Assembly (NCBI RefSeq): GCF_018350175.1
Contig: NC_058382.1
Location: 52,268,001-52,332,000, forward strand
DNA: 64,000 bases
DNA from: Felis catus
Lineage: Eukaryota
Direction of reading: 5' to 3'
Under the pieces are notes generated by a model. That model worked only from the letters and a program-made list of their open reading frames with translations, was not told where the DNA came from and ran no database searches. The translations under genes were made by a program, and so were the position numbers. Each line of letters opens with the position of its first letter. Position 1 is the stretch's first letter. Below, one piece after another: positions 1 to 64,000 of the stretch.

Positions 1-250
1 TGCTCTGCCAATAAAATATGAGCAGAAGTGACATCTGTACTGCTGGGTAGAGGTCTCTAAAACCCGTTCCGTGTGCAGTTTGTCCCATTCTCTTTCCCAC
101 GCTGTAGAAGCAAGTGATGTTGCAGAAGGTGGAGGCCCCATCTGCCTGGGATGGGCATGAAGTATGGGCGAGTGGGAATCCTCGGCTGTTTAAAGACATT
201 GAGGCTTGGGAGCTGTTCCGTAAGGATAGTGAAGTGCATCCTGATTGATC
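1..250 (+). mobile_element. MaLR LTR fragment (MLT1-like)
   Basis: The motif gccaataaaatatgagcagaagtgac and the MLT1-like 3' end are recognised by eye. Confidence 0.6.
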
Positions 251-477
251 CGAAGCCACTTGTGTGAACCATCCTAAGGGACTTGGGCCGTATTTCATTG
301 GCCATTCTAAGCTACAAAGGGGTTTTAAGCTGGGGCTTTGTATATGTGCATGTTTTGCCAATCCAAAGAGCAGACTGAGGCCAAACAAGGCCTCGGGTTT
401 TTATGTTCTAGATGGCGTTTGCTAATTTAACACCTCTTAATAAAAAAAAAACAACAACAAAACCCACCGGTTCCTTA

Positions 478-810
478 GTGGTGGTGGAACAGTTCTGTGT
501 CTTGAATGTGGTGATTGTTACATGAATCTATACAGAGAAGCAAGTGTCATAGAATTATTCACCAAGATATTCCCAATAAAAGAAAGTGAGTGCATCCCCA
601 AACTGGTGAAATCCTGGTGATGTCTGTGCTGTAATGAACTGTGTCGTGCCACGGTCGGTTTTCCGGTTGTACCCGTGTACTATAGACGTGGCTAAGACGG
701 CCCCATTGGGGGTGCTGGGAGATGGCTATGTGGGCACTCTTGGTGCTATTTTTGCCGCGTCTTGTCAGTCCGTAGGTATTTCCAAGTCAAAGTTAACAAC
801 AACAACAACA
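478..810 (+). mobile_element. Ancient L1MC-like 3' end
   Basis: gttctgtgtcttgaatgtggtg...gttacatgaatctatac...aaactggtgaaatc...ctatttttgc matches old L1 3'UTR motifs. Confidence 0.7.
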
Positions 811-2067
811 GAAAGTTCACGAGTTAAACCAAGAACGTGAATTGTGGTCAGTCCCAGGTTCACGTCCAGACTTGGCAGAAAGCTCGCCTTGGCAGATGGA
901 GCCTCTTGCCTCACCTAACAATCAGCAGCTTATGCCTCAGAAATGGGTTCTGTTTGCGGTGTCTCAGCCCCTGCCTTCCCCGTTAGAGCATGTCCCCGGA
1001 AAAACATTTCTATAACGTTGCTAGGTTTGTTGGACAATCAGAAGAGGAACCCCCCCACCCCCCACCCCCCACACAAACACATCCACCCTCCCTAATTCTA
1101 CAAGATGTGTTTTCTCTTCCCTGAACTTACAGGATTGCCTGCAGTTTGTCTGCATTTCTCAGGGTCAGTAGCAGAAACCGGAAACCTGATGCCGGGGGCA
1201 GGAGAATTACCTGAGTAATAGTGCGTGGACTTGAATCACTGTCCCCAGGAGCCTAGTAACCCACAGCCTGTGGATTAGTCTGTTGAACTACTCGATGGCT
1301 TGTGACCCCTTGTTCCCTCTGGGTGTGTATGTTCTGATTTTGTTCTTATTGGTAGTGGCAGCTCTGTACTTTATTTTAGAGTGGAGGTTGGTGGGGGGGA
1401 CCAAAAGATAACTCACCAGTTGTAAGTTACACACACAGAAGGGTATACTGGCCCACTCGGCTGAACCATCATTTTTGTTGGGATATTGCTTTAGGGTCAC
1501 CACCTGGGAATGTTTCCCCTGTTGTATGAAGGAAATATTTATATGCATTTTTATGATATGTTGCCTGCACATCCCTTGGGGTGTCCCTAAGGGGCTTGGC
1601 TGAGAGGAACAGTGTCCTTCCTCACCACCCCTTCCCCAACAAAATGAATATCTGACTTTCCTCTTGTGATACATTCAGAGTTGTCTAAGATTCTAAGTGA
1701 ATGTTCTAAATGGTGAGGCTGGAGCCAGAGGGGTTCGGATGAGGTGAAAGGCCACTGTATCTGCTAACTGTTAATGTCAAATTGGGTGGCCCAGCATCTA
1801 TGAAGCATAAGAACCTATGGGGAATAAAAGTTAGCCATTGTCAGGCTTGGTTCTCCCAAGAGATTTTAGTCATCAGACACACCAGCTGTGTAGACAGAAA
1901 GCGAGCGGGGTTTTTCTCCTGGCCAGGAGGCCCAAGCTGTCCACAGGGTACAGCCTCACTCATATGCGCTCATTTGTGCCACTGGCGCTTTCCTTGTCTG
2001 TAGAACGAGGGGTGTGGCCTCAATCACTGTGGATCCCCCAGCCCCACTATTCTCTAATCTTAGGAAA

Positions 2068-2195
2068 CTTTTTGTGTAATGTTTATCTATTTTTGAGGGG
2101 GCGGTGGATGTGGGGCTCGAACTCACAAAACGCGAGACCATGACCTGAGCTGAATTGAGTCGAACACCCAACCGACTGAGCCTCTCTGGCACCCC
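2068..2195 (-). mobile_element. Can-SINE, internally deleted
   Basis: The tRNA-like head (ggggctcgaactcac...accgactgagcc...gcacccc) joins almost directly to the tail. Approximate TSD atcttaggaaact / atcttaggagact. Confidence 0.8.
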
Positions 2196-3101
2196 AGTGA
2201 TCTTAGGAGACTCTTAACACCCACGCGTTGGCACCTTCCCTCTTCCTGGCTCAGGTCAAATGCTTGCCCTCCTCCTTCCCAAATCGGCATGTTTGTGCCT
2301 CTGCCACTGTTGTCCCAGGAAGGTACATCTACGTCGGCCAGCTTGCTTTCGCTGCCTGTGTGCTTTTGGGTTTGGGGACGTCATCTAATCACCGTACACC
2401 CCTCTCCCTAAAACTGGGCTCTGTGAGTACACATGACCTGGATCCTCCAGGATGTCACAGCGAGCTGGTCCCACGCGGTCTTCATGAGCGTCATTTCATC
2501 CACCACGCTGCACTGGAGTGCACCCGCACCACCGTTCGTCACAGACTCGCATCAGGGAAGGAATTTGGCACGGCAGACGTCTTCTCTCCTTCTCATAAAG
2601 TTTATTAAATCCCTTCTGTCTTCCAAGCTGGATGTTAGGTGCTTTATACTTCTCACAAGTCGGTGAGAAGGTAGTTAATGTTCACCTTTTACAAATGAGG
2701 AAACTGACCCTCAGGAATATTAAATGGCCCCAAGTCAGTTGGCCTCCCGGCTTCCCGTGCCTGATGCTTATTGTTCGAGGCTGGGTTACAGCCCAGGACT
2801 TAGGCGGCCAAGATCAATGGGCACAGATACGCTAAGCACCTCAGCACAGATTGTGTCTCTCCCTGATAAGATGGCTGAGGTGGAGGACGTTCTCCACTGT
2901 GCCATCGCATCCCCATTCATAGCATCGGAAGTAGCTTGTTACGCTACTAGTCTCACTGTCACTAGCAGCATAGTCTAGACCAGAACTCCCAGGCTCACCG
3001 TTTGTTTCCTGGGACTTTCCTTACCTGAACGAGCAGGTGGCCCCTACATTCTTGGCTGTGCATCCTTTGGAGGAGATAGGTCTAACAAGTGATAGTATTT
3101 A

Positions 3102-3277
3102 GGGGTGCCTGGGTGGCACAGCCAGTTAAACATCTGACTCTTGGTTGTGACTCAGGTCATTATCTCACGGTTCACAAGTTCGAGCCCCACGTCGGGATCC
3201 ATGTGACGGTGTGGAGCCTTCTTGGGATTCTCTCTCTTCCCCTCACCCCCTCAAAAATAAATAAACTATGAAAAAAG
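3102..3277 (+). mobile_element. Can-SINE (older subfamily)
   Basis: ggggtgcctgggtggc head, B-box-like gttcgagccc, and aaaataaataaac tail. Confidence 0.9.
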
Positions 3278-4170
3278 AAGTGGTTATATTTAATCTCATA
3301 CGCTGCAGCCCAGCCAGACTCACAAGTGGGGAGTGCCCCATAAACACTGGGGAAGGCTGAGAGGCAACCCTGAGCTTTCCAGAAATGTGTTAGGATGCTG
3401 TCTAGTGGAGCACGATTGCTTCAAATCCTGAGGCTCCAGGCCTTCTAGTCTCCGGCAAAGAGGGAACGAGGGCTTCGGCGTCAGACTGTGGTGAACCCTT
3501 GCCCCCCACCTTTGTGAGCTCTGTGATCTCTTACAAGGGGCCACATGTAAAACGGGGAGAGTGTAACCCACTCTGTTGTTCCAGGGAAGAAACGAGATGA
3601 TGCAAGGAAACGCCCGGTGCAGAGTCCGCCCTGGAGAGACAGCAGCCACTCTTATTATCTGCATGCGCCCACCCAGCTGTAGTTTTCTGGGTTGCTAAAC
3701 CAGAGGGCTCTTCGGGACCTGGGTCACTCAGGGTCCACTGGAATAAATGAGTTTTGCCTGCTTTTGTATTTTCTAGAAATGAATCGTCTTTAGTTTCTGA
3801 TGCAGGCTCGATGGAATCATTCCAGAGCCCCGATGGCAGCTTTTGAGATTAAAATGTCATCTACTGAATTCTTGCACGAGCCAGGCTTTGTCGTGGCGTT
3901 CCCCTATTTTCATAGTTTTTTTTTTTTTAGGACACAGATGGAGAGGAGATGTGTGAGCCTGAAGACCCTTTGGAGCGTCTTCTGTGCGCTGAGTGAAACA
4001 GCACAATCCCCAGCCTGTGGTTTTAGCGGATTCCCAGCCTCACATCCTCCCAAACTTGGCAGTAAAAGCCCTGTTCTTCCATTCATTCCGATGATTTATA
4101 TTCTCTCTGGGCGTCTAATATTAAACAGGGGAATTCCGACATGTTCCATAACACATTTACTGTAACTTGA

Positions 4171-4317
<147 letters not shown>

Positions 4318-7300
4318 TGAGTGTTTCAGTGGAGGGTTATAGATCATAATATCTTGCTATTGTAATGTCTTTATCAGATGAACACAATTGGGAGAACGCA
4401 AGCACAAGGCTGTTGTGTTGTCTTGGCATCCAGACGGCGGGCTCATTTATATTGGCCCCGTTAGGGTGTCCCATATTTTCTTGACTTCTTGAGTCACCCT
4501 CATTATGAGATGTGCCTTCAGTTTAATAACAGCTCCCCCCCAATAAAAATGGAAAGACACTGTTGAAGCACTAGTTAAAGTGGCTAATAAAAGCCAGCCG
4601 ATTGTATGATGCATCCTGATTACAGACATTTTGGCAGTGTGTCTCGGGATCGAGGAAAAGCGTGTTTTAATTGCATCCGGGAACGAGTAGCCTCAGTTAC
4701 CCAGTACCGCAAGGGGGCCGAGAATCGAGAGCGTGAGAAGGTTCCACCGTATCCGCGTGTGCAGTGAGCTTACGTGGCGTGCGAACGTGGCTCCGACACA
4801 TGGACTCACGTCGTGAGAAGCTCGCTCCTTCCCCTCCTTCTTGTTTATAGTCTTTCAACACGCCCGAAGGAGGAAGCCTTAGCTCAGGGCTGGCGAGCAT
4901 TCATGCCCCCACATGCCGGCCTCCCTTTCTATCAGAGACACAGCGGCCCTCAGACCCAGAGCCGGGGAAAGCAATGGAGGCTAGCTCAGTTTTAATTACG
5001 ATATTTTGTTCCCAAGGGTTTATTTTTATGGTTCCCTCACATGGAGGGCCACCAGTAGTGGTTTCTCGTTTGACACAGTGGTTTAAATTTCATTAAAAAA
5101 ATAACTGCATTTAATTTTTTTTTTTTTTAGTGCATTGATTTGGACACGAGGGTTAAGTTAATGACAGTTTACATAGTGCCAAGGGTACGATAGTTCCACA
5201 AGTGGCCCCAGAATGACCAAATTTGGAGAAGGCTGACAAATGACCCGTTGTCTTTGGGTTAGGCTCTGGTGGGAAGCAGTCAGTGGTTTTCTAGTTCTCC
5301 AAGCAGATGACGGTTGTAGGCGGAGGCATTTGAAAGCAGATATTCCAAAGGTGCTGGCCCGTGGCCAGCCCCTGTTGAGTCTGCCTCAGTTTCTCACTCT
5401 GCTCTTTCACACTGCCAGGAAGTCTGTTCTCCCAAGCCCTTTCGGGAGCTGGCAAGTGGCCTGAGTCCTTGAGGCTGACACACAGAGTCGGAGTTGGTGG
5501 CGGAGTGGCTCCATCCCCGTAAATGCAGGCCCCGCACTCACAGAACGGCTGGGTAACGTCCCCACCGAGCCTGCAGACCTGGCTGAGTCTGCCGTGCCTG
5601 TTCTGTGCCCTATTTGGCAGTTGCTGGCTGCTGGCCCTCGCTGGTGTTTTCCGGAGGACGTCAGGTCCGGTGTGCCCCAGTCCCTTTTAAGACGATTGCT
5701 CATGTCTACCTCCTCCACTCATGTCTCCACTTGCTTGTTCACTTAACACACATTCAGTGAGTGCCTCCAGGGCCCCGGCCCCTCTTCTGGGCTCTGGGAA
5801 GGCAGCGGGGGCCGTGAGAAGCCCACTTCACCTCAGATGAGCCGTAAACCTCAGGTGCCAGCAAGCAGTTTCGTTGCTGAATGGCTAACTCCTCAACCTG
5901 TTACTTCTGTGGTTGTTTGCAAGGATAGCAGTAGTCCCAGCAGCAACAGGGAGCAGTAGCCACTCATTTATCGAGCATGCGTTGTGGGCCACGTGTCAAG
6001 AACCTTCCTGCGCATTTTCTCCCTGACCGCTGGCTCCTAGTCTGTTACACGGACGAGGGGAGCATGACTGGACGCGAAAGGCTGGTTAAGGGGGGCCCGC
6101 GGCTGGGAAGCAGGAGGGGCGGAGGGCCCCTGCGGCCGTCACTCTGGGCCTCCCCTCACACACCGCACGGTCCTGTCTTCTGCTTGACTTGTGGTGGAAA
6201 CTGAGATCAGAGGCGGGGAGTGGCTCTCGCAGGGTCACTTGGCGGGTCAGGTGCAGCCGTGGGACTTCCGTCCGCTTCTGTCACGCTGTCCCTGACACGG
6301 AGAGGCTCTGGCAGAGGCTCGCACAGGCTGCCTCCCTCGGCTTCCTCGTTGGATGCGAGCGGTGCTGAGGCACGCCAACTGTTACATAATGGGACCGCCG
6401 TCCAAGTCCTAACAGGACCGTCAGTTAAAGTAGTTCAGACATCCTCATGTTCAGCTGCCTTTTGTAGTCCCCCCGCCCTCGGATGCACCTCTTTTGCCCT
6501 AATCCCAGATTTTGGCAAATGGCTGAATTTTTGTCCTTCTGGGTTCAGAAACGAAGGCGATTTTCCTGTTTAGCAAAACCCGGTACCGCAAACCTCTTTT
6601 TATATGTCTCTCGAGATGCAGTCTTTCACACGGCTTAGAGCAATATTGTGGTGGCGAAAATATGCATAAAAAAGTGAGTGATTTTACTTTTGAAACACCG
6701 CCAGGGCGAAGTCTCTCCTGGAAAGGCAGATGACAGCTTGGTACTTACAGGGCTTTAGATTCCGAGCGCTGTCAGAAGTGAATTTAAGTACTGGTGACTA
6801 GGCTGCCAAAAAACACGTGTAGCCTCCTCCTTCTCATCACCGCCCATCTTCAGACATTAAAATCTCCTTGTGTGTAAAACATAATGACAAGTGAAAGAAA
6901 GGCTGCCGGTTCAGAACCAGCCTCTTCTTGGCGCCGTTGGACCGAGCAGAGGAAAAAACCCTCGCGTCGCAATTCCGTTGGACACCCCCATCTACCGTAA
7001 CGTTTTCAGGCGCTTGGGCACACCAGCAACACGGTCAGGCTCCTTGCTCCCATGCGAGTTCCCCCCGGATCCTGCTCCAGCTCACGCGAGCTTCCCCGCC
7101 CCGGGAGAGGTAGTGTATTGTGCAACCCAATGCAGAGAAAGCTAGAAACAGATGCTCAGCCGAACCGCTGGTGAAAGATGCGGTCCGTCGTCCTGCAGGT
7201 CCGCCCTCCCTCTGCCTTCGACCAGGAGATATGGATTCAGCCTCCTCCGGGATCTCTGCGGAGATCTGCTTCTTTGCAGGGGTGGGGGTGGGTGAGGGGT

Positions 7301-7339
7301 GGAGATGGTGGTGGGAGGCACTCTTAGAATGAGCGCTAC

Positions 7340-7580
7340 TGATGATTATATACAATCATAGCTGCTAGTCGGCTTGTTGATTATTCTGCGCAAGGCAAGG
7401 CGCTAAGCACCTACACGTGTATTCTCTCTTTACTACAACCCTAGGCATTAGTTACCTTTGTCTGTAGTTTACGAATGGAAAGGCTCCAGCCTTTCACAGA
7501 GAGGTTAGATCAGGTTTCCAGCTGCAGCCAGTGGTGGATCCGCAGTGTGAGCCCAAGTGTGTCTGAATCCACAACTCTCC
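7340..7580 (-). mobile_element. MIR
   Basis: gcgctaagcac...tactacaaccctagg...cagagaggttag pattern. Confidence 0.55.
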
Positions 7581-7722
7581 TTCTTGGTATGTCTCATGCC
7601 TCACTCAGTCCCACCTTTTAGTACGGATTCCTGTACTGGGATGTATCTGAGTAAGAAGTTGCTCCAAAAGCTAGCAGCTTAAAACCATTAAAACCAAGAA
7701 ACATTTTTATTTTCTCTCTTTC

Positions 7723-7939
7723 TTTTTTTTTAAAAAATGTTTTTAAAATGTCTTACTTGTTTTTGAGAGATAGAGCATGAGCCAGGGTGGGGCAGAAAGA
7801 GAGGGAGACACAGAATGCAAAGGGGGCTCCAGGCTCTGAGCTGTCAGCACAGAGCCCGACACAGGGCTGGTGGGTGAACCGAGAGATCATGACCTGAGCT
7901 GAAGTCGAACACTCAACCGAATGAGCCACCCAGGCGACC
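7723..7939 (-). mobile_element. Can-SINE
   Basis: Reverse-complement consensus (ggctccaggctctgagctgtcagcacagagcccgac...gagccacccaggcg). Confidence 0.9.
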
Positions 7940-9904
7940 AATCTATTCTCTCTCTTTCGGTTTGTTTAGATCAGTTGTTTGTTCAAACTATGTGAATGCA
8001 CTTTATAGGTTTCCCTTCAAAAAAACCTTCTTTTAATTAATGCAACTTACTTGGTTAAGGGACAGGGTTGTCCTCTAGAGTTTTCTGTGTTCTTTACGTC
8101 AGTGACTACATCCCTGTGGTGCCATTTATCGTGTTCTTTTGTTCTTTTGTCTCCCAAGTTTCTTGTGAAGTGTAGGTAACTCTAGTGGCTTGGTCCGGTG
8201 CCTCTTTAATTCTGGGGCAAGAGTGCTGCATAGGGACAGCATAGTCTACCATGGAGAGGACAGACATGGCTACTTGCCAACGCCAGCTTTCCTGGGCTCA
8301 GCACGCCCTGACCGCTCCGTTCCTCTGCTCACCTCCATTTGCATTCATTCCTTCTGTTATTCTTTACTCAGTCTTCTGGGTGGTCAGGCCCGGAATCCTC
8401 CTCCTGCTTCCAGACAGTTCTCCCCAGAGTTAGTGGTGGTGGTGGTCGGCCAGTGTGTCTCAGGTCGAATTATGTTGGGCATTACTGGAAAGTTCCAAGC
8501 CAAAGCCTGTGGTAAGTCCCAACCAAACTGAATTTTGAAGGAAATTTTGTTTAAGCTGCAATCCTGGAAAGCAGCCAGGCTCCACACCGCCTGGCAGGCA
8601 GAGGCATCCGTCAGAGTACGAAGAGCTGGGACCTTTACTAATCATTCAGACCCAATATTGGCATTTTCTGGAATGAGCTCTGCCACGATAGTTGGTTGTT
8701 TGTGCTGCTGTGACGCATTTTCATTCTTAGTTTCTAGCTGCTTGGCTTACTGAAAAGTGCGTATTTTCACCAGCTGCTGGACCTCGGAGCTCCGTAGGTT
8801 TTTTCTGTTTTTTGTTTTTTGTTTTTCACAAGATATTATAACGTCTGAGTTCCACATACTCCTGAAATAATGGACACCTCGATTCCAATCCTGAAATCTT
8901 AAGAGTTACTAATGGCACCTAATCTAGGAAATTCTTGGCTGGGATCCCAGGCACCAATCAGCTCTTACGCTATTGACCAAGGGTTTTGATTTGTTCTGGA
9001 AATTAATTGAAATCGATAGTTCATATTAAAATAATATACACAATTCTGAAGGTTTCTAGAACTACATTTTCGATCATGGATTTCTACACTTCCTTCTCAG
9101 CTTTCTGTCTCCAGTATAGTTTAAGGAAAGTAGACTTTGTTTCATTTAGAAAATAATACAGAGTAGTGACGTTTTAAAAAAAAGTGCTAAGAGAACAGTT
9201 TTCTGTTCTTTATTTTTTAAACATTTGAGGGGGACGGTCTTGAACAAAGTTACTTATTTTTACTTTTTACTAAATTGCTTTCAGAATTTGAATCTACTAA
9301 TCCCAGATATAATATTCTTGGGTTCTTATTCCAAATTTTGCCATCTCAAATCTTTCTATGGAAATGGGTGGGCCATAAATTATAAATAAATTCTACATTT
9401 TGAGGGATAAATTACCCCGAGGACCGATGTGTAAATTACAGCTTAATCTTTCTTTTTCTCCTCAGCTCAATTTTAAGAATAATGTTTTAGCCGACATATC
9501 TGCATTACTCTTTTTACTCTTTGCTCAACATGAGAAATCCATTTCTGGTTTGCCCAACCGAGGATTGTATTGCTTTTCTTCCCAGTATGAAATCTAAAAG
9601 AAAAGAAAAAAGGAGAGGCAGATTTTGCTATAATGAACTCTCTAAATCTAGATCTTAATTATGACTTTTTAAGGAAAAATTTAAAAAGGCTACAAGTTAA
9701 TTTTTTCCCATCCCATACATTTTCCATCTTAGGATGTTGAAAATTTATATTGTGAAGCATTTACTATATCTAGGGATATCAGGGAAGAATGAGTCCCTCG
9801 TAAGGAAATTCTTTGCCTTCTCAAATTTAATTCTCTAAGCATCTTTTTATATAATTCTTCAAAAATTTCAAAAGCATTTTATATACTGTCATTTCTTATT
9901 AAAC

Positions 9905-10120
9905 GGGGCACCTGGGTGGCTCAGTCAGTTGAGCGTCTGACTTCAACTCAGGTCATGATCTCACAGTTTGTGGGTTTGAGCCCTGCTTTGAGTTCTGTGC
10001 TGACAGCTCAGAGCATGGACCCTGCTTCAGGTTCTGTGTCGCCCTCTCTCTGTCTCTGCCTCTCCCCCGTTAATGCTCACTCCCTCTCACTTTCTCTCTC
10101 AAACATTAAAAAAAATTTAA
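9905..10120 (+). mobile_element. Can-SINE
   Basis: ggggcacctgggtggctcagtcagttgagcg head, CT-rich region and A tail. Confidence 0.9.
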
Positions 10121-10155
10121 ATGAAAACACTAACTCCAAGTAGTATAGTGTAGTG

Positions 10156-10377
10156 CAGGGGCCAGCAATCTCTTACATAAACGGCCAGAGAGTAAGCATT
10201 TTAGACTTTTCAGGCTGTAAGATCTCTGTTGCAATTACCCAGCTCTGCCTCTGTAGTGTGAAAGCAGCCATGGACAATATTTCACTGGGTGAGCATGACT
10301 GTGTTCCAATAAAACTTTATTTAGAGGAACAGGCGATGGGCCAGATTTGCATAGGGGCCATAGTGTGCTAACCCCTG
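10156..10377. mobile_element. MER58A-like hAT-Charlie MITE
   Basis: Terminal inverted repeats caggggccagca / tgctaacccctg, and the diagnostic ctgtgttccaataaaactttatt. Confidence 0.85.
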
Positions 10378-10384
10378 GTGTGGA

Positions 10385-10605
10385 AAGAATAGAATTTTGT
10401 GGCTCAACTGAACTTAGATTTAAGTCCCAGCTCTACTATATACTAGCTGTGTGGTCCTGGGCAAACTCTTGGCGTCTCTGGGCCTTACTTTCCAGATCTA
10501 TGTAAAGTAGATTGTTACCTACCTTTTTCATGGTTGTTGAGGAGGAAAGCCATGATGCATGAAACAACAAGGCACATCTCAGTGCACTGTCTGTAACTAT
10601 TATTA
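10385..10605 (+). mobile_element. MIR
   Basis: Core motif tcccagctctac...actagctgtgtg...ctgggcaa...ctctgggcct. Confidence 0.7.
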
Positions 10606-10697
10606 ATTTGTATTTGTTGCTTTTCTTGATCTTAAAATGATCTGAGAGGTTTTTAAGAATACCTGCAGTATGATAAAATAGAAAGAAAAAATCTGCT

Positions 10698-10920
10698 GGG
10701 GCGCCTTGGTGGCTCAGTTGGTTAAGCATCCAACTTCAGCTCAGGTCATGATCTCCCGGTTCGTGAGTTCAAGCCCTGTGTTGGGCTCTGTGCTGACAGC
10801 TCGGAGCCTGGAGCCTGCTTTGGATTCTGTGTCTCCCTCTCTCTCTCTCTCTGCCCCTCTCCCACTCACGCTCTGCCTCTCCCTCTCTCTCAAAAATAAA
10901 TAAACATTAAAAACAATTAA
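10698..10920 (+). mobile_element. Can-SINE
   Basis: Full consensus-like head, body and tail. Confidence 0.92.
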
Positions 10921-11375
10921 AGAAATAAGAAATGTACTTCCACAGAGAAAGGGGATAAAAGCAGACTAGTAAGATGTGGCCCTAGCCAAGCAGTGGATCT
11001 TAATAATCTTTCGAAATCCTTAAAAATTGGACCTCAGAATGAGCTTTGAGATTCCTGGCAACCAAGAGAAGGGGGAAAATGACCTTCATGTTGCCTGCAA
11101 GCTGGAAGCATGACAAGATCCAAACAGAAATGATTGTCGTCATCGCAGCGCTCCGCTGAGGATCTCAGAGTAAATGGCTAGATCTGTTTTCTTTGCTATT
11201 GCTACATCTGTTTCCCTTGGCTTTCGGTAGCTTTTCCAGATGACTAGTGTTGCCATAAGAGCATCCTGCTTTGAATGTACAGGTACATTGGGAAGGTATA
11301 GTGGGACCTTCTGAAAATAATCAGCCTGTATCTTCTGTGGTACCAAAGTACCCATCTGCCTTCTGCTCCCCTCCT

Positions 11376-11380
<5 letters not shown>

Positions 11381-11432
<52 letters not shown>
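11381..11432. repeat. (GT)26 microsatellite
   Basis: Read directly. Confidence 0.98.
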
Positions 11433-11435
<3 letters not shown>

Positions 11436-12069
11436 AACTTTTTCCCTTCACATCGTTATTTATTCGGTGTTTACAATGGTCCAGGAACTGGGCTAGGCAC
11501 TAGCATTACACCATTTGCTGCCTCACTTCTACCCAGCCTTATTTCTCTCTTAGAATATTTGTGAAGCTTGAGGATTTTTTTTTTTTTGATAGCTTTCCAT
11601 GATGACTCTCTTCAAAAACAAATCCTTAGTGGAGGAGAATATTTATTAAGTTAATTAGGGGCCACATTGCAATTAAATTTGTCAGAAAAAAAAAATTCAG
11701 TGAGGCTTTGACCGTCATTAAAAGCCATCACAGCTAAGGAATACATGAAACTGTGTTCGAATTAACCACAACGATGTTTGCAAAATAAACAGTTTTGATT
11801 TCCCAACAGATTTCTCAGTTCAGCCATCACTATCATGTTTCATGACATCAAAGTGATATATGTTAATTGAAGACACACACAAAAAAACTTCCCTTCCAGG
11901 AAGAATAAAAACCCAGCTTTGGAGGACAGGTACAATTACCCTGTGGCTGCCTTCTCCTACACTCACCATCCCACCAAAGTATACATAAATCATGTTATGT
12001 CTTTAGCTCTAGTAAATAATATTTTATTGCTGGTTTTCAACAATGAACGCTTAAGTCAGTGGACTAGAG

Positions 12070-12340
12070 TAAAAGTCAGCAAAGCTTTTCCATAGAGAAT
12101 CAGGCAGATACATAAAAATCTATTCTAATATTTTTGCCTTTGTCAGCCAGATGGTCTCTGTTGCAGCTAGTGTTGAGGGCATCTTGATTGTTGAGTGAGA
12201 TCTTTGTAATTCAAAAGTAGCCACTGAGAAGTTAGAAATGACTGGGTGTTTTTCTGTGTTCCAATAAAACTTTATTCATAAAAACAGGAAGTGGGTTGAG
12301 GTTGGGATTTGGTCTGGGAGTTGTGGCTTGCTAATTCTTG
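12070..12340. mobile_element. MER58A-like hAT-Charlie MITE (second copy)
   Basis: Shares gtcagcaaa, tctctgttgca and ctgtgttccaataaaactttatt with the copy at 10156. Confidence 0.75.
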
Positions 12341-12679
12341 GGCCAGAACCCACTGTCTCTTGAAATGGGACTTATTTTGATAGCATCTTGTCTTACTATG
12401 AGAAATACATGCCGTTTTTCTTAGAAAATGGATTATGTTAGCCCGATCAAGATAAATAAGTATATATAGCCAGCATTTGTGTGCTTGGTTAATTTCAGCC
12501 CTGCAGAAAGTACTCTGATACTTAGAGGCTTGGAGAAAAGGTAAGAATTTGAATAGAACAGCGTGCTCTGCTGAGGTTTGGAAATAACTGCCATATGGGA
12601 AAGCAGGTCACCTAAGACAACTAAGTGTTGTTTAAATACTAAGACACTAAAGTCCTAATTGAGGCTTGGAACCGTGTAA

Positions 12680-12960
12680 TGATGATGATGATAGTAATTG
12701 CTCATATCTGTCACCTATTTATTATGTGTCAAGCCCTGTTAAGTACTTCTGTGTCATCTCCTTTTATCCTCACTAGGACTCAGGGTAGGTCACAAATGGT
12801 GGAAGAATGGCGGTGTCTTAGGGTTCAGCCTAATTCAATGAGCAGCCACATTTCATAGATCAAGATATCAAGGCTTAAAGAGATTAAGGACCTTGACCAA
12901 GGTCATGCTCGCCAGTAGGGAGTGAGGCTACAAGTTGGTCCACAATCTGTGCTGCCTCTG
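12680..12960 (-). mobile_element. MIR (interrupted)
   Basis: cacctatttattatgtgtcaagccctgttaagtactt...aggcttaaagagattaaggaccttgaccaaggtca. Confidence 0.6.
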
Positions 12961-13989
12961 AGCTCGGCTTAGACAGTAGTTTGGAGAATCAGGAAGATCT
13001 GTCTCATTTGGGAAATGCATCATGCAGGACGCATTGCCTCCAAAGGCAATTTGTCCCATTAATAGGATGGATGACAACCTCTGCCTACTGGGACAATTAT
13101 TAAGGTCACTTCAAGGTTGAAGGAGACGCTCCTTCCAGCCAATTTGCTATCACCAAGAGGAAGTCATTTTGCTGAAATATGTAAAAGGAGGTTAAGCCCA
13201 ATGGAAGAGAAGCTCCTCCCTTCAGTTAAGGAACTTGGGCTGTTTTCCACCAGACGTAGAAGGGGTCTTGTCTGCAGAGTCAGGGTAAGCAGAAATGGCA
13301 ACTATTTACTCTCGTTTGCACTTGTCTTTGTGCATTTATTCCAAATGTCAGTGTTCATTTCCCCTTACTTCCCACTTGCCTTCATCATGATGCTGATCAG
13401 GTAGACAGAAGTAGAGCAAGGGGTCATTTTGCTATTTATGCACCTGAACTGCCACCGTGATCACTCTCAGACACAAACCCAGCCCTGACACTGTCCTGCG
13501 GAGGGACCTTTCGGTGATGTCTTGCCACCTGAACTGCCAAGGCTGCACTTACTTGCTGGTGTGGCCTCCCAAGGCCTTTGGGGTCTGGCCCCTCCTCCAC
13601 CTTCATTTACCGTTGTCTCTTCCCAATCCTGTGTCTCTGTACTCTGCGTAGGGAGATGCTGAGAGGTTCTGCCTCCTGATTCTGGGCCTGTGCTCCTGAC
13701 TTGAGCCCCTCCTCTCCTACCTGTCCACCACCTGCTCACCGGATGACTTTGTCGCATCCTGTATAGAGTCTCCATGTTCCCTACTCTCACCTCCACACCA
13801 TGGTTGAATTGATAAGTCACTTCTCAGAGTGTCAACAACACATGCCATCATCACGCTTGAATCCTTTGGGGATGCTTTTTTCTCCATTGATTTTTCTTTG
13901 TGAGGCTCATCCCCACAGAGGCAACAGCCTTGGCTAATTCGTCTCTGGATTTCTGTCCCACACCTGACTAGCGTGGAGACCACAGCACA

Positions 13990-14150
13990 TTCCTTAATCT
14001 CTCCGATCCTCAGTTTCTTCATCAGTACAAGTAGGAGATGATGGCAGTTCCATCGTGGGTGGCTGAGAGGATTAAATAGCATGATGTCTGTAAAACCTAG
14101 TACCTGATGCCTGATAAACACTTAATAAATTTTAGCTGTGTCGTTGCTAT
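13990..14150 (+). mobile_element. MIR
   Basis: cctcagtttcttcatcagt...gaggattaaat...tacctg...cttaataaat. Confidence 0.65.
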
Positions 14151-15417
14151 CACTATCATCACTCTTTGTGATGATTACATACATATACTGCCTTATAATA
14201 AGCTCACAGAAGTGGATGGATAGGGTGGGTTGGGTGGCTGGGAGGGAGAAAGGAAGGATAAAAATGGAAAACCACAGTTCCCTTTGGTGACCCGAACTCT
14301 GTTTTCAACGTGCCGATTCTCAGCCATTCCCAGTTCTTGAACTGATACTTCCATGGGTGGTATTGAGGTTATATATTTACAGATCTTGGGAAGCAAATTT
14401 TAAAGTAATCATGTATACAGTAGCTCCTGCAGGCAAAAAAACAAAAACGAAAAAAAACGAGACTAAACAAAACCATACCATGAAAGTTCCTTTCTGGGAA
14501 ACCATGGGCTCCCCTGGTGCAGGGCAGACCACGTGGCCCTGGCGGCCTGGCATCACGGGGTGTGCACAGGGACCAGCACTTTCTGGGCCCTGCCAGGCCT
14601 GTTCTTTGACCTGTGCTGAGACCACCCTCCTAGTCGTCTACGCAGCAAGCCCGTGATTACTCTCAGAGACCTCTGGTTTCTGTAAGACTCAGGAAAAACG
14701 TTTCACTGCCTGTGGTCGAGAATGTTACGTCCCATCTTGGCTTGTGAACCCAGCTTGGGTTTTCTCTGGGTACCGCCTAGGCACCCCCATTGTCACGTCC
14801 GAATTCTGCTTTTGTAGAATTGACATGTGGGGGACGTGTGCTTCAGCCCCACGGCGCTCACGTTTTAATAACGTGGGAACCATATCGTTTCCCCAGTAAA
14901 CTGTTGAGAAGCTAACTCTTGTCAGCCCCAAAACTCGAATATACATCTGAAATAAATCAACGGTGCTGTGCCGCGGCAGCCTGCTGAAAATCCCCAAGGA
15001 AGATGATATTTTTAGTGGAACTACCTGTCACCACACTGTGTTTTTGATATTGTGAGTCCTTTGTTTTCTTTATTTCGTAAAAATCTACCCAACACCTTGT
15101 CATTCAGAAAAATTGAAACAGATCCTCTCAATTAGCGGCAAAAGTTCTTATTTTGCCTTTCAAAAGCTTCTACTTCTGTTACAGTTCAGACACCGACTTG
15201 TAATCAAAAAGATGTTTTAGCTGACATTATGCAGTAATTGATAACCAAAAACAGAAAGAAGAAAAGGTTCCTGGTTGTCTGAGAAGCACTAGTAATGGGA
15301 AGGTTGACAAACGATGTGGTTTTGGGAAATGGATCTGGGCACGATGTCTCTGCCTGAAAGGACAGAGGTGTTTTAGTTTGCCACATCAGATCTCCGAGCC
15401 CCCGAGGGACCCTCACC

Positions 15418-15585
15418 CGTGGGTCTCAGCTCTGCTGTGCGTGGAGTCAGCTGGGCACCATTAAAAAACGTTGACGCCTGGCTGCTACTCCCATTCTGAC
15501 TTCCAGTTTCTGGGATGTGTGCTGGGACTTGGGCCGTTAGAATCTTCCCAGGCGGTTCTTGTGTGCTCACTGGGGCTCACTGGGG
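15418..15585. mobile_element. MER5-like hAT-Charlie fragment
   Basis: gtgggtctcagc...gagtcagctggg...attctgac...cttcccaggcggttct pattern. Confidence 0.5.
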
Positions 15586-15704
15586 CTGGAGTCGTGGTTA
15601 TCATTTGCCCACCTGGAGTTCAGCAGGGATAATTGCTTCACCTCTTCTGCTGTCATCCCCTCCCCTAAAGCAGCTCAGAGCGTTGACAGAGGTCTCTCAC
15701 CACC

Positions 15705-15880
15705 ATTAGTGTGGTGTCAGACCAGCTCAGGTTCAAAGCCTGTCTTGACAGCATAGGACCCTGAGCAAGTTAACTTTGTTTCTCTGACCCTCCGTTTCCT
15801 CATCTGTGAGATGGAGTGCAATGGAGGGTCCGAGCTGCATCCTGAGGATTAAAAGCGAGGAGTGTTTATATGTCAAGGAT
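15705..15880 (+). mobile_element. MIR
   Basis: ggttcaaagcctg...gaccctgagcaagttaactt...cctccgtttcctcatctgtgagatgg...gaggattaaa. Confidence 0.7.
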
Positions 15881-16275
15881 GTATCTGTGTCTGGAGAAGA
15901 GCCCATCTGTGGTAAAAATGCCCTTCTCCCCACGACACATATTTGTTCCTCTCACGTCTTGTCATGTGCTTCTGTGTTTTATGTAGCTACTCAGAAAAGG
16001 CAGTTCTGAGACCTGACCCCTGGACAGTCAACCCGTCTGTCCTGAATGTGGCCATACCACCTCTCTGGAAGACTTTCTCGGGGTCTTTCCATAAGATTTC
16101 CATAAGTCTTCAGGAAAAGTTTTGGGATTCTAGGGAAACATACAGAATAAAGCACAAATTAACCATAATTCCACCATCCTGGACACTCCATGTTGACAGC
16201 TTGATGTACCCGTTTTTATTCTGTGTTCATAGTTTCCTGAAAAGAGAAAGTCTGTTTACATGTATTCTTTACGCA

Positions 16276-16990
16276 TTTTTAATTGAGATCTAACTCACAT
16301 GTAATAAAATTCACCCTTTAAAGTGTTCAGTTCATTGGTTTTTAGTATATTCACAGAGTTGTTCAACCGTTACCACTGTTGAATTCCGGAACATTTTCGT
16401 CATCCTGAAAACAAACCCTAACCCATCAGCTGTCACCGTGCAGTTCCTCTCCATCCCAGCACCTCCCTGGCAACCCCCAATCTGTTTATGGTGTCTGGAT
16501 TTGTGGCCTTTTGTGTCTGGCTTCTGTCACTTAGCATAATGTTTTTAAGATTCATCCATGTTCCGCACGTATCGGCCCTCCATTGTCCTTTTTTTTTTTT
16601 TAATTGCCAAATAGGATTCCATTGTATTGATATAATACTTTATGCATTCATCAGTTGGTAAACATTTGGGCAGTTTATACCTTGGGGCTATTAAGAATAA
16701 TGCTTCTATGAACATTCGTGTACAGAGTTTTGTGTGGATGTGTACTGTCATTTGTCTTGGGTGTATGTCTAGGAGTGGAGTCGTGAGGTCATGTGGTGAC
16801 TCTACGTTTAACTTTTTGAGGAACCGTCAACCTTTTCTATAGCTGCTGCACCATTTTACGTTCCTACCAGCAGTGCGTGAGTTTCCGGTTTCTCCACAAA
16901 CTCGCCAACATTTGTTAGTCTTCTTCATGTTCTTCAATTACAGCCATCCTTTCTCATCGTAGCCACCTTAGTGGTTGGGAAGTGGTTATG
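16276..16990 (-). mobile_element. L1MB-like 3' end
   Basis: attgagat...taaaattcaccctttaaagtg...ttttagtatattcacagagttg. ORF 16545..16751 contains the L1 ORF2 C-terminal relic CTRMFIEALFLIAP. Confidence 0.85.
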
Positions 16991-17037
16991 TTACATATAT
17001 TCTCTTATAATCTGTTTTTCTTCATTCTTTAAAGAAA

Positions 17038-17249
17038 TTTTTTTTTAATGTTTATTTATTTTTGAGAGAGAGACACACAGAATGCGAGTTGGGGAGGATC
17101 AGAGAGAGAGGAAGACACAGAATCTGAAGCGGGCTCCAGGCTCTGAGCTGTCAGCATAGAGCCCAACACGGGGCTCGAACTCACAGGCGGTGAGATCGTG
17201 AACTGAGCCAAGGTCAGACGCTTAACCGGCTGAGCCACCCAGGCGCCCC
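17038..17249 (-). mobile_element. Can-SINE
   Basis: Consensus-like, with TSD tgtttttcttcattct on both sides. Confidence 0.93.
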
Positions 17250-17305
17250 TGTTTTTCTTCATTCTAAGAACACCATGGGAATTTTTTTTTATGTCATTAA
17301 ACAGA

Positions 17306-17385
17306 TTTTTTTTTTAAGTTTTTTTTTTTTTTTTGAGAGAGAGAGAGAGAGAGAGATGCATGTAAGCAGGGGAAGGGCAGAGAGA

Positions 17386-17435
<50 letters not shown>

Positions 17436-17576
17436 AGAGGGAGAGAGAATCCCAAGTATGCTCCACGTGCTGTCAGCATGGAGTCCTACCTGGGCCTTGA
17501 ACTCACAAACTATGAGATCCTGACCTGGGCCGAAACCAAGAGATGGACTCTTAACTGACCGAACCACCTAGGCGCC
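17306..17576 (-). mobile_element. Can-SINE (older type) with expanded (GA)n
   Basis: Head ends at accacctaggcgcc, with long GA tracts at 17334-17447. Confidence 0.88.
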
Positions 17577-17589
17577 TGACCAAACATAT

Positions 17590-17900
17590 TTCTATAGCTT
17601 GAATTTTAGGGGCTTTACAGGAATCCATTGCATATATGTAAAGTTATGTAACCAAGCTTGAATTGTCAGATGCTAGGTTGACTCTCATTTTTTTTTGTTG
17701 CTATTGTAAGCACTATGGTAAGGTCCTGCACATACCTCCTTTTGGATCTCTTGTTTCCTTAGGATCCATTCTTGCAAGGGGAGTTTCTGGATCAAAGCAT
17801 AGAATATCTTTTAATACTGCTGGTGAATACAGCCAAATTACCCTCCAGAAATGTTACGTGTAACTTTTTCTCATTACTTTCTTAAACACTGGGCAATTGC
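17590..17900 (-). mobile_element. L1ME-like fragment
   Basis: gtttccttagga...tctggatcaaag...gccaaattaccctccagaaa pattern. Confidence 0.55.
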
Positions 17901-19520
17901 TATTGAAATCTGAAATATTTATTTAATGGCCATCAACTATGTATTATCAAGTGCAAGGCTTCTGTTCGTTAGTCGCTGAAATTCTCTTTTCAGTGACTGA
18001 TTCATGTCGTCTGTGCCCATCGTACCCAGGGGGAGGAGAAACCACTTCCTGGTGGGGGCAGAAGAGACATCCTAGGTTTTCCTTTATTGGTGAAGATGCG
18101 TGGGGGAGCTCACTGGGGCTGAGCAGTCTGGGAAAGTGGATAGAGCACTGCGCTGGGAGTCAGGAAGGACTGGCCGTCTCCCAACTCTCTCACTATCACT
18201 ATGACCAATTCCTAGCTCATTCCTTGTCTTAGATGGCGGTGTTCTAGGCTCCTCCTTGGGTTTTCTCCATTGTAGAAGCACAGCTCTGGCATGCGACTGT
18301 GTTAATTTTTCAGAAACTTTCTCAGGCTCAGCTCTGCTGTGACACCTACAAGCAGAACTTGCCACCCTGTTAGAGGGAGGCCTTCCTATTGATTTTCCAT
18401 GAGAATTCGCTATGACCTTTAAAGACCCTGACACCAAAATAGATTTCAATCCCAGGCTTCCCTGCCCTGTTTGACCCTCAGGTGTCTTGGCCCAAGCAGA
18501 CCTTTCTTCCCTCTTTTTCATCCTGTGGGAGAGTCCCAGGCTTAGCGGAGCTGTGGATGAGGTTCGTTTTGTTTTATTTGCCACTGCACTCAACTGCACC
18601 ACTGGAACAAAGTGGGTTTGCCACTACCTGCCGGGGCAGGCTGCCAGCTGGGGCTTCCCGTCCTGCTTTTCGGTTTGTTTTTGTCTTCTTGGGACGGTTT
18701 CTGAGTGATCACATTGGTCTAGTTCTGTTTCGTTTTAATAAAAGGCTCAACCGCCTTTATGATCTTTCAGGCAGATGTCAGACCTATTTATTTTACCATC
18801 ATGTATACACAAGTTTTGTGACAGCAAAAGTGGTCCACACCCATTGCAGAACATTTGGAAAAATGTGGAAAAGCGTACATATGAAAATTGACCATTTTCC
18901 TGGTCCTCCATTAATCTCTCTTGATTTCTTAAAATTTATTACTATGGAGACTTTGAAATACACACAAGAGAGAAAAGAGGTATAAGGGGCTTTACCATAG
19001 CCTTTATTTAGGTCTTACAATCATCAACATATGGTCAGTTTTACTCAATCTGAAGCCCCTTTCTTGCGAGATTACTTTAAAGCAAATCTAAGACATTATA
19101 AATTTCCATCCATGAACACACTCTTACTAATCCATAGTTAATACTGCTGTTCGTATTTCAGAAATCACCTTCCGTTTTGTTTTTTACTTTCAGTGGCACG
19201 ATACGCATTCGGTAGGAAAGACATTAAACATCTATGTGTTTAAATATGTATTTCAAGTACTTTTTAAAAATTTGTTTCTCCTATGTTTTTCCCTAAGTTT
19301 TCTGTAATTATTTAGTTGAGATACTAAATCAGCAAACTATTACGGTAGGTCGTAATATTACCTGTTAAGATCCTAATAATAGGCTAAAATAGTGTCACAA
19401 ACTGAAACCATTTAGCTTTGCGTAATCAATCAACTGTCAAAAAAAACAAACGAACAAAAAACCCAGAACACCCAAACCACACAACCTTGTTTTCATTGAA
19501 CTCACTGTCTTGCTTGAGTC

Positions 19521-19767
19521 TTTTTTTTTTAATGTTTATCCATTATTTATGTGAAATTCACTTGTTTTTAATGTTTATTAATTTTTGAGAGAGAGACCGA
19601 GTGCGAGTGGGGGAGCGGCAGAGAGAGGGGGACACACAGATTCCGATGCAGGCTCCAGGCTCTGAGGTCTCAGCACGGAGCCCGCTGTGGGGCTCGAATT
19701 CCTGTACTGTGAGATCGTGACCTGAGCCGAAGTTGGATCCTTAACCGACTCAGCCACCCAGGCGCCC
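19521..19767 (-). mobile_element. Can-SINE with a double or extended tail
   Basis: Consensus body, TSD ttgagtct, and two 'aatgtttat' tail motifs. Confidence 0.9.
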
Positions 19768-19980
19768 GTTGAGTCTCCTTTTCTGTTCTTGGTGGAAGTG
19801 TGAGGCAAGGGTGGATGGGGCCTGGAGAGCTGTTAGCCACAGCTGCTCCAGTTCATGGTGGATGGAGCCCAACGGGAGGCCACCTAGCTCGTTCCTAGAG
19901 TGTCATGGTAGGTTTCTCAGAAGCCAAGGATTTTTTTGTAATTGAGATAGAATTTGTAGACCATAAAATTCACCATTAAA

Positions 19981-20190
19981 TTTTTTTTTATGTTTATTTA
20001 CTTTTGAGAGACAGAGAGAGATGTGGCACGAGTGGCAGAGGGGCAGAGAGAGGGAGACACAGAATCCGAAGCAGGCTCCAGGCTCTGAGATTCAGTACAG
20101 AGCCCAACGCGGGGCTCGAACTCACGAGCCGTGAGATCATGACCTGAGCTGGAGTCGGACGCTCAGCCGACTGAGCTACCCAGGCGCCCC
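19981..20190 (-). mobile_element. Can-SINE nested in an L1MB fragment
   Basis: Consensus body with TSD taaaattcaccatt / taaaatttaccatt. Confidence 0.92.
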
Positions 20191-20223
20191 TAAAATTTAC
20201 CATTTTAAAGGGTACAATTCGGG

Positions 20224-20424
20224 GGGGTGCCTGGGTGGCTCAGTGGGTTAAGCGTCAGACCCTTGCTTTTGGCTCAGGTCATGATCTTATAGTTTGTGGG
20301 ATTGAGCCCCATGTGAGGCTCTGCGCTGGTGGCACGGGGTCTTCTTGGGTGTCTTCCTCTCTCTGTCCCTCCCCTACTTGGCGGTCTCTCTCTCTCTCTC
20401 TCAAATAAAGACTAAAAAAAATAA
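20224..20424 (+). mobile_element. Can-SINE (older type) nested in an L1MB fragment
   Basis: ggggtgcctgggtggctcag head, (CT)n and A tail, with a degenerate TSD gtacaattc / gtactgttc. Confidence 0.9.
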
Positions 20425-22518
20425 TCACGTGTACTGTTCAGTAGTTCTTATTCTATCCACTGGCTTGTGCAACCATTGCAGTATTTCCAGAACATTTGTA
20501 TCACTCCAAAGAGAAACTCGCGCCTGTGCCCATTAGCAGTGATTTCCCACCTCCCACCCCTGCTTCCGCCCTTGGCAACAGCTCGTTTTTCTCTCTCTAC
20601 TGATTTGCCTCTTCCGGACTTCCATATTAGTGGAATCATACAACACTTCATCTTTTGCCCCTGGCTTCTTTCACTTAGCATAATGTTTCTGAGCCATGGC
20701 ACGATCAGTATTTCATTGCTTTTTATGGCCAAATAATATTCCATTACACAGGTAGACCACATTTTGCATATCCATGCATCATTTGGTAGGCATGGGGCAT
20801 ATTTCCACTTCCTGGCAATTAGAAGCAATGCCGCTGTGAACCTTATTCCCAGTGTCTTGCCTTCTTGGAAGAAATCATGGTACTTGGGGGTGAAAGGTGT
20901 TAGAAGGTAGGGTGATTCAGACAGTGAAACGACTCTCTGGGGACCAGTATTCCTCCCATGCTCAACAAGGCCCTTGCCAAGCCCCTCTTGAAGAACGGCC
21001 CACTGGGACGTGCCCAGCGGTCTTCTGATCTTCTAGAAAGCACGTCTCCTGGGGAGAAGTTTTCAAGTCCACAATCACAGCCCACGAGAGACCCAAGATG
21101 TTGTAGTTACCTTTTTCTGTTTGAGCCACCAGCGCAAAGTGACAGGCTGCCTCCAACTTGGGCTCAATTATTTTGTAAAGCTTTTTGTTTATTTGACCTC
21201 TCCTGACCCAGGAAAGAATTCCAACCAATGATGGTTGACTCCCTTTGGCACTGGGGTCTGCTTGCTTTACAGCTGATGACAGAGGGGCCACACTGCTACC
21301 GTATGTGAACTAATCCTTAACTCCTGAGCTGCGCGCTGTTTCCAGCAAGGTTGTATTTCTTCATTAGCTATTCCCAGGGCCCAGGGAGTCCCAGAGGATG
21401 TCAGAGTACATTAATTTTTATCATAACATGGAATCTTTCAGGTCTGAATGGCAGCACACAGCTGTCAGGGGCTTTCTGAACTCGATTACAGCTCCATATA
21501 TCTCTAGGCAAAACAGAGGCAGGAGTCCTCATTGGCAGGGGAATGTACAAAATGCATGAGACGTTTTATTGTTCGAGTAACTTGACCATGCACTTAAGCA
21601 CATTCCCCAGCTAATTTTTTTTCCTGTTGTCCACGTAAGTTCCCCTCTGCCACCCCACTTTAAACCCCCTCCCTTCCCCGTGACCACATAAGGTATATTT
21701 TAACAAAGCTCTTTTGCGTCACGGTAATGAAATCATCATCTGGTACTTAGACAGCTCTTGTGTAAGTATATTAAAAAATGAACATTCCCAAGATGTTTTA
21801 GCAGAATTTATTTAGCAGATTGGTATTGCAGAAGTTTATAAATAATGGCTTGTAATGCTTAATATTGCTTTATGGCTACAAAATACAATTTTAATTCAGA
21901 AGAATGCTAATTTGTTTTCAGAGAGGCGAGTTCTTTCTTCATTGACTTTATATTTTCCGCTTGTCCACAGAGTAGAACGTTTGGAGGGATACATTATACT
22001 TAGAGAAGGATGCCCAGGTATTATTTTCGCCTTGTCAGCAAATGCCAGGAATCCCCTGTGAGCAAGGTCCTGTATTATAGTCACCGCTCGGTGTGCATAT
22101 AAGGACCCTCCCACAAGGAAATCACAGTGAAAGAGACGAGCCAGTGTTTTCAGTTGTGAGGGCAAGTGGATTCTTCATAGGCATGGCCAAATAATTTACT
22201 GCCAGCTCTCGTTCCTTCACTCAAGTGTCGCGGATAATTCTGATTTTTTTCGTAATGGATGTGTTTTCTAAGGCCACGTGCCCTATTCATTTAATTATTC
22301 CCTGTGCCGGACAGCCAAATCGCACGAGCTCTGTGAACCATAGAGCGCTTTCCCAGAGTCCTCATATCACTTTTTATGTATAAGCTGGACACAGGCAAGT
22401 ACTCTATCTTAACACATACTAATTTTTTAAAACTAAAGCCAGAACAGCAGCCCTCCTTAGCAGCTGTTTTTGCAGAGGACAAAACCGAGAAATACAGATG
22501 TTGGTTTCCAGTGCATCG

Positions 22519-22733
22519 TTTTTGTTTGTTTGTTTGTTTTTAAGTTTTTAAGTTTATTTTTGAGGAAGAGACAAAACACAAGCGGGTGAGGGGAAGAGAG
22601 GGGCGGCTAGAAGATCTAAGCAGGCTCTGCACTGAGAGCAGAGAGCCCGGTGTGGGGCTTGAACTCACAAACTGTGAGATCATGACCTGAACTGAATTCG
22701 GACTCTTAACCGACTGAGCCCCCCAGGTGCCCC
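22519..22733 (-). mobile_element. Can-SINE
   Basis: Reverse-complement head (cttaaccgactgagcc...caggtgcccc) and (TTTG)n tail. Confidence 0.9.
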
Positions 22734-24467
22734 TCAGTCGTCTTTTTTACAAAAGTGATTACAGGTGGTCCTTAAATTTGATGCAAATTAGGCAAGTGGC
22801 ACAGAGGTGACTGCACTGTGGACGAAGCCAACACGGAGAGAGGCTGTATGGGTTAAAGCCAAATTTCTGTGCGCATGCAGTGATTGAATCACACGAGCAA
22901 GGATGCAGAGAGCTGTCACCTGCGATCTCTTATTTAGTTTTCAGGGATCCAGTGATTCACCAAACTTCTATTGCATCTCAGACGTGGTGCTGCGTGTGGG
23001 AGCACAGGGGTGACTTCAGCGACAGACTCAGCCCTTCAGGGGTTTCTGGCCACCCGTAGTGACGACTACGTTTTGTGTCCCAGAAAACTGAGCACCACAA
23101 AGAAAGTAACCAGCTCCCTCTTCTCTAAATAATGCCAGCCCCAGCCCTCCGTGTCCGCCAGCTTCTTCCCTTCCTGCATTTATATGAGTAACACTCACAC
23201 TCTCTGAGTTCCCTTGCGGAGTTTTTTCAACTCTACATTAGCCTCCCAAGACTACTTTCACATCACCAGTGAATTTCTGTAGGACGTGACCATCATTCGT
23301 CAGATGAACAAATGGGAGTTTGCCAAGAGAGACTTTGGTTCATTTGCATTTGCTCCATCTGTGGGAGCTACGTTCAAGTGAAGTTACTGGGTTATGAGCG
23401 GGGTTGAATTTATTTATCCTTACTGTTCCCATCCTTCCATCCTTATTGCGCTCATCATTGTTTGTCCAAAGTATTAAATACTCCCAGGGAGCCAGAACAC
23501 AGGGGGATAAAGAGCTGAACGCAAAGGGGAAGAACGAAACGAAACAACATTGAACTGTAACAACAAAGCATCACACCCGCATTTGAGATATCGTGTCAGC
23601 TGGATTAAGGGCTCTTCGTGGCATAATTACCAAATTGACACATATTTTCTGGAAAGCCCTCTTGGAAGAGGATGTAGGTATTTTCCTGTGGCAGACCTTG
23701 CGCCGTTTAGCGAGGTTGAGATTTTGCTGCTGGGCCTGTATATGATAGGACGGGAAAATATAATCAAGGTAATCAACACGAGGCAAAAATTTAAGGAAAT
23801 CACAAAAACAAGCGTGTTTCTATTTTCCGTTAAGTGTATGTACTGATGTTCTGGAATTCACTCTAAGAAGTTGTAAATGGTGCATGAAATGAAAAATTCC
23901 TGGTGGTCTCCAGGGACGCAGCCAGTGCTCGGCTCTATTCCTGCTGATTGGTTTGGATTATTTTCTTTATTCTAACTTAGGGGAAAAAAAAAGTGTAGCT
24001 GGGTTATCTTAACAGCAGAATCCACTCTGGGTTAATTATTACTTTAATGCTTGATGGTGTCCTTAAATTCTTAAAACATGCGGGTCCTTTAAAATTTAGA
24101 AGCGCGGCGAGGCCGTCACTGACCGTCTAAACTGATGTTGATTTTATGTGTTCATATTTCTCTTGTTCCACTTGCCTGATTTCCTTGCATATTTATTGAG
24201 GATCTTCCCTGCCAGAGATATCGGGTAAGAATGTGGGAAACCACGTATAGGTATTTTGTAAATATGGGAGACCATTATATACATATTTTATATCTCTGAA
24301 TTATTGATAGCTAGCATGTCCCCAAAGTGTAGTCAAGGTCTAGGAAATAGGCAGCCGAGAAAAAAATAGCATGTTTTAGATACCATCCCTTTAATGGCTG
24401 ATGTGAGGTATTTTACATTTCTCTCGAATTTTCATAACTAGCAAACAAGGTGGGTATTATCATTCCC

Positions 24468-24693
24468 TTTTTTAAAAAAATGTCTTTTATCGTTTATTCA
24501 TTTTTGAGAGATGGAGAGAGACCGAGCATGAGTGGGGGAGGGGCAGAGAGAGAGGGAGACACAGAATCCGAAACAGGCTCCAGGCTCTGAGCCGTCAGCA
24601 CAGAGCCTGATGCAGGGCTTGAACCTATGGACCACAAAATCATGACCTGAGCTGCAGTTGGACGCTTAACCGACTGAGCCGCCCAGGCACCCC
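24468..24693 (-). mobile_element. Can-SINE
   Basis: Consensus-like body and head. Confidence 0.92.
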
Positions 24694-25679
24694 TCTCCTC
24701 TCTCTTTTATCATTATTATTGTTGTGAGTTTGAGCAGCTGATTATATATTGTTTCCAGTATGTTACCATAAGTAAGCATTTTTGTAAAAGTTTGTTGGTA
24801 TGGCACCTAAAATCCTCTTGACTTTTGCCATTGGCACGCACGCTGTGCGCGAGCCTCTCGGACAGTTATGGTCTTGGTGGATTGCTGGAGTGTTGAGAAC
24901 CTTCCCTGGGCTTGAGGTAGCTGTTCAAGAGAACTTCTGTGTTCTGTTGTATGCTGCCACCCATGAATTCAAAATCAAGCAGCCCTAGCTCTTTGAGCAG
25001 AGATCCACCTTGGAATTCTACAGTAATTTTTTCCTCTTCCTCTTCTGGAAGAAAAAGAAAACCTAACAGTAAGTCTGAGAAACAGTTGCATTTGGGACTT
25101 TGGGTCCTTAGGCCCTTTTTTCTATTGAATTTCAGACTATTTCCAAATAGTATGAATTCCCCACAGCTCGCTTGAGAAACGCCCCAGATGGCGTGGCATT
25201 CTGTTTCAAGGAGGAATTGAAAAGTATTTCCCTTTACATAACATTACACTGAGCTCATTCTTTTGCCGTGTCTGAGATGGAATCCCCAAAAGCCACAATT
25301 GTGTTAATATTCCGCAGGGTGTTTATTTAGGCTGTAAAGGTCTGTCTCGTTTTTTGGAGCATGTTATGATTCAGTTTACAAATCTTCACTGTAACTCAAC
25401 CCTGTGATGGTTGCTACTGCTGATCATAGACTCTTTGAAAGCACCTTCTCAGTCTTCACGTTTGACATTGTGTGTCTGGTTCTTTGGTTGTTTGACTCAT
25501 GATGGGCTGGTCTTATCCTCAAAGCATAAATAACTCTGTCTTCATGGATCAGCTAGGACCAAGTGCACTTTTCCCCCCCTTCTCTTGCCATATTCTAGGT
25601 AACAGTATAGTGTAAAACATGGCTATGGAGTATGGTTTATAAACCAAATGTTTTAGGATTTGGGAAAATAGCACTGATT

Positions 25680-25925
25680 CAGTGTATTCATTGACTCATT
25701 CATTCTTTCATTCATTCATTCTACACCAAAGGCTTACTCCTTACTGCATGCAAACAAAGGCTGGGCAAGCAAAGACTTCTTTCCTATGGACACAGATTGT
25801 AGTCTGCTGGCAAAGATAACAGATCGTGGCACAAAGGTGAAGTCGTGGAGGAATGGATACAACCCAGGCAGAATTGAAGGCCAAGCCTCCTGGGAGACGC
25901 TATACCTCAGAAGCTGATCTTCTGT
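25680..25925 (-). mobile_element. L2 3' fragment
   Basis: A (TTCA)n/(ATTC)n terminus followed by degenerate L2-like sequence. Confidence 0.5.
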
Positions 25926-26570
25926 TTCCAATGAACACTCAAGATGTGCTTGGGTTGGGTTTTTGTTAGTTACTGAAGAGCATTCAGAATGGTTGGCAGG
26001 GTTGAGAATGGCAGTGGATGTTTGTGGAGAACACAGACAGGATGTTGGGCCTCGAGGGGTCGGTGTCAGTAGGAGGGGACTTGTAGGTCAGGGATCTTGG
26101 GAAACAGATGGGTCTCCTGTCCCATGCATTTATCTAGTGGTCGTAGGTCGAAGGAACTTGTGTCCATTGGTTATATCTGTCTTTCCGTCAATCACACTGT
26201 TGGCAACCTTGGAAAAGATTGAGGGAAAGTGTTTACGAAATTCAGAAGAGGGAGACAGTGCTATCATCCAGATTTGGAGCAAGGAATTCTCCAAGGAAGT
26301 GTCTTCTGAGTAGCACTTGGGAGACGGGGTGGGTTGTGATGTGTACAATGGGCATTTGGGACCGAGTGAGGGACCCCATTAGTTCCATCTAAGTGGACCA
26401 GTAAAGTGAAGCAGCAAAGCACTCTGTCACTGTGTGAGCAAGGATTGGAAAGTCATGTGATAAAAACGTCACTAGTTTCTCTATTGTCCAGAAATGTCCA
26501 CACCTACCATCGCCATGGGTGAGAGTCAGTTTGGAGACAGTATGAAATACTGGCATTTTATTCGAGTTTA

Positions 26571-26576
26571 ATTTAT

Positions 26577-26610
<34 letters not shown>

Positions 26611-26751
26611 ATATGTATATGTATATGTATATATATATAAATAAATAAATATATATGTGTGTGTATATATATATATACACATATGTATATATATAAATAA
26701 ATATATATATACACATATATATATAAATAAATAAATATGTGTGTGTGTGTG

Positions 26752-26786
<35 letters not shown>
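26571..26786. repeat. Compound (AT)n/(TAAA)n/(GT)n/(AC)n microsatellite
   Basis: Read directly. Confidence 0.97.
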
Positions 26787-26788
<2 letters not shown>

Positions 26789-27000
26789 TTATTTATTTTT
26801 TAATGTGTATTCACCTTTTGAGAGACAGAGACAGTGTGAACAGGGCAAGGGCAGAGAGAGAGGGAGACACAGGATCCGAAGCAGGCTTCAGGCTCTGAGC
26901 TGTCAGCACAGCACCCGATGCAGGGCCCAAACTCACGAACCCTGAGATCATGACCCGAGCGAAGTCAGATGCTCAACCGACTGAGCCACCCAAGCGCCCC
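26787..27000 (-). mobile_element. Can-SINE whose tail runs into a compound microsatellite
   Basis: Consensus-like body, with the head ending at ...ccaagcgcccc. Confidence 0.92.
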
Positions 27001-27688
27001 TCAAGTTCAGTTTCTTAATGTCACATCAGAGCATTATTGTTTGTAGTTGTGCAGGGTGTGCACTGAACAAGTCTGGGGGTGCCATTCGCATAGCCCACTA
27101 TCTGTGTTCAACCCGCTGGCCCCATACAGCAAGCCTTCCTACTCCCTTGTTGTAAAGCCCATGTGTTTTCATGGCTAAGAAAAGGTTTTGGTGACAGTCC
27201 TAGATTTCAAGTCTGGCCTCTTCAACTACTTGACAAGAGACCTTTGGAATCTTAGTTTTTTTCACTCTGTTAAATGGTAATGATGCTGTCTACCTTGTGG
27301 GTTGCTATGATTATTAAAAAAGAATATTGACATTACAAGAACCACCAACAGTGTTTCTTTAGACTGACATCGTGTGAATGTCCTTGTCAAGGAACATGTA
27401 TAGGTCTCTCAGTTCATCTTTACTAGGTCTCTGTGTTCAAATAAACAGGCACTTCTTGAACTTTGTCTCTGACCAACATCTTATGCCGAGTATTATAGGG
27501 CATAACGAAACAATGGAATTGCAGCCCTGCTGTTACAACGTTTATAAGTAGAACGTAAAATTTCATAAGAAAGGGTTTCTGTGATTGGTCAGAACCTCTG
27601 GGAAGCTTTCACCAAGAGGAGGTTCGACAGTTGCCTATGGAATTACACAGATACTAAATGCTTTACAAATTCAGAGGAGGAGCCATTC

Positions 27689-27783
27689 TTTTTGTTGTGT
27701 TTTGTTTTTATGTTCATTTACTTTTGAGAGAGAGAAGGAACGTGAGTGGGGGAGGGGCGGAGGGAGGGAGGGAGGGAGGGAGA

Positions 27784-27819
<36 letters not shown>

Positions 27820-27947
27820 AAATACTAAGCACGCTTCACGCTGTCAACGCAGAGCCCGATACAGGGTTCGATCCCATGAACCGTGAGATTGTGACCTCAG
27901 CGAAAATGAAGAGTTGGATGCTCGACCGACCCACCCCTAGGGGCCAC
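27689..27947 (-). mobile_element. Can-SINE (older type) with (GGGA)n/(GA)n
   Basis: Degenerate head with TSD gaggagccatt / gaggagctatt. Confidence 0.85.
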
Positions 27948-28421
27948 GTAGAGGAGCTATTGTTATGGGTAGGGCAGTTCAGGAAGGTTCCACGGGGGAT
28001 TTGGGGTTTGAGCTGGCTCTTGAAAGAACATGGGACCCTCAGCATGGGTGTTGTAGACATGGGCCAAGTATTCTGTACTCTCTACACTGTTACATTGACC
28101 TGTTCTCTCTGCAAGTAGATTTTAACATTTTTTCTCCTCATTTGTCTCCTGGAACCCAGGGCAAAGCACATCGTAAATAGTCCATGAGTATTTTACTTGA
28201 CCTCAGTCAGATTTAACAGTTTTGTTTTAATCACCTGTCAGGTACAAGGTGCTCTTCAGGTTGGTCCAGAGACTCGGAAGTGAATGAGGCCCAATTGGTG
28301 TGGCCCCCCTCCAGGTGCAGTTAGCACACAAATACACAAGTCGCTCATCCCCAGGGTGTGACTGGGGCCATTAGAAGCACACAGGGCCCTATTTTGTTTC
28401 TCTATTCTTTAAAGTTCTGTA

Positions 28422-28636
28422 GGGGTGCCTGGGTGGCTTGGTTGGTTAAGCGGCCGACTTCGGCTCAGGTCATGATCTCACGGTCCGTGAGTTCAAGCCC
28501 CGCGTCGGGCTCTGTGCTGACAGCTCAGAGCCTGGAGCCTGTTTCAGATTCTGTGTCTCCCTCTCTCTCTCTGCCCCTCCCCTGTTCATGCTCTGTCTCT
28601 GTTTCAAAAATAAATAAACATGAAAAAAAAATTTTT
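28422..28636 (+). mobile_element. Can-SINE (felid type)
   Basis: Near-consensus, with TSD aagttctgta / aagttctata. Confidence 0.93.
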
Positions 28637-28719
28637 TTAAGTTCTATATATCTTTTTAAGTTGTATTTTCCATGTTTTTAAGTTTCTATGTATTTTTAAG
28701 TTGTATCTATGTTTGTAAG

Positions 28720-29000
28720 TTGTATTTTACATACAGTAAAATTTACCCTTTTAATAACATGGTTCCATGAGTTCTGACAAACAGTCATGGAGTCACCACT
28801 GTCAAGACAGAGAGCAGTTTCATTCCCCTCAAATTTCCCCTGTGCCTCTTTGGAATAATTCCCACCTCTACCCCGAGCCCCTGGCAACCATCGATTTTTT
28901 TTCTGTCCCTGGAGTTTTGCCTTTTCCAGAATGTTATATAAATGCAAGAATTCCGTATGCAGCTTTTTGAGTTTGGTTTCTTTCACATAGCATGACGCAT
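28720..29000 (-). mobile_element. L1MC-like 3' end
   Basis: tacatacagtaaaatttaccctttt...cccctggcaacca...ttttgccttttccagaatgttatataaatg...tttcacatagcatg. Confidence 0.75.
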
Positions 29001-29140
29001 CTATTGGTTATCTGTTGCTGTTAAATTACTCCCAAAACTTAGTGACTTAAAACAGCAAACATTTATCACCTTACTCTATTAGTTTTCTGTTGCTGTTGTA
29101 ATAAATTACCACAAATGTATTGCCTTCAAACAACACGTAT
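29001..29140 (-). mobile_element. Two short MLT1-like LTR end fragments
   Basis: tatctgttgctg...aaattactcccaaaacttagtgacttaaaacagca and tattagttttctgttgctg...aaattaccacaaa. Confidence 0.6.
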
Positions 29141-29272
29141 CCAAGGTGCAGGAATATATATTCCTATCAGCTTTTATAACATTATTAACAGTAAAATAAT
29201 ATTATAAATCTTCTGATTTCATTGGTTGGAAATATCTTATTTTAATGATTGCTATGAGGGGATTTAAAAAAA

Positions 29273-29483
29273 ATTTTTTTTACATTTATTTATTTTTGAG
29301 AGAACGAGACAAAGCATGAGTGGGGGAGGGGCAGAGAGAAGGAGACACAGAATCCAAAGCAGGCTCCAGGCTCTGAGCAAGCAGTCAGCACACACCCTGA
29401 TGCGGGGCTCGAACCCACGAACTGTGAGATCATGACCTGAGCCGAAGTCGGCCGCTCAACCGACTGAGCCACCCAGGCGCCCC
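29273..29483 (-). mobile_element. Can-SINE
   Basis: Consensus-like, with TSD tatgaggggattt / tatgagaggattt. Confidence 0.92.
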
Positions 29484-29599
29484 TATGAGAGGATTTTAGC
29501 ATGTTAAATCTTGTACTGGTTATTTGTAATCTAGTTTTATAAAGTTTTTAATGTCTCCATCAATTTTTCTATTCGACTCTGAGAATGTGTTTAACTTGA

Positions 29600-30545
29600 C
29601 GATAGGTCAAATACGGGAGAAGGTAGAGGTGGGAAGACCTCATGTGGGCTATTGCAGTGACCAGAGCTGAAGACAGTGATCGTCTTAGCTCGACTTCCCT
29701 AGAAATCAAGCCTGGGTTGGGCATGTTTGTTCAGATGACTTATTGGGGGAGTGTTCTCAGAAGAAGGCAGGGAGGGAAACAGATTATGTTCAACTGGAGT
29801 CTAGCTTCAGCCTGATCCCACAGGTTCCTGGAGAAGGACTCACACTAGAATTAGTTTCTCTTGTTAGCAGAACATCTGGGTCTGGGACGTGAGTTTACAG
29901 ATGCGATGGTGCCCATCGGTCAAGGACAATTCTCTAGAGAAGTCCCTGCTCTCAGCAGTGGAAAATGGATACACTGGACCCATAACTGAGATCTAGACAG
30001 AACATCTTGATGCTTCCTCCATTGGAAATGTAGGGAATTAGCAAAATATTAACAGTCTGAAGAGTCTAGAGATGTTGGTGTTGACTAGTCTTAGAGACTA
30101 AGGGTTTTCTAAGTGTTTCTCATCGGGTGACCAGTTAGAGGGTATCATCCACTGTAGAAACAAGGACATCGGAAGGGGGGAAGAACTGAGGAGAGACGAT
30201 GAAGAGTTTAGATTTGGGGTGGGTAGGAATGGGATTCTGGAACCTGGGAGGAGTATGGGTGCTGGAACTGTGGGTGTGAAGTTCATCTGTATAGACACGT
30301 CGTTAGGAGTCCCTGGCTGGAAGAGGCAGAAGATGGGGCAGTGGTGGCATCCGGAGGAGGTCCGTTTCAACAGAGGGGAAGTTGTTGGGTTTCTTGATTG
30401 CAAAGCCATTACTCTTCAGGCAGCCTTGAGAGGTTCTGGACAGTGATGGGAAAGCATTCAGTCGGTTTGGTGATAAGAAGTGGGTTTGGGGCAAGGAAAA
30501 GAGATGATGAGTGGAGATAAATATTTTAAAACTAGAGCCCATAAA
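29600..30545 (-). mobile_element. Degenerate L2 fragments with an embedded LTR16/ERVL-like piece (~29680-30000)
   Basis: ggctattgcagtgaccagag, gatgaagagtttagatttgg and ggagtctagcttcagcctgatcccacagg motifs. Boundaries are approximate. Confidence 0.45.
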
Positions 30546-32969
30546 TGGGAAGAGAGAAGCTAGAGCGACTTGAAAGAGCCCCAGTGTCAAGTAGACAATT
30601 TCCTCATTCCAGCCTTCTCCCTCCTGTCTTTCCGCCTTCCTTCCTTTTTCTTTTCTCCACTTTCTTTCCTCTTTTCCCCATTTTCCCTTTCCTGATGGTC
30701 AGAAAAGTCTGATTAGCCTGAAAGGCAGCAAGAATGAGCCAGTGGAGACGGAATGATTGAAAAGGCCAGGAACAGAGGGTATACTCAATGGATGGGATGC
30801 TTGAAAGGTTGTCCACCTGAAACCAATGTGATAGGTCAGTAATACCAGAATTAGAAAAAAAAAAAAATAAGAAGGGTATGAGAGGAAAACTTAGAGATCA
30901 GCTCTCTGAAAGCCAGTGAGTGACAGCCTTTGCCCCGGGACCCCCTCTTTCCAGTGTGAAGTATCACTTAAGGCTACTCTGGCTAGAAACCTTGGCCTGT
31001 CGTTGCTTCCACTGATGACACACAGCATACCCACCCGTAAATAATTGGAATGCCACTCTCCCTACCATTGAGCAGTCATTTTCTGGCCCAAATGAAGACG
31101 TTAGTCCTAATGGACGGGAGTGCTGTTTTGTCAGCATTCCCAGCAGGCACAGAGAATGCCGGGGTCCCCTCCACAGAGAGGGAGGGGCTCTTCTCTGTGG
31201 GTAGATTAGAGCCACAGAGAGGAAGCACACCCCCTTTCATTGGAATCTTCCATTAGTACCCTGAAGACCTCTCCTGTCCTCACTCACCCCTCACAGACCA
31301 GAATCCACCAAAGAAGAAAAAAGAATCAGTCCCAGAGTGCTGACTAACAGCATCAGCTTTGGAATTGGAATGATCCTATTTTTGTTTCCATTCTATCTTT
31401 ATAGTTTGAACTTTCCTTTTGATATTCTGTAAATATTCATCATCTCAGAGCCTTTTGAATTGCAATGGCTTTTAGTCAAAACTGAGCAAAATGTGCCATT
31501 TGAATAATAAAAACCTCATTAAAGTGAGGCAAAAGAAATTCTTTTCCTTTTGTACAAGCCAATTAAGTGTCTTTACAATTAAGAAAAGTCTAGCACTTTA
31601 TAGTTCCATATTCCATAAGCCGGTTTTTAATTAATGGAGGTGACAAGTTTTAGGTACAGGGTACATATTTCGCCTCTGGTGTTGTGCAATTAACATTAAT
31701 GAAGAGCATTAAAATTTGGTAAAAGAGGAGAGGATTTCCCATGTCCTCTGTGTATTCACGCCTCCAGGCGGAGGTCTTTGGTAGCAGGTTTCTTGATGTG
31801 TTTTGCATTTCCTTGAGAAAATGTGCAGGCGAGGGTAAAGTTACCTAGAGGGGGCCTTGTAGTTATCAAGAGGTATGGTGTCAAAATTCCGAATGCCCAG
31901 GCCTATCTTAAAGACACGGAAATGCTGCAAAAATCACCTTTGAAGAATTATATTTTCTCCGGTGGATAGAAGGGAAGGGTATAGAGGCAAGGGGTGTAAT
32001 AATGATTTAACCTGGCATGTACCTTACACGATACTGGGATTTTGCTCATCAGAACCTTGGGAGGAATGTATGCTGCCGTTCTAAGTTTGCAGGGAGAGCA
32101 AACGGGTTTACAGAGGTTAATTAATTAACCGACCACAAGTCAGGGAAGTATAATCACATGGCTGGGCTAGAATTTCTCTCTGTCCATTTAAGGAAGCTTA
32201 TCTAAGAAAGAAGGTATTGTGCATTAGCTCTGAAGTCAGACGATGTTTTGATTTTGTTTTGTTTTGTTCTTATTCATATATTTGTTTCTTTATTGTTTTA
32301 GCTGTTTCTGACTCTTATTTTGACCGTAGGACAGTTGTTTCTAATCCCTGTTTTCCTGTTTGTGAAATGACGACAATCATTTTAATTACTATCAGTGATA
32401 ATAATTCCTGTCATCTAAAGTTCTTATGTACACAAACTATCAATAAGTGCTCAACCCACACTCAGCACTCAAAGAGAAAAAAGAAAAATAAAGTATCAGC
32501 AACTCTGAAAAAGTGAACCAAATATTTGAGATGAAAATGGAAAGGCATTCACATATAAGTCATATGTTCACTTGGCCCATTTTCCCTTTTCTCTCTCATA
32601 AAGTTTTTTCCTACAGTCTTGCCTTATTACAACATATGGGTTCTTCTGGTTACAAATGAGTAGATTCTGTTTTGATTTGAAATAGGCTCTGATGAATGTT
32701 GTAGGTAGACCAGATGCCTCAAAGCATTTTCTGTCCACCTCTTAAGAGACTAATGGGACTGTTGGGGGAGTTGTACATTGATAACTGTGGTGGGTTCCAT
32801 ATGTGGAAAACATGTGATCCCACCCAAATACAGCTGACCCCAGCCACATCACCACTTTTAGGTCTTAGGTAGGTGATGTGGGTTGGAAATATATCAGGCA
32901 ACAGAACGTATATGACAGTTTCTCAACCAGACTTAGATTGCCTAGTGGCAGTGAGATTTACATAAATAC

Positions 32970-33195
32970 TTTGTTTTTAAGGTTTATTTATTTTGAGAGA
33001 GAGAGAGAGAGAGAGTTTGTGCATGTGAGTGGGGAAGGGGCAGGGAGAGAGGGACAGAGAGAGAATCCCAAGCAGGCTCTGCATTGTCAGTGTGGAGCCC
33101 AGTGTGGGGCTCAAACTCATGAACTGAACCATGAGATCATGACCTGATCTGAAACCAAGAGCTGGATGCTCAACTGGCTGAGTTACCCGGGCACT
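32970..33195 (-). mobile_element. Can-SINE (older type)
   Basis: gagaatcccaagcaggctctgc body with TSD taaatac(t/c)tt. Confidence 0.88.
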
Positions 33196-33344
33196 GGTGT
33201 GTAAATACCTTTTAAGAAACAGTGAGTTAATTGTTTTTTTCTTTAGTGATAAATTCATTCTTTCTTCCAAGCATTTATTATCAATTCTTAATGAAATTAT
33301 TACCATTGACATCATTAACAATATCATTAATATTATGAATAAGT

Positions 33345-33822
33345 AATGAACTAATATCAATTCTTTGCAAACTCTTCCAAAAAATAGGATAAGAAGAAAA
33401 ACTTCTCAACTCACTGTATAAGGCCATTATTACTCTGATTTGAAAACCAGATAAAGGTATCACAAGAAGATTATAGACCAGTAATCACGTAGGAATATGG
33501 TTGTAAAAATATTCAACAAAATATTAACAAACCAAATGCAGCAATATAGAAGACAGATTATGTACCATGGTGAGATGTGATTTATCCAAGGAGTTCTAGG
33601 TTTGTTTAACATCTGAAAGTCAGCGCAGTACATCATATCAGTGAAATAAAAGATATGCCAATAGACACAAAAGGAGCATTTGGAAAATTCTAACACCGTT
33701 TCTGGATCAAAACACTCAACAGACTTGGATTACAAGGGCATTACCTCAACCTGATACAGGCATCTACAAAAAATATCCACACCTAACCTTCTTAATGCTA
33801 TAAGATTGGATACTTTATCTTT
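33345..33822 (+). mobile_element. Ancient L1M ORF2 fragment, left part (split by the 9.2 kb insertion)
   Basis: Degenerate L1 RT-region sequence (aaactcttccaaaaaatag..., aaaatattcaacaaaatattaacaaacc..., acctcaacctgata). It is collinear with the reverse complement of the young L1 at about 35990-36480. Confidence 0.85.
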
Positions 33823-34109
33823 TTTTTTTATCATCCATTTTAATTTTATTTGCATCGTTTAATTTTCTTTTATTTTTTAATTTTTAATTTTTTTAAAATT
33901 TACGTCCAAATTAGCATATAATGCAACAGTGATTTCAGGAGTAGATTCCTTAGTGCCCCTTATCCATTTAGCACATTCCCCTCCCACCATCCCTCCAGGA
34001 ACCCTCAGTTTGTTCTCCATATTTATGAGTCTCTTCTGTTTTGTCCCCCTCTTGTTTTTATAATATTTTTGTTTCCCTTCCTTTATGTTCATCTGTTTTG
34101 TCTCTTAAA

Positions 34110-36880
34110 GTCCTCATATGAGTGAAGTCATACGATTTTTGTCTTTCTCTGACTAATTTCACTTAGCATAATACCTTCCAGTTCCATCCATATAGTTGTA
34201 AATGGCAAGATTTCATTGTTTTTGATTGCTGAGTAATACTCCATTGGATATATATACACCACATTTTCTTTATCCATTCATCCATTGATGGAAATTTGGG
34301 CTCTTTCCATACTTTGGCTATTGTTGATAGTACTGCTATAAACATGGGGGTGCATGTGTCCCTTTGAAACAGCACACCTGCATCCCGTGGATAAATGCCT
34401 CGTAGTGCAATTGCTGGGTCGGAGGGTAGTTCTGTTTTTAGTTTTTTGAGGAACCTCCATACTGTTTTCCAGAGTGGCTGCACCAGCTTGCATTGCCACC
34501 AACAATGCAAAAGGGATCCTCTCTCTCCCCATCCTTGCCAACATCTTTTGTTGCCTGAGTTGTAAATGTTAGCCATTCTGACAGGTGTAAGGTGGTATCT
34601 CATTGTGGTTTTGATTTGTATTTCCCTGATGATGAGTAATATTGAGCATTTTGTCATGTGTCGGTTGGCCATCTGGATGTCTTCCTTGGAGAAGTGTCTA
34701 TTCATGTCTTTTGCCCATTTCTTCACTGGATTATTTGTTTTGGGTGTTGAGTTTGATAAGTTGTTTGTAGATTTTGGATACTAACCCTTTATCTGATACG
34801 TCATTTGCAAATATCTTCTCCCATTCTGTCGGTTGCCTTTTAGTTTTGCTGATTGTTTCCTTCACTGTGCAGAATCTTTTTATTTTGATGAGGTCCCAAT
34901 AGTTCATTTTTGCTTTCGTTTCCCTTGCTTCCAGAGACGTCTTGAGTAAGAAGTTGCTGCGGGCAAGATCAAAGAGGTTTTTTGGCTGCTTTCTCCTCAA
35001 GGATTTTGATGGCTTCCTGTCTTACATTGAGGTCTTTCATCCATTTTGAGTTTCTCTTTGTGTGTGATGTAAGAAAGTGGTCCAGGTTCATTCTTCTGCA
35101 TGTCGCTGTCCAGTTTTGCCAGCACCACTTGCTGAAGAGACTGTCTTTATTCCATCAGATATTCTTTCCTACTTTGTTAAAGATTAGTTGGCTATGTGTT
35201 TGTGGGTCCCTTTCTGGGTTCTCTTTTGTGTTCCATTGATCTGAGTGTCTGTTCTTGTGCCATTACCATTCTGTCTTAATAATTACTGCTTTGTAGTAGA
35301 GGCTCAAGTCTGGGATTGTGATGCTTCCTGCTTTGGTTTTCTTTTTCAAGATCACTTTGGCTATTTGGGGTCTTTTCTGGTTCCATACAAGTTTTAGGAT
35401 TATTTGTTCTAGTTCTGTAAAGAATGCTCGTGTTACTTTGATGGGGATTGCATTGAGTATTTAGATTGCTTTGGGTAGTATCGACATTTTAACAATATTT
35501 GTTCTTCCTATCCAGGAGCATGGAATCTTTTTCCTTTTTTTTTTTTTTTTGTGTCTTCTTCAATTTTTTTCCATAAGCTTTCTATAGTTTTCAATGTATA
35601 GATTTTTCACCTCTTTGGTTACATTTATTCCTAGGTATTTTATGGTTTTTTCGTGCAACTGTAAATGGGATCGATTCCTTGATTTCTCTTTCTGTTGCTT
35701 CACTGTTGGTGTATAGGAATGCAACCAATTTGTGTGCATTGATTTTATATGCTGCAACTTTGCTGAATTCATGAATCAATTCTAGAAGTTTTTGGTGGAA
35801 TCTTTTGGGTTTTCCATGTAGAGTATCATGTCATCTGAGAAGAGTGAATGTTTGATCTTCTGTTGGCCGATTTGGATGCCTTTTATTTCTTTGTGTTGTC
35901 TGATTGTAGAGGCTAAGACTTCCAATACTATGTTGAGTAACAGTGGCGAGAGTGGACATCCCTGTCTTGTTCCTGACCTTAGGGGAGATCTCTCAGGTTT
36001 TCTCCATTGAGGAGGATATTAGCGTTGGGTGTTTCATGTATGGCTTTTATGATCTCAAGGTATGCTCTTTCTATCCCTACTTTCTTGAGGGTTTTTATCA
36101 AGAAAGGATGCAGTATTTTGTCAAATGCTTTCTCTGCATCTATTGAGAGGATCGTATGGTTCTTGTCCTTTCTTTTATTGATGTGATGAATCACTGTAAT
36201 TGTTTTGCAGATATTGAACCAGCCCTGCATCCCAGGCATAAATCCCACCTGCTTGTGGTGAATAATTTTTTCAACATATTGTTGGATCCAGTTGGCTAAT
36301 ATCTTGTTGAGGATTTTTGCATCCATGTTCATCAGGGAAATTGGTCTCTAGTTCTCCTTTTTAGTGGGGTCTCTGTCTGGTTTTGGAATCAAGCTAATGC
36401 TGGCTTCGTAGAAAGAGTTTGGAAGTTTTCCTTCCATTTCTATTTTTTGGAACAGTTTCAAGAGAATAGGTGTTAACTCTTCCTTAAATGTTTGGTAGAA
36501 TTCCCTTGGAAAGCCATCTGGCCCTGGACTCTTGTTTTTTGGCAGATTTTTTATTACTAATTCGATTTCCTGACTGGTTATGGGTCTGTTCAAAGTTTCT
36601 ATTTCTTCCTGTTTCAGTTTTGGTAGTGTATATGTTTCTAGGAATTTGTCCATTTCTTCTAGATTACCCATTTTATTGACATATAATTGGTCATAATATT
36701 CTCTTATTATTGTTTTTATTTCTGTTGTGTTGGTTGTGATCTCTCCTCTTTCATTCTTGATTTTATTTATTTGGGTCCCTTCCTTTTTCTTCTTGATCAC
36801 ACTGTCTAGCGGGTTATCAATTTTGTTAATTCTTTCAAAGAACCAGCTTCTGGTTTCATTGATCTGTTCTACTGTTTGTT

Positions 36881-36916
<36 letters not shown>

Positions 36917-37965
36917 GATAGCATTAATTTCTGCTTTAGTCTTTATTATTTCCTATCTTCTGCTGGTTTTGGGTTTTATTTGCTGTTCTTTTTCCAGCTC
37001 CTTAAGGCATAAGGTGAGGTTGTGTATCTGAGATGCTTCTTCTTTCTTTAGGAAGGCCTGGATTGCTGTATACTTTCCTCTAATGACTGCCTTTGCTGTG
37101 TCCCAGAGGTTTTGGGTTGTGGTGTTATCATTTTCATTGACTTCCATATACTTTTTAATTTCCTCTTTAACTGCTTGGTTAGCCCATTCATTCTATAGTA
37201 GGATGTTCTTCAGTCTCCAAGTATTTATTACTTTTCCAAATTTTTTTACTTGTGGTTCATTTCCAGTTTCATAGTATTGTGGTCTGAAAATATGCAAGGT
37301 ATGATCTCGATCTTTTCGTATTTACATAGGGCTGATTTGTGTCTCAGTATACGGTCTATTCTGGAGAATGTTCCATGTGCACTGGAGAAGAATGTGTATT
37401 CTGCTGCTTTATGGTGAAATGTTCTGAATATATCTGTTAAGTCCATCTGGTCCAGTGTGTCATTCAAAGCTATTGTTTCCTTGTTGATTTTTTGATTAGA
37501 TGATCTGTCCATTGCTGTGAGTGGGGTGTTGAAGTCTCCTACTATTATGGTATTACTGTCGATGAGTTTCTTGATGTTTGTGATTAATTGATTCATACAT
37601 TTGGGTGCCATCAAATTTGGTGCATAAATGTTTGCAATTGTTAGGTCTTCTTGGTGGATAGACCCATTGATTATGATATAATGCCCTTCTGCATCTCTTG
37701 ATACAGTCTTTATTTTAAAGTCTAGATTGTCTGATATAAGTATGGCTATTCCGGCTTTCTTTTGTTGACCATTAGCATGATCGATGGTTCTCCATCCCCT
37801 TATTTTCAATATGAAGGTGTCTTTTGTTCTAAAGTGGGTCTCTTGTAAACAGCATATAGATGGATCTTGTTTTCTTATCCATTCTGTTACCCTGTGTCTT
37901 TTGATGGCAGCATTGAGTCCATTGATGTTTAGAGTGAGTACTGAAAGATCTGAATTTATTGCCAT
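34110..37965 (-). pseudogene. L1 ORF2p (endonuclease and reverse transcriptase), broken into many fragments
   Basis: The EN domain in 37246..37965 has TLNINGLN, CCLQETH, GDFNTPL and SDH. RT-region fragments include KSPGPDGF and [11 protein letters not shown]. The FADD motif reads FSDD at 35830-35841. The C-terminal [11 protein letters not shown]...[14 protein letters not shown] is present. The 3' boundary is approximate. Confidence 0.92.
36881..36915. repeat. (TTG)n microsatellite inside L1 ORF2
   Basis: Read directly. Confidence 0.95.
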
Positions 37966-38076
37966 TATGATGCTTGTAGAATTGGACTTTCTCGTGGTTT
38001 TCTCTGGTCCTTTCTAATCTGTTGTTGCTTTTGGTATTTATTTATTTATATATATATATTTTCATCTTATCTCCCC

Positions 38077-39180
38077 TCAGAGAGTCCCCCTTAAAATTTC
38101 TTGCAGGGCTGGTTTAGTGGTCACAAACTCCTTTAATTTTTGTTTGTCTAGGAAGCTTTTTATCTCTCCTATTTTGAATGACAGCCTTGCTGGATAAAGA
38201 ATTCTTAGCTGCATATTTTTCTGATTCAGCACACTGAATATATCCAGCCACTCCTTTTTGGCCTCCAAGTTTCTGTGGCTAGGTCTGCTGCAAAGCTGAT
38301 CTGTCTTCCCTTGTATGTTAGGGACTTTTTTCCCTTGCTTCTTTCATGATTCTCTCCTTGCCTGAGTATTTTGTGAATTTGACTATGATATGCCTTGTTG
38401 ATGGTCCGTTTTTGTTGAATCTAATGGGAGTCCTCTGTGCTTCCTGGATTTTGATGTCTGTCTTTCCCCAGGTTAGGAAAGTTTTCTGCTATGATTTGCT
38501 CACATAACCCTTCTACCCCTATTTCTCTCTCTTCCTCTTCTGGGACCCCTATGATTCTCATGTTGTTCCTTTTTAATGAGTCACTGATTTCTCTATTTCT
38601 TAAATCGTTCTCTTTTGCCTTAATCTCCCTCTTTTTTCCTGCTTTTTTATTCTCTATAAGTTTGTCCTCTATATCACCGATTCTCTGTTCTGCCTCTTCC
38701 GTCTTGCATCCATCCATGATTGCAGCTCAGTTATGGCATTTGTAATTTCATTCTGGGTATTTTTTATTTCTTTTATCTCTGCAGAAAGGGATGCTAATAT
38801 ATTTTCGACTCCAGCTAGTATTCTTAATATCGTGATTCTAAATTCTGGTTCAGGGGCGCCTGGGTGGCACAGTCGGTTAAGCGTCTGACATCAGCCAGGT
38901 CACGATCTCGCGGTCCGTGAGTTCAAGCCCCGCCTCGGGCTCTGGGCTGATGGCTCGGAGCCTGGAGCCTGTTTCTGATTCTGTGTCTCCCTCTCTCTCT
39001 GCCCCTCCCCCGTTCATGCTCTGTCTCTCTCTGTCCCAAAAATAAATAAAAAACGTTGAAAAAAAAATAAAAAAAAATAAATTCTGGTTCAGACATCTTG
39101 CTTGTATCTGTGTTGGTTAAATCCCTGTCTGTCGTTTCTTTGTGCTCTTTCTTTTGGGATAAATTCCTTCGTTTTGTCAT
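38077..39180 (-). pseudogene. L1 ORF1p (RNA-binding protein), disrupted by a SINE insertion and frameshifts
   Basis: ORF fragments MTKRRNLSQKKE (start 39180), DSLKRNNMRIIGVPEEEE (38421..38717) and RILYPARLSFKIGEIKSF...LQEILRGTL (38077..38268) are typical of L1 ORF1p. Confidence 0.9.
38853..39077 (+). mobile_element. Young felid-type Can-SINE (SINEC_Fc-like) inserted in L1 ORF1
   Basis: ggggcgcctgggtggc head, CpG-rich body, (CT)n region and A-tail. Perfect 14-bp TSD taaattctggttca (38839-38852 and 39078-39091). Confidence 0.95.
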
Positions 39181-39261
39181 TTTGAATGGAGAAAAGTTAT
39201 TAATGAGGTAGAAAAATGCAAGTAAAATATTAAAATTAAGAAAGTATTAAAATAAAAAATT

Positions 39262-39262
<1 letters not shown>

Positions 39263-39301
<39 letters not shown>
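39263..39301. repeat. (CA)n microsatellite in the L1 5'UTR
   Basis: Read directly. Confidence 0.95.
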
Positions 39302-39302
<1 letters not shown>

Positions 39303-39409
39303 AAAAATCGAATAGATGTTGCTACATACTAGATGTGTTTTGGTCTGGGTGTTGAAAGTCGTTTGACAGATGAGAGAAAAAAAAAGGGTGGGAGGAAAAA
39401 AAAAGGAAA

Positions 39410-40115
39410 TTGAGAATTTGAAAAAATGAATACACTGAAGTAGACTAAAATGAGATGATGGGGGTAAAATAGAATTTGAAGAAATATACACAAAAGTAAA
39501 GAATATAGTAGGACAAAAATTAAAAATGTTTTTAATCAAAATTAAAAATAAATATGAATTTTTTCTTTTCTGTATTTAAGAAAAAAGAAAAACGAAAAAG
39601 AGAAAAAAGATAAAAGAAAAAAGATATTTGAAAATTTGAAAAAGTCAATACACTGTAGTAGACTCAAATGAAATGATGGAAATAAAATAGAATTTGAAAA
39701 AAATTACATAAAAGGAAAACACATATTAACGAAAATTAAATAAGAATATTTTTAATAGAAATTGAAAGCAAAAATGAAGTTTTTTCTTTCTGCTTTTAAG
39801 AAAAAGAAAACAAACAAAAGAAAAAAATGAAAAAAAGAAAAAATGGAAACTGTTCGAAAATTTGAAAAGGTGAATACACTGAAGTAGACTAAAATAAAAT
39901 GATGGGAGTAAAGTAGAATTTGAAAAAATTTACACAAAAGTAAAAATACAGTAATAAAAATTAAGGATATTTTTAATAAAAATGGAAAATAAAAATGAAT
40001 TTTTTCTCTTTCTGTATTCAAGTAAAAGAATTGCGAAAGAGAAAAAGAAAAAACAAAAAATAAAGAAAATTGAATAGATGAACCTGCTAACAGACTGAAG
40101 TAGGACTCAAATTGG
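39410..40115. repeat. Tandem array of a ~220-bp AT-rich unit (3 copies plus a partial) in the L1 5'UTR
   Basis: The anchor tacactg(a/t)agtagact recurs at ~39431, ~39649 and ~39875, and degenerately at ~40092. aaaatagaatttgaa and atgaattttttct recur with the same period. Confidence 0.88.
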
Positions 40116-41275
40116 TTTCTTTTCCCCTAGAAGTCATTCTCTGTAGTTCTGTATAGTCCATAAATTAAGCCAGCGGTGAGACTTGTGTTCTTGAGGAGCT
40201 AAGTTGGCCCAGTTGGACGAGGCTCAGTGTAACAGCTCTGCTCTCCACTAGAGGGTGCTGCTAGCCTACTGGGGTGGATTGTTGCAGTGCTCGTTGGTGT
40301 GCATGGGCAGGAAGAGGTGTAAATGGCGCCACCCACCTACCCAGTCTGTTCTCCCTGATAAGCAATCGCGCCCCTGTCCTCTGTCTTCAGCTCTCGTCCA
40401 CTCCCCGCTTCTTCACTCTTCGCGACCAGGCCCCAGGCAGTACCTCTCTCCCACGTTTTGTCTCAGATGTGGCTGTTTTCCCCAGCCCCTTACTTCCGAA
40501 GGGCTGCGGCTTTGGCCCCTTTCGTCCCTCTGCCGGACGGTCTCACTGAGCAATGGCCAAATGAGTATTTGCCGAATATCGGCTGCACCCAGGAACGCCT
40601 GCTGGACCCTGTGGTTGCCGGTGCCCCGAGACCGTGGCCAGGTGCCAGCCCGCCCCAGAAAAAGTTCGCGAGACAGTGTAGCAGCAGCGTCTCAGGGATT
40701 ATGGAAAATCACAACACACATCTGGCACCAGGCTTCACTCTTAACAATCTTGCCCCAGCACCAGTGAATGTGGCCGCCTTCCAGGGTCTGCTGGGATCAG
40801 GTGGCTTCAGCAGTCTCTACCGGATGTCCTTCCAGCAGTGGAACCGCTTTTTCCCGTGTGGCCCGACAACCTCCCGGACCCCACTCTGTTCCTGGGGACT
40901 CGCCCTTCCCACCAGAGCACCGCCAGCTATCGAGCTGCGGAGTTATAGCCTTTGCGCTCCCCTTGTTTACAGTCTTAATGGAATTTAAACCCTCTCCTTT
41001 CTTCTTTCTCCCTTTTTAGTTTAGTCCCTGCGGCTGTTTCCAATTTGCCACTTTCTCTCCAGCTGCTTTTGGGGTGGGGTGCTTTTCCCGTATTCTCCCC
41101 CCACAAGTCTCCATCATCTCTCTGCCCGCAAAAACGGTTCCTTACCTTTTGCGGCTTCTAGCTCCCCAAGGTCATTTCTCCATGCCGGGAACCTGCTGAT
41201 TTCTGTGGTTCAGGTTGTGCAGATTGTTGTGTTAATCCTCCAGTCAGTTTTCTGGGTGTGTAGGATGGTTTAGTG

Positions 41276-41864
41276 TTGCATTGTTTAATTTTTAAAAGAT
41301 ATTACAATTGTGTTGTACAGACAAGTTACATGTGTACATCAATTTAATGATTATATTGTTCTTTATTACCTTCTACATACCCATTACTATTTGAAATTAG
41401 TTTCTATCTTTTACTCAGAAGTGTTGGCAGCAAATCGTCTTCTTATTGGTTTATCTGAAAATGTCTTTATTTATCCTTACTTTTTGGTGGGAACATTCTG
41501 TAGGTATACAATTCTAGGTTGGTAGTTACAGTCTTTGAGCAATTTAAAAATATCATTACATTTATTTTTGTCTTTCCTCATTTCCATTGAAATGTCATCT
41601 GCCAATCTTATTCTTTGCTTTATTGAAACCAATGTGTCTTGTTTTCTCTAGGGCCTTTTCAATTTCTTGCCCCTTGTTTTTGATTTTCGCCGTTTATTCT
41701 GTAATGTGCTTAAAAGATGTTGCCTTTGTATTTATCCTATTTGTGCTTTGCTGTGTTCATTGCATCTGTGGATTGATATTTTCTCTTTTCTTCTACAAAC
41801 ATCTACCACATGCTTCTTAAGCTCTGGTCTATGATTTTCTTTTTATTGCATTGTTATTTCTCTG

Positions 41865-41895
<31 letters not shown>

Positions 41896-42088
41896 CTATG
41901 TTTCATTTTTGTATTTTCTATAAGTCTGTGTTTAATTTTAATTATTTAGTGTTCTGTGTCCAATATATTTAAACACATATATTAATATATTAATCTCAGA
42001 TATTGCATTTTTTCCAATTCCAGACAGTTCTTTTTATTATTTTTCAAAATTAAAATCTCTAGTGAAATTCAGAATCTTTACATTGACC
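41276..42088 (-). other. Putative L1 3'-transduced genomic segment (continues at 33830-33849); itself resembles a decayed ancient L1M-type fragment
   Basis: It lies between the tail of the truncated L1 and a terminal AATAAA plus poly(A), all inside one outer TSD (see findings). Confidence 0.7.
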
Positions 42089-42104
42089 TTTTTTTAATTT
42101 TATT

Positions 42105-42323
42105 AAAAAAATTTTTTTTCAACGTTTATTTATTTTTGGGACAGAGAGAGACAGAGCATGAACGGGGGAGGGGCAGAGAGAGAGGGAGACACAGAATCGG
42201 AAACAGGCTCCAGGCTCTGAGCCATCAGCCCAGAGTCCGACGCGGGGCTTGAACTCACAGACCGCGAGATCGTGACCTGGCTGAAGTCAAGACGCTTAAC
42301 CGACTGCGCCACCCAGGCGCCCC
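42105..42323 (-). mobile_element. Young felid-type Can-SINE inserted in the poly(A) tail of the truncated L1
   Basis: Near-consensus, CpG-rich copy. TSD taattttatt (42095-42104 and 42324-42333). Confidence 0.93.
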
Positions 42324-43002
42324 TAATTTTATTTTTTATTTAAAAATTTTTTTTTATTTTTTATTTTTTTAATTTTTTTTTTTATTTTTTAAAATTTACA
42401 TCCAAGTTAGTTAGCATATAGTGCAACAGTGATTTCAGGAGTAGATTCCTTAGTGTCCCTTATCCATTTAGCCCATCCCTGCTCCCACAATCCCTCCAGT
42501 AACCCTCAGTTTCTTCTCCATATTTATGAGTCTCTTCTGTTTTGTTCCCCTCCCTATTTTTATACTATTTTTGTTTCCTTTCCCTTATGTTCATCTGTTT
42601 TGTCTCTTAAAGTCCTCATATGAGTGAAGTCCTGTGATTTTTGTCTTTCTCTGATTGACTAATTTCACTCAGCATAATACCCTCCAGTTCCATTCACGTA
42701 GTTGCAAACGGCAAGATTTCATTGTTTTTGATTGCCGAGTAATACTCCATTGTATATATATACCACATTTTCTTTATCCATTCACCCATCGGTGGACATT
42801 TGGGCTCTTTCCATACTTTGGCTATTGTTGATAGTACTGCTATAAACATAGGGTGCATGTATCCCTTGGAAACAGCTCACCTGTATCCCGTGGGTAAATG
42901 TCTAACAGTGCAATTGCTGGGTCGTAGTGTAGTTCTATTTTTAGTTTTTTGAAGAACCTCCATACTGTTTTCCAGAGTGGCTGTACCAGCTTGCATTCCC
43001 AA
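42324..43002 (-). mobile_element. 5'-truncated LINE-1 3' end (~0.6 kb plus A-rich tail), same family as the long L1
   Basis: 42391-43000 is visibly a close copy of 33895-34500 (e.g. gcaacagtgatttcaggagtagattccttagtg). ORF 42840..43046 contains [16 protein letters not shown]. Confidence 0.93.
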
Positions 43003-44415
43003 GAATACTTTACCTTTAAGATCAGAAAAGAAAACATGGATATCAAATTTTACCAGTTACATTCCATATTGTGCTGGAAATTCCAGCCAAAGTAATTGGG
43101 GTAGGGGGAGACATTCTGATTGGAAAGGAAAGAGTAAAACTATCTTTATTTGTGGGTGAAATGACCTTATGTGTAGAAAATACTAAGAAACCCACATTAA
43201 AGTATTAAAACTAATAGATAATTTAAAAAGAACTCACAAAACTAATTGATAATTTCAGCAAGATTAGAAGATAAAAAATCAATATGAAAAAATCAATTGT
43301 ATTTGTATATACTAGTAACTAACAATTTCCAAATTAAATTAAGAAATCAATGCAAATTGCCATATCATTAGAAAGAATAAAATACTTATGAATACATTTA
43401 ACAAAAGATGTGATAAATTTCTATTTTGAGACCTATAAAATATTGTAGAAGGAAATTAAAGACCTAAATGCATATAAAGACATCCCATGTTCATAGATCA
43501 AGACGTTTAATATTGTAAAGAGGACAGTATTCTCAAAATTGATCTGTAATTTTAATGTAAACATTACTAAAATTGCAGTTGGCTATTTTGCCAGAAATTG
43601 AAAGCTGATTCTAAACTTTTTATGTGCATACAAAGGCCCCAGACTAGCCAACCCAAGCTTGAAAAATAACAAAGTTTAAGGACCTTCATTTCCCAGTTTT
43701 CAAAATTTACTCCATAGGGGCACCTGGGTGGCTCAGTTGGTTAAGCATCTGACTCTTGATTTTGGCTCAGGTCTAGACTTCAGGGTCTTGAGATCAAGAC
43801 CTGAGGTGGCTCTGGCTCTGGGCAGACTGAGGAACTTGCTTAATATTCTCGTTCTCCCTCCCTGTCCCCCCATGATTCCATAGCTGGTGCTCAATGGGGC
43901 ACTATCCTTCTCTCTCAACAATAACTATATTTATATATATAAATATATATAACTATATATATGTAAAATGTTTATAACATATATAAAATGTTACGTATAT
44001 ATGTATGTTGTTGTTACTACAAAGCATTAGTAATAAAGACTGTAGTAGTAACATAAAAGAATATAACAGAGAGTCTCATAATAAACTCTTACAGGTGGTC
44101 ACTTGATTTTCCTCAAGGGTGCTGAGACAATTCAATGCAGGCAAGAGTAGTCTTTTTAACATACGAAGCTACACTTGGAATGCCCGCTTGCCAGAGAATG
44201 AAGTTATTGCTTGCCTTCACTGTCTATCCATGTTAAGCTTCCATGGAGCATAGATCTAAATGTAGGAGCCAAACCTAGAACTCTTAGGAGTGAAGATAGA
44301 ACTGCATCTTTGTGATGTTGGGTTAGGGAATGCTTTCTTAGATATGACCCCTCAAGCACAAGAGGCGAAAGAAAAATGTATATATAGCTCATATTTCCTC
44401 AAACTTAAAACTCAG
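43003..44415 (+). mobile_element. Ancient L1M ORF2 fragment, right part (interrupted by the SINE at 43717)
   Basis: It resumes exactly where the left part stops (taagatcag...gtgctggaaattccagcc) and continues with typical ORF2 sequence such as aaagacatcccatgttcatagat and aatgctttcttagatatgacc. Confidence 0.85.
43717..43925 (+). mobile_element. Can-SINE (old type) in the ancient L1, followed by an (AT)-rich tail to ~44010
   Basis: ggggcacctgggtggctcagttggttaagc head with degenerate TSD ttactcca / ttactaca. Confidence 0.85.
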
Positions 44416-44992
44416 AAAGAAGATAATTTAAGACATTTTGGGTTCCACCCACCCCTAGAGATAACTACTATTCACACTTTTGGCTGTGCTTCATAAATAT
44501 TTTGTGTGTGTGTTTGTGTGATCATACAATATTATATCTTTTGTTTTGTAGCATGCATATTTTACAGGGTTGAAAGATCTATCATTTTAATGGCTGTGTA
44601 GTATTCTATCATATGCATCCCATGCAAATTCATTACATGATTTCCCAGTTTTATATGTCATTTATTTCTACATTTTGCTTTCATATTGTAATTGCAGACG
44701 CTGTGGGTAGCCTTGAATAAATGACATTTTAACAATTTTTATTAATATATTAGGATGATTTCCCACCAGCACCACTTCTCTGTGAGGCTTTGGGATTTTG
44801 ATTCATATGATGAAAGGCTTACTTTTATTTTTTTTTAAATTTTATTATGAAACAAATTAAATATAAACACAATGGGAGAAAATAGTATAATAGATCTCCA
44901 CTTACCCATCCCCACGGCTCATTCATTTCTGTTGTCTAGATGTAATTTGACCTCTGAAAGGAATATATTCAAACATTGTATGCCTCTCTCTC

Positions 44993-45205
44993 TTTTTTTT
45001 TTTCTGCTTATTTTTGAGAGAGAGAGAGAGACAGAGAGAGACAGAGAGAGAAAGAGAATATGAGTGGGAGAGGGTCAGAGAGAGAGGAAGACAGAGGATC
45101 CTAAACAGGCTCTGTAATGTGGGGCTTGAACTCAGGAACTGAACCGTGAGATCATGACCTGAGCCAAAGTCGGATGCTTATATGATTGAGCCACCCAGGA
45201 ATCCC
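44993..45205 (-). mobile_element. Can-SINE
   Basis: (GA)n region and reverse-complement head ending at gagccacccaggaatccc. Confidence 0.88.
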
Positions 45206-45411
45206 TGCGTGCCTGTTTTTCACAGAGTACTTCCCCCTTGCTGTGCTTACTTAGAACCTATTAAATGCTGGTTCCTGTATTGTTGTTTATATAGCAGATT
45301 TTCTCTTTAATTTCTTACATCTACTTAAGGGCTGTTTTGATGTTAGAGGTGAAGAAGTGGTTAAACTAAGATGCACAGATAAAATTAGATTTTAGACTCT
45401 GAGATCCATCC

Positions 45412-45871
<460 letters not shown>

Positions 45872-45880
45872 TGATATGTT

Positions 45881-46102
45881 TGGGGTTTTTTTTTTTTAAA
45901 GGTTTGTTTGTTTGTTTGTTTGATGATGAATGAGAGAGAGCACAACAGCGGGGGAGGAGCATAGAGAGAGGGGTACAGAGGACCTGAAGCAGGCTCCTCA
46001 CTGACAGCAGCAAGCCCGACACGGGGCTCGAACTCAGGAACCGAGAGATGGTGACCTGAGCCAAAGTCCGATGCTCAACTGACTGAGCTGCCCAGATGCC
46101 CC
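45881..46102 (-). mobile_element. Can-SINE immediately downstream of exon 7
   Basis: Consensus-like body with the TSD core gaatctg on both sides (45867 and 46104). Confidence 0.9.
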
Positions 46103-47686
46103 TGAATCTGCTGTTTTGTTCCCATGGCCCCTTCCTTGTGCCAGCCAGTGTCCCCCCAAGGCTCTCTTCCTGAAAGTAATTTTCAGTAACGCCACTCAGG
46201 TGTATTCAACCTGGCTTCCTTAATTTTTTGAGGTCTTTCTGTTTTGGAGATTGTGGAGGGGGGTGACATGGGGGTTTTGTCTCCAGCAATGTAGATGGTT
46301 TTCACAACTCTACTTCAAGCCCCTCATTGATTTTGCTTCGAGATGGGATAATAATTGATTAAATCTGAATGCCTGACCTTTATTGATTTGTCATTCAACA
46401 ACTTCAACACCTCACCAGGAAGAATGTGCAGTTATTCCAGCAGGAGAAACAATGCAATTAAAGACCACGAGATGAAATCCAATTGTTTTATAATGAGAAA
46501 TTAGGGAATTCAATGCAGACATTAGCTGTGTAATTGTAGAAAGGGAAGTACTGTAGTTAGAACATATTAGAAATCTGGCCATGCCTCTTTTGGTTAAAAT
46601 TTCAATTAAAACATCAGATGGCACTTCTCTTCTGTTACCATTAGGAGAATATCCAATTGACTAAAAAGGCGTTTGAAAATTTCATCCTATTTTCAGCGTA
46701 TTTGTTTCTAGAGTTTGATGAACAACTATTTGTCTAAAGATAGGTGATCGAAGAAGACAAAGGACTCGCCAGGCGAGGCTAGATTTAATGTGTGGGGTGG
46801 GGGAGATTTTCCTGGTGTGGTCAGAAGCATTCACTCTTAGCAAAGAAGCTGGAAAAAAAAATAGTGTGCAGGGGCCTATTTTTTCCCCCTTCTTCTCCGA
46901 CTTAAGTCCTGAAATGTTTTAGTGACCCAGAATGAAGCTTATTTTTTTAATCACGCTTCCATAAAATGTAACCCCTGGGAAGAGAGAGACCAGCCAAGGG
47001 TTAGCCTGAACCCTTTATCACTCCCAAACACAGGGGCTTATAGTAGAAGTGACATACTGCAGATAGATTTACTTTTACCATTTTACATTTATGAGGGCTG
47101 AAATGAAAGGAAAATGCCCGTAATAATCCTCCCCCGTGTTAAAAGACACGAAACATCTAGTAATTAGGTGGTAACAAAATCTGGACATCCTTATCTTTGC
47201 AAATCACACCAGGTTCATGGAAAAAAAAAAAAAAAGTAGAGTGGCCCTGCTCAGGAGTGGGGGCCGGCGCGGGAGCGCGAGCTCCGGAAATAAATCTGCC
47301 AGTCCCAATCATTTGCCAGATGTGGAGGGCACCACGGGATATGTTTAAATGAGCTGGTATTTAATGGGAGATTATGTTGAATTGTAGCTTCTTGCTTCGC
47401 TTTGTAAATCTGTATCTCAAATGGTATTTCATGTGCTGCCTTTGTTCTCTCCTTGACTTCAGCGTAATTCGAGCCTACCTTGGAGATCTGAATCTTAATT
47501 TCATTTAACAGAGGAATTGGAAGGAAGGGCCTTGGTCTCCTGAATTAGACCCAGTTTAGTTTAGAGATGAGGACTTCCTGAAATGTGTTATCAGGCCCTG
47601 TCCTGTCTGGTGATTGGCCCTAGTTTTCTGCTTTCTGGTCATTCTTCGCACATGTTAAGGGGTATTTTTGTGTGTTTTGTGTGTTT

Positions 47687-47696
47687 TGCGCGCGCG

Positions 47697-47727
<31 letters not shown>
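47687..47727. repeat. (GC)5-(TG)n alternating purine-pyrimidine tract
   Basis: Read directly. Confidence 0.95.
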
Positions 47728-47730
<3 letters not shown>

Positions 47731-48244
47731 ACAAAATGCTAATTCCCCCCAGCTGGTTTGTTTATTACACTTGCATGGCCTCCTGTAGTGCCCTAGAGGT
47801 GGTGTGAATACTGGGTGCATAGTCCTGGGAAAGCACTCACTCACTGCTCAAGGACCAGAGCCTTAAACCATGTTGTAAAATGGAAGTGTTGATATCTAAT
47901 TACCTCCATAAACCTTGGCGGAATCTCTTCGTTGGAGTCAAGACCCCCTGTTAGGGGAAAAATAAAGTCCTATGTTTGCAGAAAATATTATACCAGACTG
48001 CCCCCAGGCAAAATATTTATTAGCCTCCCCGTGTCTTCACTGTATTTTAGTTACTTATCTGGAGTCTGAGCGAGTGAATGCAGTTTCTGCATACCTAAAA
48101 TACATCATATGAAAAGGAGAACTCGACTTCCTTGCTGTGAAAAATTTTCAGATAACAATTAAAATGGAATGAAAAGAGCGGAGGGCTGGCTGAACAACTG
48201 TGAATGGCTGCAGCTGCGTTGAGGGCCAAGTTGCTGCGTGCGCA

Positions 48245-48246
<2 letters not shown>

Positions 48247-48295
<49 letters not shown>
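48247..48295. repeat. (CA)n microsatellite
   Basis: Read directly. Confidence 0.97.
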
Positions 48296-48297
<2 letters not shown>

Positions 48298-50950
48298 ACA
48301 CAGCTTCGGAGGCAAATTCTGTCCTATTCTTTGAACATACTAGCTTTTGTCTACATAGAATCCAGCCTAATTATTTTTGGTAATGTAAAAATCCTCCATT
48401 AAAAAAAAAATAAGGGAGCAGTATATGTAGAAATACAAGACAGAGGTCCCCTCAAACAACAAATGTTGATGTCCAGAGAGCAAAATGGTCACATTTTGCT
48501 GTATTGGAAGGGGGATAATTCTATTAAGACATTATTGTGTGGCTTTGTCGATTCTTCAAGTTGAAAATAGAGTCGGCAGCATTTGAAGGGTTGTTTTACT
48601 GCCTCTTGAGCGGAGAGGTGAACGCAGTCATTTTTCAGGAAGCCCGCCCTGGCTCAGAGGGGTCCCAAGGCTTTCCCCCCTTCCTGCTTTCCAGAGGACT
48701 GTCAATACAAGCTAATCAGACCTGAAAAATGGGTTTGCTGCCCAGGGGATCAGCAGGGCAGGAAATCGGGGATCTGCTCATGGATGGGGGCTGCTTGCAA
48801 AGGGTGGGCCTCCTGTTTCCTAGCTGTGCTTCTCCAACCTGAGAAGCTCCTTCAACTTGGTTCCACCTAATTTCCCATCATGGTGGGTTTTTTTGGTGTG
48901 TTTGTTTGTTTGTGTTTGTTTGTGGGTTTTTTTTTTTTTTTGCCTTGTTTCTAGATTAAGGACTAGGAATGAATGCCTTTCCCACCTCTTAGGAGTTTAA
49001 CTGACCTAGTGCTCCCCACATGAAAGACTTCCGTGTTGTCCTTAAAAACCAAAGCAGGGAATTCATTCTAAACTGTAGAAGTGCCACATGCAAATATCGA
49101 TGAGGGATATAGAGAACCCAAAGGTAATGCTAAATTTTGCCTTTGGAGCAAGGCTCAAAGGAAGCTTGGCGCTTAGTTTGGAATTCTGAACCCAGGATCG
49201 AACTTTAATTCTCTAATCCTGTATATAGTCCCTGCTATGTGTTGGGCACTGCGGTAGGCGTAAATACGCTGACTGTCTGCCTTCCAAGAATTCACAGTTC
49301 ATTGGGGGAGCCAGGTGAGCAAATGGCCCGCACTCTGTCATGGTAAGGACAGAGGCACACGGGACACAGCACACAGTACCCAGCATACAGATAAAATGCA
49401 AAGATGGCATGACTTGCTTTGTTACTGATGTTGGCAGGGAGGTGCGTGGGGCCATTGGATATTGGGAATATCACCGCCTGGGTCCTGGCGAGTGGGCACC
49501 TCATTTCCCTGGAAACAAGTGTTTCAATCTGCTTTGCCTGGCTTCTTTCAATCTGTCCCCCATTGCCACCCAAGAAATCATTGTGACAACAAGCAGTGAA
49601 AGAGCTGGTTAGGTAGAGCCTCCTGGAAGAAATGGCGCTCATGCTGGGTTAGGCTAAACACAGATGCCAAGACTGGTTTCCTGCAAAGGTGATGGAGAAA
49701 GAGTGGAGAGTAAGAGAAGGATGGTATTTTCGTCCCATACCATGTAGATGTGGTCTGGATCCTTGATACTATTTCTGCACAGAGTACGTAGAATCTCTAA
49801 GACATGGCCCATACATTGGACCACTGAGCTGTCAACAGTCTTTTTCTGTAATACCTTATTACTACGTTGGATTAAAGTTCAGAAATAATAGAACTTCCCT
49901 GCATAAATGCATTTTAATTCAATATGCTAGCTTAACTGTAATGGAAAGAAAAAAATAAATGTGAAACAAAATAGCTTGTTTCTTAACTTGAGAAGGACTA
50001 CAAGGAGGATAAGTAATCAGATGTGCGTGTCCATGCCTCGGTCACCTCCATTGGGATACTCACAAATGCGGACCATTAACAGGTGTGGCACTGCAGACTG
50101 AAATACTCCTGGCATGGAATCAAGCGTCACCTCCCCCCAAAACCCATGAAATCTGAAAGTGCATTCATTCTTCATATACGTGGCTGTAGGAGCACTGTCT
50201 TGGAAACGCAGTGGATGTGAAAACTGTGCATATATGAAAAACAGCCAGGCTGTAGGCTCAGATAATTATACACGGGCTTTTCATCTGCATGAATGTCCAG
50301 TGGGACGATCTTCATGGAGCAAGACCCCGTCTGCATTGCAGGACGTCTACCATGCCCGGCCCCTGCCGGCAGCCATTATAACAATCAGAAAAAGGCCCCC
50401 ATAAATTTTCAAATTTCCCGCTAAGTTCCAGTGCTTTTGATGATTAAGCTCGCAAGTCTGGGCACTTCCTGTGGTTTGGGGACTTGGAAACAGGCAGCCA
50501 ACAATTAGTTTCAGGGTCTTGTTGTTGCATCCGTGATAACATTTCTGGCTATCAGCCTTGTTGATGACTTTAGAGCGGCAATGTCATTTAACACTAGAAA
50601 TTGGATGTCACTGATTGAGTCCTGGAGAAGGGCTATTTCATTTCCATGAAAATATGAATTTCACCTGTCCCTGGGTTGCTTTTACCTTCCTTGTAGCTCA
50701 CCCTGAACTGCTCATATCCAGGAACAACCAGATTATTCCATGATTTTCATTTTACCTTTTGCTTTTGTTTCTATAGCCAGCACCCGGAGTACTCTCCTTA
50801 TATTTCCTTATTACTTGGTGCAAATGCTCAGAGTTAATTTAATGAAGGAAACTATGAGGAGTCTTTAACAAGGATGAGATCAACCTCCAGAAAATTCCTT
50901 TTGTTATGATCCTTTTTTTATTTTAGGGCAGTCACTACTTTGCTGTTACT

Positions 50951-50951
<1 letters not shown>

Positions 50952-50990
<39 letters not shown>

Positions 50991-51069
50991 AGAGGAGAGA
51001 GAGAGAGAGAGAGAGAGAAAGAAAGAAAGAAAGAAAGAAAGAAAAAGAAAGAAAGAAAGAGAAAAGAAA
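50952..51069. repeat. (GA)n-(GAAA)n pure purine tract, 118 nt
   Basis: Read directly. Confidence 0.97.
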
Positions 51070-51447
51070 CAAACAGCTGGTGTTTAATGACTCCGTCAGA
51101 CCCAATTATAAAACATCAACTACTTACTTTGATTTGTGTATTTCTATGCCATGGGTATACTTAAAAACAGTAGAGTCTGCCAGAACTCATTCTGGCTTTG
51201 TTTACATTTATCTTTTAAACGTATAAGGCTATTGATGGCACCTCACCAAGGTCATAACCCCTTTATAATCATTAATTTTTAATCTGGAAAAGAGTCTTGG
51301 GGGCAGCAAGACTCATCTATATTTACTTGGAGGATCAAATGAAAATATACAGGACTCAAGCGTTGGCTAAAATAACCCAGGAAAGCCCCGTCAAAGGTTA
51401 GGAATGTGATATCTTTCTGCTTCCAAGAGCTGTAGCCCTTTATTTAA

Positions 51448-52101
<654 letters not shown>

Positions 52102-53109
52102 TAATGGACACACGCGTGTTCTTCAGCTTCTCTCCTCCGGTAGTGCCGAGTCTGGTCTTGACAGCCACGTCCTCGGGCCCGTTAAAGCCACCAGTCAGGG
52201 CTCTCGAACACTTTCAGTTGACTTAGATTATAGCTGTTTCTCTAAAGGCGTCTTGGAGGGCTGGATAGAAAACGTGGTTTTTCCAGTATTGCGTTAAGGA
52301 TGGCTTGAAGTCTTGGTGGAGATGCTTTGCTTTCTTTTGATGCTGTTTTTTTTTTAATTGCTGTTATTCAGAGGGCATAGTACTTGAAAACCATGTTTTG
52401 TGTCAGTAGGTGAAAAACATGGGTTGGTGACTGTTGAATTATCAGCCGAAGTGATTCCTTTGTTTCAGTTGGGAATCTATATTTGATGTTCTAAATTCTT
52501 CTTTTAATGGATGTGAACCTCACCTGGAAAACTTTTTGTCGGTCCCAAGTGCCTTTTATTCTTTACTTCCCCAAAGGTGAGTCCTTTTGGATGAATCACA
52601 CTTCTGTGGTTAGATTCGGAAGCGTTCACAAAGGTAAATAGGAAGTTTTTACATTCTCGATGGTCGTATAACCTCCATATCTAGAAACTTCTTCCATGAA
52701 AACGTTTTAGTAGGAAGTCTTTTAAATGAGCAATGCACATTTTACACAGTATATTTGGTATGGTGTTTTTTTCCTAAACCACGGGCCTTTAAAAACGCTT
52801 GAAATTAGTGCATGCAAATACTATTCCAGTTAACCGACTTAACCTCTAATCCTCAGAAAGGTCCAAACACGTTTTGGCTTCTGAGAGTATCACAAGGTGA
52901 ATTCATTATCCTGGGAAAATGATCATGTGGCCTCTGAATAGTCTGCCTTCTCCTCCAGCAGCCATTCCCACTTAACCGTGGGTCAGATACCCAACCACTC
53001 TGAGCCTGATTCCTCACACTTAAAATGGCAATACGGGTTGTTGTGGGGATTGACCCTAATGGGTATGACATTTATAACATTGGGTATGGAATTTCTGTGG
53101 TGACTTTCA

Positions 53110-53255
53110 TCTGACTGTGCACTGTGGTAGCCACCTGCCATGTGTGGCTCTGGAGCCCTTGAAAAGTGGCTAAATACAACCGAGAGGCTGAATTTTTCAT
53201 TGGATTTTACCTTGATTGATTTAGATTTACATAGCTGCAAGATTGGAAAGCACGG
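53110..53255. mobile_element. MER3-like hAT-Charlie fragment
   Basis: tggtagccacctgccatgtgtggct...ttgaaaagtggcta...ctgaatttt. Confidence 0.65.
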
Positions 53256-54840
53256 TTAAATAATGTGCCTAGATAGTAGGTATGTAGTATTCCTGCTATG
53301 ATGGTTGTTGTTATTGTTTATATTACCTCTGGAGAGGATTATTTTCCGAAGTGTCATTGTTTGTGTTGCATATAAAGATTGCAGAACTAAAGGAGTCCGT
53401 AGACCGGAGTCTGCTGGTCATAGTTGGGTGGACCTCTGTCTCTGTCCCTAGAGGCCCAAGGAGAAGGCAAATGGCAAAGTGGGAAGGGTGTCCAGATGAA
53501 GAGAGTCTGGCCTCGGACACGTACACCTGGTCTCCCAGGAGCCATAGTAGAATGAACTTTCCATGTTCTGGGCCCCCAGTAACTGAAAAACAGCATCTTT
53601 TCTATGCCATGATGCACTTTTTTGGAGAAGCATATAGATGATAAAGACTATGAAGTATGTATGTAGGTTTAGATTTTTAGGACATTCTTTTTTCTAATCG
53701 TGTTTTGATATATTTAGGTGTCCGGTGGTATTCTTGGCCATCAGAGTTCTCTGGCTAGGTTTATAAAGACGTGGAATGGGAATGAATTTGTCAGAGTCAC
53801 AGACAGTTGCTTCTTCACAACATAGACATTTAGGACTGTGTGTATGTAGACTGTGTGTGTGTGTGGACGGGGTGTATGCGGGAGAGATATCAGCATGATG
53901 GGGCTATGTCACTGGCAGGACAGACCAGGCTCACTGGAAAGGTCACCTTGTGTTTTATCCTCCCGTACGGGGCTTGACGCTACTTCTGTCATGAGAAGAC
54001 ATTTGTTTTGTGGATGCGGAGTGTCCTTCTCCCTTTTTTAACACACATTTATTTTTGGACATAAGCCACATAGTCGCATCCCCGTTGTCACCCCCTGTGA
54101 AAGCTGGATTCCTCAATGCCCACGAAGAAGCTTAGCATAAATGCAACGTCCTCATCGCCAGGGGGCCGTTTGTGCTGCACTGATGTGTCTGCGTGTCACT
54201 CCAACAGGGTCTCCTTTTGACATGAGTGTTGCTGGGGTACCCATCGCATTGCCCAAGGTCACGGAATGGAGAAGCTCAGCCCACCCTTGTGCTCGGAAGC
54301 CCTGCCTTTGCTTCTCCACTGTAGCTGGCTCCCTTAAGTATTAAACAGCAGTATTCTAATATCAACGTCCCTTTTTTATTTGCTGTGACTTGCTGTGACT
54401 ACGGCGATTTTAGTTACAGTAATTAGGTCACCCTTCATGGAGTCAGGCTATTTTAAGTGCCTCTTTAAGGAATATTGTTGCAGATCAGTAATTTTACAAT
54501 TGGATGTTCTTGTGCAACTTTATTAAATGTAATCTGTCTTTTAAATGTTGCCCTTTTACAGTTATACATTTCTAATTGTTGCTGTAAATGCATTATCACT
54601 TTGAAATTAATTAATTTTTCCATTTTGGCTGCCTGCAGTATAATAATCACTAATGAGAAACTCATAGGGATTAATCTCAGCACAGCGACCCCTACTGGTA
54701 AGGCTGTGTCTTTGGCACCGCGTCCCCTTGAGGTCTGGAGGGTAGGCCAAGTGTTTGAGGAGTCTGTGGGGGAAGCGTTTGTTTCCTTTCCCTCCAACTT
54801 GTGTAAAAATAAAAATAATTCATACCAATGGGAATAGGAT

Positions 54841-54935
54841 TTTTTTTAAGTAATCTTTACACCCATCGTGGGGCTTGAACTCACAATCCCCGAATCAAGA
54901 GTCACATGCTCTTCCTGTTGAACAAGCCAGGCGTC
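54841..54935 (-). mobile_element. Short tRNA(Lys)-like carnivore SINE (SINEC_old-like)
   Basis: The reverse complement reads gacgcctggc...gagcatgtgactcttgat...gttcaagccccacg...gattacttaaaaaaa. TSD gaatag(g/a)att. Confidence 0.8.
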
Positions 54936-56769
54936 TGGCGAATAGAATTGTTTTAAAATATTGTTTAAAAAATATGCAGGACTCTAGCTCCTCTTGAAAC
55001 ATCTTAAAGTTTGGTGGGAGCTTTTTGATAATGAAGTCACATGTCTATGTTATACATTATTTTCTTGTCTCCCTAGCTTTCTTTTATGCAATTAACATAC
55101 TCTAAAATTGTATCTTGCATATGTGTGCATGAATATATACTGTAAGGATATATAAAGTGCTCATACCTTGGTATTTCTCCAAGAAACTTAATTCACAAAA
55201 CCAGGCTTATTGTATTATTGGGTGATAGAAGAGATTTCCAATTTTGGCTATTGGCAATCGTTGCCATTTGGTGACTTTAGACTCCTGCTGTGCCCCCAGG
55301 TAGGATGTGCCTTTGCACCTTAGTCCAGACCCTGTGATGCTTTAATTCCTCACAACGGTTCCACACAATGCTAGAATGATTATCCTAACTCACCCACCTT
55401 GCCTGGAGACCCTTACCGGCTCCTCCCAAGTACATTTGCCTTGTCTGATGCACCACAGCGTCCCCACTGTGTAGATCTCCTCGTGCCGTTATTGTTTCCT
55501 TTTTAAAATGCTTGAGAGTACCTTCATGAACTTAACCCTCGGCCTTTTTTTTTTTCTTTTTCTTTTTCTTTTTTTGCCCCACGTAAACTTTCAGTTCTGG
55601 TAAACAACGCATTAGCTCGAGTTCCTAGGTCCAAGCCAGCCCTTTGCGGATCGGTATGTAAATTTGAAGCTGAGCTCTGTCACGTGCCTCTGAGGGTGTT
55701 TTGTGTGACCAAATATTTATGTTGGCAGGTAACGGTAGAAAGAATATCATGTGTTAGGGTAGCAGGAGCTTAGCAGATGTTTTAGGGAGCTGCGTTTTCA
55801 AATCATTTTACATTAAAAAATGGCTCGAGTTTGTCGAACTTCTGGAATGATTGAGTTACGTTTCCTGTGGCCGTGTAGAGGCAGTCATTGGGCTGAGTTT
55901 TAACAGATGTGCGGCCACCCCGCTAATGGATGGATCTGCACCACCGGTCCTGTTGCAAAGTTATAAATTATAACTAGAAAAAGCACAAGATGCCATTCTT
56001 CTAACCTTCGCGAAAGCCAAGCTGGGTAATTCTGCCCTTGAACGACCCGCCGCAGGGTGATTTATAGTTGTATAATTTAAAACATAATGAAGGAGATAAT
56101 AGATGTTGATTTGTTCTTTAAATTAGTGTTTTAGAAAAATACTTCTCCTCCCCCCCCCCCCCCACTTTTAAATACCTGCAGCTGACTACACTCCAGATAT
56201 TATCAAGGACAAAGCCCCGTTGGAATCTTTACCCATGCACTGGAGGAGAAGGCAAGGGCCTTTTCCTGGGCTGGGAGGAGGAGAGAGAGTTTTCAAAGTA
56301 GAAATTTCAGAATATTCCTCACTAATGTAAATGCTGGGGGACTCCCGAGTGAGGGTTGAGTTCTCTGGCTGCTTTGCCTTTGCCAGTCCAGATATGTTAG
56401 AAAACTAGACTCCTACGACCCCGCCGTGGCTGGGCCGCACTTGACCTTTCCTGCAGAACCCCACAGGAGGACCTGTTGGCAGTGCTCTTCCTGCCGAGGT
56501 CACATAGCCGCTATCTCACACGTTCTGCTCACTTTCCCGGATTATCATTGGCATTGGTTTTATTAGTCACCTCTGATTCCGTCCAGAGCTTGAAAGTTAA
56601 CGGTGTTTGCTCAAGGTACAGCCCAAGGGATATGGTAGAGTGAAAAAGAGCAAAGCATTTAGAACCATTAGGACTGTATTCAAAACTCAACGTTTCCACC
56701 TCTTATGATTATATAACTTTGAAATGATGCATCCTTTGTGAGGTTCGTATTCTACATCAGTGTTCATGT

Positions 56770-57200
56770 TTTGTGCTGTGAGTTAATACTGCCCAATTAA
56801 AAATCTTTGGAATAATATTGGTTTGTTTTTCTCATGTATCCAGAAATCCAAGGGCTGTTAGGGGTGTGTTTGGCTACTTTTAGGCAGCTTCTTTGTGCTT
56901 GTGTTAGCTTTTCCCTCATGCTTATAAGATGGCTGCAGTAGCAGCAACCATTGCGTCCTACATGATGAGGTCTGAAGGCAGAATGGGAGGGATGGGACTC
57001 CTCCTTGCATACCTCCCTTCTTTATCAAGTAAGAGAACATTCCATCTCAGAGCATTCCATCTCAGAACTGTCTTCTGTAGCACTTTGCTTCAGCTCCCAC
57101 TGGCCAGGATTCAGAGTCGCTTGTCCGTAGCCGTGGTGCAAGGGAGGCTGGGAAAGTGCATTTCTGGCATTTTGTGTCTCTAGGGTTGGAGGTGAGATTG
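56770..57200 (-). mobile_element. MLT1-like MaLR LTR
   Basis: aagatggctgcagtagc...cactggccaggat...gcaagggaggctgggaaagtg...ttctggc. Confidence 0.65.
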
Positions 57201-57439
57201 GTGGCAGAGAAAATGGATGGCACGATGGCTTTTGAGCAGGCTCTGGTGAATAAGTGTGCCTATAGTTTTTCTCATCTGTCGGGTGGGAATCCTGTCTTTC
57301 TTAGGGGTCACTGTGAAAGCATGTGAGAATTGAATGAAAGGAGCATGGCCTTGTCTGGTCCCCTTCCATGCGGCGAGCTTTACCTCAATCTCATTAGAGC
57401 TCATTCTCCTTCCTTCTCGAGGATGCTGAAGCATACTTC

Positions 57440-57830
57440 CTTTAGTCTAAAACCCTCCCTTTCCTCCAGGTCTAGTTACTTTCTACTCGTCCTTCAAAGC
57501 TCAATCCAAACATCACAGCCCAAGGAAGCATTAGATCAGAATGTGGTCAAGACTCCCTTTCTGTGCCCTCCTAAGGGCTGGTTCTCAGAATACTGTCTGA
57601 CACGCAGTAGTCCTCCGTAAACATGTGCCCAATGAACGAATGAAGGACGCCCAGAAATTCTCCTACAGATCCCTGGAAACAAACACAATTTAGAAAAATA
57701 ATCTGTGCGGTTCTGTGTTTAATGCCTTTCTCTCCCTCTCTTGAAAGTGCTGTTTTTGCATTCACACCACTGTATCCCTGGTCCATAAAGTAAATGCTCA
57801 GTAAATATTTGTAAATGAATAAATGAAAGA
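57440..57830 (+). mobile_element. L2 fragments
   Basis: ctactcgtccttcaaagctca...ccactgtatccc...taaatgctcagtaaatatttgtaaatgaataaatgaa terminus. Confidence 0.55.
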
Positions 57831-60099
57831 CGATTAGGTGCTTAATGAATGACAGTCATTAAGGCATTCCTTATCATTACTCTATCTGAGGAGGGCAGAG
57901 CACCGCACTTCACAATGTGCACATAGAGAAGCGGATGAGGCTAGGGGGCCCGGCCTGCATCCCGCAGCTAGTACGCAGGAGAGCTGGGACCAGAACCCAG
58001 GCCCCCCAGCCTCCCGGCCAAGTGCCGGATAAGGGGTCTTCCAAAGGGGTGTGTGTGGAGGGAAACCCTAAGGAGAGAACCGGAAGGCGTGGGGAAGAGG
58101 CTGTAAAACTGGGTGAGACCCCGGCTCTCCCTCCCACCTTACCTCTTGGGTACATTTTCTAAGCTGATTGAGATTCATGAACTGGAACGTTCGGCCTACC
58201 TCAGGGGTTCTTGTTGAGAATTGAAGGAGCTTAGGAATACACTGCATCTAGAATGTGCTCGATGCTCAACAAACACTAAGTGGTATCACTGTTACAACTG
58301 ACACGCATTGAGAATTGACGAGCAGGACGACACAGCACACAGAACACGCTAGATGCTCAATAAATATTTATTATTGTGGTCATCATCATGTCTTCGGGCG
58401 AGTGACGGTCCCTTCCCTTCCCCTCGAGTCGATGTCTGTCCTCCCATTGACGGCTCTGGGTCTGTTCCTGAAGGTCTCATACCCCCTCGAGCGCTGAGCG
58501 CAGAAACACCACCCACCAGCCGGAGGAACACGCAGAATGGCCGCCGCGACCCGACGGGTTTCCGTGGTGCGAATCGCAAGCCCTCCCGGCTGCCTGTTTG
58601 GAGCCACCAACTGCACACTTAGCTTTGAGGGAAGATCAGCCCTTGCTTGTTGAAGACAAAGACAAGGGAAGTACGCGTGGCTCTGTGAGGCCACAGCCTC
58701 TCTTCCCGGCATCTTCTCCGCCTGGCTTTTCAGCGTTTCAAGTCTGGTTAGGCCTTTGTTCCCGAATGAGGACTCCAGAGGTGGGGGGGAGTGACGATCT
58801 GGCCTTAATATGTGTGACAAATTATTTAATGAACATTTAGCCAAGATTTGAAAGTCCCCTCGTTTTATCTTCCTCGCCTCCCTTTCTTCTGCACCCCTGC
58901 CGGCGTTTTGGTAACGTGTGGCCTCATCCCCGCTCCCTCGCTAGCTCTTTCATTGCTTTTAAGTCCGTGGTGCCGCCTTTGATCCTCCCCTCTCGGTTTC
59001 CTTTTCTCCAATTTCATGCTTTTTTCCGGCGGGTTTTGGCTGGCGTGCAGCGTAGACGTCGGAGGCCAGCACGATGAGACAGACGCCAGGAGCTTGCGTG
59101 GCCCCGTGACAGCACTTCTGCCACGTGTCCTCTGTGGACGTTGTTTTCTGTGTCACTCCCCGGACGCGCGGATCGTTCCTTGGGAGGTGGGCGGTTCGTG
59201 TGCGTTTTTGGCAGCAAGAAAAAGAACTCAGATCCCGTGTTCTGAGTTGTAGAGAAACTGAAACCCACACCTGCCCCCGCCCCTTCTTGAGACACTAAGA
59301 AAATCAGTTCCGGTGGTCGTGTCACATGCAAAGGTACTCGGGGCCAGGCTCCAGGCTCTGGGTCTTACATCTTTATGTGCCTTGTCTCACTTAATGCCGT
59401 CTTAGAGTTTGCTGTCATCAGACAATCGTGTGTCTCTGAGCACATCATTTGCCCTCTCTGCGCCTCAGTTGTGTCATCTGTAAAATGAGTCGGTTGACCA
59501 GATTAGTCAAATTAGTCCCATGGCTTATGTGGTTTACGGATTTTAGAGAATGGGTATAATCTGAAAGGAAGTAAGAAAGGGATACTAAGGTAGGTTCGTA
59601 CCTTTTTATCCCGAAAACATGAAAAACAAACCCACCACCATTGACTATCAGCACCGTTTTTTAAGGAATGGGTATTTTAACGCCAAAAAGTATAAACAGG
59701 ACCCGACTGTGGACCCAAAAGCAGACCTCGCGGTGGACGGCGTTTGACTTCAGGAAAACTCCTGATGGTGTCACTGCTGTGTTGTTCTTGAAAGTCCTGG
59801 GCCTGCCCTTGGGAATGACCGGCCCAGAAGACCCCACAGGTCCAGACTTGCGGGAAAGCTAACTGCGTCTCACTTCATTGTCATGAACCCGAGGTGAGAC
59901 CCTCAGAAACGCGGACCTACCTAGACTCCCCAGAACTGAGTAAAGCACAGTGCAGGGACGCGCGAGGTTTGAATCTGGGTACAAGCTGACCTAGTGTAGG
60001 TGATTTTTTCCCCCCACAAGCACCTGTCTCAGCCTGTGCACTTTTATAAATATGACACCCCATCTTCTTCCGTCCCAGTTTCTGTGGGTTTGGAACCCC

Positions 60100-60555
60100 G
60101 GGCATGGCTTCACGGAGCTGCCTGCTTCCGGGTCGGCTCCCAGACCACCCTTCCTGGGTGAGCCAGATTGAAACCGTCTCAAGGCTCAGCTGGAGAGGGG
60201 TCCACTTCCAGGGTCCCGTGCTGGTTCGCAGGATTCAGCTCCCTGTGGCCCAGCGGACTGGGGACTCTCTGGTTCCTCCCTGGCCATGCGCTGGACGCCC
60301 CTTTCTCCCTTCCTTGCCGCCCAGGCCTCCCCACCGTGGCAGCTTGTTTCATCAGAGCGCGGAAGCCGAGGAGGAAACAGTCTGTCAGCGTGATGAAGTC
60401 CCGGTCCTTCGCAACCTTAGCACAGAAGTGACACCTCACTACTTTGGCCCGTTCTGTTTGTTAGAAGCCAGTCCCTGGGTGGGACCCGCATTCACAGAGA
60501 GAGGATTTCACCGCGGCGTGGAGACCGGGAGGCAGGGAGCACTGTGAGGCTGTCA
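60100..60555 (-). mobile_element. MLT1-like MaLR LTR fragment
   Basis: gcagcttgtttcatcagagc...cagaagtgacacctcactactttg...ttagaagc...ggagaccgggaggcaggg. Confidence 0.55.
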
Positions 60556-63436
60556 CACTTTACAAGTCCAGTGTCGTTGGTTTTTTCCAGTGCCTTTTGG
60601 TGACAGATTTGCTTCCAGGCTTCGATATTTCCTGGCCTTGCGCCATGGCAGTCCTTACTGACACGCTTCTGTCTGCCTTGCTGTTCTGCTCGGGTCCTTT
60701 CTACGTTCTTGTCTTCTTCCCTCTTTCTGGGCCGCAAGAGGTACCAGATGCCCCCACTTTGTTTTTTATATATTTATGCATTTCTGCCTCACGGTGGGAG
60801 ATAAGATTTAGTCTTTTAATAAGAGAGCTTATGGAAAAAATAAAGAAACGTGTGGATTCTGTTTCCGAAAGTCAAGTATTTATTTTCTTGCCTCTTTAGT
60901 AGAGGGGGCCATGTTAATCGATGGCCCAAATTTTCTTCCTAAAGAAACGTGTGTTGCCGAGTTTTGATTCAAGTTTCAAAAACTGGCCAGAGAACTTGGG
61001 CTTTTTTTTTTTTTTTAAAGCCATAAAGCTAGATAAAATTCAGCGATCATTTCAAAGTCCACGTAGAATATTATTCTTGTTGCAGTCTATGTATAGTCTC
61101 TAGGATTTGTTGTTTCGGTTTTGGGGTTTATTATTATTATTTTTTTCAGCAGCAATGTAAGGGGAAGAAACACTTTCATTTTGCTGTTTTCAGAAAATAT
61201 TGTAGAGATTGATTTTGAATGTGTTCATGTTATAAAACCTCTCCTTTAGAAAGTATAATAAGTAAAATATCTTAGTAATATTCTAATATTCCCCTGTGAA
61301 ATATCATGCTTTTTTTCTCTCTCTTTTTTTTTTTCACTAAGATGGGGCTTTTGTTTCGCCACATACTGCCTTCTACACCGCTTGAGACATTTCATCTCCA
61401 AGTTTCATAGGATGGGGTCTCTTTAATCATTTACATTTTGAAAAAAAAAAAAAAGAAAGTGAAATATTCTTTAAGAAGCCAAAGTAATCCACGGGAATGT
61501 ATGGTGTTTGTTCAGCTGGATATGTTATTTATTTGAAGTACTGAGAGAAATCTCTTCTGACTGCTCAAAAAAGGGAAGAATAAACAGTAAGAGTGTCCAA
61601 GTAATCTGAGCTCGAAGGTCCCTCCTTTCACAGAAAAGTTATAAAAAGTATATTCGCCAGATCCAAAAAAAATACTGTATATCAACTACTGAGACCTGCA
61701 CAATGTTTTCTTAGTATTCTCACTCTTCAGAAGAAAGAAAGAAAAAAAAAAAAAACAACTGTAAAACCTGGGAACTTAAATTTTTTTTTTTTTTGTTATT
61801 TTAATATTCCTCGGCAGGTGAATACAATAAGTCTGTTTTTCCTTCTTAGAGCGTAGCATCTCCTGTTGGCTTTTGGGTGTGTTATGTGTAACTTGTGTCT
61901 TTGTTGACTCTCTATAACCATAAATGACCACGTAATGAAATTTGTGGGCCTAACATCTCAGCATTAACTCTGAGTACGTGTCCTATAAAGAAGGCATTAA
62001 GAAGATGTTTAAAAGAAAAAAAAAATTACAACGTATTTCAAAAGAATTAGATTCTGGAATGTATCCAGTCATGAAAATAATATAGATTTCTTCTGTCTTC
62101 GTGCACTCTGTTAAAACCATTAGGAATGAGCCGGCATGTTCCTTGTGGATGAAATGTAGGGGAACGTACCAAATTCCTATATCCCAGACCCAGAAGGGCC
62201 TGTTCTCTGTAGCGGTTTGCTTTCCTCTTAAGCTTGCGTGCCACATCTTCCAGTGTCATTTTGTCTCACTGCCAGACTCAAGGCTCTGTCGGAGTCATAT
62301 TTGAACCCGGAGTGGAGGTCTTTCTCATACAGAGCAAAAACAAGCTTACCTTTGCCGTGTGCACCACTGACACGCTGCCTTGTTAAGTCTCTAACGTTAA
62401 GGTTTGAAATGTATTCTTTCTTTTTGAGAGATTCGCTGTGAGTTTTCCCTGGATAAGTGTATGCTCTGTGAATCTAGAGGAAAAAAAACCTAATAACCAC
62501 AAAACCACTGCTCTGATTTATCAGGACTCACCTGTTCTAAGCACCTCCCATGTGTCCACTCATTTATTTCCTGCCATTCGCTACCAGCCGTGTAAGGTCT
62601 GTAGGACCTGAGAAGAGCGTGTTCATCTATCTTGTGGAAGAGAAACGCATCGCAATGTAAGCACAAAGGCCATGCCTTTGACGTTGAAGACGCAGGGCTC
62701 TGAGCTTCAGCCCTTCCTTGTAGTGGGCAAATCACATGACCTCTCTGGACCTCAGGTTTTCTTTTTCTCTTTGGAATGGAGAAAATCGTTCCCACATCTT
62801 TGGGTTGTTTGTGGATTAAGTCATCACTCAACCCTGGGGCATAGAGTAGACCCTCAAGAAATACTGGTTTTCTTGTGTCCTACTTGTTAATGTGAACTTT
62901 CTTGGGGTTTACTGATTTCTGAGGACACACAAGAAGCTACTGTCAGGGATGTTGTCTCTTATTTGACCCCAAAACACGTGAAGCTGTACCACACTGCGTG
63001 TTGGGAATGCCCTTGAACTCTGAATCCCAAGGAGAGCCCCTGGGCACCTACCGTTCTCTCTTCTGCTTGGTAATGAAATTGTAGCGTATTGCTGGAGCTG
63101 CTCATCCAATTCTGTGCCTTTTCAAGCCATATTAATGCTAATGGTGAGCGTATCAGCTTCCTCTGGTTTTTAGTGGCTCTACATTTTGTTCCTCTTGTTC
63201 TGTGCCTTTTCTTTCTTTGGGTCACCTTAAATCCGTTTTTGGAAGCAGATCAACTATGAATTACTAAAGTGATGTAGGTTGAAGTACAGGCATATCACAT
63301 TAAATCTGTTAATAATATAAGGCCAAAAGCACTTCATCTTGGTCTGCACTTTGGGGCATATTTCTGAATTGTCCACATTCAACAGAAGAGATGATGCAAT
63401 ACCCTTTGCAGAACTTAAAAAAACAGAACCTAAAAA

Positions 63437-63461
63437 AATTTTTTTTAATGTTTATTTATTT

Positions 63462-63499
<38 letters not shown>

Positions 63500-63681
63500 C
63501 AGAGACAGACAGAACGTGAGCAGGGGAGTGGCAGAGGGAGAGGGAGACACAGAATCGGAAGCAGGCTCCAGGCTCTGAGCTGTCAGCACAGAGCCTGACG
63601 TGGGGCTCGAGCTCATCAACCGTGACACCATGACCCAAGCTGAAGTCGGACACTTAACCCACTGTGCCACCCAGGAGCCCC
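63437..63681 (-). mobile_element. Can-SINE with (GAGACA)n expansion
   Basis: Consensus-like body and head. Confidence 0.92.
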
Positions 63682-64000
63682 AACAAGATGTATCTTTTAA
63701 TAAAACCATCCTGCGTTTGGAATTTGGGGGGGGGCTTTCGCTTTTATTTCCACTTTTTTTTTCCTCATATGATTTATATGATGCTAGATATTGTTTTCTG
63801 TCAAGGAGTATACCAGCTGCCCAGATGGCAAGACTTCTAGTCACAGAGAAGTACACACATGTATATGCATGCAATCACAGTTCTTCAAAGACCTGATATA
63901 CATTTACTTCTTCTTTCGTCTTTCTCTTTCTATTTCTTGATTATTCTCTTTCTCCTATGCCCATTATTATTTTTCAGTCAGCTGTTCTTAAATATCTTTG

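Follow-up and report, generated by a model that had tools for sequence, protein, structure and literature searches.

Background

The closest described systems are the L1 3' transductions of primates and dogs. In the parts of the reports available, rates of 2.5-8.8% are given for apes and macaque and of 7.5% for human (PMC4862182), with primate transductions ranging from 8 to 997 nt and having a median length of 63 nt (PMC9311842). For dog, 18 and 322 loci with LINE-1 3' transductions are recorded (PMC7980453, PMC13103737), among which parentless transductions are common, the L1 target consensus being 5'-TTTTT/AA. A literature search found no report of an L1 3' transduction in felids.

An insertion stack that splits an ancient L1

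The window analysed here, a stretch of 64,000 nucleotides from Felis catus (contig NC_058382.1), contains a stack of nested insertions located between two exons of a gene which we take to be WWOX, the upstream and downstream exons being presumably exons 6 and 7, respectively (Table 1). Computation could assign these exons only to the SDR family, and a Pfam search with a 30-aa piece of the upstream exon gave no match. The stack is dead throughout and runs antisense to the host gene, with ca. 2.7 kb or more separating the inserts from the closest exon.

Table 1. Features of the insertion stack and of its host intron (window coordinates)
Feature	Position	Strand	Evidence
Host exon upstream of the intron	4228..4316	+	AG/GT bounded
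Left half of the ancient L1 ORF2 fragment that received the insert	33340..33807	+	67% to long L1 36486-36005
Outer TSD, left copy	33808..33822	+	13/15 identical to 43003-43017
Terminal A-tract of the unit	33823..33829	-	7 nt outside the TSD, 10 counting the TSD
Carried segment, last 20 nt	33830..33849	-	AATAAA 33850-33845, 15 nt ahead of the A-tract
Long L1 TSD, left copy	33850..33866	+	16/17 identical to 41276-41292
Long dead L1	33867..41275	-	Pfam RVT_1, Exo_endo_phos, Transposase_22, Tnp_22_dsRBD
CanSINE in long-L1 ORF1	38853..39077	+	Felid subfamily II motif at 38952-38958
Long L1 TSD, right copy, then TAAAA	41276..41292	+	16/17 identical to left copy
Carried segment, main part	41293..42088	-	Ancient L1 ORF1 fragment; second copy elsewhere, 89-95% identical
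Short-L1 A-rich tail, 73 nt	42089..42390	-	Interrupted by CanSINE 42105-42323
5'-truncated L1 3' end (612 bp), probable transducing element	42391..43002	-	48/601 columns differ from long-L1 3' end
Outer TSD, right copy, ending at TTT|AA	43003..43017	+	13/15 identical to left copy
Ancient L1 ORF2 fragment, right half	43018..44426	+	63% to long L1
Older SINE, unrelated, within the right old-L1 half	about 43715-43870		
Host exon downstream of the intron	45673..45858	+	SDR domain; adh_short E 2.7e-05 (below cut-off); splice sites

The features that a first-pass annotation of this DNA had listed for the stack were all recovered in place. An insert of 9,180 bp splits an ancient + strand L1 ORF2 which, as had been proposed, resumes after the gap: when the halves were aligned separately to the ORF2 of the long L1, the left one ended at 33797 (long L1 36005; score of 320 versus 95 ± 10 for shuffles) and the right one began at 43013 (long L1 35985; 301 versus 118 ± 10). 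With a single TSD copy retained, 20 nt lie between them versus 19 nt in the long L1, and the halves are thus colinear within 1 nt.

The outer duplication, reported earlier as 15 bp with two mismatches at a TTT/AA site, was confirmed: its copies agree at 13 positions and are followed by AA. The TSD ends in CTTT, the target site TTT|AA is of the L1-endonuclease type and the target sequence is intact. The 15-mer is not rare in the window, with five matches at up to 3 mismatches versus 3.0 expected, and it is its position, rather than its rarity, that makes a chance origin unlikely. Indeed, when pairs of 25-bp zones were sampled from this old-L1 DNA, a common 15-mer at up to 2 mismatches turned up in only 5 of slightly fewer than 20,000 samplings.

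The probably transduced unit and its cargo

Once the 7.4-kb, 5'-truncated long L1 and the SINE, each with its own TSD, are taken out, the gap is reduced to a 1,525-bp unit composed of a 612-bp L1 3' end, a 73-bp A-rich tail, an 833-bp carried segment, an AATAAA and a short A-tract. This unit very probably arose by L1 3' transduction, with three ordinary insertions taking place afterwards. Such a reading, already put forward at first pass, is supported by the occurrence of L1, tail and segment within one TSD and by a second copy of the segment (see below). A complete L1 3' terminus with its A-rich tail sits directly upstream of the carried segment, and this short L1 diverges from the long L1 by 8.0%.

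The polyadenylation features at the other end had been positioned correctly in the first-pass annotation. The run of ten T's is not entirely outside the TSD as claimed, since three of them belong to it, and the AATAAA located 15 nt ahead of the 7-nt A-tract, against the 10-40 nt expected of a poly(A) signal, is weaker evidence than had been assumed, being one of eight such hexamers (the terminal one and seven upstream) in the 833 nt. The A-tract, likewise weaker evidence than had been implied, is short and may be partly encoded.

The carried segment had been described as ca. 0.83 kb of unrelated sequence; its length (833 nt) stands, its unrelatedness does not. It aligns with positions 37953-38787 of the long L1 (64%; score of 244 versus 150 ± 10 for dinucleotide shuffles, with a maximum of 182 in 100). 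By sequence similarity it is an ancient - strand L1 ORF1 fragment and not unique DNA, an assignment that applies to its middle part, as both ends taken alone did not beat shuffles against the long L1 (670 and 786 of 1000). A Pfam Tnp_22_dsRBD match (E 0.0043) was below the cut-off, and four of the five translated pieces had no Pfam match. The last 20 nt weakly resemble the A-rich start of L1 ORF2 (30 of 1000 shuffles equally good). Within the window, self-BLAST of the segment returned simple repeats and one weak ORF1 match only, with no paralog, and an exact 24-mer matched 0 metagenome contigs.

In the history that we propose, an active L1 situated elsewhere, directly 5' of an ancient and degraded L1 ORF1 fragment, would have been transcribed ca. 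830 nt beyond its own weak poly(A) site. Following established L1 biology, the ORF2 protein would have nicked TTT|AA in the ancient L1 of the intron, with reverse transcription proceeding from the 3' A-tract of the RNA. Copying would have covered the 833-nt flank, the 73-nt tail and then 612 nt of L1 before 5' truncation, leaving the 15-bp TSD. A second L1 of similar age then inserted into the carried segment, 37 nt short of its 3' end, creating a 17-bp TSD, and two young felid CanSINEs came later, one in the long-L1 ORF1 and the other in the short-L1 tail.

Later insertions and their order

The long L1 begins on its 3' side with a tail (33867-33894) and is truncated within its 5'UTR, with a microhomology of 3 nt at 41276-41278. 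Both ORF1 and ORF2 (EN and RT pieces) are broken, the longest stop-free stretch being 255 codons, and tandem units of 218 bp occupy 39399-40030. An Atlas search with a 208-codon frame antisense to the 5'UTR gave no credible match (0.78). The two TSD copies of this element are the only matches in the window at up to 3 mismatches, versus 0.43 expected. The CanSINE in ORF1 is flanked by a fully matching TSD (38839-38852/39078-39091; 14-15 of 14-15), that of the tail by 10 of 10 identical positions of low complexity (42095-42104/42324-42333), and the two SINEs differ by 3.4% (96.6% identical).

The order suggested at first pass, namely ancient L1, transducing L1, long L1 and then two SINEs, was upheld, because the TSDs are nested. 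It agrees with TSD decay (mismatches of 2/15 for the outer TSD, 1/17 for the long L1, 0/14 and 0/10 for the SINEs) and with the pairwise divergences (8.0% for the L1s, 3.4% for the SINEs). The stack is most likely neutral and without effect on the host gene, given that no exon was moved, that its elements are dead and that exons are distant.

Second copy of the cargo

Twenty public runs, none of them from an outgroup, matched the window, sharing 0.82-0.97 of its words, and the carried segment was examined in four runs (X5, X6, X17 and X24). Runs X21-X23 had a share of 0.00 and do not count as evidence. The paralog of 41293-42088 predicted at first pass was found: in three of the four (X6, X17 and X24), representing three organisms, a second copy ca. 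89-95% identical occurs with variant sites in common. In X17, contig 6 departs from the window at 14 positions within 41587-41807, alongside an own-locus contig that departs at 0. One X24 read carries 7 of these 14 sites, and a second X24 read has variant site 41909 in common with X6 contig 23. The copies diverge at 14/221 positions in X17 and at about 8/148 and 15/138 in the two X24 reads, whose lengths were taken from depth bins. These values are close to the 8.0% separating the short and long L1s, as would be expected of an L1 that was still young at the time of the duplication.

The pieces of the second copy that have variant sites in common span 41587-42043, with coverage perhaps starting at 41296, and its ends fall outside the pieces shown. 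These observations relate to the pieces and loose ends shown, beyond which there are a further 64 loose ends and 463 pieces; among those shown, no variant contig was seen in X5. When polarized against the long L1, 16 variant sites gave 10 for the window, 3 for the second copy and 3 uninformative, a count biased by the alignment. The 14-difference contig was also considered as an allele or a contaminant, for which it is too diverged and has sites that are found again in a different organism and study, and as a mere ancient L1 copy, which we infer it is not, ancient copies being here only about 64-67% alike.

Because X6, X17 and X24 have the second copy whereas none was seen in X5, and because the depth of its contig is below that of the intron copy, it could be sex-linked or still variable between animals. 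Likewise, X5 contig 14 departs from the window at 41289 with 336 letters that differ from the L1 5' end, and no X5 contig was seen across the long-L1 junction, which could reflect alleles devoid of the long L1. It is on the whole unlikely that the 833-nt tag identifies an ancient family of felid source L1s that can be traced, with such a sex-linked or variable copy, and that, in addition, the 7.4-kb dead L1 is absent from some present alleles. If true, the locus would be a series of insertions in five layers, still structurally polymorphic today, within a large fragile-site gene.

Alternative origins of the unit

A host RNA containing a dead, truncated L1 3' end and its flank might have been copied in trans by the proteins of another L1, with 5' truncation inside the L1 piece, which would be a passenger. 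TSD and poly(A) hallmarks are indeed common to retrocopies and transductions in the available part of one report (PMC4862182), and no source L1 was seen among the second-copy pieces shown. We regard such a retrocopy as very improbable, since the divergence of the L1 (8.0%) is about that of the flank copies, pointing to an L1 that was young at duplication and not older than it, and since the cargo is decayed L1 ORF1, neither exonic nor spliced. Moreover, L1 proteins show cis preference, which counts against this scenario.

Still less credible are two successive insertions, in which an orphan flank carrying the outer TSD would have landed first, the short L1 being added afterwards at the 5' end of that flank. 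A loose resemblance to the right TSD is seen just left of the tail (42072-42091); however, this likeness requires two indels, the best ungapped match in a search for a separate short-L1 TSD being 9 nt with 1 mismatch, and a double landing at one site is improbable. Equally remote is DNA-level duplication or templated repair, placing an L1 end and flank into a break without RNA, or a later duplication of this locus itself that gave rise to the second copy: although the terminal A-tract is short and possibly encoded and the second-copy ends are outside the pieces shown, a 15-bp TSD occurs at an endonuclease-type site without loss of target sequence, and the polarity from A-tract to truncated 5' end fits target-primed reverse transcription.

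Comparison with known systems

Read as an L1 3' transduction, the locus is a clean felid example of a known process, catalogued in humans, other primates and dogs, and not a new one. The carried tag is usable as a marker of the old L1 from which it came. For felid phylogeny, the nesting of the TSDs provides relative dates that run from the ancient L1 through the transduction and the long L1 to the two SINEs. Transductions with old-L1 cargo are easily missed.

Within the available parts of the reports compared, the long-L1 SINE resembles Feliform CanSINE subfamily II (PMC4084570) in having its diagnostic heptamer, the subfamily being recognised by this motif and not by consensus alignment. As in primates (PMC4862182, PMC9311842), a 5'-truncated L1, a carried segment, an AATAAA and a putative poly(A) are flanked by a TSD in an intron. 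The 833 nt are near the top of the short-read length range, the cat unit is old and apparently fixed rather than polymorphic, and its cargo consists of ancient L1, which the repeat filters of such catalogues tend to drop. With dog (PMC7980453, PMC13103737) it shares carnivore L1 transduction and the 'Matryoshka' nesting of SINEC in L1 with TSDs, whereas the cat elements are felid, older and dead, and their nesting is deeper, from old L1 to transduced unit, long L1 and SINE.

Structure of the locus

The window is mammalian intronic DNA in which pieces of a short-chain dehydrogenase gene, presumably WWOX exons 6-8, were recognized. The intron contains an old L1 ORF2 split by a stack of insertions, and the features are collected in the table.

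Coordinates of the host gene and of the nested elements, relative to the window
Feature	Position	Strand	Remarks
Host exon	4228-4316		AG/GT ends; short-chain dehydrogenase piece
Host exon	45673-45858		AG/GT ends; short-chain dehydrogenase piece
Further coding stretch	near 51800		short-chain dehydrogenase piece
Old L1, left half	33340-33807	+	
Old L1, right half	43018-44426	+	
Outer TSD	33808-33822 / 43003-43017		
Short L1 (3' end)	42391-43002	-	5'-truncated
A-rich tail of short L1	42089-42390		interrupted by tail SINE
Tail SINE	42105-42323		
Carried segment	41293-42088; 33830-33849	-	
Long L1	33867-41275	-	
Long L1 TSD	33850-33866 / 41276-41292		
SINE in long L1	38853-39077		

The halves of the old L1 were aligned one by one to ORF2 of the long L1. 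The left half matches over 33340-33797 (67%, score 320; 50 shuffles gave 95 ± 10), its match ending at 36005 in the long L1, while the right half matches from 43013 (63%, score 301 vs. 118 ± 10 in shuffles), beginning at 35985. With the duplication counted once, 20 nt lie between them as against 19 in the long L1, indicating that no target was lost and that the gain is one 15-bp copy. The outer TSD copies are identical at 13 of 15 positions and AA directly follows the right one, so that the split and the imperfect 15-bp duplication described in the first-pass annotation were both recovered; the site is of the L1-endonuclease type (consensus in the available text of PMC7980453). By itself this 15-mer is unremarkable in the window (5 matches at ≤3 mismatches vs. 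3.0 expected); its weight comes from its position, since among just under 20,000 pairs of zones drawn at random within the DNA of the old L1, 5 did as well.

The nesting order, the intact target, the TSDs and the L1 end with its tail ahead of the carried segment were all observed. For the long L1 the TSD measures 17 bp and shows a single CpG-type mismatch; the SINE TSDs are perfect (14-15 bp for the one in the long L1, 10 bp for the tail SINE). Once the long L1 together with its SINE (7,426 bp including one TSD) and the tail SINE (229 bp) are removed, 1,525 bp remain, to which the L1 3' end contributes 612 bp, its tail 73, the carried segment 833 and the A-tract 7. Between the 3' ends of the short L1 and the long L1, 48 of 601 columns differ (8.0%; 6.7% outside CpG), and between the two SINEs 7 of 205 (3.4%). 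The SINE at 38853 bears the heptamer diagnostic of CanSINE subfamily II, described as felid in the available text of PMC4084570, which makes a genome from the cat family most likely. Two more old L1 3'-end fragments occur in the same intron on the - strand (about 16500-16860 and 20710-20820; 62-70% to the short L1).

Other genomic L1 copies align to the long L1 up to 41278 and then run on into more 5'UTR, so this element is 5'-truncated, with 3 nt of microhomology, rather than full length. It is dead, with no stop-free stretch longer than 255 codons across ORF1 and ORF2. Between its GC-rich 5'UTR and ORF1, about 0.8 kb (39264-40100) is T-rich in the sense direction and holds 2.9 tandem units of 218 bp plus a dinucleotide run. 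A 208-codon stop-free frame (40362-40988, +), antisense to this 5'UTR and in the sense direction of the host gene, had no credible match in an Atlas search (top score 0.78) and is probably a compositional accident.

Nature of the carried segment

Initially described as unrelated sequence, the carried 0.83 kb actually aligns over 41296-42067 with the co-oriented ORF1 region of the long L1 at 64% (score 244, against 150 ± 10 and a maximum of 182 in 100 dinucleotide shuffles). One of five translated pieces matched Tnp_22_dsRBD, an L1 ORF1 domain, below cut-off (E 0.0043). Rather than unique DNA, the segment is a fragment of an ancient L1 and long predates its carrier L1.

The AATAAA and second poly(A) reported at its end are both present, yet the segment has seven more AATAAA hexamers upstream of this one and three of the T's in the terminal T10 are part of the outer TSD. 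The last 27 nt (33823-33849) bear a likeness to the A-rich beginning of L1 ORF2 (30 of 1000 shuffles were as good, uncorrected for multiple testing), so that the A-tract may be partly encoded, as a run used for priming or cleavage. The poly(A) evidence for transduction is modest.

A second copy of the carried segment

In 20 of 24 listed public sequencing runs (three organisms, 9 studies), 0.82-0.97 of the words of the carried segment were present, and four of these runs (X5, X6, X17 and X24) were aligned on 41236-42135 at 80% likeness. Contigs of the locus itself show 0-1 letter differences from the window (X5 record 14; X17 records 3, 5, 7 and 8), and in one that spans the long L1 junction 4 bp of the TSD are deleted (X6 record 22). 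A second version was also found. X17 record 6 (41587-41807) differs at 14 letters and X6 record 23 (41802-41946) at 4 letters and 4 gap bases. One raw X24 read carries 7 of the 14 X17 record 6 sites, with 8 differences in about 148 nt, and another near 41906-42043 has 15 in about 138 nt and shares site 41909 with X6 record 23, X24 extents being estimated from depth bins. As none of the 822 aligned X24 reads is at least 99% alike to the window, the second copy may also be the source of two more reads, near 41296-41609.

Contamination is argued against by identical variants recurring across three organisms and separate studies, and a divergence of 5-11% speaks against an allele. The 3' ends of the short L1 and the long L1 have diverged to a similar extent and the SINE pair much less, which fits duplication while the family of the short L1 was active. 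The predicted paralog of 41293-42088 was recovered in pieces, over 41587-42043 with shared variant sites and perhaps from 41296. Neither of its ends was found among the rows listed; the lack of a variant contig among the X5 records listed is uninformative since assemblers collapse bubbles.

At 41617-41777, 6 of 14 differing sites are G in the window and A in the other copy, with the reverse at 2; this could reflect a transcription-linked mutation bias in the intron, the numbers being small and the polarity uncertain. X5 record 14 extends 336 letters left of 41289 with no fit to the long L1 end, no X5 contig crosses 41281, and the X17 record 3 contig ends exactly at 41279. The extension could represent an allele that lacks the long L1, a deletion, or a chimeric contig running on into the continuation of the second copy; the chimera is favoured because precise loss of the long L1 would predict a match to at least 41283.

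Origin of the insertion and comparison with known transductions

The locus very probably arose by L1 3' transduction, a reading proposed at first pass that is supported by the TSDs and by the placement of an L1 end with its tail before the carried segment; the second copy strengthens it. Following established L1 biology, the poly(A) site of a source L1 would have been read through during transcription, the RNA 3' end would have formed about 830 nt downstream of that L1, and target-primed reverse transcription with 5' truncation would have followed. A retrocopy made in trans is improbable; two separate insertions and DNA-level copying are both even less credible. No evidence for a function of the insert was found in this analysis.

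No report of felid L1 3' transduction or of this locus was found in a literature search that covered mainly openly accessible papers, judged by title and the opening of the abstract. Work on 3' transduction reportedly also includes Moran 1999, Goodier 2000, Pickeral 2000 and Szak 2003. According to the available text of the sources, 3' transductions accompany 2.5-8.8% of the non-reference L1s of apes and macaque; the figure is 7.5% in human (PMC4862182), where 268 high-confidence transductions of 8-997 nt (median 63) are mostly intronic (PMC9311842). The available text on dogs likewise gives 18 and 322 transduction loci, many of them parentless, together with nested LINE-1/SINEC alleles (PMC7980453, PMC13103737). 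L1 3' transduction is a routine, already known process, to which this locus adds a member.
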